Below, in pieces: positions 1-64,000 of a stretch of DNA of 64,000 bases. The position numbers were made by a program, and so were the translations under genes. Numbering within the stretch: the first letter of the stretch is position 1; the number at the start of each line of letters is the position of its first letter. The stretch comes from Lepidodermella squamata (Eukaryota; Animalia; Gastrotricha), in the NCBI GenBank assembly GCA_047495785.1, contig JBLDXI010000009.1, positions 868,001 through 932,000 on the forward strand, given 5' to 3'. The notes beneath the pieces are model-generated. The model ran no database searches. It worked only from the letters and a program-made list of their open reading frames with translations, and had not been told where the DNA came from.

Positions 1-58
1 TGTAAGCATTCGTTTTTATATGCACTTTGCTTCCGTGTTTTACGATGCTCTATTTCAG

Positions 59-1376
59 CCGGAGGAAATCGATCCTAAAAATGCTGGTATATTGGAGAAA
101 AAGTGGGTAGCTATCGTCCGACTATCCCGCAAAGTCATGGAGTTGGAAGCTCGCAATGCAGAGCTGCAACGAGAAAATAGTGCTGCGACAATTATGCCGA
201 CAGATGGTGTGCCATCAGTTGGGCCCCCTGGAAAACGCAATCCAGCGGAATGGATTCCTCGTCCTCCTGAGAAATTTCAGATGACTGGTCATCGAAGCAC
301 AGTTACCCGTGTTATCTTTCACCCGGTTTTTTCCTCCACGTTGGTATCTTCGAGTGAAGACTCAACGATTAAAGTTTGGGATTGTGACAATGGAGAACTC
401 GAGCGAACCCTGAAAGGGCACACTGATGCCGTTCAGGACTTGGCCTTTGATCCGGCTGGCCGAATCTTGGCTTCCTGTTCAGCAGACTTGTCCATAAAGC
501 TTTGGGATTTTCAGTCCAACTTCAATTGCATTAGAACGCTACATGGCCATGATCATAATGTCAGTAGTGTTACTTTTCTTCCACCTGCTGGCGATTTTAT
601 AGCAACATGCTCTCGCGACAAGTCCGTCAAGTTGTGGGAAGTTGCAAGTGGCTATTGTGTGAAAACTTTAACAGGTTTTTTTCAAACGAATATATTTATC
701 AGCAGGATATTAATTCTTACATGTAGGTCATACCGATTGGGTTCGATGCGTTCGAGTTAGCCCAGACAGTCGCCTGTTGGCTAGTGCTTCCAGTGACCAG
801 ACTATTCGTGTTTGGGAATTAGCTACCCGAGAGTGCCGAGCTGAATTGCGCGATCACTCAAATGTGGTCGAATGCCTAGCGTGGGCGCCTATAGATGCAG
901 CTTCTACGGAGACCCTGACATCTGCGTTGACATCTCCATCAGAAAATAGCATGAATGGAAATCAAGGAACGGAGACAAGGCATCATCAGAACGCTCCAGG
1001 TTTGCGGAATTTTAGTTGAGAGAATACTTCATACTCATGGGTTTTGTGCATTTCAGTGCATTTTCTGGTTTCCGGTAGCAGGGACAAAACTATTAAAGTC
1101 TGGGATGTGTCGCGCTCTACGTGTGTGCTCACACTATCTGGGCATGACAACTGGGTACGGAGCGTCGCTTTCCATCCACTGGCCAACGGTCGGTATCTTC
1201 TCTCGGCATCTGACGACAAAACTGTGCGAGTCTGGGATCTGAAGCAGCGGCGGCTCTATAAAACGCTAGACTCGGCCCATCAGCATTTCGTAACCACCCT
1301 TGACATTCATCGTGGTGCCCAATATGTCGCAACTGGCAGCGTGGATTTGTCTGTAAAACTGTGGGAATGCAGATGA
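59..1376 (+). CDS. PAFAH1B1: LIS1/PAFAH1B1 dynein regulator (WD40), 5'-truncated by the window edge
   Basis: LEKKW...RKVMELE coiled coil, [25 protein letters not shown] repeats, C-terminus ...VKLWECR*. Introns 2-58, 675-726 and 1000-1056 (GT-AG) join the ORF pieces in frame. Confidence 0.96.
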
Positions 1377-4300
1377 TGCGTTAGATTAAACCTATAACTT
1401 TGTCAACATCCGTTTATTCGCTGGTCAATAATAATGATTATCCTCGTACACCCAGCGATCGCAATTCTTTGTTAGCGTGCTATATTTTGCTGTAGTTAAG
1501 TTTTGTTGTGATTCAAGACTTGATCCGAAATTCTAGTGGGTAGTTTGATGAAAAGTACGCAAACCTGACGTTTTTAACAAATTTTATCGCTTTCAATAGG
1601 CAGTGTTCCGATTTGCAATCTTTAGCAACATCATTTAATTTGATCTGTAGTTCATGTTGGAACTTTCGTAAAAATATTGGCGATATTGTCTCAAACTGTT
1701 GTCAAAATGCTGTTTCGAACAAACAAAATTCAAAATTTAACCGACGCGGATATTTCCTTCAACTGCTTTTCAACTACATATCTTCCCATTTTTCGCTTTT
1801 CTTCTGGTTCGTTTTTCGGAATTCGGATTCGAAAAACATTGACATTTTCAAGCAAGCTATGAATTGTAAATATATAAATACACGGCATTGATAGATTAAT
1901 GTACTACTATTTTTCTACTTTGTGTGGTGTTAATTTCATACTTTTCCTTTCACGCGCGTTTATTCTTTCGCCTACGAGACCGCTAATCAGCTTGACAGCG
2001 TTACTTCGCGCCTTACACCTCCGCGCTCTTTTTGGTCTCCATCAAGAATCAGAATGTAAATATATATTGAAATTTTGTAAATACCTCCGAATCGAACCAC
2101 GAGTGAAGCGATTTAAGTGTTGCTAATTTAGAACGTTTGATGAAAACAATCACTTGGCTTAGGTCATAAGTTCGTCCAGTCATGGTTGTCATTGAAACCT
2201 GTTTAAGGCTGCTTTTTATGTTAAGTTTTCAGCGGGAAAGCACGTATCCGTATTTCGGAGATGTGGCAATTCGAGCTGAATGTAAATAGATAGAAATTAC
2301 TCATTTTCGTTAGCACCCGTGCACGTTTGTGATAATGTTTCGCCTTATGATAGTTACAGCGCGTGATTTCGAAGTCACCTGGGATGAAATTGATTCATCG
2401 CAATAATTCTCCTTCTCAATACTGATTGAGCCAAATCAACCAGGAGCTAATCTCTCTGTGAGATTGCTCCATATGGCACGTGCGGTTGAATTTGTCCCTT
2501 GTTCAATTCTGGACTCGGTGTTCATGCGGCATCTCGACTCTAGGGTTGCTCTACCACCACTTGCGGCGCTCGATGGCGAGATAGTAAGTATAACAGCGAT
2601 GACTGCGCTTTGTTAAGGCGGAGTGATATCGTTGTTATTACTCACGCGCGTCGTTACACTCTATTTGTTGAGCTTCGCACATGCGACTACGTCCTTTTCT
2701 CGACAGCATAGGACCGTCTAATGTCGCTCCATTACCATCGCAGCGTTGCTTATTGTGCTAGATCCTCGTTGCTTGGCTGTTTATATTATAATGATTACTT
2801 ACTAATGCTGTAGAACTTGAAACTGGCCGGCAGGGTCCTGTGGGTCTTTACTTGGCTGACTCCGTGTTATCTGCTGACGCCCACTCTGCTTTTATTTGAG
2901 TTATTTTTATTCGCGTGCTCTCCACGTGTCCTCTACGAGCGCAGTTGTTGCATCGCCGCGGTGGTGTTTTCGCTTATTCGTCAGTCGTCTCGGTTAGATT
3001 TTTGGTAACCGCAGTTCCGGAATACATGAACACTTGCCGCCGTTTGTCGCTAGCCCTAGCGCCCCCTTATGTTCACTGCGAGTAGAATTGAACCCAACGG
3101 AGTAGCTGAGTGCCGGTCTCAATCATCGCTAATTTTACAGTAAGCTTAGTTTCGACTCAGAATAATCTTCAGGTTGATTATTTCATCAGCAAGGTCGATA
3201 TTTATTGTTCTGTTGCTTCGCCTTATCGTTCTGCTATCCCACGAAATCGTGCGCTATTTCTTGAAACAACATAATTGTATCTACTGTATCCGTCCTGAGT
3301 TGTTAACGTACGAAAATACCAAAAAACCATAAATTATAACAATTATTCGCTGAATATTTGCGACATGTTATATGTATAAATATTGAATATATATATGCCT
3401 ATGTATGCATCATAACGATATTGGAAAAAGTGCTATGTCAAATTTTCAGAATAATGAAAAGGAATAAAAGAAATCGATTACTGAATTTTGCGTCGTTCAA
3501 ATCATTGGCGATAAGTTTGTTGTTTGTTTATCCTTTATCCTAAAAGTGCTGAATGCTGAAGTATCAATCTCGATCAATTTTTTATTCAAAGTAGTATCTC
3601 ATCTTGAGATCAACTACAGGAAGCCCAATAATGCTTGGGTGTTACTTGCATCGAGAGTCTCGGATTCGAGGGATTCTTAGCAGAAAGCCTTTTCTTGCTA
3701 AAATATCGAACCAAGGCGTTCAGACATAAAATGTTAAGCTGTTGCGGTAATAATAGTGTAATCGGTATCGGCAGCTTCAAATTCTTCCTAAGTGCTCTCA
3801 GACTGATTTCTCGTGTTACTCGGCAGAAGAAAGAAGAAAATCGAGATATTTGTCGCATCGTGTAACACTCTTCCTAATAGCCGATGGAATGAGCAATTGC
3901 TTTTTGATTAGGTGTTTGGAGCAATATAATAAAATGGGGAGTACCTAATTATTGAAAATGAGACATAACAGTGAACGACGACGATTTCTCCTTATTTCAC
4001 AAAAACCTGACGTACTCATCTAGAGTTTGCCGTTTCCCATATAGCTAGCTACCATAATGCCAATTCAGTTTTGTGATATAATGGATGCACGAGGTTGCCA
4101 GAGACAGCCTATTTAGGTTATATAAATGTGCTGCAGTAAAATTTTCCGCTATCTGAACCATCGAAACTCATGGTTCAACTTTTTATGAAAATTAGATGTC
4201 GGAAGAACCTATATGGTAAAAGTTACCACAAGGATCGTAGACTACCGTATATCTATACTACCGTATATATACTATCGTAGCAGCCTCCTCGCAACGGTAA

Positions 4301-4769
4301 CGGACGGAGTACTTCGGTACGACAAATGTTGGGTCGCGTAAGCCAAGTTATCGCCGTAGATGGCCGTAGACACTCGGCATTGTAAAAAACACGTCTTATG
4401 TAATACCTCCACACTTCATGCCACACTTAGCCTAGCTAGCGGAAATAACAGCCAGTTGAGACAAATTTGTAGGTTCGATGTCGGTTAACAAGCGGCCCTG
4501 TGCTTAAGATGTTCACAACATCGAACTAAAAACGAAGGCGGGTGTGATGGAACCAGGTAACGGATCCTACACTGTAAAAAATACAGTTGCTTCGATTTTC
4601 GGTAGGCCCAAGTCACCCCACTTGAAGGCACTTAGGCTGAGAGGGGTGCCTTTTGACAAGGAAGAAAGGTTAAAATGAGGGGAAATTTGAGACGGTGTCG
4701 AATTTCAGCATTTTGTGTCTGCACAGCGAACCAGGTTAGTCCAAACTAATCCGACATTTTCAGATTGCT

Positions 4770-7700
4770 CTTAATACTGGCTCTTGGCTCTTAAAACGAG
4801 GAGTTTGGGATCATTTGATGTTCGCCGCCACATCTCACTCATTTCCTCGTTTTTACGGTCGTATGGCGCCCGGCCTCCTCCGGCCCTGCTGGGTCTCCAT
4901 GTCTGGTGGTGTTCCTGGTTTTGGCGTGGCCGCGTCGGGCGCTCCTCCTGGACGCCCCGCGCCGCCTTCGCCATGCCTATCGAGCTAGTGCTCGTGCGTG
5001 TTGGCCAGATCTCGGGCGAATTCTAAGAGTTCGTTTCGTCCTGGGATCGTTTTGCTGAAGTCGCGCCTTACATTTGCCTTACATTGGGTTTACTAACTTT
5101 GAAGAGGCGCGGAAGGCGCTTCTCGCCGCGTCTGGTCTTGCGCCGGACACCGTGTTGGCCTCGATGCAGTTTTATTCTCACCCTCACCCTGGCAAGACAG
5201 TGCGCCAGTATTATAGCGTGATGAAGAGCAGATAAATTTTCACTCAAAAGGTTAGAACTCGGCCTCTAGTGGCCCACTCTGGTGGGAGAACTTTGGGATA
5301 AAATGAAGTCCGAGAACATACGTAGCAAGCTCGCAAGCAAGTGAAAAAACTAAAGCATGCTATGAGCACGCTTGGGCAAGTCTCTTTCGCCGCAAAATTT
5401 GGCTTTTTTTTATCAGATTCATGAGTATTTATTGTTTCATCTTATAGTTAGCCCAGTTGGAATAGGGACTTTTTAGAGCTCAACAAGGCTCAAAACTGGC
5501 ATAGTTATAACAAAAAGTTACGTGCTTTTGAGCAACCAGCTCGACGTCTTCAATTTGCTATAGCTTGGATCCAACCAGGATCCCTTGAGCGAAACTTTAC
5601 AGAAATAAACTGTTTTTCATTGGCTTTCAAATTATCGGAGCTGAAATGACTGCGCTGTTTGGAAATAAACTCGGCTCAATATTTAAGCCCCATACTGTAC
5701 AAGAATGGGTAAAACACGGTATCGCTGACCCGGCCGCTATACGCCATATAGTAGCTGCCTCCTGGTCCTGAAAAAAAGGACGGTTCCCTACGTCTAGCCC
5801 ATGATCTTCGCCGTCTTAATAGCATGACTGTCGACCCTTATTTCGACGATATATCCTCGTTTCCAGCCCTAATAAAGAACATTATCCGGATCATAATGGA
5901 AAATATGCCGTAAAACAGCCAGAAATATGTTCTGCTATCCCGAGCTGTTTGAGCCAGGATATCACGATATCCGGGCTGATTTAACACAGATCATGGCTCG
6001 AAATTTCGGCAGCATTCACCCCTGTTTTTGATTTTTTCAGGATCTTCGCGTCTTTGAGCGCATGCATAAAATGAACTTGAAAATTAAGGGTTCCAAATGC
6101 CAACTTTTTCGTCGCTCCATTTTACCTATCTTGGCATGACGTGAATGAGCTTCTAACCTGCCGGTCCATACCCTACGTCTCGTCGTGGAATGCGCTATAT
6201 TCTCATCATTTCCGATCATTTTTTAGTGGCTTCACGCTGTGTGAGCCCATCCGGAAATTAAGTCTGCAACCGTGATTGAGAAATCGCTCCACTGGATCAA
6301 CAATTTCAGCAGCCATCGTGCTTTGCTCAATGACTTCATCTCCAAGCTCATCGAGGACGTGACTGATGCGTTTGCGATTCGTCGTATTAAAAGCTCCGCA
6401 TATCACCAGCAGACTAACGGTCGTTGTGAGCATTTGAATTTAGTCCTGAATAACTGCATCGCGAAATACATCGTGCCCGGCCAGCATCTCGTCAGGTGCC
6501 GCTTCGTCAAGGCCTGCTGCTCCGGCTATAATTCGTCTCACCATTCGACTCATCGCCACCCACCAGCATATCTTACGCTGGGTCACATGCCCAAATTGGC
6601 CATGGACTGGCAGTGCTCAGCTGAAAAGCCTGAGTCCCAGCCAAAACCCAGAACGAGTTGCGTGAGCATCACGCCGCAACGGCTTGTATGGCAAATTGCG
6701 TCGAGCTTTCGACGACGTTCCAACTCGTTTCCAACTCGCTCGTGCTCGTGAGAAAGAGTGCTATGATCGCAGGTCAGGAAATTGCGAACCGTTCGATATC
6801 GGCGATCTCGTCTACCTTCATGTGCCCAGTAACCGGCCCAATGTGATCCCGAAATTCGCCTCTCGCTACAAGGGTCCCTATTCCGTCGTGGCTCGAGTTT
6901 CGCCTGCTACCTACGCTATTCGCTTCTTTGATCTGTCCGGCTGTGATATCCTTGCCTATCGCAGCCGCCTCAAACTGGCCTGGTTGCGAGATTAACCCAC
7001 GGCTGACCGCTATTCGCAGGCGCAACAGTCGGCCCGTTCGTCGGCCCAAAGCCCAAAGCGCCACCAAGGCTACTGCGCCACCAGGCGCTGCGGCCAAATC
7101 GGCGCCTGCGTTGACTGCGCCGCGGCCGCCCGCCGCCTCAGCTTCGCCGTTGACTGACCTTCGCCAGACCCTTAGCCAGATTGCTCATGAGCCAACCCGT
7201 GATAACAATTTCACGACGGGTGGGTACATACTACGTAGTTTCAAACTGCCGACCTCGGCCAGTTCGGGTACTACAACGGCAAATTCTATTAGTACAACGC
7301 CGACTACAACGACCGTACCGCACGCCGTCGACGACGACGTGATTTTAACCGCCTTGAATATGCAGGTTGAGTATCAAAAGCCGAGGTAGTTCAACACGTG
7401 CTCGATTTTTGGGAAGAAACTGGGACATCGCTAGCTCCGTCACCTGGGACAAATTGAAATCGTATGTCGCCTATCTCAGAAAATGGTGTACGCCGATACC
7501 CCAGAACGGATTCGACTGTTTGTCGCAGTGGGCCACAGTGCCAGCCGTCGACCACGAAGCTGACCGCCTCGTCGATAGTAACTGGGAAACGATACTGCGC
7601 CAGGCGTGATTTGAATTACACTCATCGGCCTTTGAATGCGACGAAGATCTGCGCCAAGAAGTACTGACTGTAACCGAGTCGGACGGATTAACGCTACTTG

Positions 7701-8210
7701 ATCCTAATATTTCCTACCCGACTAAACACTACTAAAATATTGATAAAATCGTCGCCAGCCTGAAGGGTTCAACGATGCGTGACTAATTCAACCGAAATGA
7801 CGCTACAGCACTGCGCCTCGTCGAAAATATCGGCTCAATTAGGCCTCTTCACGCAGCTGATGAGCATCTATGTCGGAAAAATCGGCTCCTCCAACGACAC
7901 CCTACAATAATTCCGACGCTTCAAGCCCAAACAGCCTCGCAACCGCCAGAATACGAAACAACTTCGACGGCAATCCCGCTCGACTAAACCAACGAAGCGG
8001 AACCAAAACCAAAGCCGCGCAAAAAGCGCTTCTATTATTGAAATCAAATAAATCACGAAATTTTGTATATGTGTTCAGTGATCTTATTATAATAATTGTC
8101 AACGTTCTCGTTATCATTACCGATTTTTTTTGATTGCTTGCCCGTGGATGTTATCCTACAAGAAAAGAGCCTAATGCTAGCATTCGTGTTAGAAGCCGCG
8201 GGCGGGGCCG
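4770..8210 (+). mobile_element. Decayed Ty3/Gypsy LTR retrotransposon internal region (RT fragment, integrase, downstream ORF), interrupted by other insertions
   Basis: About 5700-5845 reads ..KKDGSLRLAHDLRRLNSMT.. (Gypsy RT). 6272-6600 has SSAYHQQTNGRCE..YNSSHHST..P..L.LG (integrase core C-half). 6684-6995 has KFASRYKGPYSVV (GPY/F motif). Frameshifts are present and I could not delimit LTRs, so the outer boundaries are approximate. Confidence 0.8.
5240..5698. mobile_element. Tc1/mariner-like non-autonomous remnant inserted in the Gypsy element (one terminus visible)
   Basis: AT-rich block ending ...GCTCAATATTTAAGCCCCATACTG-TA; the reverse complement TA-CAGT... is a typical Tc1 terminus. The left TIR was not found. 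Confidence 0.35.
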
Positions 8211-8429
8211 AGCTAGCCGTGGTGATTCTTAATTTTCAATTTATACGCTAATAATTGCTACATTCCGTTCCTCGTTTCATTATTCGTGATTTCACTTTGT
8301 TATCATGCCTGATAGACCTTAATAATACGTGTATTTCGCGTTATGAGCGGTCAGTTTACATCCTATAGAGCCGATATCAGCCGATTTTTAGTGGTGGAAA
8401 TATTTGGACCCGAAACGAACTGGAAACTG

Positions 8430-8490
8430 GTGGCTTGAACCGGCTGGGGCTTTAAATTGAGCGTGGGATAATAATTCGGCATATACGGTA
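8430..8490. mobile_element. pogo/Tc1-type terminal inverted repeat remnant
   Basis: Ends ...ATAATTCGGCATATACGG-TA (reverse complement TA-CCGTATATGCCGAAT), resembling CCGTA-type termini with a TA target. The partner end is not evident. Confidence 0.35.
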
Positions 8491-8549
8491 ATTTTTATTC
8501 AGCAAATTTACTCCAACCAACAGTGCATCAATGCCCGATCCATTTGGGT

Positions 8550-9450
8550 TGTTTTTTTATTTACCGAATATTTTTAGCTTTAATCGAAGATTAAGGCCTT
8601 GGCAGTTCATCTGTAATTTTAGTAAGTCAATGTCAGTAGTTTCGGGAAAGCATCTGGCGGATTATTCCAGGCTGTGAGGATATCATTTAGTCGTTGTGAT
8701 GGCTCGATCCCGGTACCTAGATTTCGTCGAACTGCACTTTTCCACGCGTTGACAGACGCACCTGGTATTGGTGTCGCGCAAACGAACCACGAAGCGTTCG
8801 TATATCTCTTCTTGGCTCGAGGATTTCAAACCTCGATCGCAACTGGGGTGTGCCACGGCGTGACACGATGAGTTATAAGTCATGATGACCACAAACCGCG
8901 TTTTTCAGTGGCTGTAGGTCAAAACCGGTCGCTTTGCAGAAGCGTTCTTGGACCGCCTATAACCGATCGAGTATCGTTGTGGACGCGTGAGCGTACCTCG
9001 CCATGCCGTACTCCAGGAGAGGCAGGGCATTCGTTTTAAAAGCGTTACCCAGTTGGCGATTCGACAGATACGGCCGAATTCGTAACAGCTGCGGTACAAC
9101 AGTTGATGCTCTCGCTGTCGCTCTCGCCACTTTGTAGTTGATGCATGCCTCCATCGACATTGCTGAATACAGGTTCAGGCCTAGCAGTGACATCTGGCCA
9201 GTCGTGACTTGTTCTGATCCATTTTCTTCCGATTTGGGTTAACAAGCTTTTCTTCTGCCGCATCGAAATCGGGGATATGATAACCGCGTATCAATCCATT
9301 TCTCTGGGTCCATGGAAACTCAGTGAGCCTTTGACCACCTGGTTGCTCGCTCTTCTCCCTTTGCCACATCTTCCAGCACCAGACCTCCGATGTTGAAATC
9401 ATCTGCAAACGTGTACGTCTGCGAATATGAGTAGCTGGGCTCATTTCCGA
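8550..9450 (-). mobile_element. 5'-truncated non-LTR retrotransposon (LINE) RT C-terminal half plus A-rich tail
   Basis: Minus strand reads YTFADDF (RT catalytic motif), LLRIRPYLS..FKTNALPLLEYG and ..WNNPP..; it ends in AATAAAAAAA at about 8552-8562. Contains stops and frameshifts. Confidence 0.85.
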
Positions 9451-9469
9451 TCTGTTTCACACGGAGAAG

Positions 9470-10460
9470 CTGATGCAAGCGTATAATCTACAGCATCTAC
9501 AGCAGGAAGCAAACAACGGTCATCAATAACCAGCGATCTTCATCTATTGATGTGAACTACGGAGTGCCACAGGGCTCAGTCCTGGGCCCACTGCTTTTCT
9601 CCATCTACGTAAATGAACTGTCGTCCGTGTCTTCCGTCGTCGTCCGCAATACGCCGATGATACAACCATATACTTTTCATCGAAAAACGCCGCCGAAATC
9701 GAGAAAACCCTGCAACATGACGTGGACCTAGTAACTGGCTGGCTGAGTTCAAATAGCCTAAAAGTTAATCCGAAAAAATCTCAATTAATGGTTCTATTCT
9801 TAGCCACTCCGACCAAAAAATTACAATAAGGATCGAAAACAGCGAGATAGAAGAAACAAAGTCACTACGCCTTCTAGGATTCTCTTATTTTGACAACAAG
9901 CTTCTTATTCGTGAACAAATCGATAGCACATGCCGTAAAGCACGCAAAGGTCTATTCGCTCTACAACTCGCCTCAAAAAATGGTCTAAATCGCTCATGCC
10001 TCAAGGCTGTGGCAAATGGACTCGTGTTCTCCCATCTACAGTACTGCGACACAGTACTTGGCGAAGCGTGTAAATCCTCACTGGAACGAATGCAAAAGCT
10101 TCAAGATCGAACCATAATGAACGCGCCACAAGACGCCCCAGCTGCGCCATTGCGAAAACAACTCGGATGGTTAGATCTTCGTCAAGGAAAGCGCGACGTT
10201 CATCTGGCAACGATGATGTTCAGATGCGTCACCTAGACGCAATTACCCACTTGTTCACGAAAAAACAGCCTGCTCGGCAATTACGCAGCTCTCGACCATC
10301 TACTTAATTGTTTATTTCAACTATTTTACAATTGTCTTGACTTCCCGAAACTGCCTGATCTGACAACGCCTCTCTGCACGATTTGTTTTTTACATGCACC
10401 TTTTTCCACGTAGAGCTCTCAACATTGGGATTATGCTCGATAAATAAATGAATAAATAAC
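9470..10460 (+). mobile_element. 5'-truncated CR1/L2-clade LINE RT fragment
   Basis: YGVPQGSVLGPLLFSIYVN, QYADDTTIY, WLSSNSLKVNPKKS, GLVFSHLQYC, LRKQLGWL; 3' tail AAATAAATGAATAAATAA at about 10442-10459. Frameshifted. Confidence 0.9.
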
Positions 10461-10638
10461 TCGAAAAATTTAGTGCTGAACAACATGGCCGAAGCATGAA
10501 GCCTGATTATTAGTGCTGAAACTCTGAATTCACATCCAAATAAAAGGTGTGAACAATCGCCGCAGTCGAACGAATCGGATGTATATTCTGTATATTCTGC
10601 TGGAATCCTTCTGCTAACTTCAATGCAGTCGGAAAACG

Positions 10639-11284
10639 GCCGTTTCAGATTCTAGACGCTATGAAATGCTTCCCGAGCAATTGGTTCCCGAAGCAACTGC
10701 TTCCCAAGCAGCACGCTTACAGAGCACTGCTTCTCAAGCATTGCTTCCCAATTCCCAATCAACTGCTTTCCAAGCAACTGATTCCCAAGCAATGATTGAT
10801 TGGGAAGCACTACTTTTCAAGCAAGCTGAATTTTTAGGAAATTCACTATTTAGTCCTGTTAGCGCGGGTTGTAGGCCACACGGAGCAAGGATCCGTTGCA
10901 TGATCAATCAACCGATCGATCAAGGAATTCAACGGTAATAACATAAAAAGCTAATGAAAAAATATGTTTTATTTCACATCTGAATGGAGAGCGGCTAGGA
11001 CCCAGGGCGAAAGATGAGTTTGATCGGAATTTAACAATCCAATTTTTGGCTATACTTGCGATTTCCTATTACTTATTACTTTTGTGGCTCAGCGGTGAAA
11101 AATTGCGAAACTCTGCTTGGGAAGCATTTGCTTTGGAAGCAACTGCTTCAGAAGCAGTGATTGTTACGCCATGTTTGTTTACCTGCTTGTGAAGCACTTT
11201 GCTTCTAGAGTAGTGATTGGGAAGCGGTTGCTTTGGAAGCAATTGCTTGGGAAGCATTTCATAGCGTCTGGAATCTGAAACGGC
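10639..11284. mobile_element. Non-autonomous Foldback-like DNA transposon with TIRs followed by inverted 15-bp tandem arrays
   Basis: Left end GCCGTTTCAGATTCTAGACGCTATGAAATGCTTCCC; right end GGGAAGCATTTCATAGCGTCTGGAATCTGAAACGGC. Flanking direct repeat GGAAAACG at 10631-10638 and 11285-11292. Internal units of about AAGCAACTGCTTCCC are in opposite orientation on each side. Confidence 0.92.
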
Positions 11285-12232
11285 GGAAAACGTACCATGA
11301 TTTTCTTTCGCAGAATAACCTGCAGCAGAAAAATATAACTTTATGTGCTCTCTTTTATAGGAGAGAATTTAATAGGATTATTAATATAAATTATGGAAAT
11401 TTGACTGGAATATATTTGTGACTTGTATTTTGCTTTTGGTGTTGGCAAAAAATCTTCAAAAAAATCTTTTAAAAACAATCTCTTCAAAAACATGGCGAAA
11501 TACTGATGTACGACTTGTTTGAACAGGCCAAATACGGCGGCGCCATAAGATGGTTACTTGCGCCTTGGAAGGAGCTCATTTCCCTTCAGATACGTGCTCA
11601 CTTCTCCCTTCATTGGGAACGATTCGGATTGCTCATTGGGATACCTTAATCGGCTATTGGGAGAAATTGCCTTATACGATACGACAAATACATACCAAGC
11701 AGTTATTTAGACCATACATATTATGTAACATGTAAATTAGACTGAAGCCTTCTCCTGTATTCAAGACCCCGCTCCCCGCTACCTGCTGCGTCCATTAAAA
11801 GGGCTCGGTAGTTTATTGTAAAAACAATGATCCGACTGATACTAAGTAACAGTTTGCCTATAGACGCGGGTATTTACATTTAACTAATTCTTTCTGTGCA
11901 AATGATTATTTATGATTTTGCATGAGTCTTTTATCGTTGAAATGACGATGTCGCACATGAGTGACTGCGGTAGTTCGAGACGTTTAATTTAATGGTGTAA
12001 TTAGTAGTTTACGATTGGTACAAATTGTACACTATTCGACATGACCAAAGCTAGAGGCCTGAAACCTAGAATTCTAGGCTAGAATCATCATTTTTCACAC
12101 TTCATTCTTGTTATTCATTTTTGAGTAGCTTCACGGCCCAAGCGATGTCCGGAAGTCTTTTGGAGAGCAGTGAAATGTTTTCAAAACATAAACACATCAA
12201 CAACAACTACTACTACTGCATCCAAACGCGAA

Positions 12233-12424
12233 CTAAGCATTTAAGTATTTAAGGTTAGGGAGTTGATTTTTTGGCCTACCTGCTTTCCTCCTCATCCTGC
12301 GGAGCAAGCTTCTCATCCATGGTTTGTCGAGTGCTACACTAGCGCCTGGGACGAGAACGCCCGGCCATTCCTCCTGGGCAAAAGCTATCACCTCATGAAG
12401 TTCGTTGCGCCGAAGAACTAGCAA
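12233..12424 (-). mobile_element. Possible piggyBac-like transposase fragment
   Basis: ..WPGVLVPGASVALDKPW.. loosely resembles the PG..V.VDE motif around the first catalytic Asp of piggyBac transposases. Short and degenerate. Confidence 0.2.
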
Positions 12425-13003
12425 ACAAACAACTCTATCGATCTATATACATAAAACCGTGAATATTCGCTAATCATCTTATGAGCACTTGGCATATTAT
12501 ACAGATGGGAGATTCGCCCTAAGTTAGCCCTAATTTTAGTGTCAATTTCCTCAGGTCCGGTGCGCAGTAAGCAATTTGAGCGCGGGAATCAGTGAATGAG
12601 GTGAATTTTTCTTATATAAATCGACACGGTTTATTAGGCTTGCCTTAACGAGCAAAATCTCAAGTTGAAGCCAACGGATTTTGAGTGAACTGGGGCATAA
12701 TGTCGGATAGGATGCCGGAATTTATGCATGGGAGCCTCACATGATACCTTATGGAATTATCCGAAATTTTTACCGATTATTTACAGAAAGCTGAAATCAA
12801 GAAAACGTTGCGGTCTAATCAGTACGATTTTAATGTGGGGCATTTTCTTATCTGTAGCGTCACTTGTATTCGCTAATTATATGGATTTTATGATGTTTCA
12901 TGAAGCTTCTTATGCATGCGTTGCTCTGATCCTTTGAGATAATTTCCTGAAGGACTGAACCAGATTCAAAATTAATTTTTGCTAATTTTTTAGGCATAGT
13001 AAA

Positions 13004-14022
13004 ATGAATTGTGCCAAGGGCTTTCTTCTATTTTTCAATTGCATATTTTGGGTAAGTAGCTTGATATTCAGGTTTTTCGATTTAATCGCCTCATAATTTT
13101 TTCATGCAGTTGTTGGGTGCTGGCCTTATGGGTGTCGCAGTATGGTTTCTCTTAGACAATAACATATCCGACAAATTAGTCGTCTTGGAGTTTAACCGCA
13201 CGGATCGACTGACGAGTTACGCACTTTATCTTATGGTCGCAACTGGAGGGTGAGTCGATTTAGCGCAGTGTATTATCATGTATATCATTAAATATAATGG
13301 ACAGATTCATGTTCTTGGTTGGATTCTTCGGATGTTGTGGAGCTTTGAGAGAAGACCGCGTTTGGTAAGCCTTGTTGCAATATGAAAACATCGCATCATC
13401 GCTCAATTGAATTTTCAGTCTCGGTCTTTACGTATTTTTCGTGTTCATCGCATTCTTGGCGGAAGTTGCAGCCTTGATATTGGCTGCGCTTCACAGATCA
13501 AAGCTGCGGGAAACCGCACTTTTGCAATGGCGCGATGTTTACAGAAAGAACTACGATCCATTTGGCGATCGGCCATATAATCTCTTTACCCAGGTCAGAT
13601 TTTCATGCACTGTTAATTTTCCTCTTTTAAACAATGAGTTTGCTTGATAGGCTATGAATGGCATTCAGTTTGACCTAACATGCTGCGGCGTTCAAGATTT
13701 CACCGATTTCAAATTAACGGAGGCCTATGTCAAGAACCTGACCGCACCTACAACATGCTGTCGCCAAGATTTAGCAGCCACTCGGTCGGATCCCCGCGCA
13801 CTCAACCAGCGAGTTTGTAACGAAGAAATCCGTCAAGCGATGATGCCGGAGAGTATGACGTACAAGGCGCTTTATCCAAATGGGTGCTTCGACCCGACCA
13901 TCCAATGGCTGCAAAAATACTCGTACATTGTTATGGGCGTGTGCGCAGGCGTTGCCTTTGTGGAAATTTTCGTAATACTTCTCGCGACGTGCCTTTGCAG
14001 GACTATCCGTTACTACAAATGA
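13004..14022 (+). CDS. Tetraspanin
   Basis: Five exons: MNCAKGFLLFFNCIFW|LLGAGLMGVAVWF..|..VGFFGCCGALRE..|..|IQFDLTCCG..PTTCC..GC..; four TM helices, the CCG motif and a final TM ending CLCRTIRYYK*. Confidence 0.95.
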
Positions 14023-15366
14023 AGCGCCGGCCGCATGGCAAAGCCAAAGGCAATAATGTTATGAGTTCTGTCGCTTAACCGTCGCTTATAATATCTTTTC
14101 CACTTGTCTCTTCCGCGTCGGGCAAATAACTTGTTGTTTATAACATCGCTGCGCACAATTGTGCCCTAACTATCTTCCTTTTATTTATTTACTCAGAGCG
14201 AGTTTCTGTTGACGGTTAGTGTACCATTCGATCTGAGCGCGGGCTTCACGAGATATGTTTGGCCTTCGCTGTATTGCTATTGTTTACTTAAGCGCCGTTC
14301 TAGTTCCTTTCGGAACCGCTTTTATGTAATTAATTCTGTTAATGATTACAAAGGCTTCATTTTTGATACGCCGCGGTGTTTCTTGCAACGTGGAGCCATG
14401 TGCTGAACCTGCAGATGCATGTTTGGAAGCTATGCTTTTTTCTCGGTTGAACGTACTTTTCTTCTATAAGTAGACAATGCGGTTGCTGCATTCCGCTGTG
14501 TTTCTTTTACTCGGTAATTATCCTTTTATCAGACATTGCAATTTCTAGATGGACTTGTTTGCGAACGGTGTCAAGATCAAATCCAATTAATTAGATGACC
14601 AGTTGTCATCAGAAAAATCACTTTCGCGAGAACGATTTTTACTCGGCTATTTGCCAACGTTTCATGGTACTTCTCTGTATAAAATGTAAAAGATCTTTTT
14701 ACTTCTCTCTAAAATTTCGCTCATTGAAACTTTCTACTGGTCAGTATTCCGATCGTTACAATCTCTTAAATAATTGCTCCATTCTTATTTATGAATTCTT
14801 AAGAGTCGTTCACTGTCCAACGAATGCAAAGCCTGCAATGCCACATGTGGCAGGGGCGTCAGTTACTGTTTGTATTAGCTATTTCGGCCTGATTGAGTTC
14901 TGCTCCTGTTTATTGTTTTTTTGCGTTTTGCATTTAACTAGTGTGCTGTAATTTTGGTAACGAATAAAATATTTAAATTTACTTATTCGCAGAAAATTTA
15001 ACGCTTCTGAGACTGAGTCTTGAAGAGAAAACAAGTTGTTACATACATTCGATCCAGCATCAAGCATGTAAGGACTGAAAGATCAATGTAGAGAATACCA
15101 AAAAAACATGACAATATCCAAGTGTAAGCTGCGGCTCAGAAGTTTAAATCGGAACTTAAAATTAGAACTGGTCACGACATTTTCGCAGCAAAATGATTTC
15201 CAAAACCAGCAGCGCACTCGGAGCTTTGAATTCAAGTATCTCAACTTGTTTAATAATATCTACCATAGTTTGCGCGTGTGATTACTGGAACGTCCGTAAT
15301 AGGTTGAATACAAGGCTGGCTGCATGCGCATTTTTGGCCGCTACGACACAAAGTTCGAGCTGGTGA

Positions 15367-15625
15367 ATTTTTTTTATTTACCGAGTATTTTCAGCTATAA
15401 TCAAAGATTAAGGCCTAGGGGGTTCATCTGCAATTTAAAAAAGTTGATGTCGGTGTTTTCAGGAAAACATCTGGCGGGAAGGCTATTCCATCTTGCGAAG
15501 ATCTCATTAAGTCGTTGTAGTGGCTCAATCTCTGTACCTGGATTTCGTCGAACAGCACTTTGCCACGGTGTTGACAGACGCACCTGGTATTTGTGACGGG
15601 CTATCGAACCACGAAGCGTTCGATA
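15367..15625 (-). mobile_element. Second, shorter copy of the 3' end of the LINE at 8550-9450
   Basis: Clearly alignable to about 8552-8800 (TTTTTATTTACCGA.TATTT..AGCT.TAATC.AAGATTAAGGCCT.., GATTTCGTCGAAC.GCACTTT, GAACCACGAAGCGTTCG); encodes ..WNSLPARCFPE.. Confidence 0.88.
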
Positions 15626-16239
15626 AAAGAGTAAGATTCTGAGTTGCTCGACATAATATTTGTATTTGTCGCGTTTTTGAATTCCGCGCTACTGGGGCGG
15701 TGAAACTAGTTCAACCGATGCAACCGGTGGTGAATTATCAAATGATCAAATGAATTAGTTTCATTTTCCGTTAGGCGTAAATGTGATGTTAGTATAAAAA
15801 CAAGAAAGCCTTATCCGTGAGGTTTTAGGGGACGACTGACGGCAGGCGATCGGCTTCAGGTAAAATTTGGCTTGTAGTATATGGTATGTATAATATGTTT
15901 GCTTGTAGTACGTATATGTATATATCGTTAGCGATGCGCCAAACAATCACTTTGATGACTCATTCGATCGAACTCTAAAGAGACAAACGTAATGATGAAG
16001 TACGTTCGGCTTTTTTGAGTTCTGATAATCGTAATAATCGTAATTTGCATTTACGTTCGAGGGTCGAATTTACTTTCCATAAAGAAATCTATAAATAGTA
16101 AATAAAAGTGGCTGTTTTGGCGCGTCCCAAACGATATACCTATATTCGATAGTTGCTTTGAGCATTTAAGTCGCTGAATAGCACAGACGATCACCAACAA
16201 TGTTAACGTAAAAGAACTGAAAATTTTATATTCAATCGC

Positions 16240-16340
16240 GGATATAATCATGAAGGCGCCATACAACGCCGAGGTAGATCCTTTGCGGAGATAACTTGGC
16301 TGGCTGGACTTGCCTGGCACCGCAACGTCCATTTAGCTAT
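16240..16340 (+). mobile_element. Small fragment of a LINE related to 9470-10460
   Basis: IIMKAPYNAEVDPLRR*LGWLDL..RNVHLA aligns with TIMNAPQDAPAAPLRKQLGWLDL..RDVHLA at about 10110-10210. Confidence 0.7.
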
Positions 16341-17942
16341 CGCTATGAGCTATCGCGAAATTCTCCCGAAATTCTGTAACACCCTACCCGTCATTTTCTA
16401 TTATTCACAGCATCGAGCAATCGAGATTGTCGATCACGACGGCACTCTGCCAACGAACCTCGATGTTTTCATCGGAACAACAATAACTTGAATCGTTACA
16501 TCGCATCACGAACGAAAATTGTGTTGCTTTCATCCGAATATTTAGAAGTAGTAGGTACCTAGCAGAAATCGTTTAGAAGTAGTAGGTACGAAGCTGCAAT
16601 TTTACCCGCACGTGTATGGAAGAGGAAGAGGACGTGGCCGCGAGGTTTTTGTAGATATCCAGCCAGTGCAATCTTCAGTCAAAGCTGTTGAGACTATAAA
16701 CATCTGGGTCGCAGCCGTTCGGTTACCCAGACCATCCATGTTCAACCTTTAATTGATGTTAGAGTTCGAGGTGACAACCGTCGTGGCCGTCGTGGCTTTC
16801 GTGATTTTCCTGTCAGCGAGGTAGCATTGATAAATTATGGGGTAAAAAATCCAGCTCTCAACAATGGGATTTATGTTCAATAAATACCTAAATAAGTCAA
16901 TCATTTTGAACTCAGCTGAGTCATCTTCGACCACCAAGTCGAGCGGTACGCCGTCTTCCTCCAAGCCCGCAGGCGATCAATAGCATGACTCAATAGCCGG
17001 ATATTTCTCCTTTGCTTCGGATAGCTGATGTGCGGCACACTCGAGAAATGACATTAAGCCCGCGCGACCACCCACTGCGAGGTTCTGCAAGTACCGGTGA
17101 AAGCTTTCAGCGATCCTGACGTAGACCCTCTGCAGGAACCTGCAAATTCTTGCCAGAGTTGCTCGAGTTTCAGCTTCTAATTCGAGGACATAGACATGAT
17201 ATAATACTGATATTATGTCTATGTTCAAGGGGCACATTGCAAATTCGCCACACGTGCGGGTGGGGTACGCGGACCTTCTTGTTTATTTTCCTGTTGCTGT
17301 TGGTACGTTCGCCTTGTACACTCCAAAACAGTCCAAGCCGATTGTAAACCCAAAGTTTTCGAAGTAATCATAAAACTTATAGAACTCGCTGAAATCGGCG
17401 GACCGATTCGTATTTGTACCCGGTTGAGAAGAAAGCCTTTAGGCGAACCTGACGTTATAGAATTGACGTAGGTTTCGAATCCTGAGATTAAACTTCTCTT
17501 TTCTCTTAATTTTCTTGTCAAAATTAAGCATAAGCTTTTAGCAGAAGTGAGAGAAAATGATATGGCGCACTTCAGCACCACTAAACGCAGCCCTTATCGC
17601 AAGGTTTATACCTAAGGTTCATACTCCTGAATGCCAACCCTGACTGAACATTTGATGGGCACGAGAATCGAACCCGAGGCGCCTGCAAACCATTGTTTCG
17701 CCAGAAATACGCAAAATGCTATGTTTATTTTACTTGTGGTGCAAAAATACGAATCCTGCCCAGAAACGAATAGCGCCATTCAAAAGAGCGTGGCCGATTA
17801 TACCCCTCCTGTAGCATCTTTTACTGGAAATTTCGATGTCGCAGGAATTGCAAAGATGCAAAAATACGTTTTTTCAATTTACAGACTTCATTCGATCATT
17901 TGATGTTCTAGCGTATTTGCATAGTATGACAGAGCCTTGCGC

Positions 17943-18060
17943 GACTGCCATCTCGTTTCGGTTTATTAAACCATCTTCAGGGCCCAGCTCCAGGAATTTG
18001 TTGCGTAGGCCCTGATGATGGTTTACAAACAGAAACCGAAACCGAAACCGCCGCGCTGGT
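17943..18060. other. Inverted pair of hammerhead-ribozyme-like cores (Penelope pLTR/retrozyme-like), probably degenerate
   Basis: Plus strand: GGCC-CTGATGA-T-GGTTT-acaaacag-AAACC-GAAAC (18008-18042). Minus strand: GGCC-CTGAAGA-T-GGTTT-aat-AAACC-GAAAC (17984-17955). Stems I and III are poor. Confidence 0.5.
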
Positions 18061-18720
18061 GCCGAAGTTTTTTCTTCTATGTGTTCGCCGAACTTAACCG
18101 ACGTAAGTTTCAAGGGAAGTCGTTGCTTGCTGTTTTATCCGTTCGCTTAACCTAATAGGGGCACTTGATATGTTTGGCTGTTAGCCGCGCCGATCGAACC
18201 AATCAACGCGGTCCCTGCAGCTTCTCTGAGATCGGTGGATCGCAGCGCGAGATTGGGCAACCCAGGTGGGCTTTAACCAATCCTCCTCCGCACAGGCAGC
18301 CTGACCCATCACCAGCATTTGGAATCCCAACTATTCGTTCCATAAGAATTTTCCCTCCATTTTGCGTAGTGGCAACTGGGATTTTCAACGAAATTTTGAA
18401 AATTTCGCAAGAAACAGCAGTTCAGAGTGCTAAATGGAAAAAATATTCTACCTCCAATAATTTGCAGCCTCAAATAACTGTTAGATTAGGCTCGCAATTC
18501 GGATCGAAGTGGTCTCTAAGATAAAACCGTAGATGAATGGATAATCCTCCGTAGAACAACGCAACTCGAACTTTCTTCGCAAAATCTTGTTGACAAAAAG
18601 CGAGATTATACGAGCCTTGCCACTACAGCAAAGAATTTTTAATTCGAACGTCATTTTCAAATCACAAAATAGATCAGAGAATCAACCGGTAGTACGTTTG
18701 GATAAAAATAACAGCAAATA

Positions 18721-20032
18721 CTAATTTGTTACGGGCGGAGCAGAGTCCTGTACAGTTTCTATATCAGGATTAGTCGGGTGAGCGGAGCCAACCAAACGAC
18801 TCGATTTGGTGTTGCCAGCATATGTTGAAACGTAGCAAGCCCGTAATAAAGATTCGTAGTTGACCCAGGCGTGAATTTCGTTGAACCCGGCAGTTGCATC
18901 TGTAAATAACATGAGCATAATATTTTACACATTTTTTATCCGTCAATAAATGTGTTGTTACTCTATTGGTTCAAATGGCGGGAATTGGCCACTGTATGAA
19001 AATATACCCACTTTATTATGAATAAATACGCAAGGCAAGTTGTTATGTGCTGACGTTATAATGGTCCTATGGCTGTCTCAAGATGCTGGTTTTCGCTTAT
19101 GACAATCATGCATTCCTTAAAACAGGGCTTCTCAAGGCCCAACCCGGGCGACTCCAAAATTAAAATTCTCACCAGGCTAGCAAATTTGCTAGCGTTTTTC
19201 AGGGCGGAAAAATTCCGAATATTCTGCGTCCATTCTAGTTTAATGAGTCTAGTCATATGTGACATGCTTTGCTCGTAATCATGCTAGTCATTTATGTTAT
19301 AATGGCTTTACTTTGACTTTCCACGGAAAATTCACGACCCAAGTTGAAAAATTCCTGTTGAATGGCCCCATGCTGGAAATCGACCGAAAAATGGGTCTAG
19401 CACGAGTTTTCCGCTGCCACCTGTCGAATCAAACGCCAAATACCAACATGGCCCTCATTGAAGTACAAGGATCCGTGTACGCTACTACCAACTACCAACG
19501 ACCACGCTATTTAAGGAGGTCGTCACACACTTGTCACGCAATGCGGCTAATTCATGAGCGCACCCTAGTACTCGTTATAGTAGGTTCTATCGGGGGAACT
19601 AACCCAACTCGCATCAACATGAAAGTAACGAGACTTTAGAAAGCATACCTCTCCCAGCGTATTTTATGATTTCTGCCGCACCTCCAGGGTGGAAATCCAA
19701 GTATGGAGTAACATTGAATACTTTGCCTCGCAACGCGATCCTGTACAAGAACATAAATTCAGATATAAAATTTTGGAATCCAAAGCTACCAACCAGCAAT
19801 CTCCTGGGCTGTTGTGGAGGGCCAATTCATCCGAGGAAACTGGATCGTCTTTAATTGGTCTTGAAACTTTAGCCAAGCCTGGATTCTCACGCGATAACTT
19901 GATCCAATCGGCTAAAGAATAGCCCGGCCGTAGAGGAACTTTTACCCTCTTCTTAGGCCCACCTATTTCAGCATACTGGACTTTATCTGGCGCTCCAGGG
20001 GCAAGCAGCTTCGGTATTTCCCTTTCACTCAT
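18721..20032 (-). CDS. Stand-alone cytochrome b5 heme-binding protein similar to the CYB5R4 N-terminus (about 170 aa)
   Basis: RVKVPLRPGYSLADW..ELALHNSPGDCW|IALRGKVFNVTPYLDFHPGG..YAGR|DATAGFNEIHAWVNYESLL; both heme-ligand His are present. Introns 19741-19793 and 18900-19648. Confidence 0.9.
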
Positions 20033-21392
20033 TGATTGAAAAGATCTGTCAAACCTTCAACCAATAAAAAAATATTTCAGCCTAAGAGAATATAGAAGAA
20101 ACAATAAGTCACATTCGCACGAAAGAGATAGTAAGTGTAAAAGGTCCTGTCCTGTTTTTGCTGCCTCATGGAGTTGAGGTGTCTATGTACTAAAATTCAA
20201 AAAAATTATCAAACTAGTCTTCCTGTCGGCTAGTCAAATTTCTCACCAGCAGTCTTTGAGTTTGGAAGCTCAGGAAAGTAGCTTTAATGGATACGAGGAC
20301 GTGATCGAACTCGAGGGTAAATCAGGAAGCATGATGCCCAATAGATATAACGCGTGAAATTGAGATTAATCAAATTAAACGACGTCTATCAAGCCTGACT
20401 TAGAGATGCAAGATTAAATCAGACACGGGCTAGTTTGACGTATTCGTATATTACGACTAAAGGACTGCACTATAGTTGCATGGCCCTTATCCATTAGGGC
20501 GTCCATTACAAGTCTTTACGCGGTGGCAGGCGGCTGCGGTAGAATCCTTATCTAAAGCTCAAAGTCAGATCACACACATCAGCCGCACAGCCACAGACAA
20601 TGAGCTAAAAGACTTCACAACCGGGTTGGACTTGAACGGACGCCAAAACCTAGCAAAGCAAGGCAACTTCTCGTAATTCGCGGTTCTTAAAAAAAACACA
20701 AAAATCTTTGATGACTAACTTTTCATCTGATTGATATATTTGTTATTGCTGAGTCAATTCAATGTGTAGCTAACCTTCACATGGATTCAGAACGCATCAG
20801 CGCGGGCCGGCGCAAACATTTTCTGCTACAGAACCATCTAGATTTTTCCTCTAAGCGTACACCTGTCGAAACCGCCTGTTGGTTATGCTTTCGCCCATCT
20901 TCACATTTCACATTTCACATTTATCATTAATAAATTAGTGCGTCTCTATTATGCATCACTGGCCAAAACCATGCTAATACGCTCTCTAGCTTTTCCGATG
21001 ATCAGCGGCGGGAATGTCTGTGTCCAACTCCCTCAATAATTTCTCCTTCCAGAGCTCCTGTAGAATTAGCTACAAGAGTAACTACCTCTGAGAGTATCAA
21101 CTCATCTTCGTCTAAAACTGTATTACTCCAAGATCTTGAATTTTTTTGATCCCTCACTTCCCATAATACGAGTCGGCGCACCGGACTGTATAAGTCCATT
21201 GTTCCGATTCACGAGGGTAATTTAACTTTCGACGGATTAACTTTGCATCTCGCTTTGATTTAAAACGCGTTTCTATTTTCTGTTGGGAGTAATTGAGACC
21301 GTTCTTAATGATTCTGACTGCTTCTTGTTATCAAAGAAGGCTTTGCGAGTTTATTTGTTAGCTAAAACATTCTATCAATAGATATTGGCGAA

Positions 21393-22773
21393 ATGACCGA
21401 AAAAGTCAAGAGTATTAATAAAGGGCGGTTGGATTATAGCGTCTGGGATCACATCGAGGTATTGCGCTGTGTCTTAGTTGGTTATTTATTTATTCACAGT
21501 AATTTTGCAGGTTTCCGATGACGAAGATGACACTCATCCGAATATCGATACTCCTAGCTTGTTTCGATGGCGCCACCAGGCCCGAGTGGAAAGAATGGAA
21601 CAAGTCAAGCGAGAAAAGGCGGAAATAACAAATCACGTTCAAGAGTAATTTTTATTCATTCAAGTTGTTAATACCGTTCTAATCATTTTTGTCTGTATAT
21701 AGTAATCAGCAGAAATTAGCTGACGTCAAGCGGAAGATTCGCGAACTCGAAGCTGTTAATTCAGCCTCCGAGGAATTAGGAAAACTGAAATTACAAATGG
21801 TGGACTTGCAAAAGCAAGAAGAGGAATGGAGGCGAAAAGAGGAAGAGCTGAAGCAAAAGGAAAGACTTGAACCGTGGAACGTCGACACTATTTGTAAAGA
21901 GGGGAAATCTAAGACGGTCAGGATTCACTTAAAAGGCAATCAGTATTTCTCATTTTTCGTTCGCTGATAGATTCTGAACAAGAGTGCATTGGCGGAGAGC
22001 AAGCCGACATCGGTCAACGAAGATGACAAATTCAAGTCTCATGTAAGGCCTTTGTTCTGCTGTTGTTAGAAATGCACTATAGCTGTGATTTGTTGCAGCA
22101 AACTTTTGTGGAGAAAAATGCTAAATTGCTGAAAGAGTTTGCCATGTTTCGGAAATATGACGACAGTGAGAGATTTCTGTTGGATCATCCGCAATTGGTG
22201 TGTGACGAACTTGCCAGCTGGCTCACCTTATACTGCCTTGATCTTGAGATGGAAGAGAAACACGACCTCGCAGATCATGTTGCTCACCAAACAATCTGCA
22301 TTCAGTTTTTGCTGGAGCTGGCGAATACAATGAAGGTCGATCCTCGCGCGACTATCCGTCCTTTCTTCACTAAAATGCGCTCGGCCGAAGTTCAGTACAT
22401 GTCAGGTTTCAACGATGAGCTAGAGGCCTTTCGTAAACGCATTCGTGCACGCGCTGTTGAAAAACGAGAGGAACTCATTCGTGAGTACGAAGAGGAAGAA
22501 CGCCAGAAGAGGCTTGGTCCGGGAGGACTTGACCCTGTCGAAGTCTTCGAGTCACTGCCCAAGGAACTTCAAGAGTGCTTTGAAAGTAGAGACCTTCAAA
22601 AGCTCCAAGAGATCATTCAGAAGCTGCCGCCTGATGAAGCGAAGTATCATATGAAGCGATGTGTTGATTCGGGCATGTGGGTACCTGCAGCTGATGCTGA
22701 TAAAGACGATTCGGCTCCAGCTGAAACTGCGGGTACGAGTGAGCAATCGGCCTCTGATGCTCCCATTTCGTAA
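21393..22773 (+). CDS. CDC37: Hsp90 co-chaperone Cdc37
   Basis: [10 protein letters not shown]|[65 protein letters not shown]; four short GT-AG introns. Confidence 0.97.
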
Positions 22774-22977
22774 CCGATGGTTGTTTACCTCGATTCCACA
22801 TCTAATTATAAGTCTGTGCGTCTTAAAGACATGACGTTAGTGCTTCGATTCGTTTATGTAACTTGTCAGCATCATTTATTCGACAATTTGCCTGCTTCAG
22901 CACTTTGCATCAAAGCAGCCGAAAACTTCATTCATCGTGTCCGTATGTTATTTTGCGGCTAATATTTTTACTTGTCA

Positions 22978-22983
22978 AATAAA
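22978..22983 (+). terminator. Polyadenylation signal of CDC37
   Basis: AATAAA about 205 nt after the stop codon and 60 nt before the acceptor-like AG upstream of DNAJA. Confidence 0.6.
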
Positions 22984-23065
22984 CATGCTATTCCAGCTAT
23001 TTAAGATCGCATATTTATTGCTCTGAATTATTCACATTATTTAGGCATATTGTATATTAATCATT

Positions 23066-24517
23066 ATGGTTAAAGAAACGGAATACTACGATATATTGAG
23101 CGTTAAGCCCAATGTGACACCTGATGAGCTGAAAAAAGCCTATCGCAAGGCTGCTCTGAAGTACCATCCCGACAAAAATCCTGACGCCGGAGACATGTTC
23201 AAGGTAGGATGCAATGACAATATTCATTTAGGTATATACATAACGGGCACATCTTTCTCTCAGAAAATTTCGCAAGCTTACGAAGTACTAAGTGACCCGA
23301 AGAAACGCGAGATCTATGATCGCGGAGGCGAACAAGCGTTGAAGGAAGGTGGAGCTGGCGGAGATTTTCACAATCCCATGTAAGTTCATGACGATTGGAA
23401 AATTGATAAATGGCACAACTCTGCCGTTGTATATAGGGACATTTTCGAAATGTTTTTCGGAGGAAGCCGCCGGCAACGCGCGGACGACGGGCCTCCCAAA
23501 GGCAAAGACGTGATTCACCAGCTGCCGGTTCGCCTCGAGGAGCTGTACAACGGTGCTAAGCGGAAGCTTAACCTGACAAAGAACATTATCTGCCAATCTT
23601 GCTCGGGCACGGGTGGTAAGAACGTCAAGAAATGCGAAAAGTGTAATGGTACCGGCCGCTGGGTTCAAGTGATGCGTGTCATGCCCGGAATAGTGCAGCA
23701 AATGCAGCAGCCGTGTCCAGATTGCCGAGGATCGGGTGAATTCATGGCACCCAAAGATCGCTGCCAGGACTGCCATGGTGCGAAAGTAGTGAAGGAGAAC
23801 AAAATTTTGACCGTGGAAATCGACAAGGGTATGAAAGATGGTAAGCAAATACGGTTCGGCGAGGAGGGTGACCAGATGCCAGGCATGCGTGCGGGCGACG
23901 TCATTGTGGTCCTCGACGAACAGCCTCATCAGCGCTTCCGACGACGTGGTCACGACCTTGTCATGGAACTCGAAATCAGCCTGAGCGAAGCCCTTTGCGG
24001 CTTCCGCCGGCCAATCGACACATTGGATGGGCGAACGCTAATTATTTCGCGTATGGCCGGTGAAGTGACCAAGCATGGCGAAGTGTTGTGCGTTGTCGGC
24101 GAAGGAATGCCGATATATCGCCAGCCGTTCGAGAAGGGTCGCTTGATCATCTGCTTCAGCGTTCGCTTCCCGCCCGTCAATTTCTTGCCTGCCGATGAGC
24201 TGCGGGCGCTCGAAAAACTCCTGCCACCACCCAAGGTCGAACCAATGCAAACGGACGCAGCCGATGGCGTTGACGACGCCGACGAGCGTCTTATTGAGCC
24301 TTATACAGCCGAACAGCGCCGCCGCCACGGCGGGCCGCGATTCGTGCCGCATCATCACCAACATCAGCACCAGGTATTTACGATTTGCACAATTCCTTAA
24401 GATGATGTATGCTAATGAACTTTTTCGTTGTTTAAGGGTGATGACGATGACGATGACGACGACGATGGACCAATGGGTGGTATGGGTGGACAGCGAGTGC
24501 AATGCGCGAGTCAATAA
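23066..24517 (+). CDS. DNAJA1: Class A J-domain protein (DNAJA1/4-like)
   Basis: [15 protein letters not shown]-domain, G/F region, four CxxCxG zinc-finger repeats, last exon ..[10 protein letters not shown] (CaaX box); three introns. Confidence 0.95.
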
Positions 24518-25323
24518 TCGCTAAGACTTGATCATTCAATCTTGTGTGCGTCTCAATGGTGATATCTAAGACATCTATTAACAAATTCAAAGTCTGCATT
24601 TACTGTATTCAGTTTATTGTCTAGCAGTCGGAATTTTCAAGCGCCTCTCGATCTTGCGCATCCGGCTTGTATTGTAATTCTTCTGCGATCAGCTTTTCTA
24701 GGCTGTCACTTGTGTCATCTTAACGTGTGTGCCATTATGCTGTCTTTTCTGTGTTCGTGTTTAATGCACCTCATCGAATGATTATTCGCAGCCATTCACG
24801 TCGGATATAATTGCCGACACGTATCTGCTTACGTGGCTGGACACGCTCGCTGATTATTTAGATGAAAGTATAAAATAGGCTAACTGTATCAATCGATCGC
24901 CTATGTTTTTATACTCGTATTACGAAAATGTGTTGAAATATAACAATAAAGATGAACGACGAGAGAGCTATAAATTCTTTTCGATTTTAAATGGCTTTGT
25001 TCGGGGAAAAACTCGAGGGCATAACAACTCTCCCTCGTTGAGTCTATGTAGTTTTCGAGGATTCGACAACGGCTGAATTTGTCACCTTGCATTGCTGCTG
25101 GCTCCTTATCGAAATCATAAAGGCCCTCTCGTTTGGGAGAGAATGTCTGCTCAACTTCCAGATAGCGCTGCTATTGATAGTTAACACTTGAAAACTGATT
25201 CAGCTGGGGGATTATCTCGAGGTGATTATTTCCGACAATATTTCCGCGTGTTCCGGCTGCGCGTGACTAATGAAGTACCTAATCAGTTTTGCACATTTAA
25301 ATTTCTATAGAAAATAACATGTA

Positions 25324-26138
25324 CCGTAAGGCGGTCTTACTTCGGACAAAAACGTGTTTTTGGGGCTTAGTTTTTCGAGGTGAACGAATTTTTTGACGGG
25401 CTTTATGTCAAAAGATGCGCCTTGAAAAACTGCATATTCTAGTATCAACTCCGGAAAAAAATGATTCTTCCCGTACAGGTATTAAAGGAAAACTGGTCCG
25501 GCTAACTTCGGACACAACTGGGGTAATTTCGGACAGCTCAATGTGAATATTTAGATTGGGGTCAAAGTTCACATTAAAGCGAGATAAAATTTGTGAGCAG
25601 ATTTAAGAAAAAAAACTTAAAAAAAACCAAAATGCATGATGAGGGATTCGAACCCTCAATATTGAATTGTGCTCCCAACGCAGCTTAGTGCTGTTCTCAA
25701 TAAAATATGGAGTTTAAAAAATGTCAAGGTCAATTGACATCTTTTTGAATTTCCCGTAGTTTGAAGCTGTCCGAACTTACCGGGACAAAATTTGTTTTCT
25801 AAAGTATTTCCTGATCAAAATTTTCGTTAAAAATTCGTTTGAACATGACAGCATTACTAAATCGATGGTGCTCTATCTTTTCCGCTTCTCTCCAGCAAAA
25901 AATACCTACCTGGTGAAAAGTTAGCAATTTTGGGTCGCGGGACATGACTGCCAAGAAGTTGGACTATTCTTCGCATACTTATCTGTTTTCAATGTTTCTG
26001 GTGTCATTTGAAAGCCAAGACTCAGGGCTATCTTTTGCATTTTGAACGGTCTCTATATTCACCGGGGTTGAGGAGAAATTCCAGTTCAAAGTCAAAAGTG
26101 TCCGAAGTTACCCTGTCCGAAGTTAGACCGCCTTACGG
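25324..26138. mobile_element. MITE, Tc1/mariner-pogo type
   Basis: TIRs CCGTAAGGCGGTCTTACTTCGGACA and TGTCCGAAGTTAGACCGCCTTACGG (one mismatch), flanked by TA on both sides. Internal TTCGGACA motif copies at about 25506, 25528, 25769 and 26099. No ORF. Confidence 0.92.
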
Positions 26139-26415
26139 TACCTAAATTTTCCGCGTTAAATTCGAAAGTCGCTCATCAGATACCTTATACGCTCAGATTC
26201 CTCATAAGCGTACATAGGTACCTACGCCGACATGGTCACGCGCGCCCGCTTAACACCTTGACGTCAAAGTCTGGGTATCAACCGAGACGAAGAAGCTACC
26301 GACGCTTGGAGTTTGGGTCACGAAAAAGTTGGACGAAACTAATATGACAAGATACTTGCAATAACACAAGTGTGTGTGCATGATCAAAGCCGGCACTTCT
26401 TTCAAACAGCAACTT

Positions 26416-26436
26416 CAGCAGCAGCAGCAGCAGCAG
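26416..26436. repeat. (CAG)7 microsatellite
   Basis: Seven perfect CAG units downstream of the WDR70 3' end. Confidence 0.9.
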
Positions 26437-26723
26437 TTTTCTATCTTTGCTTCTGCTGGCGATATCTTCATTGCTGCGCTTATTTTCTCCGGTAAATCTG
26501 TAAACATGATGCAACATTTCGGCTTCATGCTCATAAAATACCGTACTGCCCGAAAATAATGTCTCAATTAAATGGCAAGGCATGTCTGCTTTCTTCTAAT
26601 TAAACGTCATATTCAAGGAAATATTCAAGGAAAGCACAACAACTGCATATATAAAACAATTTATTCGACCGTACAAAAATGAAAGCGCAACGCTTTTCAA
26701 GAGCGCTGCATCCTAATCTAGGA

Positions 26724-28904
26724 TCAACCAAGCTTTTGTCGTTTAGAGGAAGTTGCAGCTTCCGACGAGGACTGCTCTGTTGTAGCAGGATCTTCATGAG
26801 CGAACACAGGCTTCGGCTGCGTTGACTTGTACGCTGGCGCTACCCAAATAGGATTTTCTTCAGCGTCTTTGGCGTGGCGAAGAATAGCCTCGCGTGGATT
26901 TTCATCGAAAAAGGTTGGTTTTCGGATTTCAAGCGTTTGAATAACGTATTGATGCAGGGTTGCTCCCTGCTTCGCGATGCGGCCTCCCGTCCCAGGGCCA
27001 GCCACGGGCAAGTCTGGTCGCTTCGTCTTCTTCGGGTCTGCGCGCATCTTCTCAAGCTGAACTCTTGTCGAGCGTTGTCGCTCCTCACGGAACATGGGCA
27101 GAGCGAATGGCGTAATGATGCGCTCCGCAAAAACGACATCCTGTTGCTTGGGCTTGCGGACAGGCCGGACGACACACAAGCAAGCGCCGCGCAGAGATTT
27201 ACGTTCGTCGAAGAGCATTCGCACTCGACCGTCGGCACAAGCTACGACAATCTGATTCAACTTCGGGTGCCACAGAGTTCGCACTACACTCGCCCCGCTA
27301 CCACCCATTTCCAACTTGGATAGCAAACGCCCGGTAGCACGGTCGTAAAATGTAACGTATCCAGGTCCATCGCGAGTTGAAGCAGAAAGCCCCGTCATAA
27401 CCATCCGATCGTTTGGCGAGAAAGCAAGATTGGTCTCGGCAAAGTCGTTCGGTAGCTGCTCCACAGCAAACAAGGGCGATTTAGCGAAGTTGCGCACGTC
27501 CCATAGCTTCAGCGAGCCATCCATTGAGCGCGATCCAAGGCACAAGTTGTCATATGAGAACTCAACACCGGACACGTCAGGGCCATTCTTATGCGCGTTA
27601 CGATTCATCATTGACACTGCCACGTTGCCGCGTCGTTGGTCCCAGATCTGGAGCGAACCATCCTGACATCCGGCGGCAACCAAGTTACCTTCCTGGTCAT
27701 AACAGCATGAGGTTGGTATCGCTCGTCTACCGTCAGAACTACGCGGCTTGATACAGCCCGAATGCTTTTCAGCGTCAAAGATGGTCCATAAACGCAAAGT
27801 GCCGTCCATTGAGCTTGTAAGAAATGATTCCTTGTCCTTAGGATGCCAGCACCCGCCAGTCAACATTGCTACGTGACCCTTCGTTTGAGCCATATCACGT
27901 ATGAACGGGTAGCCTTTCGGACACTCATATCGCCGTCCACCTTCACGCGTCACGACTTTTGCCTGCCATTTACCTGTTACAAAAATAGAGGTAATTAATA
28001 TCCAGTCGACAGTAACAAAGGCAGAATATTCTCGGATATGGGGGGCGAGTGATAATTTTTTTGGTTGGCCTTGGCCTTCCTCAAAACGAAATAGTGCGGA
28101 TGCCTAGTCGCGGAGAATTCAAATAAAAATTTCAATTTCAAATATCAAAGTAACAAGAGTAAGAGAGCCCGAGTTAAGCTCAACGCGTTAGCAACTTTTC
28201 CTAAACGTAAATACCGCCAGTTGTTGCTGATTTTTCATGTGAAGGCAAAAAACCGATTTCCTCTTTGCGCAAACATTCATTAATTTAGTGACCAGCAAAG
28301 TTAGCGATATTTTGCCCATATCAAGATACAGGAATTGCTTCGGATAATTTAATCACTTACCACTTACTATCAGTAGCAATTCGGATGATGCATTGTATGC
28401 TAAATGTTTAATCTGATGGGCTTCAACAGGCTCGAAAGAGCGAAACGGTTTAAAAGATGCATCCATTCCTGCGAAGTCGAAAAATTTGACGGAATAGTCG
28501 TAGCCACCAGATGCCAATCGTTGACCGCTGTTGTCAAGGGCAATGGCAGACACAACTTTCGAACCGTGCTCCATGCAAACTTCGCGCTCTGTCGGTATCC
28601 AGAAGTCTAGTAATGCATTGGAGCCATCATCTTCATCGCTCTTTTGGTCAGAATCCTCATCTCCACTTCTAGCACTGCCACTATCGTCATCATCATCGAC
28701 GCGCTTCGATGCTTCAACTGCCGTTTCGGGAGGCATAAGTGGTCCGTATTCATCTTCGCTGTCGCTCGTTTTTTCAGTATCATTCAAGGGCTCAGAATTA
28801 ACGCCCATCGCTTCAAGATTAGCCTTTGATCGCTCGGCCGCGATAGATTTAGATTCAGCAAACAACGCATCGATGTCAAATGTGCGAGCTTTTTTATCGC
28901 CCAT
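26724..28904 (-). CDS. WDR70: WD repeat-containing protein 70 (gad-1 homologue)
   Basis: Acidic N-terminus, HGSKVVSAIALD..GGYDYSVKFFDFAGMD..FR, KGYPFIRDMAQTKGH, WHPKLNQI, IITPFALPMFRE, NPREAILRHA, PAYKSTQP; one intron at 27974-28360. Confidence 0.95.
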
Positions 28905-31047
28905 AATAATGCTTCTACATAAAAGGGAAATGTTTTTCATAAAGCCGTAAGAACCAATGATAATCAATCATCAGACATCAGTTATATTTAGTATATAGGT
29001 AATGAATAAAGTGGGTGTCAGGCTCCTAGCTCTCGCTTGCACCGTACGATTGAGTGACCGCATCCACGCGCACCACGCACCACTACATCTACCCACAACA
29101 TGCGCTAACTGTTAGCTTTGCGACATTTATTTAATTATAAAAACTACGCGTCGGTGTATGGTTCCTTGGCCTTAATTTTGAAGTAGTATCAATTATAAAA
29201 ACCCAGGAACACTGGTCGAGCAGGATGTATTCGAAAATACGTACAATTTCCAGTCAACCTCAAACCACCTGGAAGTGAACTAGAAGAGATTAATGAAAAA
29301 AGAAAGAGGAAAACTATAGTAGGAGATGGTTCTTTCGCTGACCAGAATGCTGCCGCTAAGAGACGAGGCATCGCGATCACAACTTTCACTCGAATGTATT
29401 ATTTTGCTCTATTGCTTCTATTGCTTCGACGTGGATTGCTCTCTTAGTAAAGCCGCTAGGCCAGAGGATTCACCACGTGAAATAGTTAAAAAAGACGATC
29501 GGGATGTAGGGTACCACGATGCCGCTCGCGATGATGATTCATCTTGATTAATGGCCCTTACCTGCTAAGGAGTACCGAGTCCCATAAAACAAGGAGAAAT
29601 TTTTTGAACATTTTCTGGTTTTCTGGTGAACAAGGAGCAATATTACTTCCTTCGAGCCCTCGACGGTCACGCGGCCGTCGCAGAAGGAGTCATCGCAAGG
29701 AGGCATCAGGAGCGTCTCGGATTTCCCGCGCCCTCAAGACAATTTGAATTACAAAACAGAATGTTAGGAAATATATATATTTAAACTAATTATGGATTCA
29801 ATTCGCCACAAATTTTTATCGATGACTTTCATAAAGTCATCGGTAATCAGGGCCCCGCATCACATCTCCAAAAGAGCCGATCAAGGCCGCATTTCTGGCG
29901 CTGGGTCCGCTTAGCCTCTGCCCTTGCCTACTGCCTACGGCAAATTGCTTCCTCATCAACGTCCGCTAAAGCTAGTGTCTAGTGTGACGACCCAGCGTGC
30001 TACAAAATCTTTGCTAGTCATTTGTCGCATTAAAATCTCAGATCTGTTAACGATCTTCAAATGATGCCGAGTCGGGGCTGTCAAAGCTACTTATCTGTTA
30101 CATGAAATAACCGGCGAGCGTTACATGTATAAATCTAACATCTTCTTTATAGCCACGGAGCACGTCATTCTGTTAAGCAAAGATATTAAAAGCTACCACC
30201 TGCCGCTGAAGTTTACGCTATCAAGTTTCGAATCGGGCGATTATTTACCCTCTACTCGATAGCCCTGCCGATTATCATTGACGAACTATCATGAAGGATG
30301 CAATCTGGATTAACGACGAATAAGCGCTAGTCTAGTCTTTTTCGTCAATTATTGTGAACAATATTGCAAGATATTAATCACTTACAACTCATGACGTTCC
30401 TGAAGCCTATGTTCTCAACTTTATCCTGATGTACTTATGTTCAGGGGCTGCATTATGTACTGAAGCGAGATAGGCAACCTCAATTATTGCAACATTTCAA
30501 TAAATTATTGGAAGTTACTGCAACAGTAATAAGCCGAACATAGTGAAGAAACTTTTAGTTATATTTAATTCCATGCTAAACTGTGAGCGAAGAAGCAAGA
30601 AGCGAGCGTTATCGACATTATACCGTAGTTTTAGCTGTAAATGGTTAATATCCGCTAAAAAAAATCCCTGGTTTGATTGCAATAACCTTGGTACTTAAAA
30701 GCGAAATACGTTTCTTGATACGACACCCGCGACTGCCTGTAGAAAGCCGTTTATTACGAGAGCATTTTCTTCTAGACTCAGTTTTATATGACGTGAAAGG
30801 TTTCAGCAACTGGAAAAGTTGAACAACTACTTGGGTTTCGAACCTCCAAACGATAAATATACTTCTTTGAATGAAATCACCATTATTCCATCTTAGATGG
30901 AAGGATTATAAGTTTGTGCTACCCTGTTGCTACCTTGTTATACCAAGTGTTATCATGTCTTTCTCTCGTTTAATATTTAGATAACTGCTAATAGTTAGAA
31001 TTTTCTCATTTCTTATAGGTTGCGTCTTTGACCATGATTTGAGGGAA

Positions 31048-33491
31048 ATGGGCAAGAAGTGCTGTTCCGCTCGCGTGTGGCCCGCGGTATTTGCTTGGCT
31101 CATACTGATAATATGTACTGGAATTTTCTACTTCGTTTGGTAAGCTCTTGGCAATGTCGATTTCAATTATATATTTTCATTATACGTTGATTATGTAGCG
31201 TTCAATGGTACGTCGAAGAGGTGAACGTATATACTGTAGTTGCGGAGAGCTTGCTAGTACTCTTCGTCGTTGTTAATTTCTCCCTGGCAACTTTCATGGA
31301 CCCAGGGGTATATCGCAAAGGTAAGCTGCTCTTTTAATAATTTCTCGTCGACAAGTTGTATGTTTCGAAGGTTTGGAAGAGGAAAATTTGGACGACTTTC
31401 GCGCATCCACCTTGTACCGACAAGTTGAAATCGAAGGAACTCGAGTAAAACTAAAGTGGTGCCAAACTTGTGCGTTCTACAGACCACCGCGCTGTTCACA
31501 TTGTATGTTTCGCCTATTTGTCACTAATTCTTTACGTCTACTTTTTGAAAATAGGCTCGGTTTGTGACCACTGTGTTGAGGTGAGCAGTTTTCCATGTAT
31601 GAATTGTTTGAATATGCAACAAATTTTTCGCAGTGGTTTGATCATCATTGTCCATGGGTGAACAACTGTATAGGAAGAAGAAACTATCGATATTTCTTCC
31701 AATTCCTCATTTCGCTGTGTTGCCACCAAGTTTTGATTATGGCAGCATTGGTCTATTACTTGGTTCACCAAGTTGGCCAGCAAAACGTGCCATTTTCTAG
31801 TTACAGGATCATTCTTGGGTATGTCATGCTAGACGCAACTTTTTGAGCTGTCAAATATATTATATTTTCCAGCCTCATTGTTGCCTGTATTGATGGCCTA
31901 TTGATGATACCTATTTTTGGCTTGACGGGCTTTCATGTTTTCCTGATTTCGTCCGGTATGTCCTTTGCCACGAGTGAATGTTTCATATCGCTTGATCTTC
32001 TTTTGTTAGGAAGGACAACCAATGAGCAAGTGACAAAAAAGTTCCACGGCGTTGTAAATCCTTATTTCAGAGGTTACTATCGTTTGCTTATTCGAATTTT
32101 TATTTGAGCCATGTTTTCAGGATGCTGCTTCTCCTGGATGAATACGTTATGCGGCCCTCATTGGCCTGGGCTTTACAGATACAAAAGCAAATTCAATCGG
32201 CCCATCACCTACAACAACGTCAACGCTCGATATATCGCTCGCAATGAAGATATTGCTGTCAACTTTGTTGATGATCAAAAACCTCTAATGTCGAATGCTT
32301 CAGAATTACCAATGGGGACTGAAAGCAATACATACAAAGTAGTGATTATTTATCATAAATTTCAATTAAATCATTGTGTTCTGTTAGGCTGGTGATCGGC
32401 AAGTTAATGTATACACTGTAAGTTCCTTCACAAACTGCCAATGAACCATTGAGCCAAGATATACTGAAATTAATTAACTAGCAATGAATCGTGACGTTGA
32501 TCAGAAGAGAACTTGACTGCGGTATCAATTATAGCTAGAAATGTATATGTAGATTACCAACTTACACCTATCGAGATTCCACGAGCTAATAATAACATTT
32601 TTAATAGCTATCTGCTGTATAACAAATGCGATTTGAGAAGGCTTCATGACGTGAGTATCGATGTTGTTTTGTTCACTTGTTATCTGTAGTTTGGTAATCA
32701 CGCCTTTCGTGTCACTTCAAGCCTTAAGCCCTGTTAATTTGCTTCTGTTTCGCTGGCTTGTGCGTACCTTCAAAAGTGATGTCCTATTGTTATGCTTTTG
32801 ATTTCAGGGTGACAAATCCAGTGGTAACGGTCATTCAAATAATGCTTCGATGACAAATCTGTACCGCAACCAGCTGATTGCAAAACAAGCCCAATTCTCC
32901 CAACCGGTGCTATCCTCTTCGTATCAATCGTCTCATACTGACTCTTCACTTGCACCTCTGGCAAGTTCAGAACCGGTTTCTCCACGCAGTATGGCTCAGA
33001 CACCTGCTCAAGGACGTCAACCCCCAGCCCAAAATCATGCTCACTCGCGACAAGCTCGAAATGGAAAGCCTATAAATGGTGTAAATGGAAACCATATTAA
33101 TAATGGATCTAGCGCAGCTGTTAGCCAACAAAGTCAACCTGGTAATGGGGCTAGTAACGTTTTCTTACCTCCTCATGTTATACGAGGTTTAAAACCTGGC
33201 CAGCCCATGAGCTTTGCAGACGCCATGGCATTGACAAGTGGTGGACAGCCTGGTTTGCAAAAGCAAATATCATCGAATTGGCCCGCAAGAGGTCGATATC
33301 CGGATTATAATCCTGCAGGTGATGTTTCATCGATATCGTCAACTGGCTCCAAATCGAGCATGTCTTGGTCATCTCATGCTCATTCCTCAAAGGGCGCTTC
33401 CTTCCCCAGTAGTGGGTACCCTTTTTCTGTGCGAAAGCCTAGTAGCATTTCAATTTACGATGGAATTGATCCTGATGAAGTTAATCTATAG
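31048..33491 (+). CDS. Palmitoyltransferase ZDHHC5/8-like
   Basis: [24 protein letters not shown]|SVCDHCVE|[36 protein letters not shown]; long low-complexity C-terminal tail ending EVNL*; many short introns. Confidence 0.93.
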
Positions 33492-34459
33492 CTTTATGAG
33501 GCATTCGCTGATTTCTACGCAACCCAGTTGAAAAAAAATCGGCTCGTCTGCATTCGGGATATTGTCTATTATGTACAGAGAGAAGCTATGTGGGTCGTCT
33601 CTGCTGCGAATCTCACTTCTTAACAGAGTATGAAATTTCAGATGGTGTAATAAGCAAATAACTTCATGCAACCTTACTGTCCTGCGACATTACGGCTGTT
33701 ATGCGATTCTATGACTTGAGTATATAGTATTTTTAACTTGATCATCTTTTATTCGATTGTTCGTTTCAAATCAAATTGTTTTGATTGCTGCTTTGAATGC
33801 GTCTTTGTTGCTTTTTGACGTCTTGAAAAATCGAGCCTTGTCTGATATTGTTCTAGTTCATCGGCTCATTCCGGACGCTTTTCTCAAGCTCAGTTTATCA
33901 GGTTTTATTTGCGAGACTTGAACGAGAGATGTGCGTAATTTTTTGATCAGTTTGATGTTGTTTTTCCCGGGCTGAAGTTACATATATTTTTATTAATTCT
34001 GTTGATCAAAATAGGCCGCTGGCACATTGAAACGTTGATATTACGATATCCTTCATCTAGTTACCTTCTGCTCCTGTTATTTGGAACACATTGTGCATAC
34101 CTACTTCTGGAAATTGATGAATAACCTGCATGAGTGTAAATTGTAGATTGTACGATACGAGTGTTTCTGCTTAATTTACAGTGTATCAAATACAGTACTA
34201 CTGACTTTTTACCGGAGTGCGGTCCCTATCACAGCTGCAAAATTTGATTTCAAGTAACGCTGAACTGTGCTGTTCCAAAGAAAACCATCTGTCATGCCAT
34301 AAGTAACATGCTCTCTCTTTCTCTCGCTCGCTCTCTTCTTTTTCTCTTTACTGTGTTCTCTTTGTCTTAGGAAGAGCGGTGTTTTCAGAAATACATTTGC
34401 ATCAAGCATTTTTGTTGACTTGAATTTTCATTAGGTATTATTAGCTTTCACGGTTGATC

Positions 34460-37400
34460 ATGTCAAGATTTTTCGCCGCGAGTAGCAGCGAATCGGAGAC
34501 CGATAGCGATAGCGAGGTCGAGGTTGCGCCGGCGCCTCAGAAAGCGCCTGTTCGTGTGTTTACGTGAGCAAATTTGCTGTATTTTTGCACATCTTTTTCA
34601 CTTATTTCTTTTATGTTACAGTTACCAGAGCGAATCGGATAGTGAAGACGATCACAGAGTTGTGAAGAGTGCTGCTGATAAGAGGCAAGTCCAATCTGCA
34701 ATTTTCGTTCTAAGTTAAGAGCTTCTAATATTTCAGGAATGAGGCGTTGGCTGAAATAGTCAAACGTATCAAAAATCACAAGAAAAACAAGGACATGGCA
34801 GCAGTCTTGAAAGACTTTGAAGATCTATTGCGAGTGTACGAGAAAAATAAAAAATTGGACTCGTCCGTTCCTACTATTTTTGTGCGTACCCTGATAGAAG
34901 TTGAGGACTTCGTGAATATTGTGAGTTTGTTGGCGTGTCTCCTGCTATTTTTGTTATAATTTTACCGTTTCTAAGTCATGGGAGGACAAAGAGCTCAGGA
35001 AGAAAATGAGCAAGCCGAATGCGACTGGCCTCACCAGCCTTCGCCAACGCGTTCGCCGTTACAACAAAGACTTCCAAAATGAAATAGATGCTTATCGCGC
35101 AGTGAGTTGATGACAAATTTTACTACTGTTGTAAACAAAATATTTCACAGTCGGCAAAAGGTGGCGAGGAAGAAGCGGAAGCTGCTGCAGAAGAACGGGA
35201 GGATGTCGAAGAAAGCGATTACGACGAAGAGGAAGACGACGAGGCTGGAACTCGTCGCGGAAAGGTCCCTTTAAGCGCTAGGTTTATCTCAAATAACATT
35301 AATCCAATTTACAGCCCCGAAGAAGCGAGTCCGAAAGGGACGAGGAGGTGGCTCGACAAATCAGAGCATTGGGCGGCGATGATGATGAGTCAAGCGACGA
35401 AGATGAATGGGAGGAAAGTTCAAGCGAAAGTTCCAGTTCTGACGACGAAGGATTGGCGGGTTCTCAGTTAACTGCTGCCTTTTTCTTGAAGAAGGCTGAC
35501 GATGTGGATGATGAAAAAGAAAAGAAACCTAAGCGTGAGAAGGAGCGCAAGAAGCCTCGCCTTCCAATGCTATCTGAAACCGGCCAGGATGACCTGGTTG
35601 ATGGTGGTCGCGGTACCGACAAAGATGGCTGGGTCATTATTGGCGAAAGACCTGACGAAGAACGCCCGCGTTTATTCGTGAAGGAAGAAGATATGACGTT
35701 CGATAACGTGTACAAAAAGTTCGACGAATTTGTCAAAAACAGAGGCAAGCGTCTGTTGTCGCGCCAGGACATGATGGCTGGTCTTGAAGAAATGGCTCTC
35801 GTCACGCTGCAGAAGAAACTGGGCAGCGCTTTGATGGCTAAAATTCTCTTCTGTATGATTTCTGCTATTTTTGACTCGAAATCAAGCATGCTAGTTGCTA
35901 TGGCGAAAGAACCTTATGCAAAGCTGGTTAAATGCGTCGACCAGCTCCTCGCCTTGCTTCAGAGCAACGTGGATCTGATAGTTTCAGAGAACATCGTCGA
36001 TGAAGAGGAAAGCATAAAAACCGCTCCTTTCAAAATTCGAGGTGACCCCATCATTATTGTCGAGCAGATCGACGAAGAGTATATCAAGTTGTTGCAGTCG
36101 TGCGATGCTCATAGCAATGACTACATTGAACGGTTTGTTAAAGCCAACAAAGTTAATAATTGGTTCTAAGTCATGTTATTTTTTACAACAGCCTCAAGGA
36201 CGGTCGTATGATTGACAAGTTCATTGACCAACTTATCAGCTATTTGGAGACGAACGGTCGCGCTCAGCCAGAGGAGCTGTGTAAAGCCTATTTGAAGAAA
36301 GTTCAGCACATGTACTATCTGGCTCCAGCGATGATTGACGCCAAACTGGACGCCGAAACGACGGAGAAAATGGAACGTTTGTGCCATTACATCTACGAAA
36401 ATGACAAAACCGACCGCTTAAAGGTTCAAGCTGTACTGTGCCACGTTTATTATAACGCCATTCATGACCGGTGGTACGAGGCGCGGGATTTGCTGCTCAC
36501 TTCCCAGATCCCCTCGTTTATAGACCGGGCTGATATCCCGGTGCAAATGCTTTACAACCGTGCAGTTGCTCAACTTGGATTGTGCGCTTTCCGCCGCGGT
36601 TTGATAGCCGACGCTCACCAAGCTCTGGTCAATTTACAAAGTTCGGCCCGCGCTCGCGAGTTGCTTGGCCAGGGTATTGTCTTGCTGCGTGGCCAGCAGA
36701 AAACCAAGGAGCAAGAGCAAATCGAACGTATGCGTCAACTGCCCTTCCACATGCACATTAATCTGGAGCTTCTTGAATTCGTCTATCTCATCAGTGCCAT
36801 GTTGGTCGAACTGCCGGTGTTGGCCTTGGTCGATTTCAACGACCAACAGCAACGCCGTCGTGGTCACTTCTTCCACGTTTTGAAGCAGAATGAGCGCACC
36901 GCGTTCAACGGACCGCCAGATACTATGCGCGAGCACCTTGTCGCCGCCGCTAAGGCGTTGCGCATTGGTGATTGGCGTACGGCGATGAGCAACCTATACG
37001 CACCGAAAATGACAACTAAGGTGTGGAGCCTCATTGCGCTTGCAGACTCGGTAAAAGCGGTTTTGACGGCTAAGCTCAAGGAGTGTGGCTTGATGTGCTA
37101 CGTTTTCACTAATTCTACCGTCTACTCGAACATGTCGCTGTCATGGCTGGGCACTTGCTTCGAACTAGATGTCGCGACTGTTCATGCTCTCGTCTCTAAA
37201 ATGATCATCAATGGCGAGTTGAAAGCTTGGATGGACGAGCCAAGCGGGTGTCTGTTACTGCGAAATGTTGAAGTGCCACCTCTCCACACGCCTGCACTGG
37301 ATCTGTCTCGAAAACTGGCCCATTTGGCGGACGCGACCGAGAAGTTGTGGATTGAGAAACAAGGCGTTCTCATGCAAACGCGCCCAGGTGGTGTGGTGAT

Positions 37401-37599
37401 GGGATCAGGATTCGTCATGCCAACGGGCGCCGGTGGTCAGCAATATCAGCAGCAGTCATGGGGAGGTCGCCGTCAGCAGGGTGACCGGCAAGATCGCGGC
37501 GATCGTCAAGATCGGCAAGGTCAGGGACAGCGGAGGGATTATCGCGATAGGCGCGACGGCGGTGAGCAGCGCAATCGCGACCGTGACTACCAGCAGTAA
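34460..37599 (+). CDS. EIF3C: Eukaryotic translation initiation factor 3 subunit C
   Basis: MSRFFAASSSESE, RVVKSAADKR, LRQRVRRYNK, LCHVY..A..DRW.EARDL, QLPFHMHINLELLE, GPPDTMREH, PCI domain; includes one GC-AG intron (34685-34736). Confidence 0.97.
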
Positions 37600-38228
37600 G
37601 ATGAATTAACTGAGCGATAGAGCGTATGAAACTATCTTCATCATTCCAAAAAATAATAATTTCCGGTCTTCAAATTAAGGGTGGCTTTCACCGGAATTCT
37701 ACTTCGGGCGCATGTGGTACTACATCGGTTCTGAAATAAAAATATTGCGTTGTGGCGAGAACATGACGACTTTCTTTGTATGAATCATCTGCTATATAGG
37801 TTATACATGCGCTTCTATCGTGACAGAGCGGGCCCCTCGGTGCATTGTCCAAAATGAGGGTCATATTAGAAAAAGCGCTCGTGCTCTGTTGTATAGTTGG
37901 CGTATTTCAATGTGGCACATTTGCTCTACGTAACCTCTATGCATGTGTGGGCATGCAAAAACTAGTGAATGGTAAGTATACAGCTTATGTGTTCGATGAT
38001 AAAGTGTTATATCAACTTCTTTCGCACACCCATGGTTTGTTTCTATGGTATTATTTCAGGACCCGAAAATCCAGATAACGCATCGCTTTAACAATTGAGT
38101 GTAAAACCTGAGCATGATTTAGATAATTCACGGCCACCCCCACCTGCCGTTTGTTACGCTGTCTCTTTATTCATCGTTATGTGCATTAATTTTTAGACAT
38201 TTTAGTTTTATAAATTTATGGCTGTGTA

Positions 38229-41200
38229 ATGGCTGTGGTTGAAGCCTTCGTTCTCGAGCAGCAGTTGAATTCTGCCGATGAACGTCTCAAAGAATTTCAA
38301 CACGAAACCACTCTGTTCACTTCCGCTGCCTCGGTTGAACTGAACGTCTGCGATCGTCTTCTGATCTGCAAAATTAACCTACCTGGTCGAGATGTCTTTT
38401 CATCAGAGCTTTCCAATCGCCTCAGCGCAAAATTTGGTTTTAAAACTGCGCCGTTGATAGTTGGCAGTGTCATTGGAGCAAAGAAGCCAGATTTTGATCC
38501 GAATAGTATATCTGCGAAAAGTTTACATGTTGAAGGCATGGTGTGCCACTCTTGCGAGCGCCGCATCGAGGAAAATCTCTCAAAATCGCCCGAATCCATT
38601 TTATTTGTTAAGGTAACAATCAGGCGATAAAATTTATATTAGACTCGCAGCTTTTATTTCATTAACAGGCAAATCATGCGGAAAACGAAGTTTTCGTTAT
38701 TTATTCCGAAGCAAAAACCAGTCCTGCTCAAATAGGAGAATTAATCGACGATATGGGTTTCGAAGTGACCTCTCCATCACCCAGTGACGCCGTCCCCGTG
38801 AAACCTGTTGTGTCTCAGCAGCCAACAGCTCCGTTCCTCTCTCAGTCTATGGTACACGCTTCGTCGGAGAATTTCGCTGACGATCTGAAAGCTAACACTA
38901 GTTTTCCTGAAGTCCGCTTTCGCCGCCAAAAGCAAAGTCAAGCCGACAGCAAAACTCTGGATCGACCTCTCAATGCTTACGTCGGTGAATTTACTGATGT
39001 AGCCCTTGATATGGACAAAATGCAAACAGCACATTTCCAAGTACTTGGAATGACATGCTCAAGTTGCGTCGCTCGAATCGAGCGTGAAGTCCTGAAACTT
39101 CCCGGCATCAAGCGTATCGCTGTAGCTTTGATGGCCGAGAAAGCTGAAGTCTTATACGACCCGTCAGAAATTCTCACAGGTCAAATATCAGGCTTGATAA
39201 ATGAGTTGGGCTATCGGGCCACCGAAATCGAAATTGCAGGAGATGGGGAAGAAACTTTGTTGTTGGATATAACCGGTATGACCTGCTCGAGTTGCGTCAC
39301 TCGGGTTGAAACTGCTGTGAAGGCTATTAAAGGAGTTAAAAGCATCGCTGTTTCCCTGATGACCAATTCAGCCAAAGTTGTTTACATGCCGGATGTCATT
39401 GGCCCCCGAACAATTATCGATGCGATAGATGTAAGTAAACTATCTAGACTTTATTAGCGTTTCGAACTAACTCATGGTTTTCAGGACATGGGGTATGGCG
39501 CCGAGCCTTCAAAAGACGATACAAATGATTCGCATCGGAAGAGTCAGCAGAAAACTGTTCTACGTTGGCGTAAAACCTTCCTAATATCGCTGTGTTTTGG
39601 CTTGCCATCGATGATCATCATGTCGTATTTCATGTCATGCCACGATTCGGGTATGCATGGCGTTTGGGTCTCACCTTCGAAAAACTCACCTTCAACCATG
39701 CCTAACTCGACTACGCCAATGGTAATGACCGAGCATGTACACCATATGGAACCGCTGCAAAGTACGGCTGATGTGAACGGCACCGAAGCTGCACACGGCG
39801 GCCATTCTTCAAGCTCGTCTTCCTGTAACATTATGCTGATGCCTGGCTTATCTCTTGAGAATCTCATTCTATTTATTTTGTGCCTCCCTTTGCAAGTGAG
39901 TTTTTGTGACATTTGCCTTCAATTTTGACTAAATTTTGACTTTAAAAGATTTGGTGTGCAAAAGGCTTCTATGTTAACGCTTACAAAGCGATGCTGCACA
40001 AATCTGCAAACATGGATACTTTGATTGTTCTTGCTACGGGGATTTCGTTCATTTATTCACTTGGAATCTTGATGTGTGCCATGATAATGAAATGGCCGGT
40101 CAGTCCAATGACGTTTTTCGATACACCGCCAATGCTGATCATGTTTGTATCGCTCGGTCGCTGGTTAGAAAATATTGCCAAGGGTAAAACCAGCGAAGCT
40201 CTCGCCAAGCTTATGTCGTTTAAAGTGGACAAGGTAATTTTTGGAGAGCCGCAACTAAATTAAACCTAACTAATGTTTTCTATCTTAGATCACCCTGGTT
40301 GAAGTAGGAAAAGATGGTCAAGTATTAAGTGAAAAGGTTATTCGCACTGAGCTTGTTCAACGTGGTGATATTGTTCGCGTTCTTCCCGGGGCTCGAGTTC
40401 CTGTCGATGGAAGAGTTTTATTCGGCCAATCTTCCTGTGATGAGTCTTTTATCACCGGAGAATCCATGCCAGTGCCAAAGCGGCAAGGTTCCGCTGTTAT
40501 GGGTGGCTCCATTAATTTAGCTGGCGGTAGTGCTTTGCTCGTCGAAGCGACTCACGTTGGCAAAGACTCTGCACTTTCACAAATTGTGAGATTGGTGGAG
40601 CAAGCTCAAACTAGCAAAGCCCCGATTCAGCAAATAGCCGATCGCATTGCCGGATATTTCGTACCTTTTGTAGTAGCTGTATCTCTTTTAACGCTGATCA
40701 CTTGGATTGCCGTTGGTTATATAAATCCTGCTGTTGTTTTGGTTAACTACGATCCCAATCACACAAGCAACGTCAACGAAGCTGTGTTTGAAACTGCGTT
40801 TCGATTCGCCCTTTCCGTTTTGAGTATCGCCTGTCCTTGTGCTCTGGGGCTAGCGACCCCTACTGCTGTCATGGTGGGTACCGGAGTCGGTGCTATGAAC
40901 GGTATTTTGATAAAAGGTGGCATTCCATTGGAGGAAGCTCACAAAATAGACACTATAGTTTTTGATAAAACGGGGACCTTGACCCATGGCGTTGCTAAGG
41001 TGGTTAGATTTGTGACGTTCAGCGACGGTCAGTCGTCGCCGTCCATGCCTCGATCATGGCTTTTATCTATCATCGGAACTGCTGAACAGAACAGTGAACA
41101 CCCTATAGCTGTAGCCATTGTCACCTACTGCAAGAAACTACTCGGGGTCGATGTTTTTGGCCTGTCTGAAAACTTCGTGGCGACGCCAGGTCTCGGAGTT

Positions 41201-42584
41201 GGTTGTCGCGTCTCCAAAATTCGCGATGTTGTCGAAAGAAGCAAATCTGACTCGGACATGGCGGTTAACGCTTCAACCCAGAGCTTACTTCTCCTCCTGG
41301 ACGAAACAAGTGCTCAATTTTCTAAGAACCCTACCCCAGTTGATAACGCAACCAGCCAGGGTAATGTGTTATCACTTCCTTCTGCTGATGCTTCTTATGA
41401 AGTTGTGATCGGAAATCGCGAGTGGCTGCGGCGTCATTATGTCCCATTTGATGGCGAAGTCGATGCTGCGATGCGTCGACACGAGAAACAAGGCCATACC
41501 TGCGTGCTGATAGGCGTGAATGGCCGAGTTATGGCGATGGCTGTGGTTGCCGATGACGTTAAACGAGAGGCTCGTCTTGCCGTCTATTGTCTAGAAAAAA
41601 TCGGCCTCGAAGTGATAATGCTCTCTGGCGATAACCGGAAAACAGCACGTAAAATTGCGAAATCCGTTGGAATTCGCAAAGTCTTTGCCGAGGTTCTTCC
41701 CAAACACAAGCGTTTGAAAATCGAACAGTTGCAGAAAAGCGGTCGCCATGTTGCCATGGTAGGTGACGGTGTTAACGATTCGCCTGCGCTTGCCCAGGCC
41801 AATGTTGGCATTGCTATCGGTACGGGCACGGACGTTGCGGTCGAAGCTGCTGGCATTGTATTGATCCGCAACGACTTGTTGGATGTCTACGCTTCAATAT
41901 TACTGTCTCGTAAAACCGTTCATCGTATCCGGTGCAACTTTGTCGGTGCTATCATTTACAACTTGGTAGGTTTTTTCGCGGATCATGTTTCTCATTTAAT
42001 TCATACTTTTTTAGATTGGAATTCCAATTGCTGGTGGTATATTGAAACCCTTGGGAGTATCTCTGTTACCATGGATGGCTAGTGCTGCGATGGCCATTTC
42101 GAGTGTTTCTGTCGTGGTTATGTCACTTACGTTGAAGTTCTGGAAGAAACCTCTTGAGCGACACTTGATGACCCATGAATTCTTCAATGAGATCAAATCT
42201 GGTGATCTTGGCGATGGCGAAGTACAAGTAATGCGCGGTATCGATGAATCTGTCCCTCAAACTCAGCCAATATCGTGGGACAGTGGTTCGAGACGCAGCG
42301 TTACTCCCAGCAAGAACTCTCACTTTGGATCGAAACGTGGCATAATTCCTCGAATCGCTGCCACAATCGCATCTCCCGGAGCCTCGCTTTTTGGTGGGAG
42401 AACTTCACGGGTGGAGCTGTTGGAGCCTTCACCATCAGGCTTGAGCCCAAATCCTCATCTTATGGCAACTAGCGACACTGAAAGCACAGATGGCGGACAG
42501 ATTAGAACGCCAAAGAAAACCAGATTATATTCTGAAGGATCAGTTTCTGAAGAAGGCAGTGATATTACGTACACACGTGCTTGA
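38229..42584 (+). CDS. ATP7: Copper-transporting P1B-type ATPase (ATP7A/B orthologue)
   Basis: GMVCHSC plus two GMTCSSC metal-binding domains, [49 protein letters not shown] and MAISS TM motifs; five introns. Confidence 0.97.
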
Positions 42585-43559
42585 CCTAATTTGCCGAACT
42601 TGCGAAGACGAAGTCATTCAAATCAACCGGAGCTATTTTTCTACGTCTCTGTACTTACGACTTGAATATCAATATTGCTATCACTAGATGAGACAACAAT
42701 ATTTGTCCACAATGCCCTATGCACACTTCGACTCCAGCAATTGATATGTGCCTTACTCTACTTGTTTATTTATCTTCTAATTTTGTTATCAGCTGCGACA
42801 ATTCAAGTTATTATAAAAACACGATCTGTTTATCATAAGAGCGGCAGGAATTTTCTAAATTATTGTTTTTAAATGTAATGCTATGAAAAGCGGTCAACCT
42901 TGTCGATTGGTTTGCAACAGCGTGGTTAGTCTTTTGAAATATATATCCATTCTTTCACGTCAGCTTCCGGTGTTGATATGCATAAGCTGCGAGCCCGTTT
43001 CGACTCATGTCTCCACCTTCAAAGCTTTAACGTACAGATTCAAGTGTTGATTCGCTTTCGTAGCCACTTGTTGTTCATAATAAACATTATTAAAATTTTA
43101 TCATCATTTTTCATGAGTTGTAATTAACAGATTTTTCTTACCGTATCATAATTGTGAATTCAAATGAAAAATGACTTGTTTCCGTATAAAATTGTTGAAA
43201 TGGCAAGCGTGATGCTAAAAATAAAAACATATTCGCCAAATTACCATTTACGTGTTATTCTTCCAGTTTAAACGTTGATGACAGTTGAACCAAACATATC
43301 GTCAACGTTGCAACGCGTTTTTGACCACTTTCACAAACTATGTAAATTAATCGAAGTTGCCGCCGCTGATTCTGGTTTAACTTTCAGCAATCGAAATAGC
43401 AACGTCGGTGCAGGTTGATTTTCCGGCTGTCAAGGTTTTACGATAGGTTGCCCAAATAATACATGACTGCCTTTACCATTAACTCTTTCATGGCGGAATT
43501 ATTTATGTGAGAGAACAAATTTTTTATAACAGTGCAGGCGAACAAGCCTCATATCCGCA

Positions 43560-44330
43560 TTGCTCTTGGCGGAGGGGTGAGAAAGCGTATAGCCACCGTT
43601 GAAGACGGCGATCTAGCAACCTTCGTCACGCAGTTTTGCAAACTTATAGACCTGAAATTAGAGACATCACCCCGGTTGCTGTGCATAATTGGACAGATAA
43701 TTGGACAGTTTTCTAGTTTTCCGGGAATTTACCTTCGAATAACATATGGGTGAAAAGTAACGATAATTGGAGTGCAAGCGCCTCGCGATTTTCTTTGTAG
43801 GTACCGTCTGGACCGGCGGCGGAGTGGGAATTGTAGTAATCGATTCAGTCTCGCATCATGAGACGCATCTTGCCTTTTCGTGCCCAATATCGGCAAGAGG
43901 TTATTTTTGGCGATTCATGTTATTGGCTGTATGTGTATGTGTTTCCCCGCTTGTGTATCAGAAAAAAATGAATTGAGTTTGTGAGCATTGAGCGATAACC
44001 TTCTGATTCTGAAATTAAGCGCAAGCAACGTCTTCTCATTCCATCCTTTCCTTGCCACGCCTTTCTGTGGGCGCCTACGAGTTTCACTTCTCATGAAACC
44101 AGAATGTGGAAAGATAAATCGGATTAGATCGGCACGACTTCAACTGATTGGGCACAATGCAATGGATCCGCGGTATTCACCCGCTTTAATCACCCTCGTT
44201 TTAATGCAGGTAATACGGAATCTTGCGGGGCTACCTTGGTCAAAATGCATGCCGGCTGCGTACAGCATGTGAAAAAGCGATCTCCGATGCCATGCTTCTC
44301 TCTGTAATGTCAGTTGTCAACATCGCATCA
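43560..44330 (-). mobile_element. Decayed LINE fragment (RT N-terminal region)
   Basis: Minus strand about 43840-43600 reads SAAGPDG..EALALQLSLLF..EGKFPEN*KT then, after a frameshift, GDVSNFRSISLQNCVTKV (RT domains 0-2). The upstream limit is uncertain. Confidence 0.75.
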
Positions 44331-44789
44331 AGGAATGGTGTCAAATATTCACAGCTCTGCCTCAAATTAGACGGAAATAGCACTTCTGCATGCATGCGTA
44401 TGAGTATGAGTGTTCAAATCCCGGTGGAAAGACAAAATTAACTTTGATTTTATTTATCACCAAGCAACAACAATATAACATCATCGAAACTTTTATTGAA
44501 TAAATTCAGTATTTCCGACGAAAATCATGGCCAGGTGCCAATACAAACACAGGTGGCAACGAATGACACCGGAGAGCAAGAACAGACAGATGTTGCTCTC
44601 GGAGAATAAAATTATATTTATAGTTCTGACTTCATTTCCGATTCACACAAGCATTATTTATGCATACTGAGAGCAGAAAAAAGTTTTAACAGATTCAAGA
44701 AAGTTGTCAACTCTCACTCAGTTTGATAGCTCACGTTTACAATGATATCACGCTCTAATAAACAGTTTTTTAATAAAGTTAAGGCCGAA

Positions 44790-47700
44790 TCATGGCTCTT
44801 CTTTGACCGGCTCTTCCTCTTCTTTTTTGGTTTCGAACTCAGGCGAACCCCACAGAGTTTTGACAATTTGCGCTGCCCACGGATCCCAATCTGGATTATT
44901 CGAAACAGTCGCCGCAGGTCTGGGTTGAGGATTCCAAATAGAATCACTCCACGACCACGGAGCGCCAGGTGCTGAGTCGCCCAACCGGCTACCGTCCCCG
45001 AGAAGAGACGTGTCTCTCGGCGAGTTTATAGCATCGGGTTCATTTAATAAATTCTCCGTGAACTGAAGCGCAGGAATCGACACAGGCGAAACTGCAGTTG
45101 GCTGCTGCTGTTGTTGTTGCTGCTGCTTTTGCAAATCGCCCTCAACCAGACGCTTTGCCGCCGCAGATGGAACAAAAGCTGCAGATGAAGCTGAGAAAGT
45201 CGTCGGAGCTGCTAGCCAAGAGGGCCGCTCTGATACGGTTTGGGTCGACGACGAGTAAGCTGCCTGAGAATTAGCGGCAGACAAGATTAACGCATCGGCA
45301 ATCGATGGCAGAGTAGACGGTACATTGAAAGCCGAATTGGCAGAGATATTCCATTGAGACGCCGGAGTTTGGCGCAAAGATGACAAAACCGATGACGTTA
45401 CCGGCGCAACAGAAGCCGAAGCGACTTCTTTCGGAGCAGTGCCAGACGCCATATTAGCCTGCTCTGATGCATGGGAACCCAAGACTCGTTTCATAGTGGC
45501 TTCAGCGATGAGGTATGGAGTGTTTAGCGATCGAGGTTGAGACGGTGTGACGGAGGGCTCGGCATTTGACGACGCGTTCAAAACATTTGTAGCAGTGGTC
45601 GCAGGAATTCCACGGTAAAACACAGCCGCTGGAACAGGAGCTGGTATCTGCTTAGATGGTACTGCAGGCTGCGTCTCCGCAACAGGAGCAGCAGCGGCAG
45701 CTCGCGCCAGTCGTAAAGGTTGCGTATTCGCAGGTCCGCCCTGGCGCTCAGCAGCACCGCCCGTGAGAAGGCGGCGTTGGAGTCGCGGCGGTTGTTCACT
45801 AAGCCGCTGTTGCTTCCTGGTATGCCATTCGTTCGGCTGTGCCTGCTGTTGATGCTTGTCTGACGCTTTAGTCTGTCCTCTGCTCGGCATGTGCTGCTGT
45901 CGGTTCACGTGATCACTGGCCGCAGGGTTTGACTCGACCGAAGATGAAGATGGCGAAGACGATTTCGAGTTAGAATACTGTTCTTCATCAGATAGATTTG
46001 AAAGTCGAGCAGCCTGTTTTTCATGCGATGAGGTTAGGGTGTTTCTTTCAAAAGCGCTTTCGTCGCCTTCAGCATCCGAATCGGTGTCATCAAGCGAACT
46101 GCACTCATCATCCGCACTTTGCCCGTCATTTCGCCCTTCATCACGGTTCGTAGAGCTCGCAGGGTTCTCCTTTCCAGCCTCATGATCACTTTGCCCTTGC
46201 TGCGTAATAGGTGCAGATAGTTCCACGGAATTACGTGAGAAGTCATCATCAGCATCGGTCGCTTTATTGCCATCTTCGTCGGATCTTTGCCTAGAGGTGG
46301 ATGTTCGTTTTTTAACGTCGCTTGACCCAGTTGGCGAGCGATGACGGTCCGACGAGTTTTTCGACGTGCGGCTCGACTTGCGCTGTAGGATTTCTTGAAT
46401 GTCTTCACCGGAGGCTGATATGACATGATGCGTCTTGACTAAACTACGTCGGTCAGAGGTCGGTTCGTCGCTGGGAACATCATCACTAGGCACCAGTTGA
46501 CCGTAAAGCTTTCGGTAATGTTGCGGTCGATTGCCTGTCCTCGTTTTGTTTTTCGACCTCCGATTTTCGCCAGCCAACCCACCTTGCTGTGAGTTGTTTT
46601 CACCAGCGCCGGCGTTCGAATTAGTATCAGCATCATTTTCAGATCTCAGAGATTCCTATATATGTCGAAATCAGAAATTGATGATGATGAGAGCATTTAT
46701 TTTTAAAATAAATTACTTTTCTGTTAGATCGCCTCCAGATAATACTCAAAAGACTTCTCCAAAGCCAGCCAATTGTTTTTGATGGCAGCTCCCGTAAAAA
46801 CGCCGCAATCCTCTGCCGAGGAGCAACCTTGGACTCAGCGACGACAGTGCCAATAATTGATTGAGAATTGCCGACTCTGATCTGTATCTTCCGCGGCGGT
46901 TCAGTCTTTGAAACTTGGGCAGATCTTGCTTTATTGACCGTACTCGAACTTGAATTTTGAGCCGCTTGCTGCATCGCAGGCGCCGCAGAATTTTGGTACC
47001 TGGCGTCTCCGGTTTTAAAGCGAGCCCGCAACTGTCGGACAACAGAGGTTATGTAGTAAGCATCGCACATAGCAAACAGCAACGCGCCGATGACATTGGG
47101 AATAACGATGAAAGCTATCGTCATTCTCAGCATTTTCTCCCAGTCAGGCCTCGGTAAAGCAGCGCGGCACTGCGAAATCAGTGCCGGTGGAATGGTCACA
47201 ATTATGGGATAGCGAATTGTGCCAATTGTCGAGTTAACGACCAACGTCCAAATGTATCGGAAATGATTGAAGTCAGGGGTGTATGCCACTTGAAAATTGA
47301 TGGTGCCGTTCGAAGGTATGACATGGTTATGCAAGCCTGAAATGTCAGTCAAACGCAATCCAGGCGAGGATCCGAAAGCCGTGACTGACAAAACGTAAAC
47401 TGGCAAACGGCCCAAGTTACGAAGAGCCAATGCCCTTCGCATGGTGAAAGGCGGGTCATTCGGAATGTTGTTTGCCGTCGATTGCGAACTGTATGGATAC
47501 TTCGGCTTGTCCTGAGGAGAATTCTCGGCATCGCCAAGCCAACTATCAAGCCAGGTAGTTACAAATGCCGGGAGGAAGGAAAACTCCTTTAAACATTCCG
47601 ATAAAGTCTCAGGCGAGTAAGCGACTTCAACTTTATCCAAAGTCCGGCCATTAGAGTCCGCTAGAACAAGATCACCTTGACCTCCTTGACCACGAATAGG

Positions 47701-50700
47701 TATCGTTTCGACATAGGTCAGATTGTTTCTATATAAGACAGCACGTAACTTGAAGATCCTCCTTCAAAAATTTAATAATTATAATAATTACCTCAAGATA
47801 ATGACGCTGTTGTACTCCAAGGCTGATCGTGGAGCGAATCTAACATGAACGGTGAAGTTCGTCTTCGGCCTGTAATGATTAAATTAATGTTCAGTACCAA
47901 GTTGAAATGTCTAAGTCTAGTCGTCATTGTCATTATTGAAATTCAATCATGAAAAAACCATTTTAGGATGAATTTGATATTCAAAATCTTGTTTAGCAGC
48001 AGCAAACAGTGTATGGTTACCTCAAAACGACAGTAATCGATCTCCTGGAGCATCTAGCAGCGCCCGGAAACGGCTGGGAGTGCAGTAATGGATCGCGAGT
48101 AATGAGCTACAATTATGATGAACGAGAGAATTTAGTAAAATATACGCATTTGAACTAAACTCGAGCTCAGCCTACCTTGTTAAAGCTGACCGTCTGAAAG
48201 CATTTACAGCACAAGCAGAAATGAATGATGAACCAAGAGCAAAACGCAGAATTAAAATAAAATTCACTCAGATTAAACGCTTCTTTAAACATACGAAATT
48301 GAGATCAAGGAACGAAAACACCGGATGCTCTTCAAAAGACGTGGCAGAGCCATCATCGCTAGGTTTTGGGTTGCGATAACTATGAGAAAAAATCCAAAAA
48401 ATAAATAAAACACAAATTATCATCCAATCATTTACCCCTCGTCATGTAGCAGCGGTAATAGACGAGTAGCTGCAGAGGGATAGAATTCTGCCAAAACTAT
48501 CTGCACAGCCAATGGTGTGCTAGACGGGTTCATGACAGTGAAATTCAGCATCTGTCAAGAAGAAATTTGAATGTGAAAGTTGCGAGTGAATTCGGAGAGA
48601 ATTATTTACGTCAAATTGCCCAACTTCGACCACATTGAAGTTCAAAACGGATTGGGGTGCATGAATCAACTTTGGAATGACGAATCGAATCTGCATAAAT
48701 GAATGATGCGGCATGGTCAAGTAAGACATTGGCTCCACAGTCATTATGGCAATCGTAATATTTTTCCTATAATTTCAGGAATTGACATTACAGATCGGAA
48801 TTAAACAATTAATAACATACACATCACGGCCACTTTCTTTCATTTCCCGCCAACGCTGCTGAAGCTGAGTGACAAGGTAGCTATCGATATCAGCAGTAAA
48901 TGCATCCAAATTGCATGACGCCAACCAATGAGCATGTACTTTGGAAAGAATTTCGGTTTAAGATAGGTAAATGATTGAAAAACTCAACTTACGGTATGCA
49001 TTGTCGTTAAGACCCATGTAGCAAGAATCCCCGCAAACGGCCGAATGATCGTATGTAATCTTTGCAATCTGAAGCAACAATTATACTCATAAAAATCATG
49101 ACTAAAACTTCAATTTTGCTTACCGTGTTCTTTTCAGCAAAATAAACATAGTTGCCGACCAACTTGTAGTTCAAACCAGTTTCGTCAGGCGTGAACTCGA
49201 TGAATTGCAACTGATGTGGCCGTTTGTCATCTTCTTGGTCCGCAAATGGTCGATAAGGATCACTATTGCGATACGAATGAGAAAGAACCAGTTTCTGGCG
49301 GCAAATTCGACCAGGAAAGCAATTATCCATGATAATAGGATCAGGGTGAGAGAAATAATTGCCATAGTCGAACAAAATCGATCCGATGATCGGTGTTCGA
49401 TTAGGTTGGTCTGTCACTACCCACATCAAAATGTTGGAGAGAGAATCGAGAGCGGGCGGTTCAGTAGCGTTAACGTAGAACTCAATCAATGCGTAGTGGC
49501 CTGGAGGAACCGGAACTTCTCCAGATGGCAGCATAGCCTCAGTCACAGGTCGGTAATTTGACAGAGAATATACGTTCCCTTTAGGGGCGTTTGATACCCC
49601 GAGTATCTTGGCGAAAACATAAGGTGATATAGCGTCGAACTTGCGTATTTTAACGACAACCGGGTTTGGGTTCAAGAGGCTCAGTGTTCGAGAAACAGGC
49701 GCATCTTCGTTGCCAGTGTAAATCAAACTAACATCGTGAGTCAGGAAATTGCTGATCGGGGTAAAGTGATGTTTAACCTCCAATTTTCCATCCCAAACGA
49801 GAATGGGCAACTCCACGGTTCCGACGTTCGTCGATAATACTATGGCACAGCGCGAAGTTTTGCTGTCCTCTGAACTGACTTTCTTCACGTTAATACTGAA
49901 AACGTCGCGATGAGACTGACTTGGAGCAAATATAATAGGCAGAGTTTTTGACGGGACATCCAAAAACAGCTGATAGGGTGAAGATTCGCCGCATTTCTGG
50001 TTTGTCACTGAGTAGAGAATGATTTGAGATTTAGCTCTATTGACAAGCGAAATGTAACGAGGATGGGCGTGCCAGTCACAGTGACCGTCTTGGCAGCTGA
50101 ACGATAGATTGGACGGCGAAATCGCCTGAAGGTTTGTGCTAACATAACGAATACGATATGGAACGGTAGCTGTGTTGTTCTGGCTGCCTTTAACGACAAC
50201 TGAGATTTCTCCGTTTAGTTGCTGGCGAGAGGTGAGCAGCGACGTGTTCAGCGAGATGAATGCCACTGTTTGTTTCCGCAAATCGGGCGTCAGCCGAGCG
50301 GGCATAAAGTCGACTGAGATTGCCGAGTTCGGCAGAACCATCGATACATTCTGGACAAGAACAGGCCTAGAATAGCCATTCCACAAAGCAAGCGGTAGAG
50401 TCAGCATCGGCGAATTCGGGCTGACAATTCCGAAATCAAGAATTGGAGTCGATGGAAATAGACCAATGCCATCAGTAACTTCGAAATCCACGGGAATAAA
50501 CAGTTTGACTATTTCAGTGTTCTTGCCACTTGTCGTTCGCAGAATTATCACAACATAGGCAATGAAATGAGTTGCCTCCCGGCCTTTGAACTCTAAAAAC
50601 AGGATAGGCCTGGTCTCGTATGGCTGAAGATGCCACAGTTTGGCATCCTCGTCCGTGTTACCAGTCACGAGCTCGATATGTAACTCGGCGCTGCTGGTAA

Positions 50701-51438
50701 AGATCTCCTCGATCTGAACGCTCCTCGGGAATGGGTTGTACAGCGACATTAAATAAATGAATGTGGCATTTGTCGGTAGTTTCAAATTAATTGCTGGTAA
50801 AATGTGGTAACGGCTTTCCACCCCAGAGCCTCGAAGTTTCAATGTGAAAACTCCGATTGAAGTATGAATTTCCAAAATCGACGACAGATTGCCACGTTCG
50901 CGAGGTAAAAAATACACATCAAAGGTAGTATTTGCGCCAGGAAACAAAATCTGCAAAAAACAGCGTTATATAACAGCATTCGGTTGGAAATTCTAGTTTC
51001 TCATACGTTATCTTCGAAGAAAGAGCAATGATAATGCGCTGTCGAGCCAGTAATTGTCAGTAAATGGACAACAGCATTTGAAGGATTGTGCACGGTAACT
51101 TTGCGGTGAGCGGCCGTGGCAAATTCAGTTTCTCCAAAGTCAACTTCACCAGGATCGAACCTCAAAGGAGGAGTTTGTAATGCGACGCCGTTTAACAGGG
51201 CATAATCGACTAGATCAGCAGCACTTTGAATGGTCAAACCGTCAATAACTAGCCGCAACTCCGTAGGGGTTTGCACAAAGACTTGCATGCGGCTCTGGTG
51301 ATTTGGGTGGTGGTAAACATTTGGAGGCTCCGGTACACGCTGGTTTCTGTCGGGAGCGCTCGCTGCCAAATGGCAAGTTATGGCAACAGACGCAAACACG
51401 ACGACAAACGGCCAGCAAATTCTGCTGCCGCTTGCCAT
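44790..51438 (-). CDS. TMEM131: Transmembrane protein 131
   Basis: Signal peptide, LRFDPGEVDFG..ITGSTAHYHCSFF, FDVYFLPR..G, RNNLT, YTPDF, CRAALPRPDWE plus TM helix, long disordered tail with Trp-containing motifs; multiple GT-AG introns. Confidence 0.93.
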
Positions 51439-51714
51439 TAACTTTTTAAAGACTGCAGTTCAGAGTAAAATCTACAATAATTCAAAACAAACTTAAATGT
51501 TTATAAGCAAATCGAGAATTTTTTTCGCGTAAGAAAGTTTCAACGAGGGGCACCTTATCTGAGAGCTTGAGCGCGGAACTAAGGAGTCTTCAACAATATC
51601 GTCGTACTGGGAAGGATCATCAGGAGTGAAACTAGTTTCAGCGTGGCGTTATTTAAATAGCAAAACATGAACAGAATAATACGCGATGCAAGAAAATTCA
51701 TCAGAGCAAATGAG

Positions 51715-52734
51715 CTAATTTATTTTTTTATCGTTGTTGTTTTCTTCCGATTGCAGTTTGCCACGCTTTTTCTGCTTAGCCAACAGATCGCGGCATTCCT
51801 TGTAAACTTTTTCTAGTTCGAAAGCGCTGATGATGTTGTCTCTGGTGAAGGCAAATGGAGCAACACGGCCCTTGGAATCATTGAGAGGCTGACGATCTTT
51901 CTCCTCGCCGTCTTCAAATAAGATAACGGTAGGTAGTTGTTTCGAGAATGTCGAAGTGTTTATGTCGTGTCTGAAAATTGAAATGATAAGCTTATCACTT
52001 CGAAGCAAGCAAATCTCAAACATACCTTTGCGCTACGTCAGGATACCGCGAAACGTCAACTTTACCGAACTGGAAGTTTTCCAGGTCACCATACTTCTGC
52101 GACAACTCCGCGAATATCGGGGAAAAATCACTGCATGGAGGACACCACGGAGCAGAGAACATGACGAGCCATCGGATGCGCTTGTCTTTTTCCAATGTCT
52201 GATCCAAAGCACTCGCTCTGAAGTAAGTTATTCTATCAGGACCTTTGTAAGATGGCTCCGGATTGAAGAACATTTGAACTGAAATAATTTACAATCATTC
52301 AACGCGGCTTTAGCTAAAAAGGGATCACATACGCAGCATTATCGCACCATAGATTATGACGTAGAGAGGTCCTTGGCGGAAGAAAAGGCAAGCATTCAAA
52401 ACTTTGGCAAACAGGAAGACCTTTTTGAAGTAATTTCGCAAGGTCGCTTGTTTTTTAGCCTTTATCATGATAAGAACCCCGAAGGAAGCCAATAGCTCCC
52501 ATTCGCCCTATAAAAAATGAGATAGCTTGTTAATTATTCATTGGAAAATCGGCCATTGCTTACGATCTTCAATTCGCATGACTCGAAAATGTGCTCGCAC
52601 CAAGGGCTGGCTTTCAGGGCAAAGAACGATATTGCAAGCATGAACTCTCCAACGTAGTGAGCATTGATCACAGACCGCCATTCGCTTTTCAGCGTGGTTA
52701 AAACATTTTCATATAAATTGTAGAGTGCGTCCAT
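51715..52734 (-). CDS. TMX2: Thioredoxin-related transmembrane protein 2
   Basis: N-terminal TM region (EWELL..FLFAKVLN..LFFR), EPSYKGPD, FSPIFAELSQKY..FGKVDVSRYPDVA, SKQLPTVILF..G.E..RQP, C-terminal KKIN (KKxx ER retrieval); three introns. Confidence 0.92.
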
Positions 52735-52860
52735 AAATGTTAAGCTAGATCTAAGCAAAAAATTCAAATGCAATTTTTTTACTCATTCAATTTCAATTAA
52801 ATAAAGCAACATTTTTATGCAACGGCTCGTTAAAAACAGATAATTAGAAATTGGCAAAGT

Positions 52861-54381
52861 CTAAGATTGTGACGTAGATCTGCCACGGATAAATGAAAAC
52901 AGAGCAGAAGTGATAGTGCTTGGAAGCAACGGATTCGTACTGGCCATAAAACTAGCTGAATTGAGTGGCCGTAAAGAATCTGCATTCTGCCCATTATCGG
53001 CGTAATTCTCAATCCCACCAGGAAGAGTAACCCATTCTTCTTCATCGGTCATATAATCAAAAAAAGAGGGGTCAGTACTTGACGCACATAAGGGCGCAAT
53101 AACATTCAAAAGCAAAGAATCAGCATTTGGATAGTCCAGTAGTCGCTGAAGTTCCGGCTCGAATTCCAACAAATTCTGTCGAGTAGCGTTCGTCGGTTGA
53201 TTTCGTGCATCCGAATTATTGAGAACATATTCGTACAAGAGCCACAGGTTATAAGCCGGATTGCTAGGCCTAAGCAAATTACTGTCCAGTCCAATCATCA
53301 AGCAGAGAAAGCTTATATTTGCAGACACTCTAGCGGAGTAAAGGCGAAATTGGTCGACAGAAAGTCTTCCGCATAATACGTCCTTGTTGAAAATTGATAA
53401 TGGAAAAGGCAGGAAAATATTGAAAATAGCTGCTAGAGAAGCTGAAAGCTGATTCATGTAGGAGTATCCCACTACTAGATCTTTGCTTTGTAATGCTCCG
53501 GGGCCCTGAGAAGAGAAGGATGAGTCAGTGGAGGCAATACTGACACCATGTCCAATCGTATCTACAGCAAAAGGCACATATTGAGAGCATGAGCTATCTG
53601 GAGGCACCATCGCCGTCAGCAGCCTGTACCCACTCGTGGGAGTAATGACCGTCGGAGTCGCCTCAACCCAGCGTCCATTCATATACGCCCATCGCTGGGC
53701 TTCAGCTAACTGCAGAGCAACCAGATTCTCGTTATCAGGTTCTTCGTTATAAAAGTTTTTCGCGGCGATCTCAACGGATGGCGCTAATTCGATCCGAGTG
53801 AGAGGCACAACGTTTTGAAATAAATCAAGAGCTATTCGCCATTGAGAGCAACCCAGCTCCGAATTTCCTCGCGACATGTGAATTATGGAGTCATTAATTT
53901 TGCTCTCCAAGTGACGAATATTCTCAGCAGCTCTGGAGTACTTTTCGCCATGTTTCATTTCATTATTCCTACTCTCCTTGTTCATCGCTCGAATTGCATG
54001 CAGCTTTTTAGCTTTTTCTCGATTACGAGATTTTAGAGACAACACATCGTTCCTCATTTTGAATACTTCACTTCTAAGTTGCTCAATTCGGCGCTGAGTG
54101 TCGTTTCCGCAAACTGATGGAATGTTCACGAACGAGTCCAGCAATTTAGCTCGCTTTTCCCTCGCTGTATTTATACTGCTCATCAGCTGCTCAACGCTTC
54201 CTCCAATAGATGGCGAGGCTTTTCTCATGATGCAGCGTGCGCAGAAGAAAATACGCTTCTTCGAAGCGTCAATCAAACATATAGGACAAACTGCTTGCGT
54301 CACAACGGGAACAGATAACTGTCGGTTGAAAGCCGAGCGCAGCAATTTCACATCACCCAAACCGCCTTGTGAACTAGTCAT
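52861..54381 (-). CDS. ATG14: Beclin1-associated autophagy regulator ATG14 (single exon)
   Basis: N-terminal CPIC..FFCARC, coiled coil, acidic EEEWVTL LIR-like motif, C-terminal amphipathic ITSALFSFIRG (BATS-like). Confidence 0.88.
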   Translation of the reverse strand: MTSSQGGLGDVKLLRSAFNRQLSVPVVTQAVCPICLIDASKKRIFFCARCIMRKASPSIGGSVEQLMSSINTAREKRAKLLDSFVNIPSVCGNDTQRRIEQLRSEVFKMRNDVLSLKSRNREKAKKLHAIRAMNKESRNNEMKHGEKYSRAAENIRHLESKINDSIIHMSRGNSELGCSQWRIALDLFQNVVPLTRIELAPSVEIAAKNFYNEEPDNENLVALQLAEAQRWAYMNGRWVEATPTVITPTSGYRLLTAMVPPDSSCSQYVPFAVDTIGHGVSIASTDSSFSSQGPGALQSKDLVVGYSYMNQLSASLAAIFNIFLPFPLSIFNKDVLCGRLSVDQFRLYSARVSANISFLCLMIGLDSNLLRPSNPAYNLWLLYEYVLNNSDARNQPTNATRQNLLEFEPELQRLLDYPNADSLLLNVIAPLCASSTDPSFFDYMTDEEEWVTLPGGIENYADNGQNADSLRPLNSASFMASTNPLLPSTITSALFSFIRGRSTSQS

Positions 54382-56167
54382 ATTCCATACTTAATTTCTA
54401 AAGGTAATACGTCAGTAAAGTTATAATTGAATGACTATTTCGACGCTAATAGAATAAATAGAATTATAAATAGCAAATATACCAAGTATAAATAATACTA
54501 GCTGGAGCTAGAAAGCCAGCATTCACACTAAGAATAAATATACGACCAAACAAGAAAATTTGGCGAATCGTGAATCAATTTTTGTTATTCGCTGTTTAGC
54601 GCTGCATGGTAAAACGTGAATCTTGACAATGGCTAACTGCAAAGTGCAGCTCCTTATTCAATTATTCCTGATTCGGGAAGAGCGGGGCGCTGGGCTCAAA
54701 ATGTCGTTGAGCTCCCTAAACACGACGCGCAATCAAATATGGGGTATGGGGCGAGGAATGATGTCGGTTTTGAAGCAAAGTAGGTCCCTAAATTCTATAT
54801 TCTCTATCGACTCAATAGGAGAGGTTGCTGTTTATGGAAGACTGCGCTATTTCCGACGTAAGTATTCACAAGGGGCCTTCATGTAAAGAGACCTAGCGCC
54901 TAGCGTCTGTTTGGTAACCAACAGCAAAAAGGGTAAGCGGGATGACCCTTATGTTTTTGGGTATTTCCTCCATATTATCCTCCATCCATATAATATCATA
55001 CTTCATACTGAAAATCTTCGCTCACATACTTAAAATGGGCCGCTTCATTAGTGCAACATTTTCCTTTGAATTTTTTCCGCGCGACAAACCTAGGTTCGAT
55101 CGACAGGGAATTGAGCTGAAGTGTGAAGTGGTAAGTGGAAACACGTTAAAAAGTAGAAAGGTGTCGCTAGTCGTAAAATTCTTTGTCATCGTCATCGAAT
55201 GAAAGGACAAAAAATGGCAATTTTGGCGATTATGCCAAGTGCAAGCTTCATTTCACCTTCGCAGAATAATTGTTATTATATTTTATTATATTTATTATTA
55301 TTATTTTGTTGCATTTTCACAATTTTATTTTTTTGTCTCTACGTACGCTTTTGCCATCCTGATGTGGTCTTCCATGCTGTCTGCTGTCTTGCAGTGACTC
55401 CGCGGTGACTCCGAGCTCGCGTGGAGTACCAGGGGTCGGGACTTCATTAAGTAGTTAGCAATTTTTTACTTGCTCCTTGCTACGCCTTATGGCAATTGGC
55501 GAAAACTTGAGTCCGGCCGGCTGAGGAGAAAATTTGAATTCGTGATCGCGACCATGAAAAGTGCATCGATATCACTCGCTTTTAGCTCAAGGTCTTGGAT
55601 ACATTTTAAACAATGCATATTATAAGATTATTGTCATCCTTAATTAGCCACTTGTAAACGTTCGTAAAGATTGACAGTATAGTATTTCTCCCAAGTGTTT
55701 TTCTTATCAAGTTGATCCTATGGCCATGTCGTTCACTCGCTCGCAGCAGGGGCTCCTTCAAGAACCTACAACCCGACTTGGCTTTTAAAAAAAGTTAAGC
55801 GAAGGCAATCAAGTTTTGTCCACCTGTCTCCACACTCAATCCTATCCTATACTTACTGATAAACCTAATATCTAACACCTAACTGAGCATATGATAATTA
55901 TCGAACATTGAACATTGAACATTGTTGATAATTATCGATTTTGGCCGGCTACTGCCCCGCGCTCTGAAGCATGATATATATGTCAGGGCGAAAGTTTACC
56001 TAGTTGAAATAAGTTTTTAAAGGATTAACATCTAAACGAAAACTGTTTTATGTGTTGGTTAAAATAGTTGAACATTTTGATAGTTCTGATTTCGCTCTAA
56101 ATCGACAATATTCTTTATTCACTTCAAACGTGAAAACTTCAATAACGTACCTAGTTTGATTTTAACG

Positions 56168-57014
56168 ATGGCTACGGAAGAAAGCAAGGTGACAAATCGT
56201 CGTTGCAAATATCGGGTTGTAATACATTTTCATGCTATAATCAGGTCGCATTAACAGTCACGCTCAAATCGCAAACTAACGATTTGCTGGCTCCCCCGGT
56301 GATTGCTGTTATATGCATAATTGTTTACCTAATCATCGTAGCAGTTGTTTGGTTTGTTAGAAAATGCTTGGTGGTAAGTTTACTAGTTGCTCATATATGT
56401 AAGGCTCAATGCTCATTTCCAGAATCGAGGTACCTGCAAGCAATGTCAGTTGCGTTGTGATTGTTGTTTGTGGATACGCGATTGCTGTCTATGCTGTGGA
56501 TCATGTTGCCAAGGGTATTCAGTAACGAGCTGCATGGATTCGTGCAATTGTCCCAGACATGTACAGTTTGTGCAAATTATGTTTTCATGGCCTGTTATTT
56601 TTTTGTACAGAAATATTACTGCACTGATCTGCTATGCTGTCGTTGCTTGTGCCCGGAAAATTCACCTTGCGTTAATTGCTGCGATGACGTATGTCTTAGA
56701 GAAGCTGTATATACCTATTTTCATAAGATGTTTGAATTTTGCCTCAGATGGCTTCGGGAAGTTGCGAATGCTGCGGATGTCAACTGAATTTTACAATGGC
56801 TGCCCAAACGGCTAGATCGCCGCGGCAACAAATACCACCTCAAGGCTACCCATTTTACGCCAACACTACTCAGCCTCTAGGTGGATTTGTTCCGCCAACA
56901 TACTTAACAACTGTTCCGCAACCTGGTGGAATTCCTGCCATGGCAGGGACTTATCCTCCACTGACAGGACAACCTGTTGTCGGTCAAGTTCCGAGACTGG
57001 CAGTGAGAACTTGA
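56168..57014 (+). CDS. Uncharacterised single-pass membrane protein with a Cys-rich domain and Pro/Gln/Tyr-rich tail
   Basis: Five exons joined by phase-0 GT-AG introns: MATEESK|VALTV..PPVIAVICIIVYLIIVAVVWFVRKCLV|NRGTCKQCQLRCDCC..|KYYCTDLLCCRC..|MASGSCECCGC..PPQGYPFY.. Confidence 0.8.
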
Positions 57015-58023
57015 ACCAGCCTATGACGATTAGCCGCGTTGCTCAAATTTTTGTGTATTACAATAATGCATCAAATGCATCACATACCTATATGATCTCA
57101 CTCGCTGCTCCGACGAATCATTGTCAGTGATTTGTTAAAGATTTTTCGAACAAACCTACCTCTTAATCTTTTGGATTAGTATTAATCGATTATAATTATT
57201 CGCATCGTTTGTCTGTTGCATTGAAGGTCTTCGAAGAAATAAAGATATGTAATATCTTCCGGCTCATTCATTTGCAGTTTTGACGTCCTACCATACGGGC
57301 AGACGTATTTATGTATTATGTATTATGTATTTAAATTGCATGAAATCAGAGAATATTTTAAATGTAAATTTCGGTAACGTTTTTTGCGACAGGACGTTGC
57401 AGAGGGAAGGCGGCGAAATATTATTCGGCTACTTTGTAACGCCATATTGCTCATGACTATTGACAATTGAATTCAAACAAGCAAACAATCATTATCTAAT
57501 TGCATTTATCTACGCATTTTGCAATTTTGCACAATAAAGGTGGTTTAAGGGTTACCATACTAAATACAATTTCCATACTATTTTACTTACCCTGAGCGAA
57601 AGGTCCCGCGCATTTTAAAGTTTATCTACCTTTGCTTTCGCCATTTTTGTATCGTTTTGAGATAGCAGTTCTAAAAACAGGTAGAACGGACCGCTTGGAC
57701 TTTTACAGCTTGCAGGTCCGGTTTTTGCCTTAAACACCCATCTGTGAAATTGGCGGTATAAGTTACTCATGAATACCGGAATACAGGAAAAGTTATACGT
57801 ATTTTTACCATTACTAATACTGGAATATTAATAGGCAGTTTTGAAGCGCATCTTGTGGTGCAAGGTGCGTTAATTCACCTCTATAAACAAAGCCAAAAAA
57901 ACACGATTTTGTCCATAAGACCACGTTACAGTACATTATACATTCTATGTATTCTCGAAATTCATGATATTCTGCCACTTGATAAACAAGCAAAAGTTTT
58001 AACTTAGACGATTAGTGTCTTGA

Positions 58024-59264
58024 TTAAATTTGAATCGCCCATTTTTCTCCCAAGTCAATGTCTTTTTTTAGTTCCTCAACTGCTTCCGCAAGTAAGCGTT
58101 TCTCGAAACCATTAATAGCGCCAAGTCCCAGATTCAGTTCGATACCGTTCGGCTATGAGATACATATGAAAAAGATGAAATGTCATAGGTACGGTTGGCT
58201 TGTGAGAATTATAAAAGTTACCCCAAGAAGAATAGGATTGCAGAAATATTTAACGTCTGAAATCTCGCTGCGAACATACGCACATTCAACCACTCCGGGG
58301 ACACCTGTGATAGAATTCGGTTATCATACATCGTTAGGAAAATTAGAAATGTCTACCATGCATAGCCTCGAGCAGGCATTGTACAAAATGGTAGCCAGCG
58401 TGAGCCATCGATAGAGTTGCCGATCCATGTCCATTTTTAGCGCTTATTACTTCGAAAATAGCTGTTTTCACGTGATCTGTCAGCTGAGATTGCTCTTCGT
58501 CAGAAAATGTGACTGCTGGGCGCATTTGCGAGAAGAGCGGCACCGTCGTTTCCTCTGAGTGACCCCCGGCAATAGGAACAACAGAATGGCCAAGTTCCAG
58601 GCGCTTGCACTTGGCTGCGAATAGACTGGCTCGCATTACATCAAGTGACAGAACACCGAATATTCGCCTGTAATATGTCGCAGGAAACTAAATCGAGTGA
58701 ATGGATTGAGTTGTATTGAAATTAAAACCTTGTATCAAGAACGCCTTGCTTCGCCAGAACGTTCACAGCTATAGGAACTAACGAGTTGATCTGGAAGAAA
58801 TCGTTATTACTATAAAAAAGCATAGGTAACCATTATTCACCGGATTCGTAATTATACATATCATCGCTTTGGGGCAAGTTTTGGCGCAAGCTGTGACAAG
58901 CTCCGTGATTATTGGTGCATTCGAAACAAATAAATCCTCCATCGTTTTTCCTGGCTGCTGCGCTTTACCCGCTGTTATCACTACTACATCGGCTCCTGTC
59001 AACGCCTCCGTAAGACCGTTGTTAGTAGGGCCATAGCCAACAACTTTGCAGCGGGTATTGACATGGCTGAGGTCGACCGCTACGCCAGGAGCTCCGACTA
59101 AGTTACAGATACAGATAACTGTTATATCGCTTGGGCAGTACCTACTAACCTAAATCGTAAATTGCGAGGGATGATATCAGCGGCGACTGCTTCAAAAGAA
59201 GGCAGAATGACTGGCCAATACCCCCTGCTCCACCAAGGACAGTAACTTTGGTTCCAAGAGCCAT
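58024..59264 (-). CDS. Divergent malate dehydrogenase 2-like 2-hydroxyacid dehydrogenase
   Basis: [37 protein letters not shown]|[29 protein letters not shown]; five introns and an open frame to ..GEKWAIQI*. Confidence 0.92.
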
Positions 59265-61380
59265 GTCCGAAACTAGTTTTTAAGTTTCTCTACGCAATAT
59301 ATGTAATGAGCTCACTCCACTGAGAAACTGTGCCGAGATAATACAATTCCTTTACGAGTTATCGGCTTTTCATTGTGTTGGGCCCGCATAAAATTATCTT
59401 AACATGAAAGATATGACGCACTGCAGAGCGGATTGAATCGGTTCTATAGCTTGACTGGTTGGCTAATACTGAAAGTACTTTGTGAAAAGTTGTGCTGCTA
59501 AAAATCGAGTGATGGAAAAGCATGATGTAAAAGCAGGAATGAAATTTAGTATACAGCATCGCTAACCCGTAGCTCGTTGCCTACTACGCCACACCGCGAA
59601 AAAAATAAGTCTACTTACTATAATATAATATTATCATTGTTTATGCCGTTATTATTTCCAGCTCACGAGTAATGCGTAATTTCTACCACTGCATTTGCAT
59701 TCGTAAAATGGCGCCTGGCTTTTATGCCAGCAATAGCGTGAACAGTATTGAGGTTTTCTTTCTCCTGAAAACGGACGAGCTTCCGCTGCAGCATGCACTG
59801 CTCACCTTGTAAGGAAGGCATAGTAGTACTATTCCTTACAAGCTGCTCACTTTCCATGCAGTTATCAGTGCGAAGAATCCTCCATCGTTTTCAAGTTCCG
59901 CTCGTGGCACGGCGATGTTAACTTTAAATGACGTCAACTTCCCTTAAAAATAATATGAACCCGACGCGTGTTCAACAAATCCACTTTTATTCAGTTTTAC
60001 AAAAAGGTAAACGCAACAATCAGTAACACCTCTTGCGCAATTCTAGTCGGCAAAACAGGAAAAATTGCAAAAACTGCGCGTTTCGTAACCAACCTCCTCA
60101 GACAAAAAGGTTAAGTTCAATGCATTACAATTTATCATGAAAACATGGACTTCGGAGTAAAAATCGCAGTCAGATAGAAATTAACAAAGCCTTCTCGTCA
60201 TTTTATGATTAGTGTGTATATTTACATATATTACAAATATAGGACGATGGTTTATGGCTGGTTTTTCATTTGTGAAGCAACAAGCCTTGAAGTTATTAGC
60301 AGATTCTACTATGCCGCCACCAATCAAGTGTAATGCCTAAGGTCTAACACTTAAATGATTCGGCATATATCCTATAAATCTGCTACTGTTATTCGCATCT
60401 TCAAACAAGTACCCTAATGAGATGACAGAAAATTATCATAGAAGCGAAGATCTAAAAAATGCCAAATTTAGGCGCTACAAGTAACCTGTAGCGGTTTACA
60501 CAAGGGCCGCTCTTGAGTACTCGTTCGAGACGAAACATTTGTTTTCCCATCAAATGATGACGCAAACAATAAAAGACGACAAAATGGCATAGTTTTTAAA
60601 AGCAACACAAAAGCTTTCCAAATAACAACCACAAACGCAACATTTATAATCATCTGGCATACAGACAGAAAATAGACAATAAAAATTCAACTTCGTTTCA
60701 TAGTCAGCAAAGTATAAACGGGAATAAGTAATCTGCGTCAATATCTTATCGAATTGCTGCTTATCGGTATAAGTATAAATAATAAGGATCAAAGGTCGAA
60801 ACTCGAAAGAAATTTAGCGACCAAGTCAACCTTGGGCGTAAGACAACTGTTCCAAGAGCTCGCTACGCAGTTCGATAAAGCGTAGTTTCACCAGGTTGAA
60901 GAAAAATTACAAATTACAAATCTTAAATCAAGCAAGGCTTTGTCGCTTCTTTCCAATCAGAATATATTCAAGTCGTCTCAGCGGAAGATTTAATTAGCGC
61001 TACGCGCTGATTGGAATAACTAATAAAGAGACACCGATAGGTCACATAGCTTTGGTTTCACCGATTCAAGTCACTTTCAGTGTAAGCGTAAGCACATTAC
61101 GCGTGAATACTTACACATAGCCACTGGTTAATGCATGTAGAAAACGACTGCGCTTAAGACTAGCTCATGCTTCGAACAAGTTATTTTGAAAGTTGCTACA
61201 ACAACAACAAGGGAGTCATTAGTGACACTTGATTACAAACATGTAACTGATTACAAAGTGTGAGACGCTATGCTAGCTTAATAAGAGTTAAATGAGTGAT
61301 TCTGATTACTACTGACAAATTTTTCAACCTTTAAGGTTATCTGTCTATCACATTAAATATAATGCTCTCGGGTAACATGG

Positions 61381-63598
<2,218 letters not shown>

Positions 63599-64000
63599 TC
63601 AGCAGCAAAATTATAAAGAAAAAACCATGTAAATTGCCAGATAAGAAGTCAAACTATGTCATTTTAACACCCTATTTCAAAATTTAAAAAAAATTACAAC
63701 AATTTTCAAGGTGAACATCGAATGTTGCTCTGAGGTGACCCATTTGAGAAGATTCTAGGACTGTCAATGGCATTAGTATCATGGCGAAGCGGAGTGCATT
63801 TGTGCAGATATACCGCGTGCGACATTACGATAGACCCTGTTACTAAATATGATGTTTCAGAAGAAACCACTGCTTTTTCTTAAGACCGTCTTTCGCTCGA
63901 ACGCATTCAAGTAATATGCTAAAAATAATGCCCGCAATATAAGTGCTGCAAACGATATTAATGTGTAGAGGATAAGCAACTGACCGCCGGGTGAACCTTG

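Follow-up and report, generated by a model that had tools for sequence, protein, structure and literature searches.

A third MDH2-type gene with an altered substrate loop in the gastrotrich Lepidodermella squamata

The lactate and malate dehydrogenase (LDH/MDH) superfamily is a textbook case of specificity set by a few loop residues. In LDH numbering, used throughout, Arg171 holds the carboxylate of the substrate in place, Arg109 polarises its carbonyl, His195 and Asp168 carry out proton transfer, and residue 102 selects the substrate R-group, Arg102 binding the C4 carboxylate of oxaloacetate or malate. Replacement of Arg109 by Gln in a Bacillus LDH lowers kcat by hundreds of fold. In the gastrotrich Lepidodermella squamata, a gene of the mitochondrial MDH (MDH2) type, here called gene C, encodes Gln at position 102 and Met at position 109. 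The locus raises the question of whether such a protein is an enzyme with a new 2-hydroxyacid specificity or a pseudoenzyme, the two possibilities offered in an initial annotation made from the sequence alone. It lies in a window (the whole stretch of DNA that was analysed) of 64,000 bases, comprising positions 868001 to 932000 of contig 9 of a 121-Mb, 151-contig assembly.

Structure and transcription of gene C

Minus-strand translation from position 59264 to 58024 gave an MDH2-type gene of six exons and 318 codons with no internal stop, in which all five introns were GT..AG and 50–70 bases long (Table 1). The exons matched Ldh_1_N and Ldh_1_C of Pfam, and among the NCBIfam models TIGR01772 (mitochondrial/gamma-proteobacterial MDH type) ranked first for every exon that could be scored. 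The TIGR01772 scores were 37.8, 98.2, 103.9, 11.7, and 20.6 bits, exon 3 being unscored, for a rough sum of ~272 against a cut-off of 273; per residue this amounted to ~0.97 bits for gene C compared to 1.39 for paralogue A (see below). In contrast, the L-LDH model TIGR01771 gave 41.5 bits on exon 2, where TIGR01772 gave 98.2, and no match on exon 4. These rankings, together with the grouping of gene C with paralogue B described below, agree with the proposal in the initial annotation that this is an MDH2-derived animal paralogue.

Only five residues precede the first beta-strand in the reading frame, and six codons before its start there is a stop. The protein is predicted to lack a mitochondrial presequence, although, as the transcript contig described below ends inside exon 1, an upstream exon could conceivably exist. 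An SKL-type tail was absent from the C-terminus (GEKWAIQI).

A 943-nt contig from a public run of 2015 aligned to gene C in six blocks, whose boundaries coincided exactly with the five predicted introns (read as CT..AC on the plus strand) and included the junctions 59097|59150 and 58790|58841. The contig had a word depth of 64, covered exon 1 from 59150 to 59231, and ran to 58005 at its other end. Because it lacked all five introns we took the run to be RNA, a designation based on the splicing and not on the run record; no intron-spanning joints at gene C were found in a DNA run holding the same locus. Two base differences separated the contig from the window; that at 58448 was synonymous, and the other, 58939 C>T, changed the Glu after Met109 to Lys. 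Since the contig was spliced at exactly the predicted introns, we concluded from this one contig that gene C is transcribed and correctly spliced, and that the six-exon frame described as intact in the initial annotation is indeed so.

Table 1. Gene C, its neighbours in the window, and the other LDH/MDH-family genes of the assembly. Positions are those of the window unless a contig is named.
Feature	Position	Strand	Description
Exon 1	59150..59264	-	ATG 59264-59262; ends in phase 1, donor GTTAGT; Asp of YDL; no presequence
NAD motif (exon 1)	59211-59234	-	GGAGGIGQ, GxGxxG
Exon 2	58841..59097	-	Remaining NAD domain, ITAG, mobile substrate loop, ITNP (Asn140)
Substrate loop (exon 2)	58928..58969	-	
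Gln102 codon	58958-58960	-	In loop
Lys codon	58946-58948	-	In loop, two before 109
Met109 codon	58940-58942	-	In loop
Exon 3	58729..58790	-	Ends in phase 2
Exon 4	58357..58667	-	Catalytic-domain core
LDVMR (exon 4)	58631-58645	-	Asp168/Arg171
GGHS (exon 4)	58556-58567	-	His195
AIFEV (exon 4)	58448-58462	-	Replaces AGTEV; Gly236->Ile, Thr237->Phe
Exon 5	58222..58304	-	In gene model and spliced contig
Exon 6	58024..58152	-	Stop TAA 58024-58026; C-terminus GEKWAIQI
RXR-like nuclear receptor gene	61842..63598	-	Upstream neighbour of gene C, not part of the gene
ATG14-like gene	52861-54381	-	With the RXR-like gene anchors the conserved order
Gene C	contig 9, ~927 kb		Third MDH2-type gene; A and B ~55-60 kb away
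Gene A	contig 9, ~981 kb		Canonical MDH2; presequence exon (~24 residues), GVPRKPGMTRDDLF, AGTEV
Gene B	contig 9, ~987 kb		Starts MSRSHTLGTKV; GRAQKPGMTREDLF; NAVYEV; no presequence; ~55 kb past the end of the window
Two MDH1-type genes	contig 17		Cytosolic type

Active-site residues compared with MDH2 and LDH

Across the substrate loop, gene C aligned without gaps to pig and human MDH2 (1MLD, 4WLE) and E. coli MDH, the nearest solved structures being those of pig and human mitochondrial MDH (1MLD; 2DFD/4WLE). The changed residues fell on the equivalents of Arg102 and Arg109, which are Arg80 and Arg86 of 1MLD and Arg81 and Arg87 of E. coli MDH. Thus Gln102 and Met109, and AIFEV in place of AGTEV, were read in the translation and ungapped alignment of this MDH2-type gene just as the initial annotation had reported them, and its placement of the loop at 58925–58970 was essentially right. 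The residues that it had described as retained were likewise all present in the translation: the GxxGxxG motif, the catalytic Asp168-His195 dyad and Arg171 (LDVMR, GGHS), to which we can add Asn140 (ITNP). Of the L-LDH residue set, gene C therefore has Gln102, Arg171, and His195 and is missing Arg109. The NAD(H) site, with GxGxxG, the Asp ending strand B, the Asn of NxNA, and the Met of LSM (ATLSMA), was kept both in gene C and in its orthologue from a relative (see below); the roles of these residues we take to be those of the human MDH2 annotation.

Overall, canonical MDH2 (1MLD, 2DFD/4WLE, TIGR01772) resembles the gene C protein in length, fold family, NAD motifs, Asp168, Arg171, His195, and Asn140, and differs from it by the presequence and by the changes Arg102->Gln, Arg109->Met, Met->Lys two residues before 109 (hereafter position −2), IPAG->ITAG, and AGTEV->AIFEV. 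Among 111 canonical MDH2 sequences the whole IPAGVPRKPGMTRDDLF stretch was at least 95% invariant, and among the 150 cluster representatives nearest to gene C in a library of 1.84 billion proteins, Arg102 was present in 133 and Arg109 in 143. Nine of the 150 had Gln102, and seven were missing Arg109, the relative's orthologue included; four of these seven, again including the orthologue, were short fragments of 95–153 residues. As the segment is nearly invariant in MDH2, and Arg102 and Arg109 dominate among the relatives, the loop changes in gene C are not chance variation. Canonical MDH2 has 120 columns of at least 95% invariance; gene C differed at 28 of these (92 were kept), gene B of either species at 23, and the relative's orthologue of C at 44. 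Eight of the changes in gene C had no counterpart in B, and three of these eight, at 103, −2, and 109, were in the mobile loop.

Paralogues, positional orthologue, and constraint

Six-frame searches of the assembly with Ldh_1_C, Ldh_1_N, and an L-LDH model gave only five genes of the LDH/MDH family (Table 1). The initial annotation had called for a search for a canonical MDH2 elsewhere and for a missing canonical LDH. Paralogue A, on the same contig, is a canonical MDH2; no canonical L-LDH was found in the assembly by the six-frame profile searches, in which the top L-LDH score, 80 bits, belonged to gene B. As the published L. squamata genome (122 Mb, 157 contigs) has a BUSCO value of 80.8% (PMC11660948), an LDH gene could be missing from the assembly only, and its absence there is not proof that the animal has none; malate and lactate are not mentioned in that genome paper. 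Two opine dehydrogenase genes were present on contig 30. Since opine dehydrogenases can serve as another route to reoxidise glycolytic NADH in this animal, a missing LDH does not by itself demand a replacement enzyme.

In a word-index search, the large exon of B gave one close protein, P0001 (80% identical), which is the orthologue of B. It lies on a metagenome contig, 4 kb downstream of a canonical MDH2, so that the pair is arranged as A and B are in L. squamata. When exon 2 of C was used in an exhaustive HMMER search of 1.84 billion cluster representatives, there was a sole outstanding match, P0121, an exon-sized gene call of 97 residues that was 65% identical to it. The contigs carrying P0121 have the order nuclear receptor, MDH-like gene, short opposite-strand gene, ATG14-like gene, and thioredoxin-like gene, and the order and orientation of the genes around C in the window are the same; identity is 56% between the receptor ligand domains and 45% between the ATG14-like proteins. 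Because of this shared order and orientation, we concluded that the P0121 gene is the positional orthologue of C, which we call C_rel, and, since one P0121 contig came from the same sample series as the contig with A and B, that the relative has all three genes. Word-index searches with exon 2 of C and exons 3–5 of C_rel gave no further C orthologues, a weak negative, as intron-split fragments share few words; within the data reached, a recognisable C gene was present in two species only.

The loop of C_rel, ITAGHSQSAGKTSEELF, has Gln102, Lys at −2, and Ser109, and is identical to that of the L. squamata gene at 8 of 14 positions; C_rel also reads SFDAMSAG, with Ser171, where L. squamata reads SLDVMRAS. 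Kept in C_rel were GGHS, Asp168, the Asn of SNP, GGAGGVGQ, YDI, the Asn of ENAP, and ATLSM. The two genes have three intron positions in common, as well as the derived features of a 2–3-residue insertion after GY, TRCKV, HFVQ, and FCNP. In summary of the arginine triad, two of three were lost in L. squamata and all three in C_rel, with the cofactor site and the His-Asp-Asn set untouched in both.

Genes B and C are 70% identical and formed sister clades in the tree. Common to both were the lack of a presequence, Gln102, ITAG, Ala101, Glu110, a remodelled 236/237 helix, and LSMAH. Gene B has Met-Thr-Arg109 and Lys103, has lost most introns, and keeps Arg171 and His195; gene C, in comparison, has Lys-Thr-Met109, Gln103, and five introns, whose positions are partly common to those of A. 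An origin of C as a retrogene was ruled out by these five introns, three of them at positions common to C_rel and A or B, and recent gene conversion between B and C was ruled out by the equal similarity of L. squamata C to B of its own species (70.7%) and B of the relative (70.0%).

For the maximum-likelihood tree, exon-block alignments were kept separate and combined inside IQ-TREE in a fast search with aLRT. Support for the clade of B and C was 100, and that for the pair of C orthologues 99.3; the placement of B and C among other animals had a support of 28. Branch lengths were 0.07–0.09 for A, 0.11 for each B, 0.17 for C of L. squamata, and 0.40 for C_rel. The Gln102 MDH2-like proteins of eriophyoid mites and of Perkinsus fell into clades separate from that of B and C. 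As B and C group together and share these states, Gln102, ITAG, the 236/237 helix, and the lack of a presequence were traced to their common ancestor. The LDH-like switch at 102 to which the initial annotation drew attention is thus real but not novel in C, being inherited with the other three features and common to B. By contrast, C alone of the three paralogues has the Lys at −2 and lacks Arg109, and both changes are older than the split of the two species.

Between the two species, synonymous differences were saturated for all three genes, with pS ~0.8 (0.73–0.86). The non-synonymous distances were 0.115 for A, 0.150 for B, and 0.335 for C, and the amino-acid identities were 86%, 81%, and 62%, respectively; the non-synonymous rate of C was thus ~3 times that of A and 2.2 times that of B. 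With synonymous sites saturated and the C proteins still 62% identical, compared to 45–56% for the neighbouring genes, C lies far below neutrality. This indicates purifying selection on gene C with omega << 1, a qualitative statement, since saturation bars a pairwise dN/dS. All three genes, A, B, and C, are maintained by selection. The initial annotation had named lack of expression with neutral evolution as one result that would speak against it; what we found was a spliced contig and saturated synonymous sites accompanied by 62% protein identity.

Possible roles of the gene C protein

Our reading of these results is that gene C encodes an MDH2-derived protein that is probably neither a malate nor a lactate dehydrogenase of the ordinary kind, the arginines that would grip and activate the substrate having been replaced. 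Because the loss of Arg109 is old, and C_rel is also without Arg171, the comparison speaks against a conventional 2-hydroxyacid dehydrogenase and toward a pseudoenzyme or other non-canonical protein. We hold with moderate confidence that C may be a cytosolic NAD(H)-binding protein of MDH fold, strongly attenuated or inactive on 2-oxoacids; that is, a pseudoenzyme that might, for instance, work together with A or B. It carries the sequence marks of one: both orthologues have another residue in place of Arg109, one of them has another in place of Arg171 too, and the gene is intact, spliced, and constrained. As the arginine triad is eroded and the NAD site kept, a function shared by the two orthologues cannot rest on the canonical binding and activation of 2-oxoacids, and since MDH2-type enzymes are dimers, C could bind the cofactor for A or B or form dimers with either. 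Its cytosolic location, its loss of canonical activity, and any such partner role are what we infer from residues and gene structure.

We propose that the series would have begun when a tandem duplicate of the canonical mitochondrial MDH2 lost its presequence and gained Gln102 and ITAG along with a bulky side chain at position 236 of the first shell, giving a B/C ancestor that may have been a cytosolic, LDH-like form. A further duplication would then have produced C, in which the catalytic Arg109 disappeared and a Lys arose two residues before it; in the distant relative C would subsequently have lost Arg171 too. Several observations weigh against an inactive C. The L. squamata protein retains Arg171, His195, Asp168, and Asn140, its branch is only ~1.5 times that of B, which fits a working enzyme equally well, and the Lys at −2, conserved in both orthologues, could supply the lost charge. 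In addition, C is known from two species only, and the relative may have lost Arg171 later, in its own lineage only, which would say nothing about the L. squamata protein.

These same observations lead to an alternative that we take seriously, though we think it probably wrong: that C is a rewired but active oxidoreductase, in which NADH reduction of a carbonyl would proceed via His195 and Asp168 with the Lys at −2 taking the role of Arg109, and in which the pocket, remodelled by Gly236->Ile and Thr237->Phe, would suit a non-dicarboxylate substrate that is small or hydrophobic. In its favour, neither orthologue has lost any part of the His-Asp-Asn set or of the NAD site, Gln102 and the Lys at −2 are found in both proteins at an overall identity of only 62%, Arg171 is kept in L. 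squamata, this protein departs at only eight invariant sites beyond those of B, clustered in the loop, and its sequence is well constrained. Against this, we know of no natural LDH/MDH-type enzyme without Arg109; the loss of Arg171 as well in C_rel makes a shared 2-oxoacid activity unlikely, and the loop identity of 8/14 and the Lys variant beside Met109 both suggest that the loop is weakly constrained. There is a precedent for the importance of the −2 position in apicomplexan LDH, in which Trp107f, two residues before Arg109, enters the active site (PMC4109310), but that enzyme retains Arg109. The LDH/MDH catalytic residue scheme is summarised in the same paper, where position 236 is listed as first-shell; the Gly236->Ile change of C agrees with the more hydrophobic pocket suggested in the initial annotation, and the pocket is probably smaller as well. 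That C is specifically a working NADH-dependent reductase without Arg109, for which the conserved upstream Lys or some other relocated group substitutes, seems to us rather unlikely. In that case the first natural enzyme of the LDH/MDH superfamily whose catalytic charge has been relocated would be found in gastrotrichs, which, with paralogue B, would also offer a stepwise and still-living series in an animal from MDH2 to a Gln102 form to an Arg109-less form.

It is quite improbable that C is instead a dispensable duplicate, transcribed but with no selected function and drifting to loss. The elevated non-synonymous rate (~3 times that of A and 2.2 times that of B), the stepwise loss of catalytic arginines in two lineages, and the radical Glu->Lys polymorphism in the loop would all be expected of such a gene; however, in two lineages whose synonymous divergence is saturated the reading frame is uninterrupted and the splice sites have been preserved, the identity of 62% exceeds the 56% of the ligand domain of the nuclear receptor and the 45% of the ATG14-like protein, 92 of the 120 canonical-invariant columns are still kept, and the gene is spliced at a word depth of 64.

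Least probable of all, indeed scarcely credible, is that C is the lactate dehydrogenase of this animal, standing in for a missing canonical LDH: although C is similar to canonical LDHs around the loop in having Gln102, ITAG, and the QQ pair, and the assembly holds no L-LDH-type gene, Arg109 is absent, B (with Gln102 and intact Arg109, Arg171, and His195) is a far better LDH candidate, the two opine dehydrogenase genes can regenerate NAD+, exon 2 gave 41.5 bits with the L-LDH model and 98 with the MDH model, and at a BUSCO value of 80.8% an LDH gene may merely be missing from the assembly.

To our knowledge, the documented MDH-to-LDH transitions are all in protists or bacteria, and all kept Arg109. 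The LDH of Trichomonas vaginalis and the aromatic 2-hydroxyacid dehydrogenase of Trypanosoma cruzi arose from cytosolic MDH; like C they are lineage-specific MDH duplicates with the Arg102 equivalent lost and the substrate changed, and unlike C they are protist enzymes of MDH1-type ancestry in which the residues equivalent to Arg109 and Arg171 are still present. Gln102 on an MDH2-type scaffold was seen in P0175 of the mite Aceria tosichella (and two relatives) and in P0178 of Perkinsus chesapeaki, with the loop (A/P)QKPGM(S/T)R; all of these, in contrast to C, kept Arg109, and because they fell into separate clades in the tree their Gln102 represents independent origins. The apicomplexan LDH was derived from an alpha-proteobacterial LDH-like MDH via a five- to six-residue insertion, keeps Arg109, and is highly active; its Trp107f fills the space of Arg102 and is the specificity residue, and Met106Lys occurred in the same lineage (PMC4109310, Boucher et al. 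2014). It resembles C in being MDH-derived with a rewired specificity loop, in the importance of the residue two before Arg109, and in the Met106->Lys change within the loop, and C differs from it in having no insertion, an MDH2-type ancestry, and no Arg109. We found no report in the literature of an MDH2-derived Gln102 or Arg109-less enzyme in animals. The L. squamata contig thus carries three stages side by side, a canonical MDH2, a Gln102 copy that is presumably cytosolic, and a copy also without Arg109, and the third copy of the relative is without Arg171 as well. If C is active it would represent a new way to build an LDH/MDH active site; if it is inactive, as we favour, it would be a clean and datable case of an animal metabolic enzyme becoming a cofactor-binding pseudoenzyme.

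Apart from the loop, both C orthologues carry a basic residue (His or Arg) in K-x-G-x-G. The His of KNGHGS, Arg in C_rel, was considered as a compensating first-shell residue 246 and dropped, the conserved GSAT alanine being the likelier equivalent; alignment of the KNGHGS region to Bacillus L-LDH and E. coli MDH was ambiguous. The A->H/R change in this region is a feature common to both orthologues.

Gene order around the MDH-like gene

The neighbourhood of gene C, the MDH-like gene that encodes Gln102 and Met109 (LDH numbering), was compared with L023, a metagenome contig from a distant relative that carries the orthologue of C. The RXR-like receptor gene, which includes a DNA-binding exon, retains both its adjacency to C and its orientation in the relative, and the ligand domains of the two receptors are 56% identical. 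On the other side of C, the ATG14-like gene (encoding a 506-aa protein 45% identical to that of the relative) and the thioredoxin-like gene, whose product contains a WCPPC motif, also occur in the same order in both species. Together, the two genomes share a block of four or more genes in conserved order.

Coordinates of the neighbouring and dehydrogenase genes (G000, the assembly holding the window; L004 and L005, loci in it; L008, contig of the relative with canonical MDH2 and B)
Feature	Location	Strand	Counterpart in relative	Remark
RXR-like nuclear receptor gene	window 61842-63598	minus	L023:886-2400	directly upstream of C, same strand
ATG14-like and thioredoxin-like genes	window 51715-54381	minus	L023:7362-9921	downstream of C
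Paralogue B	L005 (G000 contig 9, 986118-989366)		L008:6160-7146
MDH1-type genes (cytosolic), tandem pair	L004 (G000 contig 17, 2573079-2576384)			beside locus L001
Opine dehydrogenase (Octopine_DH) genes, two in tandem	G000 contig 30, 758233-764252	minus		~110 bits each

A variant in the substrate loop

At window position 58939 the assembly has C and the public 2015 run, which contains a spliced contig of the gene, has T, changing the Glu that follows Met109 to Lys (GKTMKDLF). Canonical MDH2 carries Asp at this column, and paralogues B and C carry Glu. The Glu to Lys change is a radical replacement, and suggests that the loop of C tolerates change.

Other dehydrogenases of the genome

In both species, canonical MDH2 is followed ~5 kb downstream by paralogue B, which has Gln102 with Arg109, Arg171, and His195 intact, and lacks a presequence; most introns of B are gone, two being left in L. 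squamata and one in the relative. B is the best LDH-like candidate in the L. squamata genome, where no canonical L-LDH was found. The opine dehydrogenase pair likely provides an alternative route for glycolytic NAD+ regeneration. In the MDH1-type pair, the first copy reads GAMPRK, whereas the second reads ATIPCK and has also lost its Arg102 equivalent. Arginine-less copies have therefore arisen in each of the animal's two MDH families.

Gln102 in other MDH2-type proteins

Gln102 with Arg109 retained was also found in database proteins P0175, P0176, and P0213 (from the mite Aceria tosichella and relatives, and unusually long at 493-609 aa), P0178 (Perkinsus chesapeaki), P0196, P0216, and P0223. 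The Gln102 proteins from outside the gastrotrichs form clades separate from the gastrotrich genes. Replacement of Arg102 by Gln on an MDH2 scaffold seems to have arisen repeatedly, and seems so far to be undescribed.

A 95-aa MDH2-like fragment, P0181, has the loop IAAGSAMRSVWTTEEIL, with Met at 102, Thr at 109, and, two residues before 109, a Trp whose offset is identical to that of Trp107f in apicomplexan LDH.
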